NCBI GenBank assembly: GCA_028707635.1 | Contig: JAQWAQ010000004.1 | Location: 2,548-66,547 of the forward strand | Origin: Negativicutes bacterium | GTDB taxonomy: Bacteria; Bacillota; Negativicutes; JAAYSF01 | DNA length: 64,000 bases | Reading direction: 5' to 3' | Shown: piece by piece, positions 1 to 64,000 of the stretch | Layout: each line of letters opens with the position of its first letter | How positions within the stretch are numbered: position 1 is the first letter of the stretch | Made by a program: the position numbers and the translations under genes | The notes under the pieces: generated by a model | Told to the model about the DNA's origin: nothing | The model's input: the letters and a program-made list of their open reading frames with translations, nothing else | Databases searched by the model: none

Positions 1-202
1 ATAGCAAAGTTAACTCAAATTAGCATGGAAATCCACATTTTTTCCCTTGATTATCATAGCATTTACTTTCCTATACTGTCAATAATTTTTTCGAATATTA
101 AAGGGATATGTCCTGATAATGTTCGGATATTTGCCCAAAAATCCCGACAGTAAGATTGCTTTAGCGTGAAGGTATATCAGAAACAAGAAAATTAACCATA
201 AA

Positions 203-245
203 AGGCTAAGGATCTTCCTTTGACAGAGTCTCCTTAGCCCTTTAG
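203..245 (-). terminator. Rho-independent terminator downstream of the nitrite/sulfite reductase gene
   Basis: Inverted repeat GGCTAAGGA...TCCTTAGCC followed by a T-run on the minus strand, just past the stop of the 263..1846 CDS. Confidence 0.5.
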
Positions 246-262
246 CTTTCAGCATTTTTAAG

Positions 263-1846
263 TTATGCTGTTATTTTTTTAAGGGTGGCCCGATGAATAT
301 ATTCGGCAAAAGTTTCTCTGCTAAGCGCTTCCTGCCTATAGCTCTTAACTAAATCAGCAAGCACCTCGCTAATCTCGTCGGTTCCCACCGTACCTAACAG
401 TTTTTTCCCAAACCGTGCGCCATCGCCCAGCTTTCCACCGACCCATACCTCAAAGCCAGAATACGGTTTGCCGTCACGGGAATAGACTGCTCCCTGCAAC
501 CCAATATCAGCAATTTGCGGCTGGCCGCAGGAATGGCCGCAGCCGCTAATATGAACCCGTAATGGTATATCAGTTCCTACAGCCTCTTCCAGCTTATCGG
601 CGATCTTTTTAACGCAAGTCTTTGTTTCGACAAGGCCAAATGGGCAGAATTCATTGCCTGTGCAAACGCCTGTATAGGCATTCAAACTGTTCCAAAGACT
701 TTTTTGCTTAATGAAAAACGGCTCTTTTTCTAGCTGCTCCGCTGCACTGTTAGGGATATTAAGAATAATTAAATCCTGGGAGTTTGTTGTCCGTAAACTT
801 CCGTCACCATAGTCATCAGCCAGCCTGGCGATTTCCCGAAGTTCAGACGCCGCAAGCCGCCCGCTCACTACAGCAATTCCTAAATAACTGAGTCCAGCTT
901 GTTTTTGATTATTAAAGCCAAAGAACCTGCCCGCGTTCCAACCCTTGGATACCGGAGTCCCGGCTGACTGCAGCGGACCGGTCAATTTCAACAACTTGGC
1001 CTGGAACTTTCCAAGGCCCCAGTCTTCTATCAGGAATTTCAATCGAGCATGATTACGCTTTTCACGATAACCGTAATCGCGGAATAGCGACCCAACTCCT
1101 GCAGCAACTTTAAGCACCTCATCAGGCAAGACGAAAATGTCAAGCTTTTTCGCCAGGTGCGGCTCGCGTGATAATCCACCGCCGACGAGAACATTAAATC
1201 CTTTAGCTTCGTTCCCGTCAACCGTCTTTACAGCCGGAACAAAAGCAACGTCATTCAGCTCAGCATTAACTGAATTATATAATCCCCCCGAAACTGCAAT
1301 TTTATATTTCCGCGGCAAATTTGAAAAATCGCGGTTGTTATGGAAGAAGTCATTCAGCTGCTTGAAAATGCCCCTAGTATCAAGAAACTCATCAGGGTCA
1401 TAGCCATCAAGCGGGTTAGCCACTATGCTGCGCGGGCAGTCGCCAGCCGCCTGCAGGGTCGTTAATTGTACGAGGTCAAGGGCTTTAAAAATTGCCGGAA
1501 CATCCTCAATACCAATCCAGTGAAATTGAATAGAATGCCTGTTGGTAACGTCAAAAACACCATGGCCATAGGCCTCAGCGATATGAGCTAAAACCCTAGC
1601 CTGGTTTGTGTTTAATTGCCCTGCCGGAATTTTAACCCGCAGCATAAACTTTTCATCTGTCTTTGGACGTTGGATATACAGACCAACATATTTTAGACGG
1701 TCAAAGTCAGCGGCGGTTAGGGCTGCGAATCCTTCCTTGGAAAATTTTCCAATATCCTTAACTACATTAAGACCATCCTTTTCCAGTTTAGCTAATTCAG
1801 TTGCATTCAGTGCAATTGTGTTTTTCATGTTCATCTTCCCCCTCAT
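263..1846 (-). CDS. Ferredoxin-dependent nitrite/sulfite reductase hemoprotein (NirA/Sir family)
   Basis: 527-aa ORF with two nitrite/sulfite reductase ferredoxin-like half domains and the siroheme/4Fe-4S Cys cluster motifs (CTGNEFCPFG..., SGCGHSCG). Alternative starts MNMK/MK a few codons in. Confidence 0.8.
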   Translation of the reverse strand: MRGKMNMKNTIALNATELAKLEKDGLNVVKDIGKFSKEGFAALTAADFDRLKYVGLYIQRPKTDEKFMLRVKIPAGQLNTNQARVLAHIAEAYGHGVFDVTNRHSIQFHWIGIEDVPAIFKALDLVQLTTLQAAGDCPRSIVANPLDGYDPDEFLDTRGIFKQLNDFFHNNRDFSNLPRKYKIAVSGGLYNSVNAELNDVAFVPAVKTVDGNEAKGFNVLVGGGLSREPHLAKKLDIFVLPDEVLKVAAGVGSLFRDYGYREKRNHARLKFLIEDWGLGKFQAKLLKLTGPLQSAGTPVSKGWNAGRFFGFNNQKQAGLSYLGIAVVSGRLAASELREIARLADDYGDGSLRTTNSQDLIILNIPNSAAEQLEKEPFFIKQKSLWNSLNAYTGVCTGNEFCPFGLVETKTCVKKIADKLEEAVGTDIPLRVHISGCGHSCGQPQIADIGLQGAVYSRDGKPYSGFEVWVGGKLGDGARFGKKLLGTVGTDEISEVLADLVKSYRQEALSRETFAEYIHRATLKKITA

Positions 1847-2103
1847 TTATTTCAAATAAAAAGGCTAAAGAGAGTCCTTGCGGAACCATCTTTAGCCTTC
1901 AGTTTTTCTGATCAGCTTTAATTCAATTTACGTACTATATTACAAATAGTGCGGCCTTTTGTCAATGATATCTTTCCTTCAGCTTAAATTACAATACTAG
2001 TTTGCGGCGATTTTTGGACTGTTTTTTCCCACCATAAGTATCCAGGTGTATCAAGTTAGGACAAGTACATAATACTAATTAGAATCTACTACACCCGGGA
2101 GGT

Positions 2104-2310
2104 ATGGATATGAACTTAACAACACGAGAATTGCTTTACCTGGAAGACCTAACCAAACTTTTTGAATCTGTTGATAAAAACTGTAGCCGCGGCATACAGA
2201 CCTCGAACGATCCACAGGTAAAATCTCTTTTGCAGGGACTTTCTCAAGATCACAAGCAATGGATGCAGTCAATATCATCAATCGTCACAAGCAACGGAAA
2301 CTTACAATAA
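2104..2310 (+). CDS. Small spore-coat-F-like protein
   Basis: 68-aa ORF with RBS GGGAGGT 5 nt upstream. Forms an operon-like pair with the downstream Coat-F-domain gene; Coat-F genes usually occur as such pairs. Confidence 0.45.
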   Translation: MDMNLTTRELLYLEDLTKLFESVDKNCSRGIQTSNDPQVKSLLQGLSQDHKQWMQSISSIVTSNGNLQ

Positions 2311-2323
2311 GGAGAGAATATTT

Positions 2324-2626
2324 ATGGTACAACAGCAGCAACAGCAAACACAAGACATGGAATTGATCGGGACTTTAATCTACCAATTAAAAATGGAGTC
2401 TTCATCATTATGTACAGCTATCCTTGAAAGCTCCAATGACAATGTAAGAACGCAGCTCACGCAATTGTTAAGCCAAAGCCTGCAAAACCAGAAAAATGTA
2501 TTTGACGCAATGAATCAGAAAGGCTGGTACAAGGTTGAGCCCGCCCCGGCCGAACAGTATCAGCGTATTCAGCAAAGTTTCACCACTATGCAGCAACAGG
2601 AGCAAAGCCAAAATCAAATGCAATAA
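2324..2626 (+). CDS. Spore coat protein F (CotF) family protein
   Basis: 100-aa Gln-rich protein with a Coat-F-like helical core (ELIGTLIYQLKMESSSLCTAILES...). RBS AAGGAGAG upstream. Confidence 0.55.
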   Translation: MVQQQQQQTQDMELIGTLIYQLKMESSSLCTAILESSNDNVRTQLTQLLSQSLQNQKNVFDAMNQKGWYKVEPAPAEQYQRIQQSFTTMQQQEQSQNQMQ

Positions 2627-2745
2627 CCCTAACAGCCGGTTATTGATATCTCATTGATAAGCTGTATAGTTCGCAGTAACTATTTAAGTGTGTAAAGGCA
2701 AAAAGACGATGGTTTCTACCAACGTCTTTTTGCTTAACTCTACAT

Positions 2746-2955
2746 TTAGGCTTGGAATGTGCGGCAATTTGTCTCACGGCTTTGTCTTGCCGAATTACCA
2801 CCGTCGTCAACGTTGACCTCAATTGCTGATGCAGTGCACAAAGTACCATTGTCATTAAACTTGCAATTTTTCACGGTACATTTCACACCCTGAAGTGCAT
2901 GGCTCATATTCTCACCTCCATGGATATTTTGCCAAATAGTACGAAGCGTATTCAT
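2746..2955 (-). CDS. DUF1540 domain protein (sporulation-associated small Cys-rich protein)
   Basis: 69 aa with the repeated C-x-V-x-x-C...C motif (VKCTVKNCKFNDNGTLCTASAIEV) typical of DUF1540. Confidence 0.5.
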   Translation of the reverse strand: MNTLRTIWQNIHGGENMSHALQGVKCTVKNCKFNDNGTLCTASAIEVNVDDGGNSARQSRETNCRTFQA

Positions 2956-3078
2956 GCTGAATCAAGTCTCACGTTATCGCAAAACTGCGCAATCCCTTCC
3001 TCTAAAAATACTTCTTTATTTTTTCTGTGGTTTAGATATAATAAATTGTTACCAACAAACTAAACTCAGTAATTTAAA

Positions 3079-4950
3079 ATGAAAGAAGGCTGTGTATCAA
3101 TTATGATGCAGGCGATTAGGCGCTTACTTATCGGCAAACCATTACACAATAATGAATTAGGTCACCAGCGACTCCCAAAATGGAAAGCTTTGTCGATATT
3201 CTCCTCGGATGCTTTATCATCTGTGGCTTATGGCCCTGAACAAATCATGCTCACCTTAGTTGCAGTGCCTGGTCTAATTGCCTATGGGTTCATGGCTCCA
3301 ATAGCCCTATCTATTTTGCTGCTGCTGGCAATCGTAGTCCTTTCGTATGTTCAAGTGGCAAAAGCAAATCCTGGCGGTGGCGGTTCTTATGCTGTTTCTA
3401 AAAAGAATTTAGGCGAATTACCCGCTCTCATCGCCGCCGGATCGGTCTTTGCCGACTATATTCTTACTGCGGCAGTGAGCGTATCAGCAGGCACAGCAGC
3501 AATTATCTCAGCCTTTCCGTTCTTAGCAGGGCACGAAGTGTCTCTAGACCTATTTGTCCTCTTTATTGTCTTGATGCTAGTCAATTTACGCGGCGTGCGT
3601 GAGTCTTCCACGGCTTTCGTGCTTCCTACCTATGCCTTCTTATTGGGCATCATAGGATTAGTCGCTTTTGGAGTGTTTAAGGCGTTTACCCAATCGTCTT
3701 ATTTGATCCATCCTGACGCGTTTGCAGCGCAACCCCTGAACTGGATGGTCATTTTTCTCATTCTACGCGCCTTCGCGAATGGCTGTAGCTCCATGACAGG
3801 AGTAGAAGCGATTGCCGACAGCGTACCCATGTTTAAACGCCCCGAGGCCCGTAATGCAACAATCACGACATATTGGATGGCCGGGATTCTTTGCCTTATG
3901 TTTACAGGGATAACCTTTTTGATTATGCATTATCATTTACTTCCTATACCTGACATAACTGCTTTATCGCAACTTGCGGAGCAAGTTTTTGGGCGAAATT
4001 GGTTTTATTTTTATATTCAAGTCACAACAATGCTGATCTTATACCTAGCAGCGAATACTGCTTATAATGGATTGCCGATTCTCTTGTCAATTGTAGCAAA
4101 AGATGGTTATATGCCGCGCTATCTAGCAACTCGCGGCGAACGGCTCACTTATTCTAATGGAATCATTTTATTAACCATCGCGGCGGCAGGCTTAATCGTA
4201 ATTTACCATGGCCAAATAGACCATCTAATTTCCCTTTATGCTATAGGAGTTTTCGTATCTTTCACAATTGCGCAAACGAGTATGGTTGTCCACTGGAGGC
4301 GCGAACACGGACCAGGCTGGAAAATCAGGGCTTGCTTAAACGGCTTGGGAGCATTCACGACCGGCCTTGTTGTCATTATTATTACCGTGACAAAGTTTGT
4401 CCATGGGGCCTGGATGATCCTTGTGTTCATTCCGTGTATGATCTATATTTTTAAAAAAATCCGCAGTCACTATGATTCAATTGCCAAACAGCTGAGCGTC
4501 CCCCCAGAGTTTGTTATAAAAGAAAAAGCGAACAAGGCTGAAAGCAAACACATCGTCATCGTTCCGGTCTCAACTCCTACTCGGGTTGTTTTTAACACCT
4601 TAAAATACGCCAAAGTCATCGGCGACAATGTCATCGCGGTGCATGTCGCAAATGATGAAGAATCTGAACGTAAAGTGCGAGCAAAATGGGATCAATGGGA
4701 TATGAGTGTTGAACTCGTCGTTTTGCGTTCCCCTTATCGGTTGTTAATGAACCCACTCATCGAGTACATCGAAACCATCGACAACATGAAGGGAACCAAC
4801 GATTTCATTACTGTAATAATCCCTGAATTTGAGACTAAACGGTGGTGGCATCGCTTGCTGCACAATCAAACAGGATGGGTACTCCACACATCCCTAATCC
4901 TTCGAAAAAACGTTATTGTAACAACAGTTCCCTTTCATCTCAAAGAATAG
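3079..4950 (+). CDS. kimA: KimA/YdaO-family K+/H+ symporter (APC superfamily with C-terminal cytoplasmic domain)
   Basis: Strong similarity along the whole length to B. subtilis KimA, including the RLLIGKPL...KALSIFSSDALSSVAYGPEQI N-terminal signature. The start may instead be the internal ATG at 3103. Confidence 0.85.
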   Translation: MKEGCVSIMMQAIRRLLIGKPLHNNELGHQRLPKWKALSIFSSDALSSVAYGPEQIMLTLVAVPGLIAYGFMAPIALSILLLLAIVVLSYVQVAKANPGGGGSYAVSKKNLGELPALIAAGSVFADYILTAAVSVSAGTAAIISAFPFLAGHEVSLDLFVLFIVLMLVNLRGVRESSTAFVLPTYAFLLGIIGLVAFGVFKAFTQSSYLIHPDAFAAQPLNWMVIFLILRAFANGCSSMTGVEAIADSVPMFKRPEARNATITTYWMAGILCLMFTGITFLIMHYHLLPIPDITALSQLAEQVFGRNWFYFYIQVTTMLILYLAANTAYNGLPILLSIVAKDGYMPRYLATRGERLTYSNGIILLTIAAAGLIVIYHGQIDHLISLYAIGVFVSFTIAQTSMVVHWRREHGPGWKIRACLNGLGAFTTGLVVIIITVTKFVHGAWMILVFIPCMIYIFKKIRSHYDSIAKQLSVPPEFVIKEKANKAESKHIVIVPVSTPTRVVFNTLKYAKVIGDNVIAVHVANDEESERKVRAKWDQWDMSVELVVLRSPYRLLMNPLIEYIETIDNMKGTNDFITVIIPEFETKRWWHRLLHNQTGWVLHTSLILRKNVIVTTVPFHLKE

Positions 4951-4957
4951 CAAGCTG

Positions 4958-4998
4958 AAGAGGCCTTCCAAGGTAGATACCTTGGAAGGCCTTACTTC
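4958..4998 (+). terminator. kimA terminator hairpin
   Basis: Perfect 15-bp inverted repeat AGGCCTTCCAAGGTA/TACCTTGGAAGGCCT immediately after the kimA stop codon. Confidence 0.55.
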
Positions 4999-5104
4999 TT
5001 GGCTTTAAAACCTACCTTCCCCGCGTATTTGCAGGAAAAACAGCTACTCATTACGAACATTTTCTATAAGAACAAAACGCCATCATGTACTAGGAGGGAT
5101 AAAC

Positions 5105-5653
5105 ATGAACAACAAATTATATGCCATTATTGGTCCGCCCGGATCAGGTAAAACTACAATTGTAAAAAGATTAAAAGACTTTGGAATTCCCGTTCTGGTA
5201 AGCCATACAACAAGACCGCCAAAAAGCAATGAAAAAGCTGGCCATGACTATTATTTTGTCGATCAAACAACATTTTCGAATATGGTTTTTCTGGAAAAGG
5301 TCCTCTATGCAAACAATTTATATGGTCTAACAAAAGACGAAGTCTTAAATAAAGTCCATAACAATCCTATATCTATTGTTGAAATTGAACGAAATGGATT
5401 AGAGCAGCTAAAAAATTTACTTGGAGTACGTTTAGAATCTATTTATATTCTTGTGGATAAAAATACGCTTATCGAGCGCTACGTAGATCAAGGCGAAAAA
5501 TTCGACTCTATCAAACAACGCATTAAATTTGTCGAGGAAAACAATGAGTTTAATAATTGGCAAATTGCCGACCATGTTGTAAAAAACACCAACACAATAG
5601 ATATAACTGTACGTCAAATTTTAGCCATCATGGGTATGACAACAATAAAGTGA
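5105..5653 (+). CDS. Guanylate kinase-like P-loop kinase (divergent GMP kinase family)
   Basis: 182 aa with the Walker A motif GPPGSGKTT and the guanylate-kinase HTTRPP motif. Sits in an AT-rich stretch with RBS GGAGGGAT upstream. Stand-alone, and not the housekeeping gmk context. Confidence 0.65.
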   Translation: MNNKLYAIIGPPGSGKTTIVKRLKDFGIPVLVSHTTRPPKSNEKAGHDYYFVDQTTFSNMVFLEKVLYANNLYGLTKDEVLNKVHNNPISIVEIERNGLEQLKNLLGVRLESIYILVDKNTLIERYVDQGEKFDSIKQRIKFVEENNEFNNWQIADHVVKNTNTIDITVRQILAIMGMTTIK

Positions 5654-5723
5654 GACTTGAATCTGAAGAAGATCTGGGGACGCTCTTAACTTAAATTAAA
5701 TTAAGAGTCGTCCCCAGATCTTC
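5645..5723 (+). repeat. Variant copy of the intergenic repeat family (shared 5' module ATAAAGTGAGACTTGAxTCxGA, then a 57-nt hairpin)
   Basis: The 5' module is near-identical to the copies at 15521, 39824 and 55347 and overlaps the TGA stop of the kinase-like gene. It is followed by the inverted repeat GAAGATCTGGGGACG...CGTCCCCAGATCTTC. Confidence 0.55.
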
Positions 5724-5789
5724 ATTTCAAAGGAATAGGCAAAAACAGTCCTGCTTGCCCCCTATTTTAGACGGCCGAAAAACAGCCCC

Positions 5790-7094
5790 TTACTTTCTAC
5801 CAATTAAATCGAGCACGCTTCTTACCATTAACTCCACCCCAGGAGCGAGGATGCTTTCATCAAAATTAAAATAGTTACTATGGTGCCCTGCGGCCAAATC
5901 GGAGCCAATCATAATGTATGTTCCCATACCGCCGTTTTGTTGGACGATAGTCATGAAGTGGGAAAAGTCTTCTGTGGCACCAAAACTGCTATATTCAATT
6001 ATATCGTTAAAGAATGGCATAGCTGTGGCAATTTCTTTGACTTTGGTTATCATTTCTGGGCTACTTTCACCGCTTTTTGTTCCTCCGACTTGCTTGATTG
6101 CATATTGACAGCCATACATATCGGCAGCGGCAGCTATGATACGCCGTGACTGTTCAGCCATATAATCATCCAATTCACTGGTTTCGCCCCTGGTCTCCAT
6201 TTGGAAAAAAGCATTAGGCGGAATAACATTACGGCCTTGACCTGCGACCAATGTTCCCACCGTAATACGAGTTGCACCTTGCCCGTGGCGAGCAATTGCA
6301 TGCAGATTCAGAGCGCATGTAGCAGCCGCCAGTAAGGAATTTTTTCCTTCCTCTGGGGCCGCGCCTGAATGCGCCGGCTTACCGCTATACGTAACATCCA
6401 ATTTTGTCGTTGCTAAAAATTTGCCTGTACCGCAGATAATTTGTCCTGTCTTTTTTGCTTGAAATCCAATATGTATACCAAGAATATAATCAACACCATC
6501 AACAGCACCAGCCGACACCATAGCCCGTGCTCCACGACTGCCTTCTTCTCCAGGTTCAAAGATTAGCCTGATTGTTCCGCTTATTTCATCTTTCATTTCG
6601 GCTAATAATTCAGCGACTCCCAACCCTATCGCAACGTGTCCGTCGTGCCCACAGGCATGCATCACGCTGCCATTCTGCGAAGCAAATCCCTCTCGAAACG
6701 GCAAATGCTTTTCATCGCTGCTTTCCTCAATATCATTTGCATCAATATCAAAACGCAATGCAACAGTTGGGCCTTCACCGCATTTGAGGTCGGCAATCAC
6801 GCCTGTCATCCCGCCAGTCATAACCTGTATCAGCTCGGCTTTTGCCCCTTGCCTGACAGCCCGCTCCATATGCTTTTCCAACTCTTCCGGTAACGGCACT
6901 CCCATCATATCAACTTCCATGATGGCCTTTCTTCCCATTCTTAATGTGTAACCAAATTGCTGCAATTTGTCCGCAACGATAGCAGTCGTACGAAATTCCG
7001 TCCACCCAGATTCAGGATAGCGATGAAAATCACGGCGATAGGCAATGAGGGCAGCCGTAATTTTCTCAACCAGGGCGGTAATCTTATCACTCAT
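5790..7094 (-). CDS. M20 family amidohydrolase (AbgA/hippurate hydrolase-like metallopeptidase)
   Basis: 434 aa with M20 metal-binding motifs (HACGHDGH, EPGEEG) and M20D-type architecture. Confidence 0.8.
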   Translation of the reverse strand: MSDKITALVEKITAALIAYRRDFHRYPESGWTEFRTTAIVADKLQQFGYTLRMGRKAIMEVDMMGVPLPEELEKHMERAVRQGAKAELIQVMTGGMTGVIADLKCGEGPTVALRFDIDANDIEESSDEKHLPFREGFASQNGSVMHACGHDGHVAIGLGVAELLAEMKDEISGTIRLIFEPGEEGSRGARAMVSAGAVDGVDYILGIHIGFQAKKTGQIICGTGKFLATTKLDVTYSGKPAHSGAAPEEGKNSLLAAATCALNLHAIARHGQGATRITVGTLVAGQGRNVIPPNAFFQMETRGETSELDDYMAEQSRRIIAAAADMYGCQYAIKQVGGTKSGESSPEMITKVKEIATAMPFFNDIIEYSSFGATEDFSHFMTIVQQNGGMGTYIMIGSDLAAGHHSNYFNFDESILAPGVELMVRSVLDLIGRK

Positions 7095-7156
7095 AGTTAC
7101 TCCTCCTGTTCTAAGACAAGTATAACTATCACTAAAATTGTGCTCCAGTTAGGTTA

Positions 7157-8425
7157 CTATAACAGAATTAACATGGCTACAATGGTAGCAATTGTCATGC
7201 CTGGGGCGTTCCGTTTGGCCAGTTCCATTGGACTTACGCCTGCAATTGTTGCGCAAATAATGCCTGCGCCATTAATTGGGGACATGGTACGACCGATGGC
7301 GCCACTAAGAGCGGCAATACTCCCCATGTTGACTACGTCCAACCCAAACTTAGCTGCATGAGGTGTCACGGCTTCATTAAAGGCAAAAGCAGCTGCATCG
7401 CCTGATCCGGAAATAATCGCCAGTGCCCACGGACCAAAGGTAGCTGCATATTTTACAACCTCCGAAGAATTAATCATAGACTTAATAAAGGTATCAACAA
7501 GACCGATCGACTGCATCCCGCCAACGAATACCCCCGCGGCTATGATAATACCCATAATTTGACCATAGGCTGAACCCATCCCATCAAAAAATCCTTTGGT
7601 AATCTTAGTCGGGCTTTTGCGAGTCACAATTAAAGCAATAATTGCCCCAATCAACATTGCATGGGGAACACCCAGCTTTTTTAATCCAGGTATCCAACCA
7701 GACGCACCGAGCACCAAAAGGAAAACCGGAATAATTGGTACGATGGCAAAAAGGACATTGGTTTGAGGGGTAGTTTGCACGTCAAGGGCAGTGGTTGCAG
7801 CCGTTTCTGCAGCCACATAGCCTTTATCTTCCTTTAGAATTTTAGCAACAATAGTTATACTTAGCGCGGCCACTATGCCTGCGGCAATGTCTGCTGTTGC
7901 ATGAACAGAAATGACATCCATGACAGGCATGTTTGCAAGCTTAGCTACGAATGGATTGTGTGACAACCCGGGATTTAGCATACTACCAAAGGTGCCTGCC
8001 CACACTGCCGCCCCGGCAGTCGCCGGATGTATGCCAGCAGAAATCAGGATTGGGATAAATATCGCACCAACAGCTGCCGCACAGCCAGCGGCACTGGGAA
8101 GGGCGACATTAATGGCAAAAGTAGCCAAAGTGGCAGCAGGTATCAAAATTGGTCTAACTTTTGTCAGGCCATTGGCCACCAAGTTAATTAAATGTCGATC
8201 ACATTCGGTCACCTTCATGACATATGCAAAACCCATTACCGAGCAAATAGCGGCAATTAGCCCAGCTGTAGTCATACTTTTTGCAAAAGCATCAAATGCG
8301 GCCAGAGGATTCCCAGCCAAAGTCGCCATTAGAACTCCAGCACCGAAAAGTACCATACGGGATTCATACTGCTTAACTAAACAATAAACAGTAACCAGCA
8401 AAATTATTACACCAATATACACCAT
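7157..8425 (-). CDS. DcuC-family anaerobic C4-dicarboxylate-type transporter
   Basis: 422-aa polytopic membrane protein. The C-terminal region is collinear with E. coli DcuC (SGxAxFxAFxE...GRTxSPxxG...SPxExxKR). Confidence 0.6.
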   Translation of the reverse strand: MVYIGVIILLVTVYCLVKQYESRMVLFGAGVLMATLAGNPLAAFDAFAKSMTTAGLIAAICSVMGFAYVMKVTECDRHLINLVANGLTKVRPILIPAATLATFAINVALPSAAGCAAAVGAIFIPILISAGIHPATAGAAVWAGTFGSMLNPGLSHNPFVAKLANMPVMDVISVHATADIAAGIVAALSITIVAKILKEDKGYVAAETAATTALDVQTTPQTNVLFAIVPIIPVFLLVLGASGWIPGLKKLGVPHAMLIGAIIALIVTRKSPTKITKGFFDGMGSAYGQIMGIIIAAGVFVGGMQSIGLVDTFIKSMINSSEVVKYAATFGPWALAIISGSGDAAAFAFNEAVTPHAAKFGLDVVNMGSIAALSGAIGRTMSPINGAGIICATIAGVSPMELAKRNAPGMTIATIVAMLILL

Positions 8426-8673
8426 ATAAATCCCCCCTTATATTTAGCTAGATTGCGCCATGATTAAGTCGGCATTCACACCTCCCTCCTTGCAACGTTC
8501 TAGTTAAAAGCAACATCAACGATCTTCTAAAGTAACCTAGAACGGTTTTAAAATATATATTATTGAATTATTTCAGTCATTACAGGGGAAAATCCTGTCT
8601 ATTTTTAAAATATTTTAAATCTTCTAATCAATTTGCATGATAAGCTTCATCTGCAGACCTCCCTATAAACGAC

Positions 8674-8700
8674 AAAAAACCCGCGAAATTCGCAGGTTCT
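8674..8700 (-). terminator. Terminator of the AT-rich orphan gene
   Basis: Minus-strand hairpin CCTGCGAATTTCGCGGG followed by TTTTTTGT. Confidence 0.45.
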
Positions 8701-8809
8701 CGGTTTTCTGAAATTGTTGTTTACCCCATACTCCAGACCAAGGTGTCGATAACCCCGTCCCCTTGACACCCTGGTCTTTGACACCCGGCAGCTTCCCATC
8801 CAAGCATTA

Positions 8810-9394
8810 TCAGGTTGATGATGCTTTTTTACAAAAGTCTAAGCATTTTTCATAGTCATATTTATTTTCATGAGTTTTCAAAATACCGTAAAATGGTTCC
8901 GCAACCCTAATTAATAAGCCGCTTCCATATAGTTCACGGTGATCCGGAATGTACTTCCCATTCTTTATAGCATCCGCCATAAAATGCGTAGGTACGTAGT
9001 TATTGTCAATTATTTCAGTAGCAGAAGCTCCCTCAAGATGGTCGTGTTTATCTGTATATAATTCAAAAATCGTTTCATGCGAAAACCCATAATCAAGCCT
9101 CCTGAATTTATCGTCATTATTTTGATGTCTATAGGAATATAACGTATAAGAAAGTTTGCCTAATATATTTTTAAATGATTTTTCTTTATACGTTCCTTCT
9201 TTAGCTACAATGAGTTCTTTATACTTTGCTTCAACATAGGGAATCAAGGCGGACATTTCACTATTATTATCATTCTTAACTGCTAAAAATGAAGCGATAA
9301 ACAAATGCTTTTTTTTCAACGGAACAGAAGCCAAATTGATAATAAAAGTTTCTACTAAATCCGTATTAATGATAATGTTTGTGTTACTTACCAT
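8810..9394 (-). CDS. Hypothetical protein with no recognisable domain, in an AT-rich islet
   Basis: 194-aa ORF with RBS GGGGGGAACT upstream and its own terminator. Base composition is markedly more AT-rich than the flanking dnaB and DcuC genes. Confidence 0.55.
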   Translation of the reverse strand: MVSNTNIIINTDLVETFIINLASVPLKKKHLFIASFLAVKNDNNSEMSALIPYVEAKYKELIVAKEGTYKEKSFKNILGKLSYTLYSYRHQNNDDKFRRLDYGFSHETIFELYTDKHDHLEGASATEIIDNNYVPTHFMADAIKNGKYIPDHRELYGSGLLIRVAEPFYGILKTHENKYDYEKCLDFCKKASST

Positions 9395-9621
9395 TGTAAG
9401 TTCCCCCCGATAATATTTTGCGTCACAATCTATATATGGCTACCTTCTATTTGAAAACGATAAAGTCCTTCATGCTATAAACTGCTAAGTGTTTTTCTTC
9501 CCTAATATGTTATTTACACGCAATACTAGCCGGTCAATCCAAATTTCATATCCGATTAAGCTCACGTATACCTCCAAACTTTAATTTTCATAAGTATAGC
9601 ACTACTTCCTCAAGGTTATAT

Positions 9622-9660
9622 ACGAAAATAGAATCACTATCAAGCGATAGTGATTCTATT
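9622..9660. terminator. Perfect 15-bp inverted repeat between the orphan gene and dnaB; a possible bidirectional terminator
   Basis: AATAGAATCACTATC aagc GATAGTGATTCTATT, lying downstream of the dnaB stop on the minus strand. Confidence 0.45.
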
Positions 9661-9694
9661 TTAATTTCAATTTATGGGTAAATCAACAACAATA

Positions 9695-11029
9695 CTAAGC
9701 ATCCATCCGTGACAAATCGGCGAATTTGGTGAACTGTTTGTGGAAAAACAGCTGGACCGTATCAACAGGGCCGTTACGATGCTTTGCGATGATGACGTCA
9801 GTGATATTTTTATTCTCGGTATCCGGGTTATAGTAATCTTCACGATAAAGAAAGGCGACAATGTCAGCATCTTGCTCTAGTGAACCTGATTCTCTAAGAT
9901 CGCTTAGCATTGGTTTTTTCACTTGGCGCGATTCAACACCACGGCTTAGCTGGGATAATGCAATGACCGGGACGCCCAATTCACGGGCCAAACCTTTGAG
10001 TGAGCGGGAAATTTCGGAAATTTCTTGCTGCCGGTTTTCACTTCCCTTGTTTCTTCCTGATCCTTGCATCAATTGCAAATAATCGATAATGATAAGCTGC
10101 AAGTCATGTTCGATTTTGAGCCGCCGCGCTTTGGCCCTCATCTCAAGGACAGTTATACCGGCCGTATCATCGATGAAAATACCGGCCGATGACAATCTGT
10201 CAGCTGCATTGACCAACTTTTGCCAATCTTTACCTTCCAGGTCACCTACTCTAAGACGCTGCGAATCAATCGGGGCTTCTGAGCACAGCATCCGCTGGAC
10301 AAGCTGTTCTTTCGACATTTCCAGACTGAAAAAGGCAACTGACTTCTTTTCCCTAATAGCAATATGGGTAGCAATATTGAGCACGAAAGCTGTTTTACCC
10401 ATACTCGGCCGGGCGGCAATGAGAATCAAGTCTGACGGCTGGAGGCCTGATGTTAGGCGATCAAAGTCTTTAAACCCTGATGGAAGACCAGTGATGCCGC
10501 CCTTCGATTCATACAAACCTTGGATTCGATCAAACGCTTCGAAAATAATACTTTTAATCGGCGTAAACTCTTTGCCAACTTTACGCTTTGATACATCCAG
10601 AATCATTTTTTCAGCCGAATCCAAAATAGAGCCAACTTCTTCACTGGCTTCATAGCCGAGTCCGGCAATATTGGTAGCGGCATTAATCAGCTGGCGCAGC
10701 AGCGATTTTTCTTCAACAATCCGGGCATGATAGATAACATTAGCCGCCGTCGGAACGCTGTTCGCCAATGAAGTTATGTATGCAATACCCCCAGCGCTTT
10801 CCAGCCTATCGTCTTTGCGCAAAAATTCCGTCACTGTAACCATATCAACGGCATCGTTTTTATTAAATAAATCAACAGCCGCATTATAGATAAGCCGGTG
10901 CGCTTCACGGTAAAAATCTTCCTGATGTAAAAATTCGGTCACCTTGGAGATGGCTTCGCGCTCAATGAGCATGGCACCAAGGACGGCCTGTTCGGCCTCG
11001 ACACTCTGCGGTGGTACTCTATCTAACAA
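9695..11029 (-). CDS. dnaB: Replicative DNA helicase DnaB (Bacillus DnaC)
   Basis: 444 aa with the DnaB N-terminal domain (SVEAEQAVLGAML) and the RecA-like domain with Walker A GARPSMGKTAF. Confidence 0.95.
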   Translation of the reverse strand: MLDRVPPQSVEAEQAVLGAMLIEREAISKVTEFLHQEDFYREAHRLIYNAAVDLFNKNDAVDMVTVTEFLRKDDRLESAGGIAYITSLANSVPTAANVIYHARIVEEKSLLRQLINAATNIAGLGYEASEEVGSILDSAEKMILDVSKRKVGKEFTPIKSIIFEAFDRIQGLYESKGGITGLPSGFKDFDRLTSGLQPSDLILIAARPSMGKTAFVLNIATHIAIREKKSVAFFSLEMSKEQLVQRMLCSEAPIDSQRLRVGDLEGKDWQKLVNAADRLSSAGIFIDDTAGITVLEMRAKARRLKIEHDLQLIIIDYLQLMQGSGRNKGSENRQQEISEISRSLKGLARELGVPVIALSQLSRGVESRQVKKPMLSDLRESGSLEQDADIVAFLYREDYYNPDTENKNITDVIIAKHRNGPVDTVQLFFHKQFTKFADLSRMDA

Positions 11030-11070
11030 AATTGCTTACCTCCTTGGGCTCGATCAGGGCCGAGACTTAG

Positions 11071-11120
11071 ACGGTGAAATCAGGTATCTTTAAACGCAAG
11101 ACCTAATTTCACCGTTAAGA
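11071..11120. repeat. 10-bp perfect inverted repeat with a 24-nt loop between the Lon-like gene and dnaB
   Basis: ACGGTGAAAT...ATTTCACCGT with no T-tail on either strand. Possible processing or regulatory stem. Confidence 0.3.
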
Positions 11121-11140
11121 ACACCCTATTAATGTTTAGT

Positions 11141-13069
11141 TTACGCTGTTGCTTTATTGGCATCAATAAGCAGCACAGCCATAGCTTCTTCAACAGTTTC
11201 GACCGGACGAATGTCCAGATCTAAATGCCCAATCGGAATATCCTGTTCGTTTTCCTTCGGAATAACCATTGTGATCATTCCAGCCTGCTTTGCCCCATAG
11301 GCCTTTTCAAAAACTCCGCCTACGGCCTTAACCTTGCCCTGGATTGAAACTTCACCCGTTATTGCTACATCCTGGCGAACCGGCCGCCCGGTAATAGCCG
11401 AAATGATAGCAATCATGATCGCGGTTCCGGCAGAAGGGCCATCAATGCGGCCACCCCCAATAATATTGACATGAAGATCATAGTTAGCGAGGTCTTCACC
11501 GGTAACTTTTCGCACAACGGCTGCAGCATTAAACACCGAGTCTTTGGCCATACTTCCTGCTGTATCATTAAAGCGAATCCGGCCTTTACCTTTGTCAGAA
11601 GCCGCAAAGGCCACTGCTTCAATCTCAATGACAGAGCCAAGATATCCTGCTACACCAAGGCCAAAGACTTTACCTACTTCTGCTTCAGTCGCAGCCTTGC
11701 GAGTTACGTAGGGCGACAACCTGCCTACCTGCACTACCCGGTATACATCTTCCGTAGTAATACTTATGCTCCTGTTGTCATCACCCGACCGGTAAATCGC
11801 CAGACCATAAGCATCTGTCAATATGTTAATGGCTTTACGTCCTTCAATTGTGTATTCACTGATCAAGCGCGGGACATCCGGCTCTAATTCAACTTCAAGC
11901 TTGCCCGCAGCATTAAAGACAATTTCCTCAATTTGTTTAGGGGTAAGTGGTTCGAAGTATATTTCAGCACATCGCGACCGGATAGCTGGGTTTATATCCT
12001 GGGCATCGCGAGTGGTAGCCCCGATGAGAATGAAATCGGCCGGAGCTCCCTCTTCAAAGAGTTTCTTAATATACTTAGGGACATTAGGATCACTTGGGTC
12101 ATAATAGGCCGACTCAAATTTAACCCGCTTGTCCTCTAATACTTTAAGCAGCTTGTTTTGCAGCATTGCATCCATTTCACCGAGTTCATCAATGAAAAGG
12201 ATACCGCCATGCGCATCAGTAACCAAGCCTGGCTTGGGTTCCGGTACGCCAGTGTCAGCTAAATCACGGCGCGCGCCTTGATAGATCGGGTCATGAACCG
12301 AACCAAGCAATGGATTTGTCATGTCGCGCGGATCCCAACGCAGCGTTGTTCCATCGACCTCAACGAAGGACGCATCTTGGGCAAAAGGCGTAAATTTGAG
12401 CTTTTTAGCTTCTTCGAGAACTAACCTGGCTGCGGTTGTTTTACCAACCCCAGGCGGTCCGTACAAAATCAAATGCTGGGGATAAGGCGACGCCAGTTTT
12501 GCCCGGAGTGCCTCAACGGCCCGCTCCTGTCCCACGATTTCCCCAAGCGATTTTGGTCTAACCAATTCCATCGCCGATTTAGTGAGACTCTTTTGTTCCA
12601 ATACCTCGAGCATAGCATATTTCTTTAGGGTCTGTGGGTTTTCAACATTATGGTCTTCCTTTAAGACTTGCATGGTGATTTCTTTGATATATTCCTGATG
12701 GCGTTCTTCCATCTTTTCATTTATTTTCTTTTCAATTTTCTCCTCGACTACCCGGCGAGCCATCAAATCAGCTAATGCGTCTTCTATTTCGGCCAAAACT
12801 GCCGGAATTTCTTCCAGTGTAGGGCATTTGTCGACAGTCGGATCTTCAAATACCACCTTCTGCAATGCCAACACCCGCTCTGGAAGACTTTCGGATTTCA
12901 TTAGCTGTAAGGCGCCCACTTTCCCAGCCTTAAGCACTAATTTCTCGGAACTGATAATACCGGAATACAGCCCATATAACGCAGCGACTTGCCGTTTAAG
13001 CTTGTCATCTTCAGTAGTACTAGTCGGCTCTGGCGGCTTGCTACGGAGAAATTTGTTAAAAAAGTTCAT
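11141..13069 (-). CDS. Lon-family ATP-dependent protease (LonB/LonC-like, sporulation type)
   Basis: 642 aa with an AAA+ module near-identical in motifs to B. subtilis LonB (LILYGPPGVGKTTAARLVLEEAKK, GGILFIDELGE, LLKVLEDKRV) and a C-terminal S16 protease domain with catalytic Ser in DGPSAG. Confidence 0.85.
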   Translation of the reverse strand: MNFFNKFLRSKPPEPTSTTEDDKLKRQVAALYGLYSGIISSEKLVLKAGKVGALQLMKSESLPERVLALQKVVFEDPTVDKCPTLEEIPAVLAEIEDALADLMARRVVEEKIEKKINEKMEERHQEYIKEITMQVLKEDHNVENPQTLKKYAMLEVLEQKSLTKSAMELVRPKSLGEIVGQERAVEALRAKLASPYPQHLILYGPPGVGKTTAARLVLEEAKKLKFTPFAQDASFVEVDGTTLRWDPRDMTNPLLGSVHDPIYQGARRDLADTGVPEPKPGLVTDAHGGILFIDELGEMDAMLQNKLLKVLEDKRVKFESAYYDPSDPNVPKYIKKLFEEGAPADFILIGATTRDAQDINPAIRSRCAEIYFEPLTPKQIEEIVFNAAGKLEVELEPDVPRLISEYTIEGRKAINILTDAYGLAIYRSGDDNRSISITTEDVYRVVQVGRLSPYVTRKAATEAEVGKVFGLGVAGYLGSVIEIEAVAFAASDKGKGRIRFNDTAGSMAKDSVFNAAAVVRKVTGEDLANYDLHVNIIGGGRIDGPSAGTAIMIAIISAITGRPVRQDVAITGEVSIQGKVKAVGGVFEKAYGAKQAGMITMVIPKENEQDIPIGHLDLDIRPVETVEEAMAVLLIDANKATA

Positions 13070-13084
13070 TACTACTTCCTCTTT

Positions 13085-13531
13085 CTATTTCCCAATAATG
13101 TGAACCTGAATCTGGGCGCTAACCTCTGGATGGATTTTGATTGTCACTGTGTAGGTTCCCAGCGCCTTAATACTATCTTTTAACTCAATCTTTCGTTTGT
13201 CCATTTCAAGTTTATGTTCAGCCAAGAGAGCTTCTGCGATATCTTTAGCTGTCACCGACCCAAATAATTTCCCGCCTTCACCCATTTTTACCGGGATTGT
13301 TATTTCAACTTTACCTAGCTGCGCGGCCAGCATTTTAGCCTCATCCAGCACCCGTTGCTGTTTGCGGCTTTCGGCTTCTTTGTGCAGCTTTACGGCATTT
13401 ACATTGCTATTTGTAGCCGGAATAGCCAGTTTCTGCGGCAGCAGATAATTACGGGCATAGCCTTCGGACACTTCTATAATTTCGCCTTTTTTCCCAAGTT
13501 TTTTAACTTCTTGTTGCAGGATTACTTTCAT
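13085..13531 (-). CDS. rplI: 50S ribosomal protein L9
   Basis: MKVILQQEVKKLGKKGEIIEVSEGYARNYLLP is a canonical L9 N-terminus. RBS GAGGAGAG is 8 nt before the ATG at 13531. Confidence 0.95.
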   Translation of the reverse strand: MKVILQQEVKKLGKKGEIIEVSEGYARNYLLPQKLAIPATNSNVNAVKLHKEAESRKQQRVLDEAKMLAAQLGKVEITIPVKMGEGGKLFGSVTAKDIAEALLAEHKLEMDKRKIELKDSIKALGTYTVTIKIHPEVSAQIQVHIIGK

Positions 13532-15506
13532 TCTGCTCACTCTCCTCTATATAATTGCTAACAAGCTCAATAACCTGCTGTTTGGCTTCATCAATTGTTA
13601 CTTTTTTTAACTGGGCGCCGGCCACTGTCTGATGACCTCCACCGCCCAACTGTTCCATCAAAACATGGACATTAATATCACCGTTTGATCGAGCACTTAC
13701 CCCTACTCCTTCATCAGGCATTTCGAATAAGACAATACTTAGACGAATCCCTTCCAGGGCCAGCAGCATATCGGCTGTCTGGGCAGCTGCTATCTGGGCA
13801 TTGTCAACATTTGCCGGACAAAAGGCTAATGCTATCCCACCCGGTAATACTTCCGTGTTGCTGATAATTTCAGCCCGCGCCTTCATAATAGCAAAATCAA
13901 CACGGAACAAGTAGCGCACTAACGCAGGATCAGCACCAGCCCTCCTCAAATACGAAGCAGCATCAAAGGTTCTCACACCAGCTTGTACGGCAAAATTTTT
14001 AGTATCAACAACGATGCCGGCGTAAAGTGCGGTAGCATCTAGTCTTGTGAGATCCAATTTTTCATCAAAGTACATCAGCAATTCGGTCACAAGTTCGCTA
14101 GCTGACGACGCCGAAGGTTCAAGATAAACTAAGAGCGGATTCGCCACAAAGCCCTCGCTGCGACGGTGATGGTCAATAACAATGACCCGCTCTGCTACGC
14201 TTAGCAGCTCTGGAGCAGCAGCCAATTCTTTGCGATGCGCATCTACCAGGAACACCAATGAATCATGAGTAATTAAATCTTGTGCCGCTGTTGGGCTAAT
14301 AAATAAATCCTTATACTCATCATAATCCTCAAATAAGTCAGTCAGCTTACTTACCGTCATGCTAGACTTACTAACAACAACATGAGCCGATTTATTCATA
14401 TGGCGAGCCATTTTTGCAACGCCCATCGCTGCACCCAGACTATCAAAATCTTCGTTGACATGCCCCATAACTAGCACGTTATCAGCTTGTTCAATACTTT
14501 CTCGAATTGCCTGGGCCACAATGCGGGCCTTAACGCGCGTATTTTTCTCCACAATGGTTGCCTTGCCGCCATAAAACTGCACTTTGCCGGCGATATGAAC
14601 CGCGGCCTGGTCACCCCCCCGCCCCAGGGCAAGGTCGAGACCAGCTTGTGCCCGTTCAGCCATAGTTCCAAAAGTGACCTCATCAGCAACAATACCCATA
14701 CTAAGAGTAACCGGGATCTTATTGCCGCTTTTAATGGCACGAACTTTATCTAATATTTCAAATTTATCCTTGAGTAACACATCAAGCGACCGACGGCTAA
14801 GGATAGCCAAATACATATCTTCGGCATACTTTTTAATAAAGCCGTCAAGCTCATCCATCCAGGCTGACAACGTCTTATTTACTTCCAGCATTAAATCGGC
14901 GCGCTGATTATCAGAAAGCCCTTGCAGCACATCATCATAATTGTCAATCTGAATATAGGCAGTCACTGGCATCGCCGCGTAACATTCAGACCGGGTCTCT
15001 TCGCAGCAAGTAATATCAGTTACATAAAATACCATCAAGTTATCAGCTCGTGCATTTTCTAACGGTTTATAGATCGCCTGATAATGCTTATCCTCTGCTT
15101 TAAACACAATTTGGCCCACTTCACCCCACAGCTCATCTAGCGGCAGTTCAGGCCACACCTTTATAATAGAGTCTCCAGCCTTCAGATCGCCAGAGAACCA
15201 GTCAAACAGCGCTGAATTGCACCACTTTAATTTACCGTCAGCATCAACGATCACCATTGCCATCGGTAAATTCTTCAGTGCATACGTTGTAATCTCCTCG
15301 ACATTATGAACCATTGTATCGAGAAAAGCACTGATTGCTTTTTGCTGTTCTCTATGGCGTTCACGACCATATAAGTACAATGCAAAAAGCAAAATAGCAC
15401 CTAAAACAGCAACATATTTATTATAGAAAACAATAACCAGCAGCAGCATAGCTGCTACAAGTAGATAGATTCGTGTATCAAACCAAAAAGATGGGCCTTG
15501 CGGCAT
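13503..15506 (-). CDS. gdpP: Cyclic-di-AMP phosphodiesterase GdpP (YybT)
   Basis: Two N-terminal TM helices, a PAS domain, a degenerate GGDEF domain, and DHH (VIDHHR) plus DHHA1 (GGGH) domains. Conserved yybS-gdpP-rplI-dnaB synteny. The start is probably the second ATG (15506), which has RBS spacing of 8 nt. Confidence 0.9.
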   Translation of the reverse strand: MPQGPSFWFDTRIYLLVAAMLLLVIVFYNKYVAVLGAILLFALYLYGRERHREQQKAISAFLDTMVHNVEEITTYALKNLPMAMVIVDADGKLKWCNSALFDWFSGDLKAGDSIIKVWPELPLDELWGEVGQIVFKAEDKHYQAIYKPLENARADNLMVFYVTDITCCEETRSECYAAMPVTAYIQIDNYDDVLQGLSDNQRADLMLEVNKTLSAWMDELDGFIKKYAEDMYLAILSRRSLDVLLKDKFEILDKVRAIKSGNKIPVTLSMGIVADEVTFGTMAERAQAGLDLALGRGGDQAAVHIAGKVQFYGGKATIVEKNTRVKARIVAQAIRESIEQADNVLVMGHVNEDFDSLGAAMGVAKMARHMNKSAHVVVSKSSMTVSKLTDLFEDYDEYKDLFISPTAAQDLITHDSLVFLVDAHRKELAAAPELLSVAERVIVIDHHRRSEGFVANPLLVYLEPSASSASELVTELLMYFDEKLDLTRLDATALYAGIVVDTKNFAVQAGVRTFDAASYLRRAGADPALVRYLFRVDFAIMKARAEIISNTEVLPGGIALAFCPANVDNAQIAAAQTADMLLALEGIRLSIVLFEMPDEGVGVSARSNGDINVHVLMEQLGGGGHQTVAGAQLKKVTIDEAKQQVIELVSNYIEESEQNESNPATRS

Positions 15507-15520
15507 AAACATATCCTCCC

Positions 15521-15627
15521 ATAAAGTGAGACTTGATTCAGATGGAGTTAAAACTTCACCTGAATCCTAGCCGAACCGTCTCCAGGGACTTAGCCGCTCT
15601 TTACTTGTAGAATAAGAGCAGCTTGGT
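15521..15627 (+). repeat. Full copy of the structured intergenic repeat (copy A)
   Basis: ATAAAGTGAGACTTGATTCAGATGGAGTTAAAACTTCACCTGAATCCTAGCCGAACCGTCTCCAGGGACTTAGCCGCTCTTTACTTGTAGAATAAGAG. It has a 15-bp imperfect hairpin module plus a 3' hairpin module and overlaps the gdpP RBS. Confidence 0.7.
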
Positions 15628-15671
15628 CAATTATCCCACTTCAATCATTCGCTCAAAACTACGCACTTTCT

Positions 15672-16625
15672 TTAAGTACGTCGCCTTAGGCCACGGTAAT
15701 CGACAGCCATATCAATCGCAGCCGCAAAAATGAGCCCTTGCGACAAAAATCCGCTTGTGAGTATTAAGACAAGTATAATCCCCCGCACAAGCCTTGACAA
15801 ATTGTATTTATCGCCAACAAAGTAAAAAAGCGCCAAGCCTTGTACAAATAGGAACATACTTGTCAATACCTGGATGTTTGCGGCAATATTATACAACATC
15901 ACTAATTCCCTTGATTTTCCCCAGTACATTCCGACAAGCGATAATATGAAAAAATAACCGATAAACTGCGGTAAACTCCATAACTTAAAGGGCGGGAACC
16001 CTTCAATGTGGTGACCGAGTTTGCGTAAGACGATTCTAGCAAGCATGAAATTTAGGTATGTGTCCAGAATGGCTGCTAAAACAAACCCTGACGGCAAAAT
16101 GACTTTCAGAAGATCAACCAAGCCCTGCATATTGCCGGCGATCTGCGCCAAGTTTTCTTCGGTCATGCCCATCCCGCGATACAGTTCAACAGCTTGCCCT
16201 ACGGCTGTACCCAGCACGTCAGTCTGCATTGTCAGTGGATTCATGCCAAGCACAACAGCACTGATGGCCAATACTGCCGCTTTAGAAACAAACGATGCGA
16301 CAGCCCCCCAAGCAATAATTTTCATGGGGCTATATTCGGCCCGTATCGCATACCCCACCACAATACCGATAAGACCAAAACCAACGACCACGCTGACAGC
16401 ATGAAGCGGATGCATTAGCATTGCAATAAGAACACCCGCTACGGCGGTTGCTAGTATACTCCATTTGTAACCATGCCGTACACCCAATAGAATAATAGGC
16501 ACTGGCCAAATCAAATTGACAAAGGGCCCTATGACTGGCAAATAGGCACTAATAATCGCGAAAATTATTGCTACTGCGGAAAGAACGCCGCCTTCTACCA
16601 TCGGTTTTACTTTTGTTTGCTGCAT
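15672..16625 (-). CDS. yybS: YybS family membrane protein (DUF2232)
   Basis: 317-aa polytopic membrane protein directly upstream of gdpP, as in Bacillus. Confidence 0.75.
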   Translation of the reverse strand: MQQTKVKPMVEGGVLSAVAIIFAIISAYLPVIGPFVNLIWPVPIILLGVRHGYKWSILATAVAGVLIAMLMHPLHAVSVVVGFGLIGIVVGYAIRAEYSPMKIIAWGAVASFVSKAAVLAISAVVLGMNPLTMQTDVLGTAVGQAVELYRGMGMTEENLAQIAGNMQGLVDLLKVILPSGFVLAAILDTYLNFMLARIVLRKLGHHIEGFPPFKLWSLPQFIGYFFILSLVGMYWGKSRELVMLYNIAANIQVLTSMFLFVQGLALFYFVGDKYNLSRLVRGIILVLILTSGFLSQGLIFAAAIDMAVDYRGLRRRT

Positions 16626-16937
16626 TTAGCCACCTCTTCTACGTAAATAACGTTGATATTCGCTGAAATCACCAAATAATTTTTCGGCTTCATGTTCACG
16701 TTTTATATTTTGAGCAATCTTGGCTGTAACGGCTTCATCGAGTGCAGCAAAATCAATTCCCAACCTTCGTGCAAGGATATAGCAAGACAAGATGATTGAT
16801 GCCAGGCCTTCCTGGATCGCCTGCCCGCCATTTTTGGCAATTGCCTGGTAAAGTTGGCCGACGTTTGTCACTAATTCTGCTTTGAGCATTTCAATAAGGC
16901 GCAATTTGCGCAAGATATCTGATTCATTAGAAAACAA
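16626..16937 (-). CDS. MazG-like nucleotide pyrophosphohydrolase family protein
   Basis: 103-aa all-helical protein with a MazG-like EExxE/D motif arrangement (REHEAEKLFGDFSEY). Confidence 0.45.
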   Translation of the reverse strand: MFSNESDILRKLRLIEMLKAELVTNVGQLYQAIAKNGGQAIQEGLASIILSCYILARRLGIDFAALDEAVTAKIAQNIKREHEAEKLFGDFSEYQRYLRRRGG

Positions 16938-17077
16938 TCGTCACTCCTCCTTTGCCCATCAAGGTATAATTCGCAAATAAAAGCCTTGTTTCCTGCTTGA
17001 CGTTAAAAATCCCCTTCCAAATAGGCTGACCCGTATTGTGTGACGCTATTCTATCACTACTCTAGGAAGAACTCAAC

Positions 17078-17126
17078 ATAAAGACTTAGCCGCTCTTCAC
17101 TTGTAGAAGAAAAGCGGCTAAGTCCC
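17078..17126 (+). repeat. Internally deleted copy of the intergenic repeat (5' ATAAAG joined to the 3' hairpin module)
   Basis: ATAAAGACTTAGCCGCTCTTCACTTGTAGAAGAAAAGCGGCTAAGTCCC. The 3' module forms a perfect nested hairpin (GACTTAGCCGC/GCGGCTAAGTC around TCTTC...GAAGA). Confidence 0.55.
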
Positions 17127-17139
17127 TTGATAAAACACT

Positions 17140-17175
17140 AAAGGCCAAGAGTTCAATCGCACTCTTGGCCTTTTT
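17140..17175. terminator. Hairpin terminator downstream of rpsR
   Basis: GGCCAAGAGT tcaatcgc ACTCTTGGCC flanked by A- and T-runs. Confidence 0.5.
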
Positions 17176-17180
17176 ATTAG

Positions 17181-17411
17181 CTATTCTGCAGTAAATGGCA
17201 GCAATGCAATAACACGAGCCCGTTTAACAGCCAGTGTTAATTGACGCTGATGTTTCGCACAGTTACCTGAAATCCGACGGGGCAAAATCTTGCCGCGCTC
17301 GGTTGTGTAACGGCGTAATTTAGGAACATCTTTATAATCAATGCTCTCTGCTTTATCAACGCAGAAACTACAAACCTTTTTCTTTGGCTTTCTGCCTCTT
17401 TCACGTCTCAC
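17181..17411 (-). CDS. rpsR: 30S ribosomal protein S18
   Basis: 76-aa canonical S18 sequence ([11 protein letters not shown]...[10 protein letters not shown]). Confidence 0.95.
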
Positions 17412-17427
17412 CGATAGTTACCTCCCT

Positions 17428-17835
17428 TTAAAATGGAATTTCTTCTTCAGGGAAGACCTCTCCACCAAAGACGTCTTCAGGAGACGTTGTTCCACCGCTA
17501 TTTCCACCGCCAGCACTTTGCTTGCTTTCTAAAAACTCAATATTTTGAGCTATTACCTCAGCAACACGGCGTTTCTGACCGTCATTTGCATCATACGAGC
17601 GAATCTGCAGACGGCCTTCAACAAGAATCCGGCGTCCTTTGGTAAGATTATTTCCACAAATTTCGGCCAGTTTCTCCCACGCCACAATGGGAATAAAATC
17701 AGTTGCCTCTTTTTGCCCTTGCCCACCGACAAACCGGTTTACTGCAATACTAAATGATGCAACCGCCTTGCCAGTCTGGGTATACCGGACTTCCGGATCC
17801 CGGGCGAGACGACCGACCAATATAACCTTATTCAT
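17428..17835 (-). CDS. ssb: Single-stranded DNA-binding protein
   Basis: OB-fold N-terminus MNKVILVGRLARDPEVRYT, a Gly-rich linker and an acidic C-terminal tail EEEIPF. Confidence 0.95.
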   Translation of the reverse strand: MNKVILVGRLARDPEVRYTQTGKAVASFSIAVNRFVGGQGQKEATDFIPIVAWEKLAEICGNNLTKGRRILVEGRLQIRSYDANDGQKRRVAEVIAQNIEFLESKQSAGGGNSGGTTSPEDVFGGEVFPEEEIPF

Positions 17836-17854
17836 GGTAAAATTCCCCCTGGCC

Positions 17855-18139
17855 TTATTCGTCTTCTTTAATGATCATATGCTTCAGAATTTCATCGGTA
17901 ATCTTCATTACACGGTCAAGCTCAGCAATTACAGCTGGCTCAGCAGTGAAGTAGAAGATACAGTAGAAACCTTCGGCGAAGTCTTTGATCTCATACGCTA
18001 GGCGTTTTTTGCCCCAGCGATCAATCTTCTCAATGTTACCGCCATTGTTCAGAATAAGGTTTTCAAATTTAGTAATAACCGCATTTGTAGCCTCTTCTTC
18101 CGCTGGCTTAACAATGAACATGACTTCGTATTTTCTCAC
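17855..18139 (-). CDS. rpsF: 30S ribosomal protein S6
   Basis: [12 protein letters not shown] is a canonical S6 start. rpsF-ssb-rpsR operon order. Confidence 0.95.
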
Positions 18140-18235
18140 GAAATCACCTCCTCCTATGGACTAATGGCTCCCTCATGGGGAGCAGGGAAGGATCCAAATT
18201 TTAATTTGAAACCTAAACATGTCATTGACTTATAT

Positions 18236-18265
18236 AGTATATCACTGCTTATGAAGGCAATGCAA
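18236..18265 (-). promoter_or_regulatory. Putative sigma-A promoter of the rpsF-ssb-rpsR operon
   Basis: On the minus strand, TTGCAT, an 18-nt spacer, then TATACT, about 95 nt upstream of rpsF. Confidence 0.4.
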
Positions 18266-18277
18266 GGAATTTACAAA

Positions 18278-18310
18278 AATAAAAGCGCAACTGCTGCAGT
18301 TGCGCCGGAA
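18278..18310 (-). terminator. Terminator of the cupin gene
   Basis: Perfect stem GCGCAACTGC/GCAGTTGCGC followed by TTTTATTTTT on the minus strand. Confidence 0.55.
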
Positions 18311-18318
18311 AACATCGA

Positions 18319-18666
18319 TTATGCGAACAAAATAAGGGCAATGACTTCAACATCTTCGGTACCTTCATTTTCAATGCCATGACTCTGCTGGTTATCAGTA
18401 AAAGTTAGGTCGCCAGGCTTAAGGGTGGTTTTTTCACCATTATCATAGTAAGTTGCTTCACCTTTCAGCACATAATATGCCTCGATATCCCCTTTGTGCT
18501 GATGACCCCCGATTGAACAGCCTGGTTTAATAATGTTGTGCGCGAATAACCGGCCTTTACCTTGGAACTCATCTCCTTCCAAGAGATGAAGAATCTTAAC
18601 TTCTCCCTTACCGCCCAACATGTTTGGTCTAATGTCTTCTGTAATTGTTCCCGCGCGTTTTATCAT
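18319..18666 (-). CDS. Cupin domain protein
   Basis: 115 aa with the cupin two-His motif region (GGHQHKGDIEAYYVLKGEA...PGDLTFTDNQQSHGIEN). Confidence 0.75.
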   Translation of the reverse strand: MIKRAGTITEDIRPNMLGGKGEVKILHLLEGDEFQGKGRLFAHNIIKPGCSIGGHQHKGDIEAYYVLKGEATYYDNGEKTTLKPGDLTFTDNQQSHGIENEGTEDVEVIALILFA

Positions 18667-18782
18667 GTAAATACCCCCCTTTTTCTGACTAGTTATTTTA
18701 TTCTACACTCGTCTTTTTCTTCCTGCCGCCCCGATCGATTATCCGCACCAACAAAAACCACCAATGTGCACCCTATACTTAC

Positions 18783-18815
18783 CACTAAGAGAAAAAAGCT
18801 GGCTGCCTCTAAGCA
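18783..18815 (-). terminator. ychF terminator
   Basis: Perfect 10-bp stem AGCTGGCTGC/GCAGCCAGCT followed by TTTTTTCTCTT on the minus strand. Confidence 0.55.
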
Positions 18816-18829
18816 GCCAGCTTGTACCT

Positions 18830-19936
18830 CTACACGTTAAATCTAAAGTAAGTTACATCCCCATCTTTCATAACATACTCCTTGCCCTCGAGCCGAACAA
18901 GACCTTTTTCCCGAGCGGCCACCTGACTGCCGGCTGTCATTAAGTCATTAAAAGATACAATTTCGGCCCTGATAAAGCCTCGTTCAATATCGGTATGGAT
19001 TTTTCCGCCCGCTTGAGGCGCTTTCGTTCCATTTACAATCGTCCACGCTCTGACCTCCTGCTCACCAGCCGTAAGGAAAGTCAATAACCCTAATAGTTTG
19101 AAGGATGCTCTAATCAGTTTGTCAAGGCCGGATTCGTTGAGTCCAAGTTCGGCCAAAAACTCTTTAGCGTCCTCGTCAGATAACTCCGCAATCTCAGACT
19201 CCACTTTAGCTGATACAGCGATTACTTCTGCCCCTTCTTGGACGGCATATTCTTTTACCCGCCGGACATACTGGTTATCATCAGGATTGGCAACTTCCGC
19301 TTCGCTGATATTGGCGACAAACAATACCGGCTTTAATGTCATGAGATTAAGATCCCGAATCAGTACAGCCTCGTCTTCTGTCATTTCTACCCGGCGAGCT
19401 GGCAAAGCTTGTTCCAGCACCTCTTTGATACGAGCCAAAATAGCCATTTCCTGTTGGGCTTTCTTGTCGCCGCTTTTAATTAACTTCTGAGTGCGGTCCA
19501 TACGTTTTTCCAATGTTTCTAAGTCTGCCAAGCACAGTTCGGTATTTATAATTTCAATATCGCGCAGCGGATCTAGATCACCTTCCACATGGGTAATGTT
19601 TTCATCTTGAAAACAGCGCACAACTTGCGCCACCGCATCTACCTGACGAATGTGGGCTAAAAACTTGTTGCCCAGACCTTCGCCCTTGGAGGCGCCCTTT
19701 ACCAAACCAGCAATATCTACAAAGCGCATTGCCGCCGGAATAATCCGCTTAGAATTATACATTTCCACCAGTTTTTGAAGCCGGGCATCAGGAACTTCCA
19801 CCACCCCTATATTCGGCTCAATCGTGCAAAAAGGGTAGTTGGCGGCTTCTGCTCCCGCCTTGGTAATCGCATTAAACAAAGTACTCTTACCGACATTCGG
19901 CAAGCCTACAATGCCAACTTCTAGATTAGTGCTCAT
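18830..19936 (-). CDS. ychF: Redox-regulated ribosome-binding ATPase YchF
   Basis: [25 protein letters not shown], an Obg-like GTPase G domain plus a C-terminal TGS domain. Start taken at the internal ATG (MSTN). Confidence 0.9.
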
Positions 19937-20032
19937 TATCTTATTCCACCTTAATTTATATTTCACGCAACCTGCCGTCTCTCAGCAAAGCCAGTCAAGT
20001 CTTTCTAATTTTAGATGATTTGCTCAACAAAT

Positions 20033-20227
20033 TCAATAGCCATCCTCATCAAGCTTATGGTTCTTTTTCAACCAGGCATATTTTAACCTTGCTACCCCTA
20101 AGATGACGAGCAAGGATCCTAAGACAGTACTAAGCGAGAGATCAAATACCCGGCCGTAATCTGTGCCGAGCGAAATCAAGACAACCCCTGCAGTAAACGT
20201 TGCCGTTCCCAAAACATAGTGAAACAT
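20033..20227 (-). CDS. Small two-TM membrane protein (hypothetical)
   Basis: 64 aa from the ATG at 20227, with RBS AGGAGG 6 nt upstream. Two hydrophobic helices. Directly follows the DUF951 gene. Confidence 0.45.
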   Translation of the reverse strand: MFHYVLGTATFTAGVVLISLGTDYGRVFDLSLSTVLGSLLVILGVARLKYAWLKKNHKLDEDGY

Positions 20228-20237
20228 AGCCTGCCTC

Positions 20238-20438
20238 CTACTCTTGGAGCCCTTTTTCGACAATCGACCTTACCGCCTTTTCAAACTTAGGCCGCGGCAC
20301 CATAACCCGCCGGCCACACCCCAGGCATTTAAGCCCGAAATCAATGCCGGTACGGGTAACTTCCCAGCGGTTTGAGCCGCATGGATGTTCTTTTTTCATG
20401 ACAACAATATCACCAACATTATAACGAACAAAATTCAT
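20238..20438 (-). CDS. DUF951 family protein (YyzM-like)
   Basis: 66 aa, MNFVRYNVGDIVVMKKEHPCGSNRWEVTRTGIDFGLKCLGCGRRVMVPR. DUF951 proteins are conserved next to ychF in Firmicutes. Confidence 0.65.
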   Translation of the reverse strand: MNFVRYNVGDIVVMKKEHPCGSNRWEVTRTGIDFGLKCLGCGRRVMVPRPKFEKAVRSIVEKGLQE

Positions 20439-20443
20439 TTTCT

Positions 20444-21268
20444 CTACCCACCTTGCTTAATCGTAAATACGGCCGGTACGGGAATCCCCGCCTTATCAAA
20501 CAGTAATTTTATCTTATAGCGCAGGGCCGCTTCAACCTTTACCTGTTGGAGTGGAATCGTCTTGGCTGATAGCCGGGCTACAATTTCACCTGGCAGAAAA
20601 TCAACTACACCGACAATACTGGGTCCTTCCAAAACCTCGGGCATCGTTTTACCGATTTCTACACAGGCCTCATCTAAGAGAGCTAGTACTTTGTCAAGAT
20701 CGGCCTGATAGGCAATTGGAACATTGACAGTCGCTACCATATGGCCTCTGTTATAATTACTAACCCGCGATATAACACCATGCGGTATGATGTGCAGTAC
20801 CCCGTTGGCATCGCGCAGTTTTGTCACCCGAAAACCGATATCCTCGACAGTTCCCGCCATATCCTCAAGAACAATATAATCACCGACCGAATACTGGTCT
20901 TCCAAAATCATAAAAAATCCGGTAACAAAGTCTTTTATTAAGCTTTGCGCGCCAACCCCGATAGCCAGGCCAATAATCCCGGCACCAGCAATGATTGACG
21001 TTGTGTCAATATTAAACTCCCGCAACAGTTGCATTATGGTAATGATATAGATCCCATACCGGATAAAACTCTGGAGTAGATGACTAAATGTCCTGGTCCT
21101 TTTTTCGTCAAATTTTAATGTTTTGGAACCCATGGCAGAATTAAACAAGCGGCCGGCAATAAAACTTAACACCGTTAATATCAGCCAAGCAACGAGGATA
21201 ATAAGAACCACTCTTATAATCTTATTGCTGGCTGCTAACCAGAAATCGGATGTCATCAAATCAATCAT
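20444..21268 (-). CDS. Small-conductance mechanosensitive channel (MscS family)
   Basis: 274 aa with N-terminal TM helices and the MscS beta-domain motif (AGAGIIGLAIGVGAQSLIKDFVTGFFMILEDQYSVGDYI). Confidence 0.9.
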   Translation of the reverse strand: MIDLMTSDFWLAASNKIIRVVLIILVAWLILTVLSFIAGRLFNSAMGSKTLKFDEKRTRTFSHLLQSFIRYGIYIITIMQLLREFNIDTTSIIAGAGIIGLAIGVGAQSLIKDFVTGFFMILEDQYSVGDYIVLEDMAGTVEDIGFRVTKLRDANGVLHIIPHGVISRVSNYNRGHMVATVNVPIAYQADLDKVLALLDEACVEIGKTMPEVLEGPSIVGVVDFLPGEIVARLSAKTIPLQQVKVEAALRYKIKLLFDKAGIPVPAVFTIKQGG

Positions 21269-21489
21269 TGGGCGTCCTCCCTATAGCTGGCAAATTCCCA
21301 TAATAGCGTTCCTCCGCCTTGCGGCGAAACAGCTGTAGGTCTGTTAATACGCTGTTCAGTGTCTTTAGCCATTATTACGCTATCTTTTGATATTTATACC
21401 TAACCCCTAAAACTCCTCTTTTCCCCTTTATTTTAACCAATTAGCCGTGCTACGCATATAATGCTTTAGCAATCACAAGAGGTGATCCT

Positions 21490-22143
21490 ATGCGACAAAC
21501 TACTACGGTGATCGTCCCCTCCCTAACTGAGGTAATCTTATCTGATGTAAATGCCATAATCCCTAATTTTTCCTCATTGGTATCATCCTACCGCCTGTTG
21601 GTGGGGTCAGCGGAAGAGATTAAACGCATCCCCGGCGTTCCTGAAGAGATGTTTGAACGGGCTGTTTTGCGGTTTGATCACTGCGGAACCCTCATTGATA
21701 TTCTACTTGAACTTTTATGCTGTAAAATTGCGTTCAGCAGCGATTTCTTAAGTATTACCTGTGCCCCGCTTGACATCTTTCAGTTAATCACAACCGACCG
21801 TTGTCCTGAAACAAATACCCCGGCCGGCGCTGCCGAACTCATTATTCTGCTTGAACTCGTTAGACGGCTTTTAGAAAACGGCTGTGATCTGTCCTGTTTT
21901 GGCCCTGCACCGCCCATCGGTGATGAATCACCGTCCCCACCACCCGCAGCTCCACCTCCAACGCAAAGTAAAGCGGTATCAAACCAGACAAATTGTCCCG
22001 AACAGTCAGTAATCCAATGCCCGCCCCTGAAAACCGATTGTATCAGCCCCGAGCTCCTTGACCTTATTGTTAAAGAGGCCTTAGCCGCACTGCAGCCCCA
22101 GGATCCCCAAAAGCAGGTAAGTAAAAAAGGCTCCGGCATCTAG
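21490..22143 (+). CDS. Hypothetical Cys- and Pro-rich protein
   Basis: 217-aa ORF with strong RBS AAGAGGTGA and 5-nt spacing. Has a low-complexity Pro-rich segment (SPSPPPAAPPPTQ) and about 13 Cys. The opposite-strand ORF 21780..22139 looks like a shadow. Confidence 0.5.
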   Translation: MRQTTTVIVPSLTEVILSDVNAIIPNFSSLVSSYRLLVGSAEEIKRIPGVPEEMFERAVLRFDHCGTLIDILLELLCCKIAFSSDFLSITCAPLDIFQLITTDRCPETNTPAGAAELIILLELVRRLLENGCDLSCFGPAPPIGDESPSPPPAAPPPTQSKAVSNQTNCPEQSVIQCPPLKTDCISPELLDLIVKEALAALQPQDPQKQVSKKGSGI

Positions 22144-22156
22144 CCAGAGTCTTTAA

Positions 22157-23077
22157 CTATTTCTTGTCGCATTCACCAGCCCGCGGACAGCTGCCAAAAC
22201 CATCATGATAGTCACAAGGTTCAAGATGAATTACAACATCACACAGCCCGAATTGACATTTTATTTCGCCCTCAATCTTGTCACATACGGTATGCGCTTT
22301 ATCGAGGTGCATATTTTTACTCAAAATAATATGCATGTCAATGAGGCGATAGCTGCCGGAACGGCGTGTCCGCAGGCGATGAAAGGAAATAACCTCAGGG
22401 TGCTTATTTATAATAGCAGCAATCACCGCTTCTTCTTCAGGCGGCAATGCGATGTCAGTCAATTCATACAGACTTTTTTTCGTCATCCCGTAACCGGCCT
22501 TAAAGACGATAAGCGCCACAACAATAGCAATAGCTGGGTCAATCCATGCCATGCCGGTAACCTGAATAATGGCCAACCCAATCAATACACCAACAGATGT
22601 CCAAATGTCAGCCCGTAGATGTAGCGCATCGGCTTCAAGGGCATGGGACTCGGTTTTTTTGGCCACTGCCATCAACCGCCCTGATACATAGTAATTTACG
22701 ATAATAGAAAAGGCCATAATTGCCAACCCATACTCGATAAACTCAGGTACATTAGCAGTCGTAAATTTCTTAAATGCTTCATATAGAATCAGAACAGCTG
22801 CCAAAATAATCAGGACTGCCTCAATTGCCCCTGACACATTCTCAATCTTGCCGTGACCATAGGCATGGTTTTCATCAGGGGGCTTCCCTGATTTTCGCAC
22901 AGCGTAAAATGCCACAATTGCTGCAATAAGATCGACTGCAGAATGTGCTGCTTCAGAAATAATACTGATCGCCCCAGTGTACAGACCGACAACTAACTTA
23001 AGGAGGACAAGCACCGAATTGGAGATGATCGACAGACGAGCCGTATTTTGTTTTTCTTCCCTAAAATCAGTTTCCAT
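22157..23077 (-). CDS. Cation diffusion facilitator family transporter
   Basis: CDF signature at TM2 (SEAAHSAVDLIAAIVAF), the HxxxD motif and a C-terminal cytoplasmic domain. Start taken at METDF, with RBS GGAGGGG. Confidence 0.85.
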   Translation of the reverse strand: METDFREEKQNTARLSIISNSVLVLLKLVVGLYTGAISIISEAAHSAVDLIAAIVAFYAVRKSGKPPDENHAYGHGKIENVSGAIEAVLIILAAVLILYEAFKKFTTANVPEFIEYGLAIMAFSIIVNYYVSGRLMAVAKKTESHALEADALHLRADIWTSVGVLIGLAIIQVTGMAWIDPAIAIVVALIVFKAGYGMTKKSLYELTDIALPPEEEAVIAAIINKHPEVISFHRLRTRRSGSYRLIDMHIILSKNMHLDKAHTVCDKIEGEIKCQFGLCDVVIHLEPCDYHDGFGSCPRAGECDKK

Positions 23078-23250
23078 GACAACCCCTCCACAATTTGCTT
23101 TAAGCGTCCACCATAGCCAAGCAGAAAAACGCCTGCGGAATTGAGGTCCCACAGGCTATTTCTGCCGTACCAGCTGCACCGGACTTTTCGGCCGCTTGAT
23201 CCTTATTCCATTATATTAGCATTCCGCCAAAAGTGTGTAAATATTTTTTT

Positions 23251-23955
23251 CTATCCACCCAAATAAGCTTTGCGAACAGCTTCACTTGCCGCCAATTCCT
23301 CTGCAGTTCCGGAAAGCGTAATGCGCCCTGTTTCAAGAACATATGCTTTATGCGCAATCGACAGTGCCATATTTGCGTTTTGTTCAACAAGAAGAACCGT
23401 CGTCCCGCTAGCGTTGATCTCCTTGATAATCGAAAAAATTTCCTTTACCAACAGCGGGGCAAGTCCCATCGAGGGCTCATCAAGCAGTAGCAGGCGCGGC
23501 CGACTCATGAGGGCCCTCCCCATTGCCAGCATCTGCTGCTCCCCACCTGACAGCGTTCCGGCCATTTGGGGCTTCCGTTCAGCAAGCCTGGAGAATCGAC
23601 TGAATATCTTATCCATATCCTCACGAATCCCTTTGCTATCGCTTCGGGTATAAGCACCTAACTCCAAATTCTCAAGCACTGACATATTGGCAAAAATACG
23701 CCGGCCCTCGGGCACTTGCGAAATTCCTAATTTAACGATATTATGGACCGCCATCCCGGCGATGCTCTTGCCTTCAAACATCACTTGCCCTGCTTTGGGC
23801 TTTAATAGTCCTGATATCGTTCGCAGCGTAGTACTTTTTCCGGCCCCGTTAGCCCCAATCAACGTGACAATTTGACCTTCCTCAACAGTAACACTGACGC
23901 CTTTAAGCGCGTGAATAGCCCCATAATAGACATTGATATCATTAATCTCCAGCAT
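23251..23955 (-). CDS. livF: Branched-chain amino acid ABC transporter ATP-binding protein LivF
   Basis: Walker A GANGAGKST, the LSGGEQQMLAMGRAL signature and Walker B LLLLDEPS. Confidence 0.9.
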   Translation of the reverse strand: MLEINDINVYYGAIHALKGVSVTVEEGQIVTLIGANGAGKSTTLRTISGLLKPKAGQVMFEGKSIAGMAVHNIVKLGISQVPEGRRIFANMSVLENLELGAYTRSDSKGIREDMDKIFSRFSRLAERKPQMAGTLSGGEQQMLAMGRALMSRPRLLLLDEPSMGLAPLLVKEIFSIIKEINASGTTVLLVEQNANMALSIAHKAYVLETGRITLSGTAEELAASEAVRKAYLGG

Positions 23956-24722
23956 TAGTGGACCTCCTCCCCGAGGTAGGCTTCGATTACCCGCGGGTTA
24001 TTCTTAATCTCCTGCGGTGTGCCTTGGGCAATTATTGTTCCATAATCAAGCACGTAAATACGTTCACAGACACCCATAACCAAGCTCATATCATGCTCAA
24101 TTAAAAGGATTGTCAGCTTAAACTCATCTTTAATCCAGCGAATCATATCCATTAGCTTGTGTGTTTCTTGTGGATTCATGCCGGCAGCCGGCTCGTCAAG
24201 CAGCAGCAGCTTGGGTTGCGCAGCCAACGCCCGCGCGATTTCCAGTCGCCGCTGCTCCCCATAGGGTAGGTTTTTGGAAATCTCATCCTTTTTATCAGCA
24301 AGCTTAAAAATTTCTAAAAAACGCTCGGCTTTTTCCTCGATCTCGGCCTCTTCGCCGTGATACCGGCCAATCCGCAAAATTGATTCAACAAGATTGTACT
24401 TAACATGTGAATGGTACGCAATTTTTACATTATCAATTACACTCAGCTCAGAGAATAACCGGATATTCTGAAATGTACGAGCAATGCCGCGCTGGTTTAT
24501 CTCATAGGGCTTTAATCCTATCACGTTTTGACCGTCAAATTCGATTTCTCCTGTTGTCGGTTCATAAACGCCTGTCAATAGATTGAAGGCTGTTGTCTTA
24601 CCTGCACCATTAGGCCCGATTAAACCAATCAGCTCCCCGGCTGCAATCTCCATTGTAAAGTTAGACACAGCTTTTAGGCCGCCAAACATTTTCGACATAT
24701 TATTGACTTTAAGCAACGTCAC
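23955..24722 (-). CDS. livG: Branched-chain amino acid ABC transporter ATP-binding protein LivG
   Basis: Walker A GPNGAGKTT, signature LPYGEQRRLEIARAL and Walker B LLLLDEPAAG. Start and stop overlap livF. Confidence 0.9.
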   Translation of the reverse strand: MTLLKVNNMSKMFGGLKAVSNFTMEIAAGELIGLIGPNGAGKTTAFNLLTGVYEPTTGEIEFDGQNVIGLKPYEINQRGIARTFQNIRLFSELSVIDNVKIAYHSHVKYNLVESILRIGRYHGEEAEIEEKAERFLEIFKLADKKDEISKNLPYGEQRRLEIARALAAQPKLLLLDEPAAGMNPQETHKLMDMIRWIKDEFKLTILLIEHDMSLVMGVCERIYVLDYGTIIAQGTPQEIKNNPRVIEAYLGEEVH

Positions 24723-25671
24723 GTTTCTTACCCCCTGTCAGCCGGCCAAACAATTTGAGACTCAGCTCTTTGTTTCCAAACAACCCCTGCGGCCGGTAGA
24801 TCATCAAAATGATAAGCATCAATGAATAAACGACCATGCGCCACTCGGGATAGGAAGCTAGCGCCGCCGATATGAACGTCAGCAGGATAGCCGCGGTAAT
24901 TGAGCCTGTAATACTGCCTAAACCACCCAATACCGTCATTGTCAGAATGTCAAACGACTTCATAAAGGTAAAAGAGGCCGGATGGGCAATATAAAAATAG
25001 TGAGAGAACAACGCTCCAGCAACACCCGCAAAGGCCGCCCCAATGGTGAACGCCATTACCTTATATTTCGTTGTATCAATCCCCATGGCTTCAGCAGCAA
25101 TTTCATTTTCGCGTACCGAGATACACGCTCGGCCATGTGATGAGTTAACAAAGTTTTTGATAAAGAAAATCGTCACAATGACAGCAAGAAATGTCCAAGT
25201 AAATGTTGTATAACGGGGAATCCCCATAAGTCCGGTAGCTCCACCGAGATACGGAGTATTAAGAATCGATATGCGGATAATTTCGCCTAATCCCAAAGTA
25301 GCAATCGCCAAATAATCACCTGACAGCCTTAGGGTCGGCAAACCAATGAGAAAACCTAACAACCCGGCAGCTCCGGCACCGACAAGAATCGCTGCGATAA
25401 AAGGCAGCTGAAATTTCACAGTTGCCACAGCTCCTAAATAGGCACCGATGGCCATAAAGCCGGCATGACCAATTGAAAACTGACCGGCAAAGCCGGTAAT
25501 CAGATTTAAGCTTACTGCCAAGATGATATTGATTCCGATTAAAATTAGATTAAGCTCCCAAAATGGCCCTATTACGCCAAACCCAATCAAGCCTTGAAAA
25601 ATCGCATAAATCACGGCACAGCCGCCAAGCGCCAGTAAGTCTCGTTTGGTTGTGTTCTGCAATTTACTCAC
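24709..25671 (-). CDS. livM: Branched-chain amino acid ABC transporter permease LivM
   Basis: 320-aa polytopic permease of the LivHM family. Operon position between livH and livG. Confidence 0.85.
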   Translation of the reverse strand: MSKLQNTTKRDLLALGGCAVIYAIFQGLIGFGVIGPFWELNLILIGINIILAVSLNLITGFAGQFSIGHAGFMAIGAYLGAVATVKFQLPFIAAILVGAGAAGLLGFLIGLPTLRLSGDYLAIATLGLGEIIRISILNTPYLGGATGLMGIPRYTTFTWTFLAVIVTIFFIKNFVNSSHGRACISVRENEIAAEAMGIDTTKYKVMAFTIGAAFAGVAGALFSHYFYIAHPASFTFMKSFDILTMTVLGGLGSITGSITAAILLTFISAALASYPEWRMVVYSLMLIILMIYRPQGLFGNKELSLKLFGRLTGGKKRDVA

Positions 25672-26568
25672 CTACACTTTCTCGCGCACATTTTTACCCA
25701 TTAGCCCGGACGGCTTAAAGAGTAAAATAATGATCAGAATGCCAAAGGCAGCGGCATCCCGGAAGGTTGAGGAAATAAAACCACTGACCATTGCTTCAAT
25801 AATGCCCAAAATAATACCGCCAGCCATCGCTCCGGGAATCACTCCGATCCCGCCAAGAACGGCGGCAATAAAGGCTTTCAATCCAGGCATAATACCCATA
25901 AGCGGATCAATTGAATTATAGTAAATACCCACAAGCACACCGGCTGCCGCAGCCAGCCCAGAACCTACCGCGAAAGTAAAGGATATTGTCTGGTCAACAT
26001 TAATCCCCATCAGCTTAGCAGCATCAGTATCAAACGATACGGCCCGCATAGCCTTGCCGGCTTTAGTCTTTTGGACTACATACGTTAAAATAATCATCAG
26101 TGCAATGGATATGGCTAAAATAACAATTTGCTGACTGTTGATCACTATCCCTCCGAAATTATAAAGCTCGGCGGCAAAAACAGCCGGGAATGTCCGCGGC
26201 TGCGGAGTTACCAACAGCATACCGCCGTATTCCAAAAAGAGTGACACGCCAATCGCTGTAATCAAAATAGCAATCTTGGGCGAATTCCTTAGCGGTCGAT
26301 AGGCCACCCGCTCAATAACCATACCAACAACAGCGGCAACGACCATCGCCATGAGCAACGCCGGGAAAAACGATAACTTTAAGATGGACGTGGCAAAGAA
26401 GCCTACATACGCTCCTACCATGTAGATATCGCCATGCGCAAAGTTGATTAACTTTAAGATACCATAAATCATCGTATACCCAAGAGCGATAAGGGCATAA
26501 ATACTGCCCAATGAAACACCGTTAATCAGTTGCTGAACAAACTGATGAGCAATCGAACCTGCTTCCAT
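25672..26568 (-). CDS. livH: Branched-chain amino acid ABC transporter permease LivH
   Basis: 298-aa permease. Canonical LivH N-terminus FVQQLINGVSLGSIYALIALGYTMIYG. Confidence 0.85.
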   Translation of the reverse strand: MEAGSIAHQFVQQLINGVSLGSIYALIALGYTMIYGILKLINFAHGDIYMVGAYVGFFATSILKLSFFPALLMAMVVAAVVGMVIERVAYRPLRNSPKIAILITAIGVSLFLEYGGMLLVTPQPRTFPAVFAAELYNFGGIVINSQQIVILAISIALMIILTYVVQKTKAGKAMRAVSFDTDAAKLMGINVDQTISFTFAVGSGLAAAAGVLVGIYYNSIDPLMGIMPGLKAFIAAVLGGIGVIPGAMAGGIILGIIEAMVSGFISSTFRDAAAFGILIIILLFKPSGLMGKNVREKV

Positions 26569-26636
26569 AGTTTTTCCTCCTATCAGAAGAAGGGATAAGA
26601 CTATTAGCCTTATCCCTTCTTGCTTCTTTGCTAGAA

Positions 26637-27809
26637 TTAAGGATTAATCTTTTCGCGGAATGTTTGTTTGCCATCCTTTAATTCGATTATGACGGCGCTT
26701 TTAACGGCGTCATGTGTTTCGTTTAAAGTAATGCTTCCCGACACCGCAGCATAATTTTTAGTTTTGGCTAGTTCGTCTTTAATTTTAACAGGATCAAAAC
26801 TATTGGCCCGCTTCATTGCATCGATAACCATCATTGTTGCATCATAGGACAGAGCCGCAAATGCATCCGGTTTTGCACCATACTTTTTCTCATACGCGGC
26901 AACAAAGGCCTTAATCGCTGGACTGTTGTCATCAGGTGAATAGTGATTGGCAAAGAAGGCATTGTTTAACGCCTTAGCACCAGCAATTTCCGGTAGCTTA
27001 GCTGAATCCCAGCCATCGCCACCCAACACCGGCATGTTCAGACCAAGTTCCCGGCCTTGCTTGATAATCATCCCTACTTCTTGATAATAACCAGGGACAA
27101 AGATAACATCGGGCTTCGTTGAGCTTATCTTAGTAAGGGTTGCTTTAAAATCAGTATCTTTGGCCAAGTAAGCTTCCTGTGCTACAATTTTGCCGCCGTT
27201 CTTTTCAAAGGTTTCTTTAAAGAACTGTGCTAAGCCTTTAGCGTAATCGCTTGAATTATCGATATAAAGAGCTGCTGTCTTGGCGTTAAGCGATTTACTC
27301 GCAAAGTTCGCCATAACCGAACCTTGGAAAGGATCAATAAAGGCCGCTCTGAAGAGATAATCACGAACCTTACCTGTATCCGGGTTCACGGTAACCTTTG
27401 GATTAGAAGCGGTGGGGCTGATGGCCAAGACTTTATTGTCTTGATTGACTTGAGCTCCAGCAATTACACTTGACGATGCAATCGGAGCAATGATTCCCAC
27501 AACCTTATCTTGGGTAATCAGTTTTTGCATTGCATTGGCCGCTTCGGCTGCTTCGCTCTTATTATCAGCGACAATCAGCGCCAGCTTTTTACCATTAATT
27601 CCACCCTTGGCATTCACTTCTTCAATGGCCAATTCAGCACCATTTTTAGCCGACTGACCAAAGGTAGCATTATTACCTGTCATCTCGAGGTTCGCACCAA
27701 GTTTGACGACATCTGAGCTTGTTTGCTGACTGCAGCCTGATACTAAGGCCATTAACATAAGACCTGTGACTGCTAGACTTGCGAATTTCGCAAATTTTCC
27801 CTTACGCAA
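26637..27809 (-). CDS. livJ: Branched-chain amino acid ABC transporter substrate-binding lipoprotein (LivJ/LivK family)
   Basis: Periplasmic binding protein type-1 fold. Start assigned to the TTG at 27809, which gives lipoprotein signal MRKGKFAKFASLAVTGLMLMALVSGC after RBS GAGGAGG. The long ORF extends to 27899. Confidence 0.8.
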   Translation of the reverse strand: MRKGKFAKFASLAVTGLMLMALVSGCSQQTSSDVVKLGANLEMTGNNATFGQSAKNGAELAIEEVNAKGGINGKKLALIVADNKSEAAEAANAMQKLITQDKVVGIIAPIASSSVIAGAQVNQDNKVLAISPTASNPKVTVNPDTGKVRDYLFRAAFIDPFQGSVMANFASKSLNAKTAALYIDNSSDYAKGLAQFFKETFEKNGGKIVAQEAYLAKDTDFKATLTKISSTKPDVIFVPGYYQEVGMIIKQGRELGLNMPVLGGDGWDSAKLPEIAGAKALNNAFFANHYSPDDNSPAIKAFVAAYEKKYGAKPDAFAALSYDATMMVIDAMKRANSFDPVKIKDELAKTKNYAAVSGSITLNETHDAVKSAVIIELKDGKQTFREKINP

Positions 27810-28061
27810 AGTTTTTTCCTCCTCAATGATCATCCACACGTATCGCATTTCTATGCTCTCATGAAAGTTATTATAGGGCTTGGGTTCGTTCTCTGTCAAT
27901 ACTTCCCAGAGGGACTTCTTTGCAATTTGTCCTTATCCAAAAGACATAGTGTCAAAAACAATAGACAAATGCTTGATTTAATCCTCTCTATTAACTAAAT
28001 AGTGTTTAAAAGTTTTTTTATCGTTTAGCCCCGCACTTCGTAACTTGTACCATGTTTACAC

Positions 28062-28883
28062 TTAGTTATGATAGATTTTCGGGCGGCGGTGTTTCAAAAT
28101 TGGCAGTTCTTCCCTCACGCTAGCGATTGTTTTCAAATCAAGGACAATTGTCAACAGGCTTTCTGTCTCATCAGCTTCAGCTACAATTCTGCCCCATGGA
28201 TCAACTGCAATAGAATGGCCATAAGCCTGATATTTTGCCCCAAGTGTTCTAGCCGGGGCAGCTCCAATAACAAAAACCTGATTGTCAATCGCCCGCGCCT
28301 TCATTAAAAGCTCCCAATGAGCCGGGCCGGTAACTAGGCCGAAAGCCGCCGGATAAATCAGCACCTGCGCACCCCGATCTGTCATTTCCCGGGCCAGCTC
28401 AATAAACCGAATGTCATAGCAGATACCAATACCAAGCTTAACTCCGCATGCTGTTACCACGGTAATGTCATTCCCTGCTGTCAGGGTGTCAGATTCCTTA
28501 AAGACTGTTCCTGCTTTAATATCAACATCAAATAGATGCAGCTTGCGATGGCGGCCAATCAACTCCCCGTTTTCCGCAAAAATGAAACTGGTATTATAGA
28601 CCCGCTCTCCGTCCTTTTCAGGTATAGAGCCGCCGACAATGACGATATTCTCCTCTTTAGCCAGTCGTGCTAACAACCTAATTGTCTCCCCATTAGGAAA
28701 ACTTTCAGCATAGCTTGGAAACAACTCTGATTGGTAAGGGCAATTAAACATTTCCGGTAAAACAGCAATCTGACAGCCGCTTTTAGCAGCCCGCCTTACC
28801 ATCTCGGCCGCCTTGTGCAAATTTTCCGCCTTATTATCCACTACGGCCGGTTGGCATAAAGCCATCTTGATCATATCTGGCAT
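28062..28883 (-). CDS. Carbon-nitrogen hydrolase (nitrilase/omega-amidase family)
   Basis: The catalytic triad context E (VLPEMFN), K, C (GIGICYDIRFIE) is typical of Nit/CN-hydrolases. Start at MPDM, with RBS GGAGGT at 8-nt spacing. Confidence 0.85.
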   Translation of the reverse strand: MPDMIKMALCQPAVVDNKAENLHKAAEMVRRAAKSGCQIAVLPEMFNCPYQSELFPSYAESFPNGETIRLLARLAKEENIVIVGGSIPEKDGERVYNTSFIFAENGELIGRHRKLHLFDVDIKAGTVFKESDTLTAGNDITVVTACGVKLGIGICYDIRFIELAREMTDRGAQVLIYPAAFGLVTGPAHWELLMKARAIDNQVFVIGAAPARTLGAKYQAYGHSIAVDPWGRIVAEADETESLLTIVLDLKTIASVREELPILKHRRPKIYHN

Positions 28884-29022
28884 TCTCCATACCTCCCCAA
28901 ATCTAATGTCAACCCTCACTTCACCTTTCGGTTTTCTTTCTCCTGCCCGCACTCTCTTTAGCCTAAAAAACCCCACAAGGACGCAAGAGCTTACTTGCGT
29001 CCTTGTGGGGTTAACCTTTGCA

Positions 29023-31314
29023 TCAATTATTCGCTTTCATACTCCAAACACCGCAGGGGCAAATTCCGGCACAAATGCCACAGCCAATACATTTCTCTGG
29101 ATCGGATACATATTCAAATTTCCCATCAGGAAGGACTTGCCGTTCAATGGCTTTTTCGGGGCAAGACATATAGCACATATGGCAGTCGCGGCAAGTACCG
29201 CAACTTAAACACCGAGTATAATCCTCGCTGGCCATGGGCGCTGCACAAGTATGACACTTTTTAAAATATTCTTGAGAAAGCCTGGCAGCGGAAATTTTGG
29301 GTTTTTCTTTCGCCTCATAGTGACTGCCATTTAAATAAGCATCTACTGCCAAAGCCGCTTGCCGACCAGCTGCAATGGCATCAACCAGCCGACCGGGTTT
29401 GATGGTATCACCGGCTGTAAAAATGCCGTCAGCAATACTATAGTCAGCTTTAGGAACTAACAAACCGCGCACCGTCGGTATTCCTGCAGGTAAGAAGTCA
29501 AGAATCGGATTCTCGCCAATGCTGCATATCACACTGTCCGCTCTAAGCAGTTCTCCACTTTGCGTTATTATCCCGGCATCCGTTATCTCCTTGGTAAACA
29601 CCGGCCATAAAAGTTTACCGCCCAAGTTTTCCACTGTAGCAATTTCTTTAGCAAAAGCAGCCGGCTTCTGAATATCAATACAAGTGACTTCTTCAGCCCC
29701 CATTTCATAGGCGCCAACGGCTGCATCCATTCCAGAATTTCCACAGCCGATGACAATAACTTTCTTGCCAATCGACGGACGTTGGCCACGGTTGATGGCC
29801 TTCAAAAAGTCAATACTGGCAATGAGTCTCTCACTGCCCGGCCATGGTGGATTCTTAGCCGCATGGCTGCCTGTCGCCACAATAACAGCATCACAGTTGT
29901 TTTTAATTTCATCAAACTTAGCATTGTCAACTTGGTTATTCGTTTTGAACTTTACACCCAGGGACTCGATGCGGCGCAGTTCATTCTTGAGAACATCTGC
30001 AGCCAGACGAGCCCGCGGAATAGCTTGTTCCATTTTGCCGCCCATTTTGGGGTCGGCTTCATAGACAGTTACATCATAGCCTTCCCGCACCAACTGCCAG
30101 GCAGCAGTTAGTCCAGCGGCTCCTCCGCCAATTATTCCGACTGTACGGCTATTTTTATTACTGATTGGAGCTGCCTTTATCGTGGCTGACATTGAGCCCA
30201 GTGCGCCAATTTGTGCCGGGAAGTCAATGTTGAGCCGCGAACAGTCATCCATACAGGGATTCGGACAAACTGAACCGCAGACAGATCCCGGAAATGGCGT
30301 ATAGTCAAGAACAAGTTTATAGGCTTGCTGAACTTTTCCTTCGCGTAATAAGTTAAATCTTTCTTGGGACGGAATCGATGCTGGACAATTAAATTCACAC
30401 GGCGCGGCAAACAAACTATTCTCCCAGACCGGCACCCGCTGGCGGTTAATGCCGCGAGCAACAAGTCCGCCCACTGCAAGATCGTCATTAACAACATCAC
30501 TAAAAATGCCTTGGGGAACCCACTCCTGAACACGAAAGCCCTTTGTATTACTCGGACGTTTTTGGGGGCGCTCCTCATAGGTCAATGGCATAACTTTCTG
30601 CCATTCCTGCCAATTGGTCAATTCAGCACGTATTTCAGGCTTATCAATTGAGGCTAGAAAGTCATCCATATTACTTTCCAGATACGCAATATCCTGGTCA
30701 CTAAGGGCTGATATTTTAACATCCTTGGTAGATAGACCCGCTGCTTTACCGCGGTAATACAAAACTCCGCCAACCATACCGACACATGACCGATCACCTA
30801 ATACCGATTCAAACTCGTCACAGTCATAACCGCACACAACGGCAATACCGCCTGACATAAATTCAAAGGAAAAACTGCCGCAGTTCTTCAGCACCCACAA
30901 TCCAGGCGGATCATACAACGGATCATGCTTCATCAGCGAACCCGAGCGAGTTCCGGCGCGGCCACCGATATAGATTGTGCCGGCTGCCGCGCAGTGGCCG
31001 GTGGTATCACCGCCATCACCCTTAACAACGATCTTGCCGCCGGCATTAAGCCAGCCGACATCAGCTGGAGCAGGGCCTTCTACAATGATTTCAGTTCCCG
31101 CCAAACACATCGAACCAACCCGCTGGCCAGGATTCTCAACATAAAAGGTTAAGGTTTTTCCTTCTGGATGCCAGAGCGGTCCGCCAATATCATGTTGGCC
31201 TGAACCTGCTATTTTAAATTCTGTTTCGCCAGCCGCTAAAGCCTGGTTAATGGCCTCTAACAAATGCTGGGTGGACATACGTTCATTGCCATTAATAGTA
31301 TTTATTTTAAACAT
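29023..31314 (-). CDS. Fused glutamate synthase GXGXG domain (GltB3-like) / NADPH-dependent small subunit (GltD-like) with a C-terminal 2x[4Fe-4S] ferredoxin domain
   Basis: N-terminal GltB C-terminal-domain repeats (GSGQHDIGG..., AGGKIVVKGDGGDTTG). A central FAD/NAD(P) oxidoreductase (VGIIGGGAAGLTAAWQL..., VIVIGCGNSGMDAA). C-terminal CIGCGICAGICPCG. Start at MFKINT, with RBS AGGAGGG. Confidence 0.8.
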   Translation of the reverse strand: MFKINTINGNERMSTQHLLEAINQALAAGETEFKIAGSGQHDIGGPLWHPEGKTLTFYVENPGQRVGSMCLAGTEIIVEGPAPADVGWLNAGGKIVVKGDGGDTTGHCAAAGTIYIGGRAGTRSGSLMKHDPLYDPPGLWVLKNCGSFSFEFMSGGIAVVCGYDCDEFESVLGDRSCVGMVGGVLYYRGKAAGLSTKDVKISALSDQDIAYLESNMDDFLASIDKPEIRAELTNWQEWQKVMPLTYEERPQKRPSNTKGFRVQEWVPQGIFSDVVNDDLAVGGLVARGINRQRVPVWENSLFAAPCEFNCPASIPSQERFNLLREGKVQQAYKLVLDYTPFPGSVCGSVCPNPCMDDCSRLNIDFPAQIGALGSMSATIKAAPISNKNSRTVGIIGGGAAGLTAAWQLVREGYDVTVYEADPKMGGKMEQAIPRARLAADVLKNELRRIESLGVKFKTNNQVDNAKFDEIKNNCDAVIVATGSHAAKNPPWPGSERLIASIDFLKAINRGQRPSIGKKVIVIGCGNSGMDAAVGAYEMGAEEVTCIDIQKPAAFAKEIATVENLGGKLLWPVFTKEITDAGIITQSGELLRADSVICSIGENPILDFLPAGIPTVRGLLVPKADYSIADGIFTAGDTIKPGRLVDAIAAGRQAALAVDAYLNGSHYEAKEKPKISAARLSQEYFKKCHTCAAPMASEDYTRCLSCGTCRDCHMCYMSCPEKAIERQVLPDGKFEYVSDPEKCIGCGICAGICPCGVWSMKANN

Positions 31315-31327
31315 TAACGCTTCCCTC

Positions 31328-32962
31328 CTAGCATGCGTACTGAATATTGAGTTTATCGGCAATTGCTTTATCAGTGGTAACCAATGCATCTGACCGGCCT
31401 ACCGGCAGCGTACTGTTGCCAATCGGCGCCATCAGCTTCTTAAGCTCAGCATCAAGGGCCAGCATATAATCCACAATGTTCTGGGCCGCCTTGTCAATAT
31501 CAAGCCGCCGTACCAAATGCGGATCCTGAGTACAGATGCCTGTCGGGCACTTACCAGTACTGCAAGAGTTGCAGCGGCCTTGTTCATTACCGATACAGCC
31601 GCAAAGCTGGATGAGCATTTTTCCAAGAAACACCCCATTAGCTCCTAAACAAAGGAGCTTGAATGCATCAGCTGCTGCATTGCCTGTCAAACCGACCCCA
31701 CCTCCGGCCCAGAGCGGAATTTGTCCCTGGCTGCCTTGCTTAACAGCAGCCAAATAGCATTCCCGAACCTTAGAAACAATCGGATGACCGGTGTGATCCA
31801 ACGATACTTCATTCGCAGCACCGGTTCCGCCCTGAATGCCATCCAGGAAGAAACCGCCGCAAATTTTATAAGGATCACGCAATAGATTGTTATAGACAGA
31901 AACCGAGGTAGCCGAAGCGGCACACTTAATCGCGACAGGCACCCGAAACTTAAAGGCAGCATTCATTGATAGAAACATTTTCTGCACCGACTCTTCAATC
32001 GAATAGAGCCCTTGGTGATTAGGCGGCGACATAAGGTCTGCTTTAGGCACACCGCGGATGGCCTGGACATGCGGCGCAACTTTTGCTGCTGGCAATAGTC
32101 CGCCATCACCCGGCTTAGCACCCTGACCGATTTTAATCAAAATACCAGCTGGGTCAACCTTCATCTCCGGCATGGCCTTGATAATTCTATTCCAGCCAAA
32201 ATGGCCTGACGCAATTTGAAGAATGGTATATTTCAAATACTCTGATTGCATAAGCTTAACTGGCATTCCGCCCTCGCCTGAACACATTCTGATCGGCATA
32301 TTATGCTTTTCGTTGAGATACGCTGTGGCCAAAGCAATGGCTTCCCAGGCCCGTGTAGATAGGGCGCCGATCGACATATCGCTGAATATGACTGGATAGA
32401 TCCAATTAACTGGCGGAGTTGAAGTTGTCAATTTCAGATCATTTCCCACCGCGGCCAGCGGCAGCTCTTTCGGTGATAATACGCGACCGAACGGTGCTAA
32501 AATATCAAAGGTATGACGCTCTGAATCCAGTGCGGGGTCAGTCATCTGAGAAATTCGCCCCACAATGATTTTATCAAGCGTTCGATCCGAATTAAGATTG
32601 GTACGTCCACCCCGTTTAATAGTGGCTCCGCCGGTCCGAGCCAGCAGGTTCTGACGAGAGTCGAGATTACGGATTGGTCTAATCGCGCGATTCGGACAAA
32701 CCTTTTCGCACATCCCACAGCCTACGCATGCATTCGTTAGACTAGCCTTTTGACGAATGACAGGTACTGCGGAGTGACGCTGCGTTGGGGAAGGCTGATG
32801 GCCGGTAGAAACGGTAACTGAACGACGTTCAACGCCCGCTTCGATGGCATTAAAGGTACAGGTTGCTACGCAGCTCCCGCACATTGTACACCTATCGGAC
32901 TGGTATTCAATTTTCCACGGCAAGTCAATCACCGAAACATCCTGCATTTTTACTGTTTCCAT
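31328..32962 (-). CDS. Glutamate synthase FMN-binding/synthase domain protein (GltB2-like) with an N-terminal 4Fe-4S ferredoxin domain
   Basis: N-terminal CxxCxxCxxxC motifs, then the GltB central FMN-domain signatures (LIKIGQGAKPGDGGLLP, DGIQGGTGAA). Confidence 0.85.
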   Translation of the reverse strand: METVKMQDVSVIDLPWKIEYQSDRCTMCGSCVATCTFNAIEAGVERRSVTVSTGHQPSPTQRHSAVPVIRQKASLTNACVGCGMCEKVCPNRAIRPIRNLDSRQNLLARTGGATIKRGGRTNLNSDRTLDKIIVGRISQMTDPALDSERHTFDILAPFGRVLSPKELPLAAVGNDLKLTTSTPPVNWIYPVIFSDMSIGALSTRAWEAIALATAYLNEKHNMPIRMCSGEGGMPVKLMQSEYLKYTILQIASGHFGWNRIIKAMPEMKVDPAGILIKIGQGAKPGDGGLLPAAKVAPHVQAIRGVPKADLMSPPNHQGLYSIEESVQKMFLSMNAAFKFRVPVAIKCAASATSVSVYNNLLRDPYKICGGFFLDGIQGGTGAANEVSLDHTGHPIVSKVRECYLAAVKQGSQGQIPLWAGGGVGLTGNAAADAFKLLCLGANGVFLGKMLIQLCGCIGNEQGRCNSCSTGKCPTGICTQDPHLVRRLDIDKAAQNIVDYMLALDAELKKLMAPIGNSTLPVGRSDALVTTDKAIADKLNIQYAC

Positions 32963-34056
32963 CGTTCTACCTCCAATCTCTCATTGATTAATACTACCTC
33001 GCGTTCATTCGGATAAATATCGAGTGTTTTATCCCGGTCCGGCAAAATTGTATTGATGCCGCATACTTCTGATGCTATGGCCAGAGTATTCTCATCACGG
33101 CCAACAACAACCGGTCGCAGTTTTTTAGAATCACAGCAAGTCATCATATCACCGCTGGGCAGCATTGCAATAATGGTATTCGGCCCATTGATTTCAAGAT
33201 GTCCGAGTGACTGCCTGATAGCTGTTAACTCAGCTCTGTCAGACCGGGTTGTAATCTCAGCGAAAGGCAGCGGCGTGATGACATGTTTATAGTATTTTAT
33301 CGGCCACTTAAGTTCATGAAGAACATAGTGCAGCGTATAAAGGAAATTCTGTGAATCAGATTCAAAGCCGATATAACCGCGATGCAGTGACTTTTGAAAT
33401 TCCTTGTTCTTAGTATAAAAAGTATTTTCACCATTAGCGCATAGCGTATAGCCCTGGAGAAAAAACGGGTGCGCGGCATAGCGAACAATATCATAATTTG
33501 TATTCTGGCGGCACTGCACGACGATGTTTTTTGCCGTCAGCTCATCCGTTTCTTTCCACAGGCCGAAGTATTCGGCAATGTCTCGCGGATCGCCAATTTC
33601 CTTGAGGGTCAGAACATCAGGCCAAAATGAGTAAACATACCCTTGACCGGCTTTTTCCAATAATTCACGAAGCGCCAGCCGGATATCAAGTAATAATTCG
33701 GCCTTAGCTTCCGGAGTCGTATCAGCATAATGCTCCGGATAATCATAAGCGCGAAATATATAGTAAGGCATAGCTTTAATATCAAGACCCGGCCTTTTGC
33801 TGATATTAGGAATCCATTCATAAACAGGATTGAAGTTGTTATTATCCATAAAATCTTCAATCAATTTATTGCCTTTTTGTGTACATGCTACCGATAACAA
33901 CGGTTTGTCCTTATACTCGGCAAATCGTCCATAAAGGTCCTGCATGACCATCGCGAAGCCTGAGTTGTCATGTCCTTCCTGCTGCGGCAGCATTAAATAT
34001 AATGCCTTTGACGGATGAAAAGGAACCTTACTTTTTATCGCCCCTATTCTACACAT
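32950..34056 (-). CDS. Class II (Ntn) glutamine amidotransferase domain protein (GltB1-like)
   Basis: Start assigned to the ATG-TGT (MCRIGAIKS...) so that the nucleophile Cys immediately follows Met, as in Ntn amidotransferases. RBS GGAAGAGGTGGA upstream. The upstream in-frame extension to 34269 is rejected. Confidence 0.8.
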   Translation of the reverse strand: MCRIGAIKSKVPFHPSKALYLMLPQQEGHDNSGFAMVMQDLYGRFAEYKDKPLLSVACTQKGNKLIEDFMDNNNFNPVYEWIPNISKRPGLDIKAMPYYIFRAYDYPEHYADTTPEAKAELLLDIRLALRELLEKAGQGYVYSFWPDVLTLKEIGDPRDIAEYFGLWKETDELTAKNIVVQCRQNTNYDIVRYAAHPFFLQGYTLCANGENTFYTKNKEFQKSLHRGYIGFESDSQNFLYTLHYVLHELKWPIKYYKHVITPLPFAEITTRSDRAELTAIRQSLGHLEINGPNTIIAMLPSGDMMTCCDSKKLRPVVVGRDENTLAIASEVCGINTILPDRDKTLDIYPNEREVVLINERLEVERWKQ

Positions 34057-34270
34057 TAAAATTCCACCTCTTCCACTTTTTCGATTTTTAGAATGTAAAA
34101 AACCCTGCGCAAGACCGGAAATAAAATTCCAGGACCTTCCGCAGGGTCTTTTATACCCACGGTGTAGTGCTTTTCGAAGTGCACTTGTGCCGCTCGGTCC
34201 AGCCCGCAATTTGCGCGGAACCCTAGGCACTCTCCTTGGATCAGCGGGGGCATCCCGCCTTTTCCACATC
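34057..34270 (-). promoter_or_regulatory. Structured 5' leader of the split glutamate synthase operon, with an intrinsic terminator and overlapping anti-terminator (candidate attenuator/riboswitch)
   Basis: Minus-strand transcript contains GACCCUGCG...CGCAGGGUU followed by UUUUUU, ending about 40 nt upstream of the start codon. An upstream alternative stem GGGUAUAAAAGACCC overlaps the terminator's 5' arm. Further upstream hairpins are AGUGCACUUCGAAAAGCACU and GCGGGAUGCCCCCGC. Confidence 0.45.
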
Positions 34271-34675
34271 TATTAGCCTTTTGTCCTTATTGCAAACACA
34301 TTTATTTACAACAACTTAATTATAGAAACGAATTGTTATACTGTCAATATGCATAATAAAATAAAGTTTATTCTGATAAATCCCGTAATTATTGGGTTAT
34401 CTAGCCAGGCTTAGCTTTGTATATTGTATATTTATTCATCTGTTGTCCTTTACACCAGCAGGGCCGCAATGTGTAAACTGTTAAGTCGATTCCTTAGTTC
34501 CACTATCGTGTCATAATATTTTTTTAAAAACGCCTTTATTCACACCATCATGTATTGAATTGTTTTTCAGTATACATGCATATCTTCCACTTTTATCTGA
34601 AGAGCAAGCCGCTATATGAATATAATTGCTTCTTTTGAACCATAATGGTAATAACTGACTATAGAACAGGAGCTT

Positions 34676-35254
34676 GTGATGCTGAATAATCTATTAAATT
34701 TCCCAAAATTGAGCTCAGATCTAAAATTCAATATTCATCAACCGCAAACTGTCAATCATATTGCTTTACATGTATCAACCATCCTTCAGCGCGCTACTCA
34801 AGCGGGCCACGAGATTGTGATTGTCTGTATTGGAACCGATCGCTCAACAGGCGACTCTTTGGGTCCTCTTGCCGGCAGTAAAATGCTTGAACTCAATACC
34901 GCCCCCCACATTTATGGCACCCTCGATAATCCTGTCCATGCTACAAATTTAAATGATGTGCTAAAGGAAATTAATGCTGCCTTTACAACTCCATACATCT
35001 TGGCAATTGATGCCTGCCTGGGTAAATTAGAAAGCGTTGGCTGCGTTTCCATTGGCCTAGGTCCCCTTAGACCAGGTGCTGCCGTGAACAAAGACTTACC
35101 ACCTGTTGGCAATGCTTATATAACTGGCATTGTCAATGTAGGTGGCTTTATGGAACACCTTGTTCTCCAAAGCACCCGCCTTAACTTAGTCATAAAAATG
35201 GCTGACACGATCGCCCTTGGCATCACGTCAGCTGTAAAAAACCAGATACACTAA
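34676..35254 (+). CDS. yyaC: Sporulation protein YyaC (GPR-like endopeptidase family, DUF1256)
   Basis: CIGTDRSTGDSLGPL motif and overall YyaC architecture. Origin-proximal location as in B. subtilis. Confidence 0.8.
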   Translation: MMLNNLLNFPKLSSDLKFNIHQPQTVNHIALHVSTILQRATQAGHEIVIVCIGTDRSTGDSLGPLAGSKMLELNTAPHIYGTLDNPVHATNLNDVLKEINAAFTTPYILAIDACLGKLESVGCVSIGLGPLRPGAAVNKDLPPVGNAYITGIVNVGGFMEHLVLQSTRLNLVIKMADTIALGITSAVKNQIH

Positions 35255-35284
35255 AAAATCAGGGCCCTTTCGGTGCCCTGATTT

Positions 35285-35521
35285 TTACAGACTATCTAAT
35301 TCTTCTAAAATATCGTTTGCTGTCTTTCCGCTGGCATTGATGACTGGCACCGCTGTTACAGTGTCCTGCATGTTCATTAAATTACTGTAAGCACCGCTTA
35401 CCACAACTGCATCAACAGTATCCATATCAGCAGATTCAAGCGGCACCACTTCATAACCTTCGGTCTCAAGTACCTCAAAAAGGTTTTTCAGATTCTTCTC
35501 AATAGCAATAAGTCCTTGCAT
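35285..35521 (-). CDS. UPF0180 family protein (YkuS-like)
   Basis: 78 aa; the pattern EGYEVVPLESAD...DAVVVSGAYSNLMNMQD...ASGKTANDILEEL matches B. subtilis YkuS. Confidence 0.6.
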   Translation of the reverse strand: MQGLIAIEKNLKNLFEVLETEGYEVVPLESADMDTVDAVVVSGAYSNLMNMQDTVTAVPVINASGKTANDILEELDSL

Positions 35522-35587
35522 TATCTACACCTCCAGCCTTATATTGACCAAATCTAACGTGGATTATCCCTAAAAAAACAAAGGCGT

Positions 35588-35625
35588 GTGGTTCTTTTTC
35601 CACACGCCTTTTTGCTAACAGTAGT
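35588..35625. terminator. Bidirectional terminator after the bactofilin gene
   Basis: GGCGTGTGG ttcttttt CCACACGCC flanked by A6 and T5. Confidence 0.55.
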
Positions 35626-35644
35626 CCAGCTAAAGCTAAACAAT

Positions 35645-36019
35645 TCACTTCGCCTTTTTTGGTGCTGTTTCATTATTAAGCATTTGACAAGCACCTTTAA
35701 AAACTGCGCCTTCTCCAATAATCAATGCCTGGGCTTTAATATCACCATATAATTTGGCTGTCGCCAACAGCTCCAAACGCCCGCTAACAGCTACGTTTCC
35801 CTCTACGATTCCGGCAATGGTGGCATTCACCGCCGTTATCTGCGCAGTTGCCTTTCCTGTCTGACCAATGACAGCAGTAGCTGCAGTAACCAATTCACCC
35901 TCTAGTACGCCATCGACACGAACCGAACCTTTAGCCGATAGTGAGCCCTTAAATTGAGTATCCTGACCAATGATCGTTTCCATTTCTTCATTGACGACTG
36001 TATTTTTTCTACCAAACAT
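35645..36019 (-). CDS. Bactofilin (polymer-forming cytoskeletal protein, DUF583/CcmA)
   Basis: 124 aa with repetitive beta-helix motifs (VDGVLEGELV..., IAGIVEGNVAVSGRLELL). Confidence 0.8.
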   Translation of the reverse strand: MFGRKNTVVNEEMETIIGQDTQFKGSLSAKGSVRVDGVLEGELVTAATAVIGQTGKATAQITAVNATIAGIVEGNVAVSGRLELLATAKLYGDIKAQALIIGEGAVFKGACQMLNNETAPKKAK

Positions 36020-36045
36020 TTAGTCACGCTGCCTTTCAAATAATG

Positions 36046-36969
36046 CTATAAAAACTTAGCCGGATTAACGGCCGTGCCATTCACTCTAATCTCATAATGC
36101 ACATGCGGACCGGTACTCCATCCAGTATTGCCCATATAAGCAATGGTTTCGCCTTTTTTCACATATTGACCTTCACTGACGATATTCTCAGAATTATGGG
36201 CATAGATAGTAACAATTCCATTCCCATGATCAATCTTGACCATTTTCCCATAACCAGTATACCAGCCGCTATGCACAACACGGCCAGCCCCTGTTGCCAT
36301 AATCGGTGTACCAGCATCATTCGCTATATCAATGCCAGGATGCCAATCACTGCCGCCACCCCAAGGCGAGCTGCGCCATCCGAAGCGCGAGGTCACGTCA
36401 CCACTACTTGGCCATAATGAAGGCGTAGCACTCATTCTAGCGTTACGTTCCTCTAAGGCTTCACGCAAATGATTGAGGCTCTCCTCCCGCACCTTGGCTT
36501 GCTGCTGAAGCTGTTCCACATAAGTAATAAGTTCGCTCAATGAAGGCTGACCAAGTGGACCGCCCTGTCCAGTATAGACACCCGGTGGTCTGATCGTACC
36601 GGCCCGCGATGTCTCAGGCTGTTCTTCTGCATTGACCAACCGCCGGATTTCAGCATCCAGCGTATTCAATCGATCCATGTCACTTTGCAGAACGGTTGTC
36701 ACTTGCGTCAGCTGTTCAATTTGCTTATACTGCTCGCCATTCGCCTGACGCAAAGTCTGCAACTCAGCCTTCTCAGACATTGCCGTCGCAATAACGGTAT
36801 TATACTTTACGCCAAAACCAGCTGCCACCACCAAAAAAACACCTAACACGACTGCTGTAATTTTGATAGCTCTAATCGGTATTTTTATACTACGCACCGC
36901 CTGGCCATTGTGTGGAACTACCATTAAGGTATATTCGCGTCTATCTGGTAATGATTTTTTCGATTCCAA
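36046..36969 (-). CDS. M23 family metallopeptidase with an N-terminal TM and coiled-coil region
   Basis: C-terminal LytM domain motifs (HPGIDIA, GNTGWSTGPHVHYEI). Start is probably the TTG at 36969, 7 nt after GGGAGG. The ORF extends to 36975. Confidence 0.8.
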   Translation of the reverse strand: MESKKSLPDRREYTLMVVPHNGQAVRSIKIPIRAIKITAVVLGVFLVVAAGFGVKYNTVIATAMSEKAELQTLRQANGEQYKQIEQLTQVTTVLQSDMDRLNTLDAEIRRLVNAEEQPETSRAGTIRPPGVYTGQGGPLGQPSLSELITYVEQLQQQAKVREESLNHLREALEERNARMSATPSLWPSSGDVTSRFGWRSSPWGGGSDWHPGIDIANDAGTPIMATGAGRVVHSGWYTGYGKMVKIDHGNGIVTIYAHNSENIVSEGQYVKKGETIAYMGNTGWSTGPHVHYEIRVNGTAVNPAKFL

Positions 36970-37164
36970 CCGCAAGCCTCCCTCTAAATTAGCTTCTCCG
37001 TAATTATTTCTTAAATAACACTTTCGCCAATATTTGGGAAATTCCTGCTAACCATTGGTATTTTTATTATAAAATAACAAAGCCGCTCCTAACTACCTTT
37101 TATACCTTGACCAGAGATAAAATGATAGTTAGGAACGGCTAGCATTCAGAATGAGTTCTCGGAA

Positions 37165-37674
37165 TCACACCTTATTTATCGCAATTTCTAAAGCTTTCTT
37201 TTCCTCATTTGTTAAAAAGTATGAAGACTGCCCCTCAGCGACAGGCTTAGCATACGACCTTGATTCACTTCTGCCAAAAATACTAGAAAGAATGATGCCA
37301 TTATTTTTTGCATCCAACAAAGCAATGGCATAACTTAAATCACTGCCGGTATCTTCGAAGGCATTAAACCTTACAACTCCAACTTTCTGTACGCAATTCT
37401 TCGAAGTATTTTCCAGTCGGCTGCAACTAGCTGAAAGCTGTTCAACCTTAGCCATGCCTTGCCTTACTTCTTCAATATGGCTCATAAGCAATCGCTCGAT
37501 GTTTGCCCCTTCCATCCCTTGCATCATCTTTCGATAGCGACGATTCATTTTAGCCAATTTAAAGTTTATATTTATAAAAATTATTAGTGCAAGCAATATC
37601 AGTACTGTCATTGTCAACAATACATACTGTAAATTGCTCATAATCAGAGCCGTAAACTGTGTTAGAGTTATCAT
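37165..37674 (-). CDS. DUF4446 family protein
   Basis: 169 aa with one N-terminal TM then a coiled-coil/alpha-beta domain. DUF4446 genes commonly neighbour parA/parB in Firmicutes. Confidence 0.55.
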   Translation of the reverse strand: MITLTQFTALIMSNLQYVLLTMTVLILLALIIFININFKLAKMNRRYRKMMQGMEGANIERLLMSHIEEVRQGMAKVEQLSASCSRLENTSKNCVQKVGVVRFNAFEDTGSDLSYAIALLDAKNNGIILSSIFGRSESRSYAKPVAEGQSSYFLTNEEKKALEIAINKV

Positions 37675-37751
37675 GCTCTCCTACCTTCCTTACCTCTAGT
37701 GTCGTCCTATAAGTCCGATGCCTGATACCTAAAGGGCCCAGGCGAGCAGCT

Positions 37752-38432
37752 TTATATTGGCCATACTGCGGCAATCACAGCTGCCAAAGGAATGGCCGGC
37801 AAAAAATTAGCTACCTTGATTGTTTTCATTTCCAACATTAACAAACAAATTCCGACAATTAACAAACCGCCGACAGCCGTCATCTCGTTAACCGCGCTTG
37901 CTGACAATATGTTCCCAAACCCCATGGCTAATAACGTTAATGCCCCTTGATATATAAGAATAGGAATACTAGAAAATGCAACCCCGATTCCCATGCTTGA
38001 AGCAAAAACAATCGCTGTTATGCCATCAAGCGTGGCCTTGACATATAGGGTGCTTGCATCGCCAGTCAGGCCATCTTGAATTGATCCCACTACCGCCATT
38101 GCGCCGACACAGAAAACCAGACTGGCCGTAACAAATCCTTGTCCTACGTTCCCATATTGACTGCCCAATCGTTCGCTTAGCTTTTCCCCTACTCTGTTTA
38201 ACCATCCATCAATATCGAGACTCTCACCAATTATTGCTCCTATGACCAAGCTTATGATGACAATAAGAATATTTTCAGTCTTAACGGCCATTTGTAGACC
38301 GACTAAACCAACAGCCAATGCGACCCCCTGCATGATGGTCGTCTGATATTTTTCTGGTATGCCGCGCTTGAGCATAAGGCCAATTCCTGACCCGACTAAC
38401 ACTGTTGCGACATTGACCAAAGTTCCCTTCAT
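37752..38432 (-). CDS. DUF554 family membrane protein (YdfK-like)
   Basis: Polytopic membrane protein. Start at MKGTLVN, with RBS GAAGGAGAAG. Confidence 0.65.
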   Translation of the reverse strand: MKGTLVNVATVLVGSGIGLMLKRGIPEKYQTTIMQGVALAVGLVGLQMAVKTENILIVIISLVIGAIIGESLDIDGWLNRVGEKLSERLGSQYGNVGQGFVTASLVFCVGAMAVVGSIQDGLTGDASTLYVKATLDGITAIVFASSMGIGVAFSSIPILIYQGALTLLAMGFGNILSASAVNEMTAVGGLLIVGICLLMLEMKTIKVANFLPAIPLAAVIAAVWPI

Positions 38433-38524
38433 TTTATCTTCTCCTTCTATCTGCATCCATACAGCGGCGAATGCTGTCATAATTACCTACTCACCAGGCA
38501 ACTGCAAGCTCGCAGGCAAGGCAA

Positions 38525-39751
38525 CTATGATTGATGCATGATTTTTTTTGCGCTCGGAAAAGGCGCAAGTGCCCGGTCTAGGACATCATTTAAATACGCA
38601 ATGAGTATACCGTAGTTAACAATAGGAACACCCTTTTGCCGGACAACACTCAACCGATATAGCATTTCTCGCCGCGTTATCATACATGCTCCGCAATGAA
38701 TGACAAGTTTGTAATCACAGATATTATCTGGAAACTGCCCCCCTGCGACCCAAGAATAAGCTAACTCGCCACCAACCGCCTTATTTAACCAGCGAGGAAT
38801 CTTCACACTGCCAATATCATCCTCTTGACGATGATGGGTGCATGCCTCAGCAATTAGAACTTTATCACCCGGTTTCAACTTCTCAATCGCCTTCGCACCA
38901 CTTACAAACGTTTCTAAATTTCCTTTGTGGCGAGCAAACAGTACTGAAAACGATGTCATAGCAATACCCACTGGTGTTGTCTTATCCACCTTATCAAAAA
39001 CCTGCGAATCAGTTACAACTAATTTAGGTGGTTTTCGGAGCATTGTCAAGCATTCGGTTAGCTGATTTTCTTTAATAGTAAGACCGCAGCCATCATGATC
39101 AAGGATATCGCGCAGCGTCTGCACCTGCGGCAGTATCAATCGTCCCTTAGGTGCGGCCGAGTCAATGGGCACAACAAGAACAACAGTGTCCCCCGGTACA
39201 ATTAAGTCACCGATAATCGGCGGCCCCTCCCATTCGAGCGGCGTTTTTTCAATGATGCTGCTCTTCAGTTCTTCTATACCTTCTCCAGTTTTAGCGCTTA
39301 CCGGCAGAAACCTCACGCCAGTCGCTTGTTCGTACTTACTAGGATGAATTGTCCCGTTACTAACCAAATCTGCCTTATTAATTACTCCAACAATGGGAAT
39401 CTCACGCTTTGTTATATCTGCAATTAATTTATAATCGAATTCAGTAAGGCCTGATTCAACATCGATGACTAAGACTGCGATATCAGCTTTGTTTAAAACC
39501 TGACAGGTCTTTTCGACCCTCAGCAACCCTAATTCACCCACATCATCAATACCCGCTGTGTCTATAATCATAACCGGTCCAATCGGCAGAATCTCCATAG
39601 CCTTTGTGACCGGATCTGTTGTTGTTCCCGGAACGGGCGATACCAGGGCAACATCTTGGTTTGTCAGGGTGTTAATGAGGCTTGATTTTCCGGCATTACG
39701 CCGACCAAAGATCGCTATATGCAGTCGTGAGCCTTTTGGTGTGCCTTGCAT
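38525..39751 (-). CDS. hydF: [FeFe]-hydrogenase H-cluster maturation GTPase HydF
   Basis: N-terminal GTPase (IAIFGRRNAGKSSLINTL, DTAG) and C-terminal HydF dimerisation/cluster-binding domains with the CxHx(n)HC Fe-S motif (EACTHHRQ...HCGACM). Confidence 0.8.
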   Translation of the reverse strand: MQGTPKGSRLHIAIFGRRNAGKSSLINTLTNQDVALVSPVPGTTTDPVTKAMEILPIGPVMIIDTAGIDDVGELGLLRVEKTCQVLNKADIAVLVIDVESGLTEFDYKLIADITKREIPIVGVINKADLVSNGTIHPSKYEQATGVRFLPVSAKTGEGIEELKSSIIEKTPLEWEGPPIIGDLIVPGDTVVLVVPIDSAAPKGRLILPQVQTLRDILDHDGCGLTIKENQLTECLTMLRKPPKLVVTDSQVFDKVDKTTPVGIAMTSFSVLFARHKGNLETFVSGAKAIEKLKPGDKVLIAEACTHHRQEDDIGSVKIPRWLNKAVGGELAYSWVAGGQFPDNICDYKLVIHCGACMITRREMLYRLSVVRQKGVPIVNYGILIAYLNDVLDRALAPFPSAKKIMHQS

Positions 39752-39770
39752 AAACAGCCTCCTCCATCTA

Positions 39771-39808
39771 AAAAGTTATTATGTTTCACGTGAAACATAA
39801 TAACTTTT
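39771..39808. promoter_or_regulatory. Perfect 38-nt palindrome (19+19) centred on CACGTG, abutting the hydF RBS; a bidirectional terminator or operator
   Basis: AAAAGTTATTATGTTTCAC|GTGAAACATAATAACTTTT flanked by A4 and T5. It ends 5 nt before the hydF RBS GGAGGAGG. Confidence 0.5.
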
Positions 39809-39823
39809 AATCAACCATGATAT

Positions 39824-39931
39824 ATAAAGCGAGACTAGATTCAGGTTGAGTTTTAATTCCACCTGAACCCTAGCTGAACCGTATCTAGGGACCGCTCTTC
39901 ACTTGTAGAAGAAGATCACCTAAGTCATCGG
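39824..39931 (+). repeat. Copy C of the structured intergenic repeat
   Basis: ATAAAGCGAGACTAGATTCAGGTTGAGTTTTAATTCCACCTGAACCCTAGCTGAACCGTATCTAGGGACCGCTCTTCACTTGTAGAAGAAGATCACCTAAGTCATCGG, abutting the spo0J stop codon. Confidence 0.65.
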
Positions 39932-39936
39932 ATAAA

Positions 39937-40845
39937 TTAAACCGTAAATATTCCTCGCGATTGGGTTGCTGCAGCCATTTGCTGCGCCGTAAGAACTTCA
40001 ATAATGCGATCGAGGTCGTCGCTAGAACGAAATTCAATTTCAATTTTACTTTTAAGTTTACCGGGCTTAATTTTAACCTTAGTACCAAGCAGTAATTTAA
40101 GTCGGTCTTCAGCTTCGACTAAGAAGATTTCCTGTTCATCTGTCGGTTGCTGTTGCTGGCGTTGCTGCCGTGGTTTAGCCGCTAAGCGGCGCACAAGTTC
40201 CTCTGCATCGCGAGCGGATAAATCCTCTTCAATAATATGTTCTGCCGCTTCAATTTGTCGCTCAGCCGATTCTAATGCCAATAAAGGTTTAGCTTGTCCC
40301 ATAGACAATGTTCCACGTGAAACATGTACCTGGACCGACTCCGGCAAGTTTAAAAGACGAATTGTATTTGCGATAAGCGACCGACTGCGGCCAATTTTAT
40401 GAGCTACCTCTTCCTGAGTAAGACCGAACCTTTCCATTAAACTACGAAACGCTAAAGCCTCTTCCACTGGATTTAAATCCTGACGCTGTAAATTTTCGAT
40501 CAGCGCTATTTCCGTCATTTCACCATCAGTATAGTCCCGAACAACAGCAGGAATGTCTTTCAGGCCAGCAGCCTTCGATGCCCGCCACCGTCGTTCCCCG
40601 GCAACCAATTCATAGCCAGTGAGCGTTTTTCGTACAACAACAGGTTGAATAACACCATATTGTTTGACAGATTGAATCAGCTCGGCCATGACTTCATCAT
40701 CAAAATCCCGTCGCGGCTGAAACGGATTAGGTCGGATATCCTTGACCGCTACCTCATTAATTTTTTTTGTATCGTTGGCATCGGTGCCTGGCAGCAGCGA
40801 CTCCAAGCCACGGCCTAACCCACGAGCTTGCTTATTCATCACCAA
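39937..40845 (-). CDS. parB: Chromosome partitioning protein ParB (Spo0J)
   Basis: ParB box motifs (GERRWRA, IALIENLQR), an HTH, and synteny with parA (soj) upstream. Confidence 0.9.
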   Translation of the reverse strand: MVMNKQARGLGRGLESLLPGTDANDTKKINEVAVKDIRPNPFQPRRDFDDEVMAELIQSVKQYGVIQPVVVRKTLTGYELVAGERRWRASKAAGLKDIPAVVRDYTDGEMTEIALIENLQRQDLNPVEEALAFRSLMERFGLTQEEVAHKIGRSRSLIANTIRLLNLPESVQVHVSRGTLSMGQAKPLLALESAERQIEAAEHIIEEDLSARDAEELVRRLAAKPRQQRQQQQPTDEQEIFLVEAEDRLKLLLGTKVKIKPGKLKSKIEIEFRSSDDLDRIIEVLTAQQMAAATQSRGIFTV

Positions 40846-41593
40846 TCACCTCTTTGGCCAATTCAAAATATACCTCGGCTCCCTTTGATTTTGGATCATA
40901 CTGGATTACAGGCTTCCCATGACTTGGGGCCTCACTCAGGCGGACATTACGAGGAATAATGGTTTGGTATACCTTATGACGAAAGTGATTCTTAACCTCA
41001 TCGACCACTTGAATGGAAAGATTTGTCCGCGCATCAAACATTGTCAGCACAACACCCTCCAACGTAAGAGCCGGATTCAGATTACGCTGTACAAGTGTGA
41101 CGGTCTTCATTAATTGCGAAAGTCCCTCAAGTGCATAAAATTCACACTGAATGGGAACCAATACCGAATTGGCAGCCGTTAATGAGTTAATTGTAAGCAA
41201 TCCAAGTGACGGAGGGCAATCAATAATCACATAATCATAATCATACTTAATTTTGTCTAAAACCTTCTTGAGTCTTGTTTCACGAGACATCATAGATACC
41301 AGTTCGATTTCCGATCCAGCGAGCTGAATAGTCGCTGGCAGAAGATCAAGATTTTCAACCTGGGTTTTTAATTTAATCGACTCCATTGAAACATCATTCA
41401 CAAGAGCATCATAAACACAATGCTTAACATTGGCCTTATTGATACCTAATCCACTTGTCGAATTACCCTGCGGGTCTAAATCGAGTAATAGCACCTTCTT
41501 CCCCAGTGCAGCCAGACAAGCACTTAAATTAACTGATGTAGTAGTCTTACCCACACCACCTTTTTGATTCGCAATCGCAATTACCTTAACCAA
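40832..41593 (-). CDS. parA: Chromosome partitioning ATPase ParA (Soj)
   Basis: Deviant Walker A KGGVGKTT. Start assigned to the TTG giving MVKVIAIANQKGG, with RBS GAGGTGGA. The ORF extends to 41623. Confidence 0.85.
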   Translation of the reverse strand: MVKVIAIANQKGGVGKTTTSVNLSACLAALGKKVLLLDLDPQGNSTSGLGINKANVKHCVYDALVNDVSMESIKLKTQVENLDLLPATIQLAGSEIELVSMMSRETRLKKVLDKIKYDYDYVIIDCPPSLGLLTINSLTAANSVLVPIQCEFYALEGLSQLMKTVTLVQRNLNPALTLEGVVLTMFDARTNLSIQVVDEVKNHFRHKVYQTIIPRNVRLSEAPSHGKPVIQYDPKSKGAEVYFELAKEVIGDE

Positions 41594-41753
41594 AACTTCC
41601 ACCTCTATCTCAAAAGCTAACATATTTCATTCCACGTTTGCCATAAATTATCCTGCCAATTTTTATCTGTCATCCGCCCATAATATTTATATGGTTGTAA
41701 TATCTTGTTGAAATAGATATAATTTAGCTATATTTTTGCAGAGGTGACCTTAT

Positions 41754-42449
41754 TTGCCAATTTATTATCCAATTTTAACTCATATAGATATTGAGGAAAC
41801 AAGGCGTTATGCTGGAATTGCTAAAACACCCAACTTTAAAACCAGTATGCTGCAAAAAGTCTGTACAGAGGCTCAAATACTGGTCAGCCCTGCCGCATCT
41901 TGGTCAATTTATCCCTATGATGCGTTAACAGGCGAAATTTTAGCAAATGTTCCCTTACAACTGAGCGCCAAGAGTATCACTAAACATTTGGCTAATGCGA
42001 CCCAAGTTGCCGTTCTGGCCGTAACCATTGGGGAAACAATTGAACAAGCCATAACTGACAGTTTTGCGCAAGGGCGCTATACCGAGGCTTTACTACTTGA
42101 TGCAGCCGCCACAACAGCAGTAGAAGCTGCCGCCGATCAAGTCAATGCCTTGATAAACCAGCAGGCCCTCCAAGTCGGCCTTGCCTCAGTCTTCCGGTTT
42201 AGCCCCGGTTATGGCAACTGGGATCTTGTCATTCAACCTGAAATTCTCAAGTTAGCCCAAGGCTCTTCCATAGGAATAACTACAACCCCTAGCTGTATGT
42301 TGATGCCGCGTAAATCGGTTACAGCTGTAATTGGGCTTGTACCAAATCACTCGCAAACAAACTTACAGCACAGTAATAACAGCTGCACTAACTGCTGCCA
42401 AACAACTTGCCATGCCAGAAAGGAGTCAAAAAATGATCCAAATATTTGA
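41754..42449 (+). CDS. Stand-alone methionine synthase activation (AdoMet-binding reactivation) domain protein
   Basis: 231 aa resembling the MetH C-terminal activation domain, encoded separately just upstream of a MetH that lacks this domain. TTG start after RBS AGAGGTGA. Confidence 0.6.
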   Translation: MPIYYPILTHIDIEETRRYAGIAKTPNFKTSMLQKVCTEAQILVSPAASWSIYPYDALTGEILANVPLQLSAKSITKHLANATQVAVLAVTIGETIEQAITDSFAQGRYTEALLLDAAATTAVEAAADQVNALINQQALQVGLASVFRFSPGYGNWDLVIQPEILKLAQGSSIGITTTPSCMLMPRKSVTAVIGLVPNHSQTNLQHSNNSCTNCCQTTCHARKESKNDPNI

Positions 42450-44829
42450 TGGTGCCATGGGTACAATGCTCCAACAAGCCGGCCTCCCCGCAGGAGCTTG
42501 TCCTGAACTTTGGAATATAGAAAACCCCGCTGCTATTACATCCATCCATCGCCAATATGTCGAACATGGTGCTAATATTATTGAAACAAATACCTTTGGC
42601 GCCAACCGGATTAAATTAACCCACTACGGTTTGAGCGACAAAGTCCAGTTGTTAAATATGGCTGCAGTAAAGGCAGCCCGCGCAGCAGCTGGTCGCGCAA
42701 CAAAAATAGCCGGTTCGGTGGGACCAACCGGAAAGTTTATCGCCCCATTGGGCGAACTCTCCTTTGAGGAAGCCTATGAAGCTTATAAGGAACAAATAGC
42801 GGCCTTATGTGAATCCGGTGTTGATATTATCCTCATTGAAACAATTATTGATATTCAAGAAATGCGCGCTGCCCTTCTGGCGGCTAAAGCAGTAACAACC
42901 AAACCAGTAATCTGCCAATTGTCATTTGGGGCTGATGGCCGGACAGTAACGGGAACAGACCCGGCAACCGCTGCCATCTTACTTGATGCCATGGGGGCTG
43001 ACATAATCGGAGCCAACTGTTCACTAGGTCCAGCACAGCTATTGCCAATTGCCGAGGCCCTCGCTACAGCCACAACCAAACCAATTAGCATCCAATCCAA
43101 TGCCGGCATGCCACAGCTGATTAACGGCCAAACAGTATTCCCCATGAATCCCGCTGAGATGGCTGCTTGGGTACCAAAACTCATTGCAGCTGGAGTTACT
43201 TACCTCGGCGGCTGCTGCGGCACTACGCCTGAACATATCAAAGCCATTTCCCAAGCAGCTGCAGACGCAGTTAAGCCTACATTAAGATTAAATTTACATA
43301 ACAAGTCTACTGCTGTCACCAGTCGAAGTAAAACAGTCTATATGGGTGCTGCTTTACCAACAGTAATCATCGGTGAACGAATCAACCCAACCGGCCGCAA
43401 ACAGCTATCAGCTGATATAAAAGCTGGGAATTTTTCTTCAGTAAAAAAAGAAGCCCTGCAGCAAATCCGGGCTGGAGCTCATATTCTTGATGTTAACATG
43501 GGCGTACCAGGAATTGACCAGGCTGCCGCAATGGAGCAAGCCGTAAATGAATTATCCATGCTTGTCGACGCTCCTTTGTCCATAGATACTAGCGATGTCA
43601 AGGCTTTAGAGGCCGGTCTTCGTATCTATCCCGGACGAGCCTTAATTAATTCAGTCACTGCTGAACCAGAACGACTAGAACATTTTCTGCCGCTTGCTAA
43701 AAAATACGGGGCAGCCATTCTCTGCCTGCCCCTCTCTGACAGCGGTGTACCGGCGACAGCGAGTGAGCGTGTTATTGTAGCACGCCAGATTATCCACCGT
43801 GCTATGGCTATTGGCCTGCGACCACAGGACTTTATCCTCGATGCGCTGGTCCTCACCGTAGCTGCCGATGAACGAGCTGCTGCCGAAACCTTAGAAACAC
43901 TCCGCCTTTATCGCAAGAACTTCGGCTATCCAACAACAATGGGCTTAAGCAATATTTCTTTTGGCCTACCCCGCCGCGAATTAATCAACGCAGCGTTTTG
44001 CGCGATGTCCCTTTCAGCCGGCCTTGATGCACCAATTCTAAACCCCTATAATCCTATGATGCAGGATGCCCTATCCGCTTCCTCAGTCCTGCTTGGACAT
44101 GACCAAAGCGGTCGACGCTACAGTAAAGACTACGCGGCCAGCCAAGCAGCACCGTCTGCCGATAAACCTACCGCCATTCAGCCAGGCGATACGATTGCTG
44201 CCATCCGGCAATCCGTCATTGATGGCGAAAAAGAAAGCATCATCCCCCTTGTACGTCAGGCACTTGCCGAAGGACATAGCTCATTAACGATTACAGATCA
44301 GGGTTTAACGGCTGCAATGAATGTAATCGGTGAAGACTTTGGTGCCAACCGCTGTTTTTTGCCGCAAGTTCTGTTATCAGCCGAAACCATGCGAGCTGCC
44401 TTTACAACAATCAAAGAAACCCTGCCTTCAGCGCAGGCAGTAATTGCCGGTACCGTTGTGCTTGCCACCGTAAAAGGCGATATACATGATCTTGGAAAAA
44501 ACATTGTTGCCGCACTGTTAGAGAACAATGGCTTTCAGGTAATTGACCTTGGCAAAGACGTTGCTTCAGAGGTCATTGTCGAGACTGCTCAGCAACACCA
44601 AGCCGATATCGTCGGACTCTGCGCTCTGATGACGACAACCATGCCACAGATTGATCAGACAATCAAACTGCTTAAATCCAGTGGTGTAAAAGCTCGTACA
44701 ATTGTCGGCGGAGCAGTGTTAACAGCGGATTACGCTGACCAGGCCGGTGCTGACGCCTACGCCCCCGATGGCGTAGCTGCCGTAAACCTGGCTAAGAAAC
44801 TCATGGCTAACGAAAAGGCTCTCCTTTAA
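42433..44829 (+). CDS. metH: Cobalamin-dependent methionine synthase MetH (short form: Hcy-binding, pterin-binding and B12-binding domains)
   Basis: Hcy S-methyltransferase domain with the zinc-ligand region GGCCGTTPEHI. A pterin-binding domain. B12-binding cap plus Rossmann domain with the DxHxxG motif (GDIHDLGKN). Start at MIQIFDG, with RBS AGGAG. Confidence 0.9.
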   Translation: MIQIFDGAMGTMLQQAGLPAGACPELWNIENPAAITSIHRQYVEHGANIIETNTFGANRIKLTHYGLSDKVQLLNMAAVKAARAAAGRATKIAGSVGPTGKFIAPLGELSFEEAYEAYKEQIAALCESGVDIILIETIIDIQEMRAALLAAKAVTTKPVICQLSFGADGRTVTGTDPATAAILLDAMGADIIGANCSLGPAQLLPIAEALATATTKPISIQSNAGMPQLINGQTVFPMNPAEMAAWVPKLIAAGVTYLGGCCGTTPEHIKAISQAAADAVKPTLRLNLHNKSTAVTSRSKTVYMGAALPTVIIGERINPTGRKQLSADIKAGNFSSVKKEALQQIRAGAHILDVNMGVPGIDQAAAMEQAVNELSMLVDAPLSIDTSDVKALEAGLRIYPGRALINSVTAEPERLEHFLPLAKKYGAAILCLPLSDSGVPATASERVIVARQIIHRAMAIGLRPQDFILDALVLTVAADERAAAETLETLRLYRKNFGYPTTMGLSNISFGLPRRELINAAFCAMSLSAGLDAPILNPYNPMMQDALSASSVLLGHDQSGRRYSKDYAASQAAPSADKPTAIQPGDTIAAIRQSVIDGEKESIIPLVRQALAEGHSSLTITDQGLTAAMNVIGEDFGANRCFLPQVLLSAETMRAAFTTIKETLPSAQAVIAGTVVLATVKGDIHDLGKNIVAALLENNGFQVIDLGKDVASEVIVETAQQHQADIVGLCALMTTTMPQIDQTIKLLKSSGVKARTIVGGAVLTADYADQAGADAYAPDGVAAVNLAKKLMANEKALL

Positions 44830-44846
44830 AGGAGAGCCTTTTTTAG
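44815..44846. terminator. Convergent bidirectional terminator between metH and noc
   Basis: GGCTCTCCTTTAAAGGAGAGCC followed by TTTTTT. The metH stop codon lies in the loop. Confidence 0.65.
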
Positions 44847-45766
44847 CGTCGTTTCGGAATACGTAAATTTATTGTAATGTAGTCATCATCCTGGTCTTGT
44901 TTTATCTTTATCTTAAGCCCTGTCTTCTTCATTTCACCAACGACTTTATTAATACTATTAAGGAAGATCCGCACATCTTTAATAATCTTAACAACATTAC
45001 GTTTTGGATTGTCTTTTTTTGTCATTTCCCGGGAAATATCAGCAAGAACTTCTTCAATCAATCCTTCTGTTTCTCGAACATTGAGTTTTTTCTCCCGAAC
45101 CTCATTCAATATCTGCATCTGAATCTGCAGATCATTCAGCTTCAATAGCGCCCGGGCATGACGCTCAGTAAGGCTTTCGTCAACAATAATCTTCCGTATA
45201 CTACTATCAAGTTTAAGCAACCGCAATTTATTAGCAATTGTTGACTGCGTCTTCCCCACCCGTTTCGCCAACACGTCTTGCGTAAAACCAAAACTATTTA
45301 ATAACGCCTGATAGCCTTCCGCTTCTTCCAGATAATGCAAATCCTCGCGCTGAAGATTTTCAATCATAGCTAATTCGGCCATTTCCTGATCATTTAATTC
45401 TTTTAAAATCACTGGCACATGAGTTAAACCAGCCAGTCGCGAAGCCCGTAATCTCCGTTCACCAGCAATCAGTTCAAGCCCCGACTCCGTTTTACGGACA
45501 AGCAAAGGCTGAATAACGCCAAATTCTGTGATGGATGCCGCCAGTTCTTTAAGCGAATCCTCGTTAAAAGTTTTACGAGGCTGAAAAGGATTTGGTACAA
45601 TATTATCAACATTAACCTGCCGAACCTCATTGAGACTAATTATATCAACTTCTGACGTTTCACTATCGCCAGTGTTCTCCGTATGTTCAGGACGAGTATC
45701 ATCAGCCGGATTGTTTTCTTCAGATTTACCTTCGGGAAAACCAAATAATCTGGCCAGATTTTTCAT
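44843..45766 (-). CDS. noc: Nucleoid occlusion protein Noc (ParB paralogue)
   Basis: ParB-like N-terminal domain (GERRLRA) plus HTH, located between rsmG and soj as in Bacillus. Confidence 0.8.
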   Translation of the reverse strand: MKNLARLFGFPEGKSEENNPADDTRPEHTENTGDSETSEVDIISLNEVRQVNVDNIVPNPFQPRKTFNEDSLKELAASITEFGVIQPLLVRKTESGLELIAGERRLRASRLAGLTHVPVILKELNDQEMAELAMIENLQREDLHYLEEAEGYQALLNSFGFTQDVLAKRVGKTQSTIANKLRLLKLDSSIRKIIVDESLTERHARALLKLNDLQIQMQILNEVREKKLNVRETEGLIEEVLADISREMTKKDNPKRNVVKIIKDVRIFLNSINKVVGEMKKTGLKIKIKQDQDDDYITINLRIPKRR

Positions 45767-45878
45767 CTGTACACCGCCTTACATTTAAAATACCATCATA
45801 CCATCAAAATAAACATTACGCTCTTATTAAACTACTCTATTCGGCATACAGCTGGCAAAATCCTCCAACTTTTTCCAA

Positions 45879-46595
45879 TCATAACGGCTTTTTTTCCGGA
45901 AGTCCAGAGCGGCGCGGATATTGGGAAGGAGTTGCTTTTACCTTTTTTATGTAGACTACAGCTCTCCTGTCCTCAAGGCCGGGTAATCTTATCTCCCTGA
46001 CATCTACTATGTCGCCCCCAAGTATTTTAACTGCCAGCTTGGCCTCACTTACCTCTTCCTGAAATTTCGCCCCCTTCATGGCAACGAAAAAGCCCCCTGT
46101 TTTGACTAAAGGCAAGCAATACTCACATAGAATATTTAATCTTGCTACGGCTCGCGACACAGCAACGTCATGCTTATCCCTAAGTCCCTTAGACTGTCCG
46201 GCATCCTCTGCCCGGCTATGCGTGAGAATAACATCTTTTAAATGCAGTTGATTCACAACTTCCTGAAGAAAGGTTAACCGTTTATTCAGCGAATCTAATA
46301 AGGTTAAATTAATATCCGGACGGACAATCTTTAATGGTAAACCGGGAAATCCGGCTCCTGTTCCGACATCAATGACACTGCAGCCTGCGGGAAAATAGAC
46401 CTGATCAAGGCAAGTCAGTGAATCGATCATATGTTTAACTGCAACTTCCTCCGGTTGGGTAATTGCTGTTAAATTAATCTTTTCATTCCACTCAATGAGC
46501 AGGCGGTAATAGCAATCAAAAGCAGCATACTGCTCCTGATTGAAGCTCAGCTTATAACCCTCTGCCGCTTTGGCAATCGCCTCGATAAAAGTCAC
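45879..46595 (-). CDS. rsmG: 16S rRNA (guanine527-N7)-methyltransferase RsmG (GidB)
   Basis: SAM-dependent methyltransferase motif ([14 protein letters not shown]) and mnmG-rsmG synteny. Confidence 0.9.
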
Positions 46596-48463
46596 ACTTG
46601 CTCCCCCTTGCGTCTTTGCTGTTCAAGATAGATCAACAAAATGGAAACGTCGGCTGGCGAAACACCAGAAATCCGCCCAGCCTGCCCGACCGAAAGCGGG
46701 CGAAGCTTTGAAAGCTTTTCCTTGGACTCAAGAGTTAAACTCGGAATATCATGGTAATCAATATCATCAGGTATTTGTTTTTGTTCAAGTTTGCTCGCCC
46801 GCTCGACCTGCTCAATCTGCTTTTTTATATAGCCTTCATATTTTATCGCAATTTCCACTTGTTCACGCACAGCTGCAGGAATAACAGGCAAATCGAATTT
46901 CGCTTGCAGGCTTTCATACGACAACTCTGTTCGGCGCAAAAGATCATAAAGGGTTGTACCTGTTCGCAGCTCTGTGGACCCCATTGCTAGGATCTTTTCT
47001 TGTACTTCGGCCGTTGGCGAAACACTACTGCTTTTTAGCAACGCCAAAGTCTGTTCAATCGCTTGTTTTTTGTGCGTGAAAGAAACATACCGTTCATCTG
47101 ATACCAGAGCAATAGCCCGCCCTTTTTCAGTAAGTCGGAGATCGGCATTGTCCTGGCGTAAAATCAAGCGGTATTCGGCGCGTGATGTCATGATTCGGTA
47201 AGGTTCACGCGTGCCCTTGGTAACAAGGTCATCAATCAGAACACCAATATAAGCATCCGCCCGAGTTAATATGAACGGGCTTCCCCCTTTAATCAACAGG
47301 GCAGCATTGATACCAGCAATTAAACCTTGCGCTGCAGCCTCTTCATAGCCTGATGTTCCGTTTGATTGTCCGGCTGAAAATAGGCCTTGGATATCCTTAA
47401 ATTCAAGCGTTGGCTTCAGTTGAGTTGGATCAACACAATCATAATCAATTGCATAGCCTGGGCGCATAATCCGTACATTTTCCAGACCGGGAATTGTCCG
47501 TAGAAATTCATATTGAACATCGACCGGCAGGCTTGTTGACATACCCTGAACATACATTTCTTCAGTACCCATTCCTTCTGGCTCAAGGAACAATTGATGA
47601 GACGTCTTGTCAGCAAAACGTTCGACTTTGGCTTCGATTGACGGACAATAACGGGGACCAATTCCCTTGTATGTAGGCACACGATGCATATTATTACGAA
47701 TAATCTCGTGGGTTTTCTCATTCGTATAAGTAAGCCAGCAGGGCAGCTGCTCACGGGTAGCGACATTGCTCATAAAGGAGAAATTATGGACAGTATCATC
47801 ACCCGGTTGGATGATCATTTTTGAAAAATCAAGCGATCGCCTGTCTACACGAGCCGGTGTTCCTGTTTTAAATCTCATGATCGTTATGCCTAAGCTGCGC
47901 AGCGATGAAGTCAATTTTTCGGCATGGCGCTGGCCGTTCGGGCCCCCGTCATAAGTCACTTCACCAATAAAAACTTTGCCCCCAAGATACGTTCCGGTGG
48001 CGATAATGACGCAGGGTGCATAATACACCTCACCTGTTTCAATCTGCACACCTTTAACAGAACCGTCGGCCGAAACCAAAATCTCCTCAATGAGCAGCTG
48101 TTTTACATCAAGATTTGGCTGTGTTTCAACAACATGTTTCATATTAGCCTGATAATAATGTTTATCAGCCTGGGCCCTAAGGGCATGGACAGCAGGACCT
48201 TTCCCGGTATTTAACATTCGCATTTGAATACAAGTCTTGTCAGTATTTATGCCCATTTCGCCACCAAGAGCGTCTATTTCACGAACAAGATGGCCCTTGG
48301 CCGGTCCGCCTACGGCAGGATTACATGGCATCATCGCAATGTTGTCCATATTTAAAGTGGTCAAAAGCGTCCGGCAGCCAAGTCTTGCAGAAGCCAGGGC
48401 AGCCTCACAGCCGGCATGCCCGGCACCAACGACAATTACATCATAATGATCAACTACAAACAT
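46592..48463 (-). CDS. mnmG: tRNA uridine 5-carboxymethylaminomethyl modification enzyme MnmG (GidA)
   Basis: FAD-binding N-terminus [16 protein letters not shown]. 623 aa. Confidence 0.95.
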
Positions 48464-48476
48464 GATCTTTCATCTC

Positions 48477-49856
48477 CTATTTACCAATACAAAACTGCGT
48501 AAAAATCTGACTGATGATGTCCTCACCCACTGTATCACCAGTTACCTCACCGAGTTTTTCCCAGGCTGCACGAAGATCAATTACCAAACAATCAGGCGGC
48601 ATGCCTGCTTCAGCCGTAATTAGGACATCCTCCAAATGCTTGCCGGCCTGTTCGATTAAATGAGCCTGCCGGACATTATTAACAATGGCACTCTCGCCTT
48701 GCTTAATATGACCACCATAAACCATATCAACAATTGACTGCTCAAGCTGATCAAGGCCGATCTCATCGGCAATCGATAATCGGATAACCTTTTTACCCGG
48801 AACAAGCTCAGCTACTTTGTCCATCTCTAAAACCTGCGGCAAATCACTCTTATTAATGAGGACAATGGCCTGACGGCCCTCCAATAGCGCCAAAACTTGG
48901 TGGTCTTCTGTTGATAAGTGATTTGATGAATCAAGTAATACCAAGATTAAATCGGCCTTATCAACAAACTCGCGCGCCCGCTCAACTCCAATTCTTTCAA
49001 CAATATCTGCAGTCTCGCGAATTCCAGCCGTATCGACAATCTTAAGAGGAATCCCTTGGATATTAACATATTCTTCAATGATATCCCGCGTTGTTCCGGG
49101 AATATCAGTAACAATCGCCCGTTTCTCATTGAGGAGCGCATTAAGTAAGCTAGATTTACCCACGTTGGGTTTTCCAATAATCACGGTCGCCATCCCGTCG
49201 CGCAGCACTTTACCGGTTTGAGTTGTTGCTAAAAGCTGCTCCACTTTGGCCATCGTTTCTCTTACCCCTTGGGTCACTTCTTCAATCGTCATTTCTTCAA
49301 TATCATCTTCGGGAAAATCAATTGATGCTTCCAGATGAGCGATCATTTGGAGAATTTCATACCTAAGCTCGCGAATTTTTTCAGACAATACACCCGACAG
49401 CTGACCCACTGCCATTTTTAAGGACGAATCAGTTTTAGACCTGATAATATCAATAACAGCTTCGGCTTGCGTCAGATCAAGACGGCCGTTCAAAAAGGCC
49501 CGTTTAGTAAATTCACCCGGCTCGGCCAATCGAGCCCCTTGCTTTAAAGTTAAATCCAGAATTTTACGAAGAGGGGTTACTCCGCCATGACAGTGGATCT
49601 CAACAACATCTTCTCTAGTATAAGACCGCGGGGCTCGCATAACGAGAATTAACACCTCATCAATTATTACGCCCTCATCAACAATATTTCCATAGGCAGC
49701 CTGAAACGACTTTATCTCGCTCGCCTTTTTTCCGTTCACACCAATAAAAATTTGATCGGCAACCTGAATTGCCTGATTGCCGCTCATTCTGATAATCCCT
49801 ATGCCGCCTTCACCCAATGCTGTAGCAACCGCACTGATTGTATCCTCATAAACCAC
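48477..49856 (-). CDS. mnmE: tRNA modification GTPase MnmE (TrmE)
   Basis: G domain (GKPNVGKSSLLN, DTAG) and C-terminal CIGK. Start assigned to the GTG giving MVYEDTISAV, after a G-rich RBS. The ORF extends to 49877 from a TTG. Confidence 0.9.
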   Translation of the reverse strand: MVYEDTISAVATALGEGGIGIIRMSGNQAIQVADQIFIGVNGKKASEIKSFQAAYGNIVDEGVIIDEVLILVMRAPRSYTREDVVEIHCHGGVTPLRKILDLTLKQGARLAEPGEFTKRAFLNGRLDLTQAEAVIDIIRSKTDSSLKMAVGQLSGVLSEKIRELRYEILQMIAHLEASIDFPEDDIEEMTIEEVTQGVRETMAKVEQLLATTQTGKVLRDGMATVIIGKPNVGKSSLLNALLNEKRAIVTDIPGTTRDIIEEYVNIQGIPLKIVDTAGIRETADIVERIGVERAREFVDKADLILVLLDSSNHLSTEDHQVLALLEGRQAIVLINKSDLPQVLEMDKVAELVPGKKVIRLSIADEIGLDQLEQSIVDMVYGGHIKQGESAIVNNVRQAHLIEQAGKHLEDVLITAEAGMPPDCLVIDLRAAWEKLGEVTGDTVGEDIISQIFTQFCIGK

Positions 49857-49982
49857 TTGCCTACCCCCCTGTAACAACCGTCTGATTCATTAGTATTAAC
49901 ACATTTAAACCCAGTAATAATGTAATTATTACTGGGTTTTAGCATGCACAAAAATCTACCTAACTAATCTAACTGGGAGCCG

Positions 49983-50603
49983 CTATCTTTTTAGATAAAT
50001 AGCCACCTTGCGATAAGGTTCCTCGCCTTCACTATATGTTGCAATCCGATGATCATTTTGTAATGCAATATGGATGATTTTCCGTTCATGCGGACTCATT
50101 GGCTCAAGAATGACTTTCTCGCCTGTGCGTCTTACCTTATCAGCCAATCGCAAGGCAAGCCTTGTTAAGGTTTCTGCTCGGCGCATCCGGTAATCTTCAA
50201 CATCAAGCACAATCCTAACACGCTCCTCAGTATCCCGATTCGCAGCAAGGTTAGTCAGATACTGCAATGCATCCAGCGTTTGACCATGTTTTCCAATCAA
50301 GATTCCCAGCTCTTCACCCTGAAAATTGAAAGTAATATTATCAGCAGCAACTACTTCTTCAATAGTAACCGCTAAATCCATTTGAAAAAAAATACTTCTT
50401 AAAAATTCTTTAGCCACTTCTACCGGATCAAGTTTTTTAACAATAACCTTCACCCGGGCTGGTTTGCTGCCAAATCCTAAAAAGCCTTTACTCGGCGCTT
50501 CAATCACTTCATATTCAACACGGTCTGCCTCTACACCTAACTGCGTCAAAGCTAGTGCTACCGCTTCTTCAATGGTTTTACCGGTCGTCTCAATGGAATT
50601 CAT
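49983..50603 (-). CDS. jag: Jag (SpoIIIJ-associated) KH/R3H RNA-binding protein
   Basis: Jag_N, KH and R3H domains. Start at MNSIETTGKTIEEA, just after the yidC stop. Confidence 0.85.
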   Translation of the reverse strand: MNSIETTGKTIEEAVALALTQLGVEADRVEYEVIEAPSKGFLGFGSKPARVKVIVKKLDPVEVAKEFLRSIFFQMDLAVTIEEVVAADNITFNFQGEELGILIGKHGQTLDALQYLTNLAANRDTEERVRIVLDVEDYRMRRAETLTRLALRLADKVRRTGEKVILEPMSPHERKIIHIALQNDHRIATYSEGEEPYRKVAIYLKR

Positions 50604-50607
50604 GGTA

Positions 50608-51255
50608 TTAATTAGCCTCCCCTTTGATTTCAGCCGGTCCACGGTACATCCACCACTGTTGAGCAATTTGTATAATATTACTCATTACCCAATATAAAAC
50701 CAATCCTGCTGGAAAAGTAGTGCTTATCCAACCGATGAACAACGGCATAAATATCATCATCATCCGGTTTTGCTGAGTCATCTCGGTTGTTGTCTGCTTT
50801 TGTTGATACCAAGTTGTCGCAGCCGATAAAACCGGTAGTAAATAAATAGGATCAGGCATTGCCAAATCCGTCATCCATAAAAACACAGGCGTATGCTCAT
50901 AGTGGAAGTCGCGAATCGCATAAAAGATCCCAATCAAAATCGGCATCTGGACGACTAACGGCAAACACCCGGCAAGCGGATTAACGCCCATTTCCTTATA
51001 CAAAATTGCCATTTCTTTTTGTAATTTTTCGGGATTTCCTTTGTACTTCTCTTGAAGTTCCTTCATTTTGGGCTGTACGATTTGAAGGCCTTTCATTGAT
51101 TTAACCTGCTTGGCGGTAAGCGGGTAAAGCGCCATTTTTATAACAACAGTCATTAAAATAATTGCAAGACCGTAATTCGCTACGCCTGCAGTCTCTGTTA
51201 AATTATAAAAAAAGGTTAGAACAGATTGCAAAATCCCGATAAAATAATCGAACAA
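50608..51255 (-). CDS. yidC: Membrane protein insertase YidC/SpoIIIJ (short Gram-positive-type form)
   Basis: 215 aa with conserved YidC core TMs. rnpA-yidD-yidC-jag order. Confidence 0.85.
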   Translation of the reverse strand: MFDYFIGILQSVLTFFYNLTETAGVANYGLAIILMTVVIKMALYPLTAKQVKSMKGLQIVQPKMKELQEKYKGNPEKLQKEMAILYKEMGVNPLAGCLPLVVQMPILIGIFYAIRDFHYEHTPVFLWMTDLAMPDPIYLLPVLSAATTWYQQKQTTTEMTQQNRMMMIFMPLFIGWISTTFPAGLVLYWVMSNIIQIAQQWWMYRGPAEIKGEAN

Positions 51256-51299
51256 AATCTCACATCCTTGTAATTTGTAAAAGTAATCCTTCTATACCA

Positions 51300-51509
51300 T
51301 TAAACAGGGTCATAACCACCAGGATTAAAAGGATGACAGCGCAAAATCCGCCGAATAGCCTTAACCCCCCCGCGTAAGACCCCATACTTTTCAATCGCTA
51401 ATATGGCGTACTCTGAACAGGTAGGAAAAAACCGACAGGATGGCGGTTTTAAAGGTGAAATAAAAGACCGGTAAAATTTTATAGTTAAAATTAAAATATT
51501 TTTCACCAT
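51300..51509 (-). CDS. yidD: Membrane protein insertion efficiency factor YidD
   Basis: 69 aa with the canonical YidD sequence ([24 protein letters not shown]). Confidence 0.9.
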
Positions 51510-51515
51510 TATTAC

Positions 51516-51863
51516 CTACTTAGCCAAAAGTCGAGCCTTGCCACACAAATCAATAAAAGCCTTGCTGGCCACAATCGAATTAGCTTTCACCATTGCCTGA
51601 CGGCCCATAAATACCAGATCAACATTCTGAATAAGCAAATGCTTATTTAACCGATAAACTTCACGCAAAATACGCTTTACCCTATTGCGAACCACAGCAT
51701 TGCCGAGCCGCTTGCCAGCTGCAAAACCAATGTGCCGCTGGCTGTTTTTTTGCGGTAAAACGTATATAACCATCATTTTATTGGAATATGATTTCCCGGC
51801 ACGGTATATTGCCTGGAAATTTTTGTTCTTTTTTAGGATATGCTGCTTAGAAAGTTTATACAT
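51516..51863 (-). CDS. rnpA: RNase P protein component
   Basis: RNR motif region (VRNRVKRILRE). Start taken at the MYKLSK ATG, which has upstream RBS GGATGGAAG. The longer ORF overlaps rpmH. Confidence 0.85.
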   Translation of the reverse strand: MYKLSKQHILKKNKNFQAIYRAGKSYSNKMMVIYVLPQKNSQRHIGFAAGKRLGNAVVRNRVKRILREVYRLNKHLLIQNVDLVFMGRQAMVKANSIVASKAFIDLCGKARLLAK

Positions 51864-51915
51864 TATATGCTTCCATCCCTGCATGGAAAAAATAGGCCAC
51901 TTTGTGGGCGGCCTA

Positions 51916-52050
51916 TTATGCTGATAATTTTTTTCTTCCTCTAGCACGTCTTTTCTGTAAAACAAGACGGCCACCTTTTGTTTTCATACGTTCACGGAAA
52001 CCATGAGTTCTCTTTTTCCATAATGTATTTGGTTGATACGTACGTTTCAT
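51916..52050 (-). CDS. rpmH: 50S ribosomal protein L34
   Basis: Hand-translated 44-aa [47 protein letters not shown], with RBS GGAGGTG at 8-nt spacing. Absent from the ORF track because it is under 60 aa. Confidence 0.9.
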
Positions 52051-52149
52051 ATCTAAAACACCTCCTCGCTTAAAGCGGAACTTTCCATATTAAAAATTAT
52101 TTTTAACTAATAAAATTATAGACTAGTCGATTGATAGTGTCAAGGAAAT

Positions 52150-52536
52150 TGCGCTTTCTAATGACTAAAAGCTGTGGATAATTTTGTCGCGCATTATTAC
52201 GTGGGGTAAAAAACTGTTGATAACCCTACTACCTTTTGTTAATATAGACATGATAGATATCCACAAATTAAGCACATTTATCTGTTTATACACATAAAAC
52301 CAATACTTATTAACAAAATAACCTATTTATACACAGAGTTATCCACATTATCTAAAAACTTCTCCTTTAATGCAATTACAAGGTATTGTTTTAGACAAAA
52401 ACCTGATTTTGGCTTTTTTTTTCGCCAAAATTCCTTTTTTGAGTAAAGTTATACACACCTGTTGATAACAATGTGGATAACTTATGTTGAGTTATTATTG
52501 AAATTGTTGATATTTGGATCTGAAAGGACGGACACT
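52150..52536. promoter_or_regulatory. oriC part 1 / dnaA promoter region with a DnaA-box cluster and AT-rich tract
   Basis: Perfect TTATCCACA boxes at about 52183-52191 (minus strand), 52339-52347 (plus) and 52472-52480 (minus). Near-consensus boxes TGTTGATAA (52215, 52461) and ATATCCACA (52256). T-rich tract at 52400-52440. Confidence 0.8.
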
Positions 52537-53976
52537 ATGGAAACCATCCAACTTGAGGCCCTATGGGAGCAAATCATGAATCATCTTGAGCAAGAACTAT
52601 CAAGTCTTACATATAATACTTGGCTCAAACCAATGGTTCCGCTTTGCATAACGAAAACTACTTTTGAGATTGGTACTTCAAAAAAATTTATCAAGGAATG
52701 GGTGGAATCCAGATATTTCTCAATCATTCAAAACACCGTCCAAAATATTACAAAGCAGCCATTAACTTTAATTATTACTAATATGGAGGAAGATGAGACA
52801 ATTCCTCCTATCGACATTCCACAAGAACAACCCGCAGGTAATCAACCGAATGAAACATCACAACAGTTATTCACTAATATTCCGGCGCCAATTCGACCAG
52901 TGTACAAACCTGAACCCTCCTCACAAAATAATTTTTCATCAGATGAACCTCTTGCTATTTTAAATCCCAAATATATTTTTGAGACCTTTGTTATCGGCAA
53001 TGCAAACCGCTTTGCTCATGCGGCCTCATTAGCCGTAGCTGAAGCACCTGCCCAAGTCTATAACCCATTTTTTATTTATGGCGGAGTAGGCCTTGGTAAA
53101 ACCCATCTCATGCATGCCATTGGCCATCGGATTCTAAAAACTCACCCTCATCTTAGAGTTGTCTATATTTCAAGTGAAAAATTCACAAATGAACTTATCA
53201 ATTCTATTCGGGATGGAAATCCTGAAAGCTTTCGGCAAAAATACCGTAATGTCGACGTTCTTCTCGTCGATGATATTCAGTTCTTATCGAAAAAAGAACA
53301 TACTCAAGAAGAGTTTTTCCACACCTTCAACACTCTCCACGAAGCGAATAAACAGATTATTATTTCAAGCGACCGTCCGCCTCGTGATATTCAGACCTTA
53401 GAAGACCGGCTGCGTTCCCGCTTTGAATGGGGTCTTATTACCGATATTCAGCCACCTGACCTTGAAACACGGATTGCTATTTTACGGAAAAAGGCTATGA
53501 TTGAGAACCTTAATGTCCCTAATGATGTCATGGTGTTTATTGCCAGCCGAATTGATAACAATATTCGAGAGCTAGAGGGTGCTTTAATAAGAGTAATGGC
53601 ATACGCATCATTAACAAAGCAATCAATTGATATTGATCTGGCAACCGAAGCACTTAAGGATATCTTTCCAAATGGTCGACCTAAAGAAATAACAATGGAA
53701 CTTATCCAGGAGGTTGTATCCTCGTATTTTAAAATTCGTATTGATGACTTACTTGCTAAAAAGCGAACCAGAAACGTAACTTATCCACGACAAATTGCTA
53801 TGTACCTATGCCGGGAAATGACTGAGACCTCCTTACCACGAATCGGCGAAATGTTTGGCGGGCGAGATCACACAACAGTTATCCACGCCCACGACAAGAT
53901 TAATCGCGAACGAGCCGAAGATATTAAACTAAGTAATACGATTAAAGAATTAATCAAAAGGATAGAAAGTGTATAA
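52537..53976 (+). CDS. dnaA: Chromosomal replication initiator DnaA
   Basis: AAA+ domain Walker [11 protein letters not shown] and the C-terminal DNA-binding domain signature. Start at [10 protein letters not shown], with RBS AGGACGGA. The ORF extends upstream to 52462. Confidence 0.95.
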
Positions 53977-54234
53977 ATCTGTTAGTATCTCAGGTATAAA
54001 GTTGTAAACAATATGTTGATAAACTTATCCCAGTAAATTTGTGTTAATATGTGTATAACCCATGGTATAGTTATCTACATATTATTCACATTACCGCCTG
54101 TTGATAACTATGTGTCGACAGCGCTTATCAACATATTAACAGGCCCTACGACTATTACGACTACTTTTTATATTTTAACTACTTATAATAATAATATACC
54201 CCCTACCCCCAAAACCGAACCGGAGGTCGATGTA
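53977..54234. promoter_or_regulatory. oriC part 2 (dnaA-dnaN intergenic DnaA boxes plus an AT-rich DNA-unwinding element)
   Basis: Boxes TGTTGATAA (about 54013 and 54096), TTATCAACA (about 54124), AGTTATCTACA (about 54069), and the AT-rich run ACTTATAATAATAATATAC (54181-54200). Confidence 0.7.
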
Positions 54235-55344
54235 ATGAAAATCTTCTGTAGTAAAGAATTGCTAAATCAAGCTGTTCAAACAGTTCAAAAAGCTGTTGCC
54301 ACCAAAACACAGTTACCTATATTAACTGGTATTTACTTAGCAGCAAACGACAATAAACTAGAACTTCATGCAACTGACTATGAAATCGGAATTAAATGCA
54401 TCATTGATGCTCAAGTCGAAATACCTGGCACTGTTGTCATATCCGGTCGCTATTTTCAAGAAATGGTTCGTAAATTACCTGGTGATACAATTGAAATTTC
54501 ATCATCAACTGAAGATAGAACAATAAAAATAACGGCAAATTCTGCTCAATTTAATCTCCTTAGTCTGCCTGTTGAAGAATTTCCAGTTTTGAAGCAACTA
54601 ACAAGCGATAGTTTTATGATTGTAAAAGATAATGTTTTAAAAGAACTGATCAAAAAAACCGTTTTTGCGTGCGCTAACGATGAAGCCAGGCCGATATTTA
54701 CAGGCTGTTTACTTGAATCTAACGAAAAAGATATCAAAATGGTGGCGACAAATACTCACCGTCTGGCTCTCAAAAAAGATAGCAGTGAACAATCATTAAA
54801 TAATCTAAAAATGATTATTCCAGCCAAAATACTCCATGAATTAGCGCGTATTATGAATTCGGAAACACCAATTGATATAAAGATATACTGGTTAAAAAAT
54901 CAGGTAGCTTTTGAATTTGAGAATATTTATATCATATCGAGATTGATTGAAGGGCAGTTCCCTGACTACAACAAAGTAATCCCGCCAAGTTTTGCTACAA
55001 ATGTACTCATAAACACGAAACAATTACTTGATGCTGTTGAAAGAGTTGCTTTAATGGCCAGAGATAATGATTACAATGTTATTAAACTGGCTTTTAAAAC
55101 TGATTCAATTACCATAACATCAAACAACCCGGATATTGGCAAAGCATGTGAGGTTGTCGATGCTGCGCTTGAGGGAAATGAAGTTGATATCGCTTTTAAT
55201 GTCAAATATATTTCTGATATTCTCAAGAATATTGATAGTGAAAATTTGAAATTTTCACTTAACACTCCATTGAGCCCAGCTAGTATTAGACCTATTGATG
55301 ACGAAAATTACATATATATCGTTACACCGGTTAGGACAAACTAA
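54235..55344 (+). CDS. dnaN: DNA polymerase III beta sliding clamp
   Basis: MKIFCSKELLNQAVQTVQKAV is a canonical DnaN start. RBS GGAGGT is 7 nt upstream. The ORF's upstream extension from 54049 covers oriC and is rejected. Confidence 0.95.
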   Translation: MKIFCSKELLNQAVQTVQKAVATKTQLPILTGIYLAANDNKLELHATDYEIGIKCIIDAQVEIPGTVVISGRYFQEMVRKLPGDTIEISSSTEDRTIKITANSAQFNLLSLPVEEFPVLKQLTSDSFMIVKDNVLKELIKKTVFACANDEARPIFTGCLLESNEKDIKMVATNTHRLALKKDSSEQSLNNLKMIIPAKILHELARIMNSETPIDIKIYWLKNQVAFEFENIYIISRLIEGQFPDYNKVIPPSFATNVLINTKQLLDAVERVALMARDNDYNVIKLAFKTDSITITSNNPDIGKACEVVDAALEGNEVDIAFNVKYISDILKNIDSENLKFSLNTPLSPASIRPIDDENYIYIVTPVRTN

Positions 55345-55346
55345 AT

Positions 55347-55473
55347 ATAAAGTGAGACTTGATTCAGATGGAGTTTTAACTCCACCTGAATCCTAGTCGA
55401 ACCGTATCCAGGGACTTAGCCGCAAAGACTCCTGCTTTTACAAGCGGGAGTCTTAGCGCGGGTTAGTCATCGG
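55347..55473 (+). repeat. Copy B of the structured intergenic repeat
   Basis: Begins 2 nt after the dnaN stop: ATAAAGTGAGACTTGATTCAGATGGAGTTTTAACTCCACCTGAATCCTAGTCGAACCGTATCCAGGGACTTAGCCGC...GCGGGTTAGTCATCGG, with a nested 3' hairpin AGACTCC...GGAGTCT. Confidence 0.7.
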
Positions 55474-55498
55474 AAAAACATTTCATGGAGGTTATTCT

Positions 55499-55714
55499 AT
55501 GCAAGAAATAACCATATCAACTCCTTATATCAATTTAGATCAGCTTTTAAAGTGGGCGGGTATCATTGATACTGGAGGACAAATTAAACCAATGTTGGAA
55601 GATGGGTTGATTAAATTAAATCGTCTCACCGTAAGTCAACGACGCAAAAAAATCTATCCTGGCGATATTATTGATATTGAAGGTGTCGGCACATACAAAA
55701 TCATTGCTGAGTAA
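55499..55714 (+). CDS. yaaA: S4-domain RNA-binding protein YaaA
   Basis: 71-aa S4 fold protein between dnaN and recF, as in Bacillus. Confidence 0.8.
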   Translation: MQEITISTPYINLDQLLKWAGIIDTGGQIKPMLEDGLIKLNRLTVSQRRKKIYPGDIIDIEGVGTYKIIAE

Positions 55715-55723
55715 GGTGCTATT

Positions 55724-56830
55724 ATGAAGGTTAAAAACCTTAGTCTTTATAACTACCGTAATTATGTAAAGTTGAATTTAGAATTTAAACATAATCTTAA
55801 TATTTTTGTCGGCCAGAACGCCCAAGGGAAGACAAATATTTTAGAATCTATCTATGTCGGTGCCATGGGACGCTCTCACCGGACAAATACTGATCAAGAG
55901 CTTATTCATTGGTATCAGCCCGGCGGTTCCATTAATATGACATTTACTAGGCAGGATATTGAAAATAAATTATCATTTAAATTCATATCTGACCAAAATA
56001 AGGAAATAATATTAAATGGCCAAACGATTAAAGTTCGCGACTTGATCGGGCAGCTCAATGCCGTCATGTTTTCGCCTGAAGACTTGATGTTGATTAAAGG
56101 CGCACCAGTCGGACGACGGAAGTTTCTTGACAGTGAAATATCGCAGGCTAACCCTGCTTATTATCGCAATTTACTGCAATATAATCGGATCGTAGCGCAG
56201 CGTAACAATCTATTAAAAAAGATCCGTGAATGTAAAGCAAGACCGGAAATGCTTGATACTTGGGATGCACAAATCGCTAGTTCGGCTGCTATTATTGTAA
56301 ATAAGCGTCAGGATGCATTAAAAAAGCTCACTATGTTAGCCAATCTTATGCATCGGAAAATTACAGCCAGTCGGGAAAATCTTACAATAACCTATTTTCA
56401 ATGTGGTCTTTGTCAGCCTGTTAATCATATTGAAGAGTGGTACTTGCAACAGATGGCAAATAACCGCCATATTGATATTGCCCGCGGTAGTACAAGCGTA
56501 GGTCCCCATCGTGATGATTTAATTTTTAATGTAAATGGAATTAATTTAAGAAATTTCGGTTCGCAGGGTCAGCAACGTACTGGCGTGTTAGCCTTAAAGC
56601 TCGCCGAAATTGAATTTATAAAATCAGAAACAGGCGAATATCCCGTACTGCTCTTAGATGACGTGATGAGTGAACTTGATGCTTCGCGCCGGGAGCAGTT
56701 ATTATCATTTATAAAAGATCGCATTCAAACATTTATCACTGCGACCGAACCAAAGTATTTTTCTGAACATAAAATGGGCCATTATTATTCTGTTGTTGAA
56801 GGAAAAGTTGAACAATTTGATTGGAAGTGA
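55724..56830 (+). CDS. recF: DNA replication and repair protein RecF
   Basis: Walker A GQNAQGKTN, the SMC-like signature and Walker B LLLDDVMSELD. Confidence 0.95.
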   Translation: MKVKNLSLYNYRNYVKLNLEFKHNLNIFVGQNAQGKTNILESIYVGAMGRSHRTNTDQELIHWYQPGGSINMTFTRQDIENKLSFKFISDQNKEIILNGQTIKVRDLIGQLNAVMFSPEDLMLIKGAPVGRRKFLDSEISQANPAYYRNLLQYNRIVAQRNNLLKKIRECKARPEMLDTWDAQIASSAAIIVNKRQDALKKLTMLANLMHRKITASRENLTITYFQCGLCQPVNHIEEWYLQQMANNRHIDIARGSTSVGPHRDDLIFNVNGINLRNFGSQGQQRTGVLALKLAEIEFIKSETGEYPVLLLDDVMSELDASRREQLLSFIKDRIQTFITATEPKYFSEHKMGHYYSVVEGKVEQFDWK

Positions 56831-57687
56831 CGGCTGTGCATAAATTAAGTGAACTTTTGCCGTTGACAATAAAAAAGCTTGGCATTACTAAGCGGTATAA
56901 TTCTGAATCGGCGATAATCCATTGGCGGGAAATTGTCGGTGATAAAATAGCCAATCATTCTTATCCTTTATCGGTGCAGCGAGATTTATTATTAGTGGCT
57001 GTAGGTAATCCAGTCTGGGGACACCATCTTTCGATGATGAAACAGGACATTATTAATAAAATCAATGCCTTTATTGGAGATAATTTAATCAGAGATATCA
57101 GGTTTCAAGCAGGATATTTAAAAGATAACCAGAATTTAGAACATAATGGTGAAATTTGCCGTAATGAACAAAAAGCCTATCATGTTAAGTTGGACGAGAC
57201 CGAAATAAAAATAGCAAATGAGCTTGTCAGTACAATAAGTAATGAGGAGCTTCGCAATAAGATAAATCGAATTATAAAAAAAGATTTTACGCTTAAGAAG
57301 ATAAGGCTTAACAATAAGTGGCATAAATGTGACCAATGCAATACATTATGTCCGCCTGAGGACACTCTATGCTCTACTTGTAAACTTAATCAGAAACAGC
57401 AAACCCGGCAGCAAATTTATCAACTTCTGATTGAAAATCCTTGGCTCAGGTATAGTGAGTTGACCAATTACATTAATGCCAGTTTTGACGCCTTTAAAGA
57501 GGTTAAAGAGCGTCTGATTACTGCGCTTACGGATGATCTTGCTCGCGATAATATTGATGAAATTAAAAAATTAACACTGGTCATGTTGGCTACCGGAATA
57601 AAACCGGAGCAAATAACCGATGCTGTAATAGATAATACTCTTAAAAGATTCAGGAGGAAGAAACATGTTTCTGCATTTAGGGGCTGA
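56821..57687 (+). CDS. DciA-like DUF721 protein with a long C-terminal extension containing a CxxC...CxxC zinc ribbon
   Basis: The N-terminal roughly 100 aa match the DUF721/DciA pattern (W.EIVG..IA.HS.P..V....LLV.V.N..W...L......I...IN...G...I.DIRF). The C-terminus carries KWHKCDQCNTLCPPEDTLCSTCK. The recF-DUF721-gyrB position is as in Mycobacterium. Confidence 0.6.
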   Translation: MEVTAVHKLSELLPLTIKKLGITKRYNSESAIIHWREIVGDKIANHSYPLSVQRDLLLVAVGNPVWGHHLSMMKQDIINKINAFIGDNLIRDIRFQAGYLKDNQNLEHNGEICRNEQKAYHVKLDETEIKIANELVSTISNEELRNKINRIIKKDFTLKKIRLNNKWHKCDQCNTLCPPEDTLCSTCKLNQKQQTRQQIYQLLIENPWLRYSELTNYINASFDAFKEVKERLITALTDDLARDNIDEIKKLTLVMLATGIKPEQITDAVIDNTLKRFRRKKHVSAFRG

Positions 57688-57928
57688 TACTGTAATTCCT
57701 TTGTCAGAGGTCATAGCGATTACTGATTTAAAATCAGTAAGATCAAGTATAAACCGCAAATTTCTTAATAATTCAAGAGACAATAACAAGGTTATTGATA
57801 TATCATCAAATAACCCAAAAAGTTTTATTGTTACTAAAAAAGTCGTTTATTTATCAGCAATCTCTTCTCTGACGCTGAAAAAGCGGGCTGGATATTTTCC
57901 AGAAGCAGGCGAAGATGACGATATATAG
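57665..57928 (+). CDS. remB: DUF370 family protein (RemB/YaaB-like extracellular-matrix regulator family)
   Basis: 87 aa, collinear with the B. subtilis RemA/RemB core (FLHLGADTVIPLSEVIAITD...VIDISSNNPKSFIVTKK). Lies between recF and gyrB as in Bacillus. Confidence 0.65.
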   Translation: MFLHLGADTVIPLSEVIAITDLKSVRSSINRKFLNNSRDNNKVIDISSNNPKSFIVTKKVVYLSAISSLTLKKRAGYFPEAGEDDDI

Positions 57929-57940
57929 TATCGGGGGTAA

Positions 57941-59860
<1,920 letters not shown>

Positions 59861-59992
59861 GTTATTTGTCGGTTTTAATAAAGTTTGTCAATGGTAACAA
59901 TAAAGTTTGACAGTGACATAATATATTAATTTTAGTTAACAATAATTAATTATAAATAATAAAAAAATCACAATAAATGATAATTAATATCA

Positions 59993-60040
59993 GTTAAGGA
60001 GCATGGCAAATGATCATGTTCCTTAATTTTTTGTCGTTAT
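59993..60040 (+). terminator. gyrB terminator
   Basis: Hairpin AAGGAGCATG...CATGTTCCTT followed by AATTTTTTG. Confidence 0.45.
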
Positions 60041-60261
60041 ACCCATAAAGTGAAACATATATTGGATCTAATAAAAACTAGATGAGAACTTATGTTACTA
60101 TCGACGGTGAAAATGTAGGATTTAAACTTAATGAGCGTGTCAATAATCTACAGTAATGATCAAACTCCGGGATGGTAGGGCCGTTACCATTAATCCAGGT
60201 AATTTTATTTTGGAAATAATTGGTGTATGGTTAAAAGGTAGATTGAAAAAAGTGCAAATAC

Positions 60262-60290
60262 TATTGCTATTTTATAAAATAGCTGGTATT
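60262..60290 (+). promoter_or_regulatory. Sigma-A-type promoter for the cobalamin riboswitch-btuB transcript
   Basis: TTGCTA, a 17-nt spacer, then TATTAT, about 40 nt upstream of the riboswitch aptamer. Confidence 0.5.
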
Positions 60291-60334
60291 ATAGTAACCA
60301 GTTGTACAACTACCAATATATTACAATTAAATAC

Positions 60335-60600
60335 CTTTGAGGTAGGTGCCCTAACGGGCTTAATAGGGAAGTCCGGTGTAACGCCGGCGCGGTCCCGCCA
60401 CTGTAATGAGGAGCAAACCCATGTTATGCCACTAGGACGAAATTCTTGGGAAGGTTTGGGGGAGCGATGATCCAGAGCCAGGAGAACTGCCTATCTAACA
60501 ATCACCGTTTTATTTACCCACGCGCGATGGGGAGGGGATTTATTCATTGGAGTAATCTATCCTTCCCGGCTATTCTTATGCCGGGATTTTTATTTGCTAT
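60335..60600 (+). ncRNA. Cobalamin (AdoCbl) riboswitch with a terminator expression platform
   Basis: Conserved core GGTGCC...AATAGGGAAGTCCGGTG.AACGCCGG.GCGGTCCCGCCACTGTAA, the B12 box AGCCAGGAGAACTGCCT, then the terminator CCCGGCTATTCTTATGCCGGG followed by ATTTTTATTT. Upstream of a TonB-dependent receptor. Confidence 0.9.
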
Positions 60601-60623
60601 GTGTTCCTTTGATTAAAACCTCG

Positions 60624-60665
60624 CTGTGTGCGTACAGCGAGGTTTAATTTTTTGGGCTTCATTAT
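60624..60665 (+). terminator. Second hairpin/terminator in the btuB leader
   Basis: CCTCGCTGT gtgcgt ACAGCGAGG followed by TTTAATTTTTT. Confidence 0.5.
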
Positions 60666-60786
60666 TTTTTTTTGGCCGGTTCTTTCAGAAAAGGTCGAAG
60701 AAAACCGGGGACGGCTTGGTGTGTAAGAAAGCTTTACGGTAGACGACAGGCTACTACACCAGGATAAAAAAATTGGAGGATGACGA

Positions 60787-62655
60787 ATGAAAAACCAATT
60801 GGCGAAAATGATCTGCAGCACGTTGGCGGTAGGCTTTCTGGCCATGCCAAGCGTACTGGCGGCGGAAGAAATGATGGAATATAGTCTGGGTGAGGTCATT
60901 GTAACCGCTCAGCGCTATGAAAAGCGTAATATAGATGTGGCGGCTTCGACCGAGATTTTAACTGAAGCCGACTTACGGAACACCGGCGCCAGCAATTTGT
61001 ATGATGCGTTGCGGTTTTCGACCGGCTTGGAAATGCAACAGTATGGTACGGCAGGATCTTCCATGGGAAATATGACTAGCAAAATTGCCATTAGAGGCAA
61101 CAATGGTGGCACGTTGGTACTGATAAACGGGATGCCGCTGAATATTCGCGGTACCTATGATTTAAATGACATACAGGTTGACGACATCGAACGGGTAGAA
61201 ATTATTCGCGGTGGCGGATCAGTTTTATATGGCAGTGAAGCGACCGGCGGGGTCATCAATATCATTACCAAGAAGAAGCGCAGTAATTATTTTAAGACCG
61301 GCTGGGGCAACTACGGTCAGCAAGAGCATACTTTGAGTCTGCAAGCCGATAAGAAGCTAGGCATTGGCTATCAATATTCGGAATGGGGCAAGCGGAATAA
61401 TGTAGACTCCGAAGGGAGAAAATGGATTGGACCGGAGAACAATAGTCTGAGTATCACCTATGCATTTAATGACAAATTAGACTTTTCGTATAATCGGATT
61501 GAGTCACAATATCACTATATTACTATTAAAGATTCTAAAAAGTCCCCAGCCTCTGATATTAAACAAGATATTGATAGAAATAATGCGCAGTTATCTTATC
61601 ATGATGATGATTTTAAAGCAACGGTATATTATGTAGATCGGACACGGGAAAAAGATGCGATCGAAACCACATCAAAGAACCGTTTTGTCGATGAAGAAAA
61701 GAACAAAAATTACGGTCTTGATATGCAGAAAGCTTGGGATATTACCGCCGGAAAAGTTTTATTTGGCGGAACATTCAAGCGGGAAGAATACATACCAGAT
61801 ACAAAAGGAACAATTGTTGAGCGAGAAAATCAAGCGCGCAATAACTTTTCAGCCTATACTCAGTATGAGAAACAGGTAAGCGCTCTGAACACTTGGATTC
61901 TTAGTGCGCGTGAATCTTGGACAACTGGAGCACCAAATGCGCATAACAACACAAACTTCAGCGGCCAAGCGCAGTTTGTCCATAAGATGACTGAAAACGA
62001 AAATCTGTATGCCAGTGTGGGAGAATCCTATAAGATGCCAGATCTGCACCAGATATGGAAATCCGGCGTGAAACAATTGGAACCTCAGACCGGTAGGCAC
62101 TATGAATTGGGCTGGAAGAAAAATTCCGGTATTCATAACTGGCGGGTAGCTGTATTTAATTACAATATTGATGATAATATCAGTGCTACGTTTAATAGCA
62201 AAAAGAATGATTTTGAATATAAAAATGAAAATTTAAAAAATACCGGCATTGAATTGGAATGTACAATTAAACCCAGCCAAAATCCTTTTAGTTATCGCTA
62301 TGCGGTCAGTTATGGGAATCCGAAAACAGAAAATATCGATGCCGCGGGCGTTTCGTTAGGCTGGCAGCCTAATTTTTCCCGATGGGAAGTTAAAGGCGGC
62401 ATAACCTATCAGCAGGATAAATGGCAGGCCGCTATGAACGCTTCGTATATGGCGGATAGAGTTTTAAGCGGCATAGATAAGAAACCATATTTGCTGACAA
62501 ATTTAAATGTAAATTATGCAATGACAAAAGACCGGAGCCTTTTCCTGACGATTAATAATTTGCTTGACCGGGAGGATGTTTCCTACGCTTCAACTTCTGC
62601 TGACTACTACTTTGCGCCGATCAATTATATGATAGGATATAAAATGACATTTTAA
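60787..62655 (+). CDS. btuB: TonB-dependent outer-membrane receptor (BtuB-like cobalamin transporter)
   Basis: Signal peptide, TonB box region (GEVIVTA), plug and 22-strand barrel, with a C-terminal aromatic residue (YKMTF). Controlled by the cobalamin riboswitch. Confidence 0.85.
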   Translation: MKNQLAKMICSTLAVGFLAMPSVLAAEEMMEYSLGEVIVTAQRYEKRNIDVAASTEILTEADLRNTGASNLYDALRFSTGLEMQQYGTAGSSMGNMTSKIAIRGNNGGTLVLINGMPLNIRGTYDLNDIQVDDIERVEIIRGGGSVLYGSEATGGVINIITKKKRSNYFKTGWGNYGQQEHTLSLQADKKLGIGYQYSEWGKRNNVDSEGRKWIGPENNSLSITYAFNDKLDFSYNRIESQYHYITIKDSKKSPASDIKQDIDRNNAQLSYHDDDFKATVYYVDRTREKDAIETTSKNRFVDEEKNKNYGLDMQKAWDITAGKVLFGGTFKREEYIPDTKGTIVERENQARNNFSAYTQYEKQVSALNTWILSARESWTTGAPNAHNNTNFSGQAQFVHKMTENENLYASVGESYKMPDLHQIWKSGVKQLEPQTGRHYELGWKKNSGIHNWRVAVFNYNIDDNISATFNSKKNDFEYKNENLKNTGIELECTIKPSQNPFSYRYAVSYGNPKTENIDAAGVSLGWQPNFSRWEVKGGITYQQDKWQAAMNASYMADRVLSGIDKKPYLLTNLNVNYAMTKDRSLFLTINNLLDREDVSYASTSADYYFAPINYMIGYKMTF

Positions 62656-62669
62656 GTTTATTGGAACTA

Positions 62670-62725
62670 AAGAGGGTGTCGCAAAACACATTTAAAAAAA
62701 AGTTTTACGACACCCTTTTTATAGT
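62670..62725 (+). terminator. btuB terminator
   Basis: AGGGTGTCG...CGACACCCT followed by TTTTTAT. Confidence 0.5.
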
Positions 62726-62812
62726 TGGCAGGACCCTGGGAGCTATTATCGCGGCTGATCTCAAGCAAAAGGTTTCTGAAGAAAAGTTAAATAAATCGGC
62801 AGGAGGTGCCAG

Positions 62813-63451
62813 GTGATAGATTCTTTTAATCATGCTATTGTCTTGTTTGCCAAAGGCGGATTAGTTATGTACCCTCTGTTAGTCTGCTCAATTATCGTTG
62901 TGGCGGTTGTCATTGAACGGTTTTTATATATTTGTAGTGTTCAAACTGACATTACGGCACTAATACCCGAGATTGTCCATAAACTAAAAGCCGGGAATTG
63001 GTATGAAGCTGCCCAGCTTTGTTCCGATACCAACGGAATCGTTGCTTTCGTGCTCGCTCAGGGACTGATCAATCCTGTTCATGACCGCCAGGAACTCGAA
63101 CAAATATTGGAGGGAGCCGCAATACGGGCTGTTGCCAAGCTTCGCCATCGCATCAGCTACCTAGATACCATTGTAACTCTGGCCCCTTTATTGGGATTAT
63201 TAGGGACTGTAATTGGTATGATACAGTCTTTTAGCGTATTAACTATAAAAGCCGGTCAGACATTGGCGATTACAGGCGGTGTTGGTGAAGCGCTAATAGC
63301 TACTGCTACCGGCTTGTGTGTAGCAATCATTGCCTTAGTTGCTCACAGCTATTTGAACCATTGTATTGAAGCCATCATCACCGACATTGAAGAAACGGCC
63401 AATGCTACAGTGACTGCAGCGGTGCAGGGGTGGCAGAATGAAGCTCGATAA
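62813..63451 (+). CDS. exbB: MotA/TolQ/ExbB proton-channel family protein
   Basis: Three TM helices with the conserved ExbB/TolQ C-terminal TM region (LAPLLGLLGTVIGMI). RBS AGGAGGTG; GTG start. Confidence 0.8.
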   Translation: MIDSFNHAIVLFAKGGLVMYPLLVCSIIVVAVVIERFLYICSVQTDITALIPEIVHKLKAGNWYEAAQLCSDTNGIVAFVLAQGLINPVHDRQELEQILEGAAIRAVAKLRHRISYLDTIVTLAPLLGLLGTVIGMIQSFSVLTIKAGQTLAITGGVGEALIATATGLCVAIIALVAHSYLNHCIEAIITDIEETANATVTAAVQGWQNEAR

Positions 63452-63845
63452 ACTGCGCGTCAGGCAATCACCACGGCTCATGATTATTCCCATGATTGAT
63501 ATTATCTTTTTTTTGTTGGTCTTTTTTATGATGAGCACCCTTGATATGGTGGAGCAAAATGTCTTACCCGTAGCATTACCGCAAGCATCTGCATCCAAAT
63601 CCGATCAGACTATTCAAGTACCGATTACCATCACCGTTCAAGGTAAAATTCTATTTGGCCAGGAAGAAATTTCGCCGGACAAGGTGTCTGAGCGCGTCAA
63701 AGATGAGGTATATCAAAATCCGGAAACCTTTTTTGTACTACGGGCCGATCGTCAAGTCGAATATGGCCATGTTATTTGGTTATTGGATGAATTGAAAAGC
63801 TCTGGGGTGCGCCGAGTTTCTGTCGCAACAGAAACCAAGCCCTGA
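63438..63845 (+). CDS. exbD: Biopolymer transport protein ExbD/TolR
   Basis: N-terminal TM (MIIPMIDIIFFLLVFFMM) and periplasmic domain. Overlaps the exbB stop. Confidence 0.85.
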   Translation: MKLDKLRVRQSPRLMIIPMIDIIFFLLVFFMMSTLDMVEQNVLPVALPQASASKSDQTIQVPITITVQGKILFGQEEISPDKVSERVKDEVYQNPETFFVLRADRQVEYGHVIWLLDELKSSGVRRVSVATETKP

Positions 63846-63861
63846 AATGGGAGGTGATTTC

Positions 63862-64000
63862 ATGAGGGGCTGTAAGTATTGGAGGCAGGCCATAAGATTG
63901 TCGGTACTAATGCATTGTTTATTGATTGCCGGTATTGGCTTTTTATCATCTTTAACCTCTGCTTTGCCGGCCGAAAATGAGTATATAGAGATGGAATTGG
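63862..64000 (+). CDS. tonB: Probable TonB-family energy transducer (5' partial, runs off the window)
   Basis: Open frame from the ATG at 63862 with RBS GGGAGGTGA. N-terminal membrane anchor (LSVLMHCLLIAGIGFL) directly after exbB-exbD. No stop codon before the window end. Confidence 0.45.
   Translation, partial: MRGCKYWRQAIRLSVLMHCLLIAGIGFLSSLTSALPAENEYIEMEL

Follow-up and report, generated by a model that had tools for sequence, protein, structure and literature searches.

Phage morons (Juhala et al. 2000; reviewed by Cumby, Davidson and Maxwell 2012, PMC3594210) are the described systems closest to the locus reported here. The roles reported for them include superinfection exclusion, toxin-antitoxin functions, restriction and virulence, and their archetype, gene 15 of HK97, occupies a slot between a tail gene and the tape-measure gene (PMC3594210). 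The locus itself is part of the window, the whole stretch of 64,000 nucleotides from a Negativicutes bacterium that was analysed, which covers an origin region with dnaA, dnaN and gyrB. Here, one gene with properties reminiscent of a moron stands directly behind the replicative helicase gene dnaB (9695-11029, minus strand). Its GC content is unlike that of its neighbours, with 0.28-0.36 over 8800-9700 compared to 0.45-0.50 in dnaB and the gene of the DcuC-family transporter and a window mean of 0.435, which agrees with the low GC content given in the original prediction. It is followed by its own intrinsic terminator, although this lies outside the block shared with relatives, and its low synonymous divergence (dS 0.05-0.19 vs 2.7 or saturation in the flanking genes) indicates a spread by horizontal transfer. 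The explanation that accounts best for these observations, with a probability of roughly 0.55, is that positions ~8786-9684 are a horizontally acquired one-gene accessory cassette at the 3' side of dnaB, consisting of a motif remnant, a hairpin or terminator, a leader and the open reading frame (ORF). Taken by itself, the description as a mobile, moron-like accessory cassette is quite probable, while a function of the ORF in conflict with phages, which is argued by analogy, is a tentative proposal.

The ORF at 8810-9394 (minus strand) is a real gene. It encodes 194 amino acids from an ATG start codon, as had been proposed, and is recognized as protein-coding by its frame and the conservation of its family. 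When its sequence was shuffled 20,000 times with the composition preserved, the frame never remained open, so it is not a chance frame, and it is intact in four lineages, namely the window, L001, L096 and L097. No paralogues of the protein are encoded within the window. A Shine-Dalgarno-like G-run, GGGGGG, can be read from the sequence at 9403-9408, 8 nt before the ATG, so that the ribosome binding site described as good in the original prediction is acceptable but not canonical. The terminator serving the ORF in the window genome was found on the minus strand at 8701-8675, 109 nt past the stop codon, with 12 pairs and a T-run (-16.8 kcal/mol, z -3.3). It is located in window-specific DNA, and therefore the claim that the gene has its own terminator stands for this genome but does not extend to the shared module. 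Between the stop codon and this terminator, folding showed a GC-rich hairpin with a 13-bp stem (8735-8777, minus strand), which occurs in a single copy in the window and is missing from L001, L096 and L097. The low-GC contrast is repeated for the module copy in L001 and for a homologue with 48% identity in L094, which amounts to three independent contexts.

The evidence for a recent transfer comes from the comparison with L001, a more distant genome in which an 83%-identical protein is encoded directly after rpsR-...-rplI-lonC-dnaB. The shared module of about 0.9 kb (~8786-9684, minus strand) has 88-98% nucleotide identity to L001. In a sliding-window comparison, the identity stays at 75-83% over dnaB as far as the stop codon, rises to 88-98% from 9681 to 8786, and then falls to ~35%, which corresponds to no homology; both changes are sharp steps, at 9684 and 8786. 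The individual genes show the same pattern. For lonC, the nucleotide and amino acid identities are 76.8% and 86%, with 290 synonymous and 90 nonsynonymous codon differences, and for dnaB they are 79.2% and 94%, with 225 and 26 such differences. The ORF, in contrast, has 92.0% nucleotide but 83% amino acid identity, with only 9 synonymous and 33 nonsynonymous differences, and the leader in front of it is level with the ORF at 92%. For the six pairs of the four close copies, the Nei-Gojobori method gives a dS of 0.05-0.19 and an omega of 0.45-1.09 for the ORF, compared to a dS of 2.7 and an omega of 0.03 for lonC and a saturated dS for dnaB. The synonymous divergence of the ORF is thus more than 20-fold below that of the flanking genes.

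The edges of the module are similarly well defined. In L096 and L097, the homology ends 3 and 6 nt after the ORF stop codon, respectively, and a further ~24 nt past the ORF are common to the window and L001 only. The downstream flank differs in each of the window, L001, L096 and L097. Neither integrase, recombinase or transposase genes nor phage genes were found in the module flanks (L001-L003). Because of the high identity of the module relative to its flanks, the low dS and the sharp edges, the module is concluded to have passed from one lineage to another well after the divergence of their core genomes, and the sequence comparison points to a recent horizontal transfer of a one-gene module without a mobility gene. 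Three other samples containing the same strain as the window (L002-L004) carry the module with 99.85-100% identity.

The protein is soluble and near-neutral (pI ~6.7), with a maximum Kyte-Doolittle hydropathy of 1.33 over 19 residues. The absence of a recognizable domain, noted when the ORF was first described, was confirmed by searches against the HMM libraries of Pfam, NCBIfam, PHROGs and PADLOC, none of which gave a significant match, and against the PDB sequences, which gave no match with either the single sequence or a profile. The hits to Cofilin_ADF (E 0.053) and PRK06761 (E 0.018) in the domain searches were dismissed as sub-threshold noise. A word-indexed search of 5.8 billion proteins returned only four clusters with 81-100% identity, one of which carries the name 'hypothetical protein SDC9_04205 [bioreactor metagenome]'. 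When 1.84 billion cluster representatives were searched exhaustively by HMMER with a profile of these close sequences, eight distant relatives with lengths of 139-317 AA (E 2.6e-42 to 4.5e-10) were gained, and a metagenome scan gave one more, L094, with 48% identity. The family comprises 13 sequence clusters (P0001-P0012 and L094) among ~15 billion proteins, and its members are found in Bacillota (Firmicutes) or on unassigned contigs. A Pfam search with all 12 family members of the alignment gave no significant match either.

In the alignment of 12 sequences, H30, L31, F36, M47, L61, F74 and F110 are invariant and K59, Y69, T84, Y169, C184 and C188 near-invariant. C184 and C188, the sole cysteines in most members, form a C-terminal KCLxxC motif (C184-x3-C188). 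For structure prediction with AF2, the four close sequences gave a pLDDT of only 42, and the alignment of 12 sequences was used instead. It resulted in an alpha/beta model with a pLDDT of 84.4 and a pTM of 0.83, the five models ranging from pLDDT 59 to 84, in which only residues 1-6 and 92-102 have low confidence. Foldseek found nothing credible for this model in the PDB (best E 0.31, TM 0.19) or in BFVD (best E 1.8). The homology and structure searches proposed for the orphan protein thus led to no known family and to no matching fold in these two databases. The protein is therefore assigned to a very small undescribed family with a confidently predicted alpha/beta fold that has no match in the PDB or BFVD. 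Orphan accessory genes acquired horizontally are ordinary as a kind of object; the family and its predicted fold are new.

The variation among the close copies is relevant for the alternative that the ORF is a functionless or decaying selfish frame that drifts under relaxed selection. The omega values of the four close copies would fit such drift, as would a leader that has diverged as much as the ORF and the extreme rarity of the family. However, a frame of 194 codons in AT-rich sequence has stayed open in four lineages, which the shuffled sequences never reproduced, and the changes are concentrated in one segment instead of being evenly spread. Residues 91-150 vary at 22 of 60 positions among the close copies, compared to ~20% of the positions elsewhere, and hold 22 of the 48 varying positions together with all large indels of the family. 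In addition, the distant members, with 26-48% identity, have preserved their length, the invariant residues and a fold that is coherent and predicted with confidence, which requires long-term purifying selection. Decay is therefore rated as a rather unlikely explanation.

The genomic contexts of the distant members provide the link to phages. In the contig pair L092/L093, the family gene (P0009) and an ORF of 88 AA lie between a tail-region gene matching phrog_10988 (E 2.7e-22) and the start of the tape-measure gene, the product of which is up to 90% identical to annotated tape-measure proteins. The phrog_10988 tail-region gene adjoins the tape-measure gene in Firmicute siphophages. Among related phages, the two flanking genes are adjacent in NatCom_11578, where the slot is empty, while they stand 1-1.5 kb apart in NatCom_2329 and NatCom_28274, with unrelated hypothetical cargo in between. 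This makes the slot a hotspot for cargo. The possibility that the hotspot cargo of other phages is related to the family was rejected, as the hhalign probability was below 1% and there was no Pfam match. This one short contig pair is the whole of the phage link. Searches of 2.9 million viral contigs with the profile, P0005, P0009 and P0011 gave no family member, and neither did tblastn with the window protein and P0009 against 50,697 phage records and 72,556 plasmids.

Other members occur in more varied surroundings. In P0008, the family domain is fused to a domain of 134 AA that otherwise exists alone. In L101/L102, this lone gene has the opposite orientation and is located between the genes for portal and terminase in a prophage remnant, surrounded by toxin-antitoxin pairs. 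The L094 homologue is a lone gene with a GC content of 0.31-0.36 among genes with 0.45-0.49. It is flanked by a SpoIID-like gene and by rnhB-ylbJ-(HlyD-like)-yggS-sepF-yggT and precedes rnhB by 30 nt in the same orientation. In L088, there are runs of small genes nearby, including UPF0158 and SEC-C/DUF7309, and in L085 the homologue is followed by a Sel1-repeat protein of 65 AA in another run of small genes. No conserved partner gene adjoins the family gene in the window, L001, L085, L088, L090, L092 or L094. A partner of the toxin-antitoxin kind was rejected, the small downstream ORFs of L088, L090, L092 and L085 being mutually unrelated.

These contexts also bear on the alternative that the ORF encodes an orphan immunity protein against a polymorphic toxin or bacteriocin of competitors, whose toxin gene is missing. 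Such a protein would be expected to look much like the one found here, which is small, soluble, fast-evolving, encoded by low-GC and transferred DNA, and has a hypervariable surface segment. Moreover, the run of small unrelated genes in L088 and the Sel1-repeat protein behind the L085 homologue resemble immunity-gene islands. Nevertheless, no toxin gene or domain adjoins any member, there is no match to an Imm-type Pfam family, and the only mobile context that is informative, a phage tail module, is not a toxin locus. A literature search linked none of the L088 neighbours (UPF0158, SEC-C/DUF7309) to immunity, and the idea of an immunity island was abandoned. An orphan immunity function is thus considered unlikely.

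On the minus strand, the order of the module elements is the dnaB stop codon (9695), the motif remnant (9688-9665), an inverted repeat (9662-9625), the leader (9624-9395), the ORF and ~24 nt behind it. The inverted repeat, originally described as a perfect repeat of 15 bp at 9622-9660, is real and slightly larger. Its perfect arms of 17 bp (9625-9641 and 9646-9662) are separated by a loop of 4 nt and accompanied by T-runs on both strands, and it begins 33 nt beyond the dnaB stop codon. None of 200 shuffles folded as well as this sequence (-21.1 kcal/mol, z -7.6). As the hairpin is identical in the window, L001 and L096, it is part of the shared module. Its position at the place of a dnaB terminator and the T-runs on both strands suggest that it is such a terminator, so that 9625-9662 is probably a bidirectional dnaB terminator that is now carried with the module. 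The same hairpin would also shield the ORF from dnaB read-through. The interpretation as the end of a mobile element was rejected, since the repeat is present in a single copy and at the dnaB terminator position.

The leader (9395-9624, minus strand) spans 230 nt and shows no RNA-structure signal (folding z +0.78). An Rfam search of the leader region gave no credible match; the only hit, ohsC with 26.8 bits compared to a threshold of 50, was located on the hairpin. A riboswitch or another structured leader was therefore rejected. A leader peptide was also rejected, because a frame of 26 codons within the leader differs from that in L001 almost only by nonsynonymous changes and is therefore not coding. 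The conservation of the leader is attributed to the young age of the module. Two promoter candidates, recognized at the level of the consensus, are an extended -10 element, TGcTATACT, at 9602-9593 and TTCAAA-17-TAGATT at 9455-9427.

At the left edge of the module (9665-9688, minus strand) lies a degenerate copy of TGTCGTTnnACCCATAAAGTGAAA, a motif dispersed among intergenic regions. An exact second copy is located at 60032-60055 (plus strand), 172 nt after the gyrB stop codon, which makes two copies in the window where none would be expected. L096 contains two units of this motif and L001 three to four. In L001, a direct repeat of 48 nt that includes the motif is found on both sides of the 925-bp module with 90% identity, followed by an inverted copy further on. 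This arrangement is seen in L001 only and could be an att-like target duplication or the chance nearness of a dispersed repeat. A tandem duplicate of the module in L001 was rejected, because the sequences beyond the 48-nt repeat are alike only in patches. The exact copy standing alone after gyrB led to the rejection of an att site specific to the module, and the motif is therefore regarded as a dispersed repeat, for which an attB-like role is possible. At the empty site 3' of dnaB in Pelosinus, the motif is absent and the dnaB terminator is a different one.

The position behind dnaB raises the alternative of a replication-linked accessory factor that modulates DnaB or another replication enzyme, in the manner of the helicase loaders and inhibitors of phages or plasmids. 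The module directly follows dnaB in at least two lineages, probably also in L096, and the L094 homologue lies immediately upstream of rnhB on the same strand. However, the strong hairpin or terminator separates the ORF from dnaB, other members reside in a phage tail module or in runs of small unknown genes, and the protein has no similarity to known helicase-binding proteins. Two replication-gene neighbours in ~8 contexts may be due to chance. Furthermore, a tblastn search with all family members was negative for each of 80 dnaB neighbourhoods fetched from across bacteria. Taken together, a replication-linked role is very doubtful.

The synteny of the locus leads to the same picture. The best DnaB matches (84% amino acid identity) are from Pelosinus, the closest sequenced genus, in which dnaB is followed by purA and hprK and no family gene is present. 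In L001, dnaB is likewise upstream of the module, but a convergent kdp operon takes the place of the DcuC/M20 pair downstream. As to the question of whether dnaB is normally adjacent to this pair, the gene goes with dnaB and not with DcuC/M20. The original view that one accessory gene has been inserted beside the conserved rplI-lonC-dnaB block is upheld by the absence of the gene in Pelosinus and at the 80 other dnaB loci, the low dS and the sharp edges. Conservation as a core gene in the relatives, which would have spoken against this view, was not found. That the gene is simply a poorly annotated housekeeping or core gene belonging to the rplI-dnaB region, as its position after dnaB in both L001 and the window strain (L002-L004) might suggest, is scarcely credible, being refuted by this synteny and by a dS more than 20-fold below that of the neighbours, in addition to a GC content 10-15 points lower and a tiny, patchy family.

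Under the preferred reading as a horizontally acquired accessory cassette, the ORF would form a separate transcription unit whose promoter is located in the leader, as we infer that the hairpin stops read-through from dnaB. The product would be a cytoplasmic protein, in which residues ~10-90 and ~160-194 would form a conserved core, possibly tied by a metal site. His30, Cys184 and Cys188 may provide this site. The hypervariable residues ~91-150 would meet a variable partner. A role in phage-host conflict, either as exclusion or abortive-type protection of the carrier or as phage-derived counter-defence, is the best guess because of the known roles of morons and an omega of 0.5-1, although values of 0.5-1.1 are equally compatible with relaxed constraint. 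It gains plausibility from the one family member in a phage moron slot. The more specific suggestion of a defence or toxin-like gene made in the original prediction found no backing, as there was no PADLOC match, no partner gene and no toxin domain. A bolder version, which we regard as improbable, is a new single-protein family for phage-host conflict (defence or counter-defence) with an unseen fold and a His/CxxxC site, carried by a cassette that inserts at the dispersed motif of ~25-48 nt after dnaB and gyrB by means of a recombinase acting in trans. An insertion of this kind would account for a left junction that is identical in several lineages and for the 48-nt direct repeats in L001.

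Lone hypothetical genes with low GC content are common and are usually left unexamined. In this case, a one-gene block of 0.9 kb has crossed between genomes whose core genes differ by ~20% in DNA, and the evidence for a recent transfer is unusually clean owing to the exact edges of a block without a recombinase. If the role in phage-host conflict proves true, the locus would add a new protein family and fold to the known repertoire in the little-studied Negativicutes and might reveal how cassettes without a recombinase target short intergenic repeats. If it is not, the locus is still a well-delimited case of moron-type gene flow into chromosomal housekeeping DNA.

Compared to known systems, the module resembles an integron cassette in being a promoter-poor one-gene unit with discrete ends and without a recombinase, which in L001 is bracketed by a repeat. 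Unlike integron cassettes, it has no integrase or array in its flanks, its perfect hairpin is upstream of the ORF instead of an imperfect attC downstream, and the bracketing motif also occurs alone after gyrB. Neither an attC site 3' of the ORF nor intI or attI was found, and the homology ends 3-24 nt after the stop codon without a shared palindrome. Single-gene defence systems as collected in PADLOC are similar in that they are stand-alone accessory genes that have their own expression signals, are distributed patchily and were transferred recently. In contrast to these, the protein matches none of the defence HMMs of PADLOC-DB v2 (0 families at E <= 10), contains no enzymatic or sensor domain, is shorter than most of them and is not encoded in a defence island. 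A two-gene operon of the toxin-antitoxin type is not formed, as no conserved partner is adjacent.

With immunity proteins of polymorphic toxins, the protein shares that it is small, soluble, diverse, fast-evolving and mobile, and such proteins likewise often have a low GC content and often no homologues. It differs from them in the lack of a toxin neighbour, an Imm Pfam match and a secretion context; neither a position in a toxin or immunity array nor an Imm match was found, and the small-gene run in L088 is only suggestive. The comparison with phage morons, finally, is the closest. The window copy differs from them in that it resides in chromosomal housekeeping DNA without phage genes nearby and that its promoter is a candidate only, and the protein is soluble and unrelated in sequence to HK97 gp15, which is a small inner-membrane protein. 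Residence in a phage genome, with absence from related phages, does not apply to the window copy, in whose flanks no phage genes were found, and is seen only for the distant member P0009 (L092/L093), whose slot is empty in NatCom_11578. Therefore, the window copy is described as moron-like and not filed as a phage moron. What it shares with morons is that it is an extra single gene with odd GC content, its own terminator and horizontal spread, and within its family P0009 occupies the same kind of slot as HK97 gene 15, with a tail gene on one side and the tape-measure gene on the other.

The region between the stop codon of the 194-aa ORF and its terminator contains a hairpin that is rich in GC and has a stem of 13 bp (AGACCAGGGTGTC...GACACCTTGGTCT; window 8735-8777, minus strand). 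This hairpin occurs only once in the window, was not found in the related lineages carrying copies of the module (L001, L096 and L097) and has no match in Rfam. A dispersed intergenic motif, TTTTTGTCGTTnnACCCATAAAGTGAAA, is located immediately downstream of two essential genes, dnaB and gyrB, and its copies in the window lie at 9665-9688 on the minus strand and at 60032-60055 on the plus strand. The number of copies differs among lineages, with the motif being detected at 7645-7725, 8599-8650 and 8908-8932 in L001 and at 1-46 in L096. It may represent a protein-binding site, a REP-like repeat or a recombination target.

The islet is not the only stretch of low GC content in the window. A lone gene at 5105-5653 (plus strand) has a GC content of 0.32-0.35, compared to about 0.45 in its flanks, and encodes a guanylate-kinase-like P-loop protein of 182 aa. 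Both neighbouring genes, which encode an M20 peptidase and an amino-acid permease, lie on the opposite strand, and the lone gene is possibly a second accessory islet. Stretches with a GC content below 0.35 also occur at 34300-34700 and at 53900-57500, the latter overlapping ORFs of the dnaA-to-recF region. A further low-GC patch (0.29-0.35) is found at approximately 51800-52460, where the gene orientation flips from minus to plus. This patch directly precedes a 504-aa ORF. Next come ORFs at the places where dnaN and recF are usually found, and then gyrB; only gyrB was identified from its translation, and the other genes were tentatively assigned by gene order. The patch is probably the oriC/dnaA region. 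The dnaB gene and the islet are located about 42 kb from this putative origin and are co-oriented with replication. In the dnaB-purA intergenic region of Pelosinus baikalensis (L005, approximately 7618-7642), DnaA-box-like sequences form a palindromic pair (TTATCCACAGTTTGTGGATAA) 5' of purA.

A cobalamin riboswitch (RF00174, 114 bits) was detected at 60327-60508 on the plus strand, upstream of a 622-aa ORF (60787-62655). The product was read as a putative TonB-dependent outer-membrane receptor, which would fit a diderm host within the Negativicutes.

The domain fused to the studied family in its distant member P0008 belongs to another family that is likewise undescribed. Its proteins (P0013-P0032) are 134 aa long, and their genes were located at 6001-6405 in both L098 and L101 and at 3661-4065 in L102. 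One setting is a prophage remnant, in which the gene lies between the portal and terminase genes on the opposite strand and PhdYeFM-PIN and RelB-ParE pairs occupy the flanks of the remnant. In another setting, its neighbours are an AraC regulator gene on one side and glycoside hydrolase genes on the other.

In Ca. Heliusvirales phages, the gap between phrog_10988, a 58-aa tail-region gene, and the tape-measure gene (L103 3501-4680, L104 521-1665, L105 354-2001) measures between 30 nt and about 1.5 kb. Its cargo consists of unrelated hypothetical genes of 235-288 aa, in which no Pfam domains were found. This gap is a cargo hotspot.

Follow-up and report, generated by a model that had tools for sequence, protein, structure and literature searches.

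The intergenic repeats on this Negativicutes contig are, very probably, mostly old and internally deleted copies of a small non-coding mobile element, and the family to which this element belongs is best known as bcr1. The window (the whole stretch of 64,000 nucleotides that was analyzed) comes from a Sporomusaceae-like Negativicutes MAG assembled from a bioreactor metagenome, to which its DnaN and Spo0J match at 100%; an exact-protein look-up of its GdpP gave no record. An earlier note, made from the letters of the window alone, had listed five copies of a structured repeat and read them as either a mobile repeat of the MITE or REP kind, or else a multicopy structured sRNA or terminator module. 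It is the mobile-repeat reading that has stood up, on four kinds of observation: insertion polymorphism between relatives, ATAAA/TTTAT repeats at the ends, modular deletion derivatives, and many copies in related genomes.

The extents of the window copies were refined using two covariance models (R1 and R2, for both of which the E-values are rough) together with direct reading of the sequence. All five listed copies are on the + strand, essentially at the positions first given for them. The most complete one, of 131 nt, lies at 55347-55477 (+; R1 64.2 bits, E = 8e-13; R2 126.8 bits), and consists of a leader ATAAAGTGAGACTT, hairpin 1 (55361-55392), a linker CCTAGTCGAACCGTATCC, a nested hairpin 2 (~55407-55474), and, at the 3′ end, a degenerate AAAAA. 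The predicted fold of this copy is -61.3 kcal/mol (z -8.3). The other copies in the window are deletion derivatives of this full-element plan. The copy at 15521-15638 (+; R1 36.8 bits, E = 2e-6; R2 96.4 bits) has lost the inner stem of hairpin 2 and has a degenerate 3′ end; it is 93.5% identical by blastn to the 55347 copy across 77 nt. The one at 39824-39936 (+; R1 30.1 bits, E = 7e-5; R2 82.5 bits) is missing part of hairpin 2, in the left arm; its ATAAA is intact at both ends. In the internally deleted copy at 17078-17134 (+), which was identified by sequence reading, by blastn against the other copies (E = 2e-7), and by R2 at 25-30 bits on both strands, ATAAAG is fused straight to hairpin 2 (GACTTAGCCGCT...AGCGGCTAAGTC) ahead of a terminal GATAAA, and the predicted fold is -24.1 kcal/mol (z -6.5). 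Finally, hairpin 1 is absent from the variant copy at 5645-5731 (+; R1 24.2 bits, E = 0.0016), which R1 aligns as leader plus hairpin 2, and in which the leader ATAAAGTGAGACTTGAATCTG runs into a single long hairpin that is nearly perfect (z -8.5). The best blastn E-value between window copies is 5e-28, and a 16-nt core occurs three times in the window versus 0.31 times expected by chance.

Two further candidates lie on the minus strand. One is a solo 21-nt leader remnant (ATAACGTGAGACTTGATTCAG) at 2957-2977 (-), a weak call because it is so short, with 20/21 matches by blastn and only 12-13 bits by R1 or R2. The other is a possible, strongly decayed copy at 37066-37175 (-; R2 21.1 bits, E = 0.005), tentatively called, that retains ATAAGGTGTGA...CTGAATGCTAGCCG and continues into a hairpin and a T-run. 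The description of the repeats as all lying in the same chromosomal orientation is thus correct for the five listed copies and does not extend to these two, and that five of six or seven copies share one orientation is statistically unremarkable. A scan of the window with R2 found no additional strong copies. We rejected a candidate at 9585-9675 (-; R1 23 bits, R2 12 bits), which looks like an ordinary AT-rich terminator 3′ of dnaB; the sequence ATAAATTGAAATTAAAATAG upstream of that hairpin is weakly leader-like, probably by chance in AT-rich DNA.

The link to Bacillus comes from a model that contains no Negativicutes sequence. R1 was built from an alignment (A1) of 12 Bacilli copies only, and when it is run against the window with filters off, its four top-ranked matches are, in order, the 55347, 15521, 39824, and 5645 copies, every one of them beginning exactly at ATAAAG. 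A sequence-only nhmmer profile places the same four window copies on top. R1 scores the copies of Sporomusa and Pelosinus at 70-87 bits, and a window copy and a Bacillus copy are ~79% identical over aligned positions.

The Bacillus repeat used for R1 agrees with each of the published structural descriptors of bcr1. bcr1 is reported as a repeat of ~155 bp with 5-bp flanking direct repeats and a cruciform-like fold, in which compensatory changes maintain two independent stem-loops; it is transcribed (PMC3184786). Its TTTAT motif is possibly duplicated at insertion, and a mechanism resembling site-specific recombination has been suggested (PMC6199540, PMC6542083). It is the most abundant of the bcr repeats, with a mean of 39 copies per genome (PMC6542083). 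Together with bcr2 and bcr3 it makes up group A of the Bacillus cereus repeats, according to Okstad et al. 2004, Klevan et al. 2007, and Kristoffersen et al. 2011 as these are quoted in PMC3184786, PMC6199540, and PMC6542083; the title of Okstad et al. 2004, as cited in the same three papers, calls it specific to the B. cereus group. The name is assigned here by match to the published descriptors and not to a named sequence: bcr1 is the best matching member, bcr2 or bcr3 are possible, and among the plasmid and phage collections no record is labeled bcr1.

What the window copies share with bcr1 is sequence homology, the order of modules, the flanking TTTAT/ATAAA, and two stem-loops with compensatory changes, as well as a non-coding nature, intergenic or UTR sites, insertion polymorphism between relatives, and an abundance of partial copies. 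The differences are those of a variant. Against the ~155 bp of bcr1 (155-165 nt for the Bacillus copies used here), the window copies measure 57-131 nt and the full copies of Sporomusa and Pelosinus 128-135 nt, the shorter Negativicutes form (~113-135 nt) having shorter loops in both hairpins. The stem sequences also differ, being GGTGGAGTT / AACTCCAYC here versus GTGGGGG / CCCCCAC for bcr1. And whereas bcr1 has been reported as restricted to the B. cereus group, a statement on distribution and not on structure, the homologs found here are in Sporomusa, Pelosinus, Gracilibacillus, Virgibacillus, and Pseudalkalibacillus. The Negativicutes copies are a shorter variant of the known bcr1-type, MITE-like family.

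The earlier note did not recognize the element as a described RNA family, but novelty does not hold: the Bacilli-only model, with its E-value of 8e-13, and the published descriptors make it a homolog of bcr1 or the group A bcr repeats. A match to a family already described was among the outcomes that the note itself had named as a refutation. On the other hand, it is correct that the element is not in Rfam. A gathering-level scan of the window reports a cobalamin riboswitch only, and permissive scans of three copies report no family, just noise of the hairpin-type miRNA sort. That riboswitch (RF00174, 114 bits) is at 60327-60508 (+), upstream of an ORF at 60787-62655. The literature that we searched holds no report of a bcr1-type family outside the B. 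cereus group. 'Chunjie', which might be taken for a Geobacillus relative of bcr1, is an unrelated MITE of Geobacter whose inverted repeats are 21 bp long.

The full-element plan is clearest in the 55347 copy and in those of Sporomusa. Read along the + strand of the window, it starts with a near-invariant single-stranded leader (ATAAAGTGARACTT), an invariance that is partly by construction as most family members were gathered by an exact leader pattern. The leader is followed by hairpin 1, with arms GATTCAGGTGGAGTT / AACTCCAYCTGAATC, and by a conserved linker with consensus YTAGYYGAAC..ATC (YTAGYCGAAC..ATCC at 55347 and in Sporomusa). After the linker comes hairpin 2, which is long and nested; GGGACTTAGSCGCTCT / AGAGCGSCTTRGTC form its outer stem and ACTCCCA / TGGGAGT the inner one. 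The element closes with a 3′ GATAAA (CATCGGATAAA at the element end). Palindromic half-sites, GTGGRG and CYCCAC, recur in both hairpins. The ATAAA...ATAAA of the window + strand corresponds to TTTAT...TTTAT in the published bcr1 convention, which is the reverse complement.

This structure is conserved. For the 12 Bacilli copies, RNAalifold predicts two hairpins, with double changes in 17 of 40 pairs, and the window copy folds in the same way. When 56 copies are aligned to R1, 89.7% of the cells are paired, versus ~42% with slid partners, and double changes appear in 32 of the 40 pairs; none of 500 shuffles reaches the observed values. These pairing counts are somewhat inflated by having fitted the alignment to the R1 structure. 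The covariation that the earlier note proposed to look for with a covariance model is present (those 32 of 40 pairs), and what fails at the level of the family is its suggestion of wobble pairs on one strand: among the non-Watson-Crick paired cells of the 56 copies, G-T/T-G (93) and A-C/C-A (87) are equal in number.

Does conserved structure here mean a conserved RNA? One possibility is a functional structured RNA, either a multicopy sRNA, a module that stabilizes or processes mRNAs, or a terminator, selected for its role in the transcripts in which it is found. The very stable predicted folds (z down to -8.5) and the strong covariation would agree with it, and so would the presence of copies in UTRs and operon spacers, and the report that in B. 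cereus about half of the bcr copies are transcribed within mRNAs (PMC3446304). But G-U is not in excess over A-C at paired positions (93 vs. 87), and either strand of the window copies folds equally well. From this equality of the strands, we conclude that the constraint acts on the palindrome as such, rather than on a one-stranded RNA copy of it. In addition, the orientation of the copies relative to neighboring genes is random, the copies are not conserved at orthologous loci, there is no match in Rfam, and mRNA decay rate in B. cereus was found to correlate with bcr3 only, not with bcr1 (PMC3446304). A terminator is further contradicted by the absence of a T-tract after either hairpin, and by a scan that finds separate terminators beside copies and none within them, such as the one at 17140-17173. 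Within the essential gene strings dnaN-recF and gdpP-rplI-dnaB, moreover, window copies would be transcribed in either orientation, which argues against terminator activity. We consider a selected RNA function quite improbable, and the sRNA and terminator alternatives offered at the outset are not supported, for lack of a T-tract, of a G-U excess, and of any orientation bias, and given both orientations in operons. The lack of strand asymmetry, together with the random orientation with respect to flanking genes, favors a role in mobility at the DNA level over an RNA function.

Mobility is visible directly in the comparison with relatives. At the dnaN site, the window reads ...CTAAAT ATAAA[GTGAG...CATCGG]AAAAA CATTTCATGGAGG, the element lying within the brackets, and the site is empty in four relatives (L025, L028, L029, L185). 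In relatives with DnaN 80-83% identical, there are ~30 bp from dnaN to the next gene, one of them reading ...CTAATATATAAAATAAATTTTGGAGG; a relative with a 90% identical DnaN reads TAAGTATAAAGCAAAAG. At the parB site, read in the direction of parB, the window has TAA TTTAT[element]TTTAT ATATCATGG...parS, and an 80% relative (L188) has the empty site TAA TTTAT GCTAATTATGTTTCATGTGAAACAT, with one TTTAT directly past the stop codon. Two more relatives (L190 and L191), sharing the same 83%-identical ParB, also lack the element at this site, and a contig of the same species (L187) has the site filled and differs from the window by one base. The empty dnaN and parB sites come from relatives whose flanking proteins are 80-90% identical, and they carry a single ATAAA/TTTAT. 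No copy is found in ~85 kb of orthologous DNA of relatives.

The element's target is this pentanucleotide. Of the window copies, 39824-39936 and 17078-17134 have ATAAA intact on both ends, which answers the call in the earlier note for a look at target-site duplications; the 55347 copy has an exact 5′ ATAAA and a degenerate 3′ one (AAAAA), and in the 15521 copy only the 5′ end remains. At one metagenome locus, a head-to-tail pair of copies has one TAAA in common. In Sporomusa rhizae (L013:3850-3984, -), an element sits in the loop of an apparent rho-independent terminator, as GTGGTTGGACT / element / AGTCCAGCCACCTTTTTTT. A short-read contig of the window species (L186, Logan SRR19226405) stops 30 nt into the element after dnaN, which is a typical repeat-induced assembly break, and indirectly indicates that the repeat is probably multicopy in that genome.

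Empty sites also bear on the idea that the repeats are not mobile at all, and are instead sites that a host protein binds or recombines, for example to organize the chromosome near the origin. In favor of this, there are five to seven copies in 64 kb around oriC, one of them beside a parS site, and the palindromic half-sites recur in both hairpins. However, close relatives have the same oriC-proximal regions without a copy, copies elsewhere sit on plasmids, in prophages, and at unrelated loci, and most of the window copies are decayed. Of all the alternatives to a mobile element that we weighed, this one we regard as the least credible, and very improbable. The parS-like site itself, TGTTTCACGTGAAACA at 39782-39797, is inside a palindrome (39770-39809) just downstream of parB and beside the element, and it is kept in relatives without the element.

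The genes flanking the window copies were named by Pfam. The adjacency claims made before (dnaN, spo0J, a kinase-like gene, and the gdpP ribosome-binding site) all hold on reading the sequence. The 55347 copy lies between dnaN and an S4-domain gene, its first base 2 nt past the dnaN stop codon. The 39824-39936 copy has its 3′ ATAAA directly abutting the stop codon of parB/spo0J (39937-39939). The copy at 15521-15638 fills the space from the stop codon of a DUF2232 gene to the ribosome-binding site of gdpP, which its 5′ end abuts, both genes being on the minus strand. The 17078-17134 copy lies between a MazG-like gene and ssb. At 5645, a guanylate-kinase-like ORF (5105-5653) runs 9 nt into the leader and stops on the leader's own TGA (5651-5653), so that the final two codons of this ORF, and its stop codon, come from the insertion. 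The remnant at 2957-2977 is upstream of a small minus-strand DUF1540 gene (Pfam). A preference for the pentanucleotide would account for copies in just such AT-rich spots, by stop codons, by ribosome-binding sites, and in terminator loops. Any effect of the element on these flanking housekeeping genes is probably small.

Neither replication nor transcription gives a meaning to the orientation of the copies. We place oriC near 52 kb of the window, by the GC-skew minimum and dnaA, and with replication starting from ~52 kb, four of the window copies run one way and three the other. As for transcription, strings of housekeeping genes contain window copies in either sense. Among ~150 copies, a crude ORF-based count that includes redundant loci classes 17 contexts as co-directional, 16 as anti-directional, 19 as convergent, and 13 as divergent. 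Given these mixed orientations, the shared + orientation within the window has no evident meaning, and the weight that had been put on it is not sustained by a family that is unbiased with respect to neighboring genes (17 vs. 16). As for the origin itself, the cumulative GC skew has its minimum at ~52000-56000 of the window, where GC goes down to 0.36; dnaA (52462-53976) and dnaN are inside that stretch, which looks like the chromosomal replication origin.

If the element is mobile, what moves it? It could be a stripped-down palindrome-associated element of the IS200/IS605 type, moved as single-stranded DNA by a Y1 HUH transposase cutting 3′ of TTTAT, its hairpins being the left and right end structures. 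This would account for the absence of terminal inverted repeats, for subterminal hairpins at both ends, and for a specific pentanucleotide at the left flank that is repeated at the right end. With TTTAT read forward, ~15 nt separate hairpin 1 from the terminal TTTAT that follows it, and ~20 nt separate the flanking TTTAT from the hairpin 2 inner stem, a hairpin-to-end geometry that may resemble that of IS608. IS608-type ends carry like hairpins, however, and here the arms have opposite polarity on one strand (GTGGGGG..CCCCCAC vs. CCCCCAC..GTGGGGG). There is also no bias of orientation, either relative to genes as a proxy for replication direction (17 vs. 16) or in the window (4 vs. 3), and no tnpA or tnpB beside any of ~170 copies. 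An origin of this type is unlikely, in our judgment, although less so than an RNA function.

Other known repeat systems resemble the element in part. With the IS200/IS605-derived palindrome-associated elements, it shares the lack of terminal inverted repeats, the subterminal hairpins, and insertion beside a fixed short sequence; it departs from them in the differing polarity of its two hairpins, in having no strand or orientation bias, and in having no associated tnpA/tnpB. Classical MITEs (Correia/nemis, RUP, ERIC, Nezha) are likewise small, non-coding, multicopy, and intergenic, with stable hairpins, short flanking direct repeats, and empty and filled orthologous sites, and they are often co-transcribed with neighboring genes. 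Unlike them, the element has no terminal inverted repeats: its 5′ end (ATAAAGTGAGAC) and its reverse-complemented 3′ end (TTTATCCGATGA) do not match. We know of no related insertion sequence as the source of a transposase. Pneumococcal BOX is similarly modular, with modules lost or kept by copy, intergenic, transcribed with flanking genes, and has a mobilizing enzyme that is also unknown, but we see no sequence similarity, and BOX is made of A, B, and C modules with a variable number of B, in place of leader, hairpin 1, linker, and hairpin 2. REP and BIME sequences are GC-rich palindromes of 20-40 bp that bear a tag, GTAG or CGTC, and go together with a RAYT gene. The element, in contrast, exceeds 110 nt, has two different hairpins and a 14-nt leader, and no RAYT-like gene is seen near any copy.

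Under the reading that we prefer, that of a bcr1-type mobile element, an element without genes would be moved in trans by an enzyme, and would insert at a TTTAT/ATAAA pentanucleotide that is afterwards found on either side. The conserved leader and the two palindromes would most likely be DNA features that the mobilizing enzyme recognizes, with no RNA function to be served. Once inserted, copies would decay through deletion between short internal repeats. A circular form of the element, if there is one, is predicted to have the junction ...CGGATAAAGTGAGAC.... We looked for a parent carrying a gene using 5′ and 3′ half-profiles over 1.38 Mb of loci; this reports 77 solo 5′ modules, none of them paired with a matching 3′ module farther away so as to flank a gene. 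In the same 1.38 Mb, no protein family recurs downstream of the copies and no transposase partner appears. Within the window, there is nothing unusual about the element as a mobile repeat in decay, or genomic parasite.

Beyond the window, a scan for the exact leader over one genome per species reports matches in Sporomusa acidovorans, where two copies are nearly identical, S. rhizae, Pelosinus baikalensis, a Sporomusaceae MAG, and a Bacillota MAG. In Bacilli, it reports Gracilibacillus pellucidus and a Virgibacillus MAG, in which divergent sequences of hairpin 1 still pair. Four other matches to the leader pattern (L003, L005, L010, L054) were discarded as chance matches within unrelated sequence. 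By blastn, a window copy has no match in the plasmid and phage collections, and the link to Bacillus is through an intermediate only: the Gracilibacillus copy, which leads to records of the B. cereus group. The ~157-bp Bacillus repeat itself is in 59 records of the plasmid collection, 56 of them Bacillus, with Pseudalkalibacillus also present, and in three Bacillus phages. One of the plasmid records, NZ_CP093325.1, labeled 'Bacillus sp. N5-665 plasmid p1', is 5.5 Mb long with at least 40 copies, and is almost certainly a chromosome that was put among the plasmids by mistake.

A leader-pattern scan also reports 35 stretches in viral contigs and more than 120 in metagenomes, and R1 has 94 matches (E up to 0.01) across 80 metagenome loci, some of them intermediate between the long Bacillus and the short Sporomusa forms. 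The modular deletion forms of the window recur among the metagenome copies: some lack hairpin 1 (~125 nt), some lack hairpin 2 (~90 nt), and others have recombined between the two CCCCCAC arms (~109 nt).

Homologs in Sporomusaceae and in further genera of Bacilli make the bcr1-type family much wider, with the leader, the architecture, and the TTTAT target conserved, and the family has probably been transferred horizontally. To our knowledge, bcr1 has been known for more than 20 years, is still described as specific to B. cereus, and its movement has stayed unexplained. The wider distribution provides independent lineages in which to trace the mobilizing enzyme, via genes that co-occur with recent copies. 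We can imagine, tentatively and with the odds against it, that bcr1-type repeats form one Bacillota-wide family (Bacilli and Negativicutes) without terminal inverted repeats and targeting TTTAT, in which the leader (14-21 nt) and a hairpin would be the recognition site of a transposition or recombination enzyme shared across classes, possibly of a new type or encoded by the host. If that were so, the lineage-specific burst of copies in the MAG and the near-identical pair of S. acidovorans would mark genomes with recent, traceable activity. There is a practical side too: the repeats break short-read assemblies, as in L186, and they may pass for novel structured RNAs in genome scans.

A few of the copies outside the window have features of their own. 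A metagenome copy (L084:1802-2045, -) has an insertion past hairpin 1 with a tandem run of the hexamer GGGACT, which brings the element to 244 nt. In a viral contig (L040:580-1230) and ~10 similar ones (L031, L033, L045, L047, L055, L056, and L061 among them), there are two partial copies in the same orientation, ~600 bp apart. These contigs are apparently Bacillus prophage, and between the paired copies, on the opposite strand, lies a small ORF that, from reading the DNA, is apparently rich in Cys/Gly codon repeats.

Follow-up and report, generated by a model that had tools for sequence, protein, structure and literature searches.

A probable (p)ppGpp riboswitch of ykkC subtype 2a in the leader of a split glutamate synthase operon from an uncultured Negativicute

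In the 64,000-nucleotide stretch of Negativicutes DNA analyzed here, which we refer to as the window, the minus-strand leader RNA of a three-gene split glutamate synthase operon is very probably a (p)ppGpp riboswitch of ykkC subtype 2a, an ON switch that attenuates transcription of the operon. We place the leader in subtype 2a because of its diagnostic nucleotides, its gene context and its orthology, and from family membership and orthology we infer that the window RNA would itself bind the ligand. The initial annotation of this locus, made from the sequence without database searches, had put the leader forward as a candidate undescribed cis-regulatory RNA. That part of the proposal does not hold, given a full-length ykkC match, the presence of the 2a features and the published association of this class with glutamate synthase genes; the leader belongs to a riboswitch class already described, for which this gene context and this clade have been published.

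Results

The operon and its untranslated leader

The operon comprises a glutamine amidotransferase gene (gene 1), a gene for the glutamate synthase FMN domain (gene 2) and a gene for a GXGXG domain fused to a GltD-like oxidoreductase (gene 3), all on the minus strand (Table 1). Sequence searches of gene 1 against Pfam, NCBIfam and the PDB returned no match; its homologues are named "glutamate synthase (NADPH) GltB1 subunit" or "class II glutamine amidotransferase" in public sources, and gene 1 is identified here by the names given to these homologues. Gene 2 is matched by PF01645 (E = 4e-62) as well as by Fer4 families, and gene 3 by PF01493, PF07992 and PF14691, together with NCBIfam matches to the gltA and GltD families. 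This split operon type had been regarded as unusual in the initial annotation, yet it is common in the Negativicutes clade: a scan with the gene 1 protein of one genome per species (185,579 species genomes) yielded at least 482 stretches encoding relatives of gene 1. The best match listed is 83% identical to the gene 1 protein, which itself recurs unchanged only in Logan assemblies. Published gene associations of subtype 2a comprise branched-chain amino acid, glutamate synthase and natA transporter genes, and glutamate synthase genes (gltS, gltB, gltD and glxB) follow 15 of the 105 known ppGpp riboswitches (PMC6003355). The gene set of the window operon fits this published association.

Upstream of gene 1 lies a sigma-70 promoter with full consensus hexamers, from which transcription probably starts at about position 34312 of the minus strand, and an untranslated leader of about 250 nt separates this promoter from the ATG at 34056. 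In 70 of the 80 orthologous loci listed (see below), the orthologous gene is likewise preceded by a promoter of the form TTGAC[AG]-16..18-TATAAT, and the distance from the -10 box to the aligned aptamer segment is 37-60 nt in the orthologues. The orthologous leaders lack the GC-rich hairpin that precedes the aptamer in the window, and most of them have another hairpin at that place. A TnrA/GlnR operator (TGTNA-N7-TNACA) in the transcribed leader was considered but discarded as a shared element of the leaders, as even TGT-N11-ACA occurs in only 7 of 32 of them.

Table 1. Features of the leader and the operon, with positions in the window
Feature	Positions	Strand	Remarks
Sigma-70 promoter TTGACA-17-TATAAT	34347-34319	minus	12 of 12 consensus positions
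5' leader ahead of the aptamer	34312-34237	minus	contains GGACAAAAGG (34286-34277)
GC-rich hairpin GGCGGGAUGCCCCCGCU	34259-34243	minus	window-specific, within the 5' leader
P0 5' strand AGGA	34236-34233	minus	pairs with UCCU 34134-34131; A5 equivalent is 34233
G6 equivalent, unpaired	34232	minus	directly after the P0 5' strand
P1/P1a/P1b domain, 44 nt	34230-34187	minus	holds CUAGGGUUCCG (34226-34216) and GGACCGAGCG
G48 and C49 equivalents	34193 and 34192	minus	in the P1/P1a/P1b domain
P2 hairpin AGUGC-ACUUCGAAAA-GCACU	34185-34166	minus	4 of 5 pairs changed on both sides among orthologues
ACAC junction	34165-34162	minus	invariant in 32 of 32 leaders; C34164 is the C75/C71 equivalent
P3 antiterminator CCGU GGGU-AUAAAAG-ACCC U GCGG	34162-34139	minus	bulged U34143 is the position-96 equivalent
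P3-P0 single-stranded linker AAGG	34138-34135	minus	NAGG type
P0 3' strand UCCU	34134-34131	minus	partner of AGGA
Intrinsic terminator and U6	34152-34097	minus	AAAAGACCCUGCGGAAGGUCCUGGAA-UUUUAU-UUCCGGUCUUGCGCAGGGU; 40 nt before the ATG
Terminator 5' arm	34152-34127	minus
Terminator loop	34126-34121	minus
Terminator 3' arm	34120-34102	minus
Terminator U6	34102-34097	minus
Gene 1 ribosome-binding site AAGAGGUGG	~34072-34064	minus
Gene 1, GltB1/GlxB-type class II glutamine amidotransferase, 368 aa	34056-32950	minus	starts MCRIGA
Gene 2, glutamate synthase FMN domain with N-terminal 2x[4Fe-4S] domain, 544 aa	32962-31328	minus
Gene 3, GXGXG domain fused to GltD-like NAD(P)H oxidoreductase, 788 aa	31389-29023	minus

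Competing terminator and antiterminator folds

Every structural feature named in the initial annotation is borne out by the leader. The GC-rich hairpin with a U6 tract that it had placed about 40 nt before the start codon is present, and the isolated terminator folds with -32.5 kcal/mol. Its 5' arm draws on the aptamer described below, taking up the P3 loop, the linker and the 3' strands of both P3 and P0. The ACCC that an upstream stem had been said to share with the terminator belongs to the P3 stem, GGGU-AUAAAAG-ACCC, whose 3' strand is common to the terminator 5' arm, so that the two folds are mutually exclusive. Of the hairpins further upstream, the two that had been pointed out correspond to P2 and to CGC-AAAUU-GCG inside 34218-34199 of the minus strand, and a third is the GC-rich hairpin of the 5' leader. 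The riboswitch-type architecture proposed ahead of the three-gene operon is thus found, with an antiterminator stem competing with a terminator.

The 266-nt leader folds with a z-score of -3.75, and none of 200 shuffled sequences was equally stable. The minimum free energy (MFE) structure of the full leader, at -62.1 kcal/mol, includes the terminator, whereas the state with an intact aptamer reaches -35.8 kcal/mol and is about 26 kcal/mol weaker. A simple terminator scan returned nothing at the leader hairpin, presumably missing it because the stem is long and carries bulges. We take the hairpin to be real because both its thermodynamic fold and its conservation support it; most of the 31 orthologous leaders with the aptamer have a predicted terminator that overlaps P3, with 3'-arm sequences that differ among them.

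A ykkC-type aptamer in the leader

The aptamer comprises 106 nt (34236-34131, minus strand) arranged as a four-way junction of P0, P1 (with P1a and P1b), P2 and P3. A comparison with Rfam, suggested as a check in the initial annotation, gave no match in the leader at gathering thresholds. Once the threshold was relaxed over 33950-34450, however, the ykkC/Guanidine-I family (RF00442) was matched at 34237-34137 on the minus strand, covering model positions 1-107 with 49.9 bits (E = 5e-8), a score that falls below the gathering score of 63 for this family. No other meaningful Rfam match occurs in the leader, and the whole window contains just one more. The sub-threshold score is probably due to the binding-site changes that separate subtype 2 from guanidine-I. 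Conserved ykkC elements present in the aptamer include CUAGGGUUCCG, GGnCCGAG, ACAC and the AUAAAAG loop of P3, and the MFE fold of the isolated 106-nt aptamer (-37.9 kcal/mol) contains P0, P1, P2 and P3 as in the literature model.

Diagnostic features of subtype 2a

The ykkC fold is shared by guanidine-I riboswitches (subtype 1) and a set of variants, i.e., 2a (ppGpp), 2b (PRPP), 2c (ADP/CDP) and the orphan 2d. The published marker of subtype 2 is a pyrimidine in place of the guanidine-I A46 (C49 in T. mathranii numbering). In the RF00442 alignment, the consensus GAGAG is replaced by GAGCG in the window, with the C at 34192, and the marker is therefore present; none of the 32 leaders, i.e., the window together with 31 orthologous leaders, departs from GC at the G48 and C49 equivalents. 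P0 is built from 5' and 3' extensions in 2a and 2b, and A5 and G6 touch the 5' phosphates of the ligand in published structures; the window likewise has a P0 helix that includes A5 and is followed by an unpaired G6. According to the literature, the first C of the ACAC junction forms a Watson-Crick pair with the guanine of ppGpp, and (p)ppGpp binding needs a linker of 4-5 nt of the form (A)NARG or NAGG (PMC9881157). The AAGG linker of the window agrees with this requirement and recurs in 25 of the 32 leaders. Collectively, every listed (p)ppGpp-binding feature, namely P0, A5, G6, ACAC, the P1a/P1b G-C and the linker, is present in the window.

Subtype 2b is set apart by G96, a conserved nucleotide of the P3 internal loop that occupies C75. 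We took the numbering of position 96 from T. mathranii primers (PMC6031431) and from the published 2b (PRPP) Stockholm alignment; the published 2b consensus reads ...ACACCR--nAGGG-AYAAAAGCCCAGR-nGGR-YAGGUUUC, and the middle G of ...CCCAGR-nGG is G96. In an ungapped alignment from ACAC through P3 with the T. mathranii PRPP aptamer and the 2b consensus, position 96 is U34143 in the window, a call that hinges on the alignment of a short loop, as anchoring on CCC and CGG could instead set G34142 opposite G96. The 2x3 internal loop of P3 in 2b (nA opposite AGR) is shrunk in the window to U opposite UG.

Published work has also described a few predicted 2a aptamers that bind neither ppGpp nor pppGpp. 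The aptamers reported to prefer ppGpp over pppGpp combine an NAGG linker with a P1 domain of at most 45 nt (PMC9881157). Because of its NAGG-type linker (AAGG) and its short P1 domain of 44 nt, the window aptamer may prefer ppGpp over pppGpp.

Conservation and covariation in orthologous leaders

For comparison, we used 80 Negativicutes loci among the matches listed by the gene 1 scan, with 74-83% amino-acid identity to gene 1, and built a covariance model (R1) from the leader alignment, with the window in the training set. In 31 of the 80 loci listed, the orthologous gene is preceded by the same aptamer, at R1 scores of 108-135 bits (119.7 bits for the window, a training member), while 3 loci give weak matches only and 46 give none. 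The conservation of the leader in orthologous operons, on which the initial annotation had made its proposal depend, thus holds for these 31 loci, whereas the leaders of the other loci differ from it. In some sister lineages the leader has been remodelled or is of another kind, and it gives no Rfam match.

Covariation among orthologous leaders, also suggested as a check, was indeed observed. Across the P0/P1/P1a/P1b/P2/P3 structure, pairing holds in 95.8% of cells, and compensatory changes occur at 13 pairs; none of 500 shuffles reached the paired value of the orthologue structure, which also beat all slid controls. P0 is AGG/CCU in the window and Pelosinus versus GGG/CCC in Sporomusa and others, with six changes on both sides, and P1 alternates between GUGC/GCAC, GUAC/GUAC and GUGU/ACAC. 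P3, with 98% of cells paired, interchanges GGG/CCC and GAG/CUC among the orthologues. The ligand-contact positions are invariant or nearly so across the 32 leaders. Position 96 varies between U and G among the orthologous leaders. A full-text literature search for the conserved CUAGGGUUCC string returned unrelated papers only.

Among the 31 loci is one from P. fermentans (L041, 3697-3809), in which the aptamer lies upstream of the orthologous gene. From P0 to P0, the window aptamer is 77% identical to it, with the same nucleotides at the contact positions save one linker base, and P3 (CCGUGGGU...CCCUGCGG) is identical in the two aptamers. Two papers report that the P. fermentans glxB aptamer binds ppGpp (PMC6003355, PMC9881157). 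Judging by species and gene name, the L041 aptamer is probably the glxB construct tested there.

Alternative readings of the leader

The 2a and 2b consensus structures are nearly the same, and a single P3 nucleotide can separate them. The leader might hence be a PRPP riboswitch of subtype 2b, in which PRPP would stabilize P3 and P0 and turn the operon on, a reading that draws on the alternative P3-loop alignment setting G34142 opposite G96 and on the G found at the P3 bulge in 18 of the 32 leaders, the window not being one of the 18. We consider it very unlikely. With U34143 at position 96 in the ungapped alignment and a reduced P3 loop, the 2b hallmark G96 is not found in the window; the window P0 is AGGA/UCCU against GAAA/UUUC in the 2b consensus; the P. 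fermentans orthologue with an identical P3 is reported to bind ppGpp; and the operon encodes glutamate synthase, with no purine riboswitch match in the leader. Slimmer still is the chance that this ykkC-fold RNA recognizes another ligand, be it as guanidine-I, 2c (ADP/CDP), 2d or a new specificity. Guanidine-I is the only Rfam family matched, and several specificities are known to have evolved on the ykkC scaffold, but the match, at 49.9 bits, falls short of the gathering score of 63, and the window has a C in place of the guanidine-binding A. Moreover, the P0 and A5/G6 extension, which guanidine-I riboswitches lack, is present and covarying, and the genes preceded by 2c (NUDIX and HAD hydrolases) and by 2d (EamA and TauE transporters) are not those of glutamate synthase.

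We give little credence to a protein- or tRNA-dependent attenuator, e.g., a T-box or the target of an antiterminator protein, with an incidental or vestigial likeness to ykkC; no observation calls for one. A terminator-antiterminator layout does not by itself reveal the effector, and sister lineages without the riboswitch have other leaders that contain terminators. However, no T-box, glutamine riboswitch or other family was matched at E <= 10 over 33950-34450, in agreement with the initial annotation, which had recognized neither of the first two, and contact nucleotides that are invariant or nearly so in 32 leaders while the helices covary are expected of a functional aptamer rather than of a relic. 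Least probable of all is that the leader is coding, either as an N-terminal extension of the amidotransferase (an in-frame ORF from 34269) or as a 65-aa ORF (34253-34056), both of which appear in the mechanical ORF list, the latter also being annotated by gene callers on Logan contigs with this locus. In all 80 orthologues listed, the alignment with the 368-aa protein begins at its residue 1 (MCRIG), and class II amidotransferases need an N-terminal Cys. Orthologous leaders, furthermore, are separated by indels of lengths not divisible by three and by compensatory changes in base pairs, and the strong terminator sits within both putative ORFs.

Discussion

Proposed mechanism

For the (p)ppGpp riboswitch favored here, we propose that transcription would begin at about 34312 and that the RNA from 34236 to 34131 would fold into the P0/P1/P2/P3 four-way junction during its synthesis. 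Under amino-acid starvation, RelA/SpoT-type enzymes would make ppGpp, whose guanine would pair with C34164 of the ACAC junction and whose phosphates would be gripped by A34233, G34232, G34193, C34162 and the AAGG linker. Binding would lock P3 and P0 and tie up their 3' strands, thereby blocking the terminator, and the polymerase would read through into the amidotransferase, FMN and GXGXG-GltD genes (ON). Without ligand, the stronger terminator (34152-34102 plus U6) would displace P3 and P0, and transcription would stop at about 34097, some 40 nt before the start codon. Since the terminator is about 26 kcal/mol more stable, such a switch could not work at equilibrium, and the ligand would have to bind co-transcriptionally, as described for the ilvE riboswitch of D. 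hafniense; control of the leader is thus likely to be kinetic. In that riboswitch, P3 is the antiterminator of an ON switch (PMC6003355). If the window leader acts likewise, glutamate synthesis in this uncultured Negativicute would be coupled to the stringent response through ppGpp.

Relation to known riboswitches and regulators

The window leader shares with the described ppGpp riboswitches of subtype 2a the P0/P1/P1a/P1b/P2/P3 fold, the contact nucleotides and the NAGG linker, as well as a P3 antiterminator overlapped by a terminator, the predicted ON logic, the association with glxB, gltB and gltD and a Negativicutes host clade (PMC6003355). The P. fermentans glxB aptamer is the closest individual example, and the ilvE riboswitch of D. 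hafniense serves as the mechanistic reference. Compared with the P. fermentans RNA, the window differs in the linker (AAGG versus AAAG) and in the P2 and P1b loops, and its 5' leader is longer and carries the extra GC hairpin, no more than one would expect from two different species. PRPP riboswitches of subtype 2b share the four-way junction, P0, A5/G6, G48/C49, ACACC and the AYAAAAG loop of P3 (PMC5912903; PMC6031431), and they also share ON switching by antitermination with the mechanism proposed for the window, yet they keep a G96 that pairs with C75 in a 2x3 P3 loop, whereas the window has a U in a reduced loop. Guanidine-I riboswitches (RF00442) have the same P1/P1a/P1b/P2/P3 scaffold with CUAGGGUUCCG, GGnCCGAG and AUAAAAG, but they lack P0, carry A rather than C beside the ligand-binding G, have a conserved long-range C-G pair and control guanidine carboxylase and efflux genes.

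As one more instance of a published class, the leader adds little new biology. Its value lies in annotation: only the Guanidine-I model matched, below its gathering score, so that such leaders go unannotated by default in the Rfam release used, and the 65-aa ORF that gene callers annotate in the leader is spurious. The comparative set, in addition, marks which sister lineages within the Negativicutes are without the switch.

A CodY-like box upstream of the promoter

CodY of Firmicutes is a functional analogue of the ppGpp riboswitch, not a homologue: it likewise couples the stringent response to amino-acid biosynthesis genes, but it acts on DNA, as a repressor protein responsive to GTP and branched-chain amino acids. 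In the window, a CodY-box-like element that agrees with 10 of 15 consensus positions lies at 34381-34367, upstream of the promoter, and such a box keeps a constant distance from the -35 hexamer that follows it. The operon might have two stringent-response inputs, a ppGpp riboswitch and a CodY-like box, although we consider this rather doubtful. Sherlock et al. proposed that CodY has replaced ppGpp riboswitches and remarked that canonical CodY boxes were not found upstream of them (PMC6003355). A dual input, if true, would be a concrete example of CodY-for-riboswitch replacement within one orthologous operon, and would partly contradict the remark on missing CodY boxes.

Among Negativicutes with the riboswitch, the CodY-like box, when present at this location, agrees with 10-11 of the 15 positions of the consensus. 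Several lineages without the riboswitch have a near-perfect box (12-15 of 15), and in Propionispira raffinosivorans (L024) all 15 positions agree.

Aptamer variants and alternative leaders of the glutamate synthase operon

Orthologous glutamate synthase operons of Dendrosporobacter and of two metagenome-assembled genomes carry altered aptamers (loci L014, L015 and L009; see the table). These leaders retain P0, P2, a P3-like stem and an overlapping terminator, and are devoid of the canonical P1/P1a/P1b domain (no CUAGGGUUCC...GGACCGAGCG); the AUAAAAG P3 loop is also missing from L014 and L015. The covariance model built from the orthologous aptamers (R1) scores the three at only 20-28 bits, and Rfam returns no match for them. 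They appear to be remodelled or decaying aptamers.

In Pectinatus, Propionispira and some Megamonas and Selenomonadaceae loci, the operon is preceded by leaders that lack every ykkC element and measure about 220-310 nt. A small hairpin motif, YRGCAAYGGNGCYG, is conserved in the leaders of L024, L027, L033, L037, L039, L054 and L063, with an intrinsic terminator directly 3' of it. An Rfam scan of four ykkC-less leaders (L024, L026, L027 and L054, of which L026 lacks the hairpin motif) gave no match. Leaders combining the YRGCAAYGGNGCYG hairpin with a terminator may represent a different, uncharacterised attenuator of the same operon.

Within the canonical aptamers, the bulged P3 nucleotide equivalent to G96 of PRPP riboswitches varies across the alignment of 32 orthologous leaders (A1). 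It is U in 14, including the window, Pelosinus and Lucifera, and G, the PRPP-type nucleotide, in the other 18, including Sporomusa and Propionispora; loci of note for this position are L005-L008, L011, L012, L017 and L020.

Elements upstream of the aptamer

Upstream of the glutamate synthase promoter, a 15-nt box resembles in sequence the CodY consensus, reported as AATTTTCWGAAAATT by den Hengst in 2005. The window copy matches this consensus at 10 of 15 positions, versus a mean of 9.2 for shuffled sequence. Among the 80 Negativicutes loci with an orthologue of the amidotransferase gene, a box at the same spacing is found in about two-thirds of those bearing the riboswitch and in a minority of the remainder. 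In several riboswitch-less lineages the box reaches 12-15 of 15, as in L024 (15/15), L047 (14/15) and L039, L054, L067 and L069 (each 13/15). A previous survey found no canonical CodY boxes upstream of ppGpp riboswitches and proposed, as a possibility, that CodY replaces these riboswitches (Sherlock et al., PMC6003355).

Between promoter and aptamer, an (A/G)GACAAATGT-like motif recurs in many loci at about +30 to +45 after the -10 box. Both this motif and TGTA/TACA palindromes occur whether or not a lineage has the riboswitch, and the fit to a TnrA/GlnR box is partial only, TGT-N11-ACA being present in 7 of the 32 leaders; the motif might serve as a protein operator or form a hairpin that stabilises the 5' end. 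Further downstream, no orthologous leader contains the GC-rich hairpin of the window, which, on this comparison, looks like a lineage-specific insertion. Because of this hairpin, the window has a longer 5' leader: the -10 box and the beginning of the aligned aptamer segment lie 76 nt apart, versus 37-60 nt elsewhere.

Features of the window and of orthologous loci
Feature	Position	Strand	Remark
65-aa ORF	34056-34253	minus	overlies riboswitch
In-frame upstream extension of amidotransferase gene	32950-34269	minus	overlies riboswitch
GltB1/GlxB-type amidotransferase gene	32950-34056	minus	
CodY-like box AUUUAUCAGAAUAAA	34367-34381	minus	starts 32-34 nt upstream of -35 hexamer, fixed spacing; compared with same place in L001-L080
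Post-promoter motif, window copy GGACAAAAGG	34277-34286	minus	
GC-rich hairpin GGCGGG-AUGCC-CCCGCU	34243-34259	minus	between promoter-proximal motif and P0
G96-equivalent bulged nucleotide of P3	34144-34142	minus	A1 columns 121-124 (orthologue alignment)
Altered aptamers	L014:3719-3838; L015:3813-3929; L009:2268-2352		orthologous operons
Carbon-nitrogen hydrolase gene	28062-28976	minus	PF00795
Second promoter (12/12)	27870-27899	minus	ahead of Liv-type branched-chain amino acid ABC transporter
Liv-type binding protein ORF	26637-27899		
Liv-type permease genes	25672-26568; 24709-25671		
Cobalamin riboswitch	60327-60508	plus	RF00174, 114.3 bits

Coding features and other regulatory elements

Two reading frames overlie the riboswitch. 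One of them, the 65-aa ORF, appears in the automatic annotation of public Logan contigs containing the exact locus (L081, L082 and L084:1304-1501). Homologues of the amidotransferase are widespread (1907 at E <= 1e-3), yet searches of Pfam-A, relaxed to E <= 10, of NCBIfam and of PDB sequences gave no match for it; the protein is recognisable solely via source-given names and context. The carbon-nitrogen hydrolase gene begins 46 nt beyond the GXGXG-GltD gene; its best NCBIfam match, deaminated glutathione amidase, scores below the cut-off. A simple scan found no terminator in the gap between the two genes, and the hydrolase gene may therefore share a transcript with the glutamate synthase genes.

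Upstream of the second promoter, in the region up to about 27990, ATTTGTC...GACAAAT repeats resemble the glutamate synthase leader motif. The cobalamin riboswitch is the sole Rfam match above the gathering threshold in the window.
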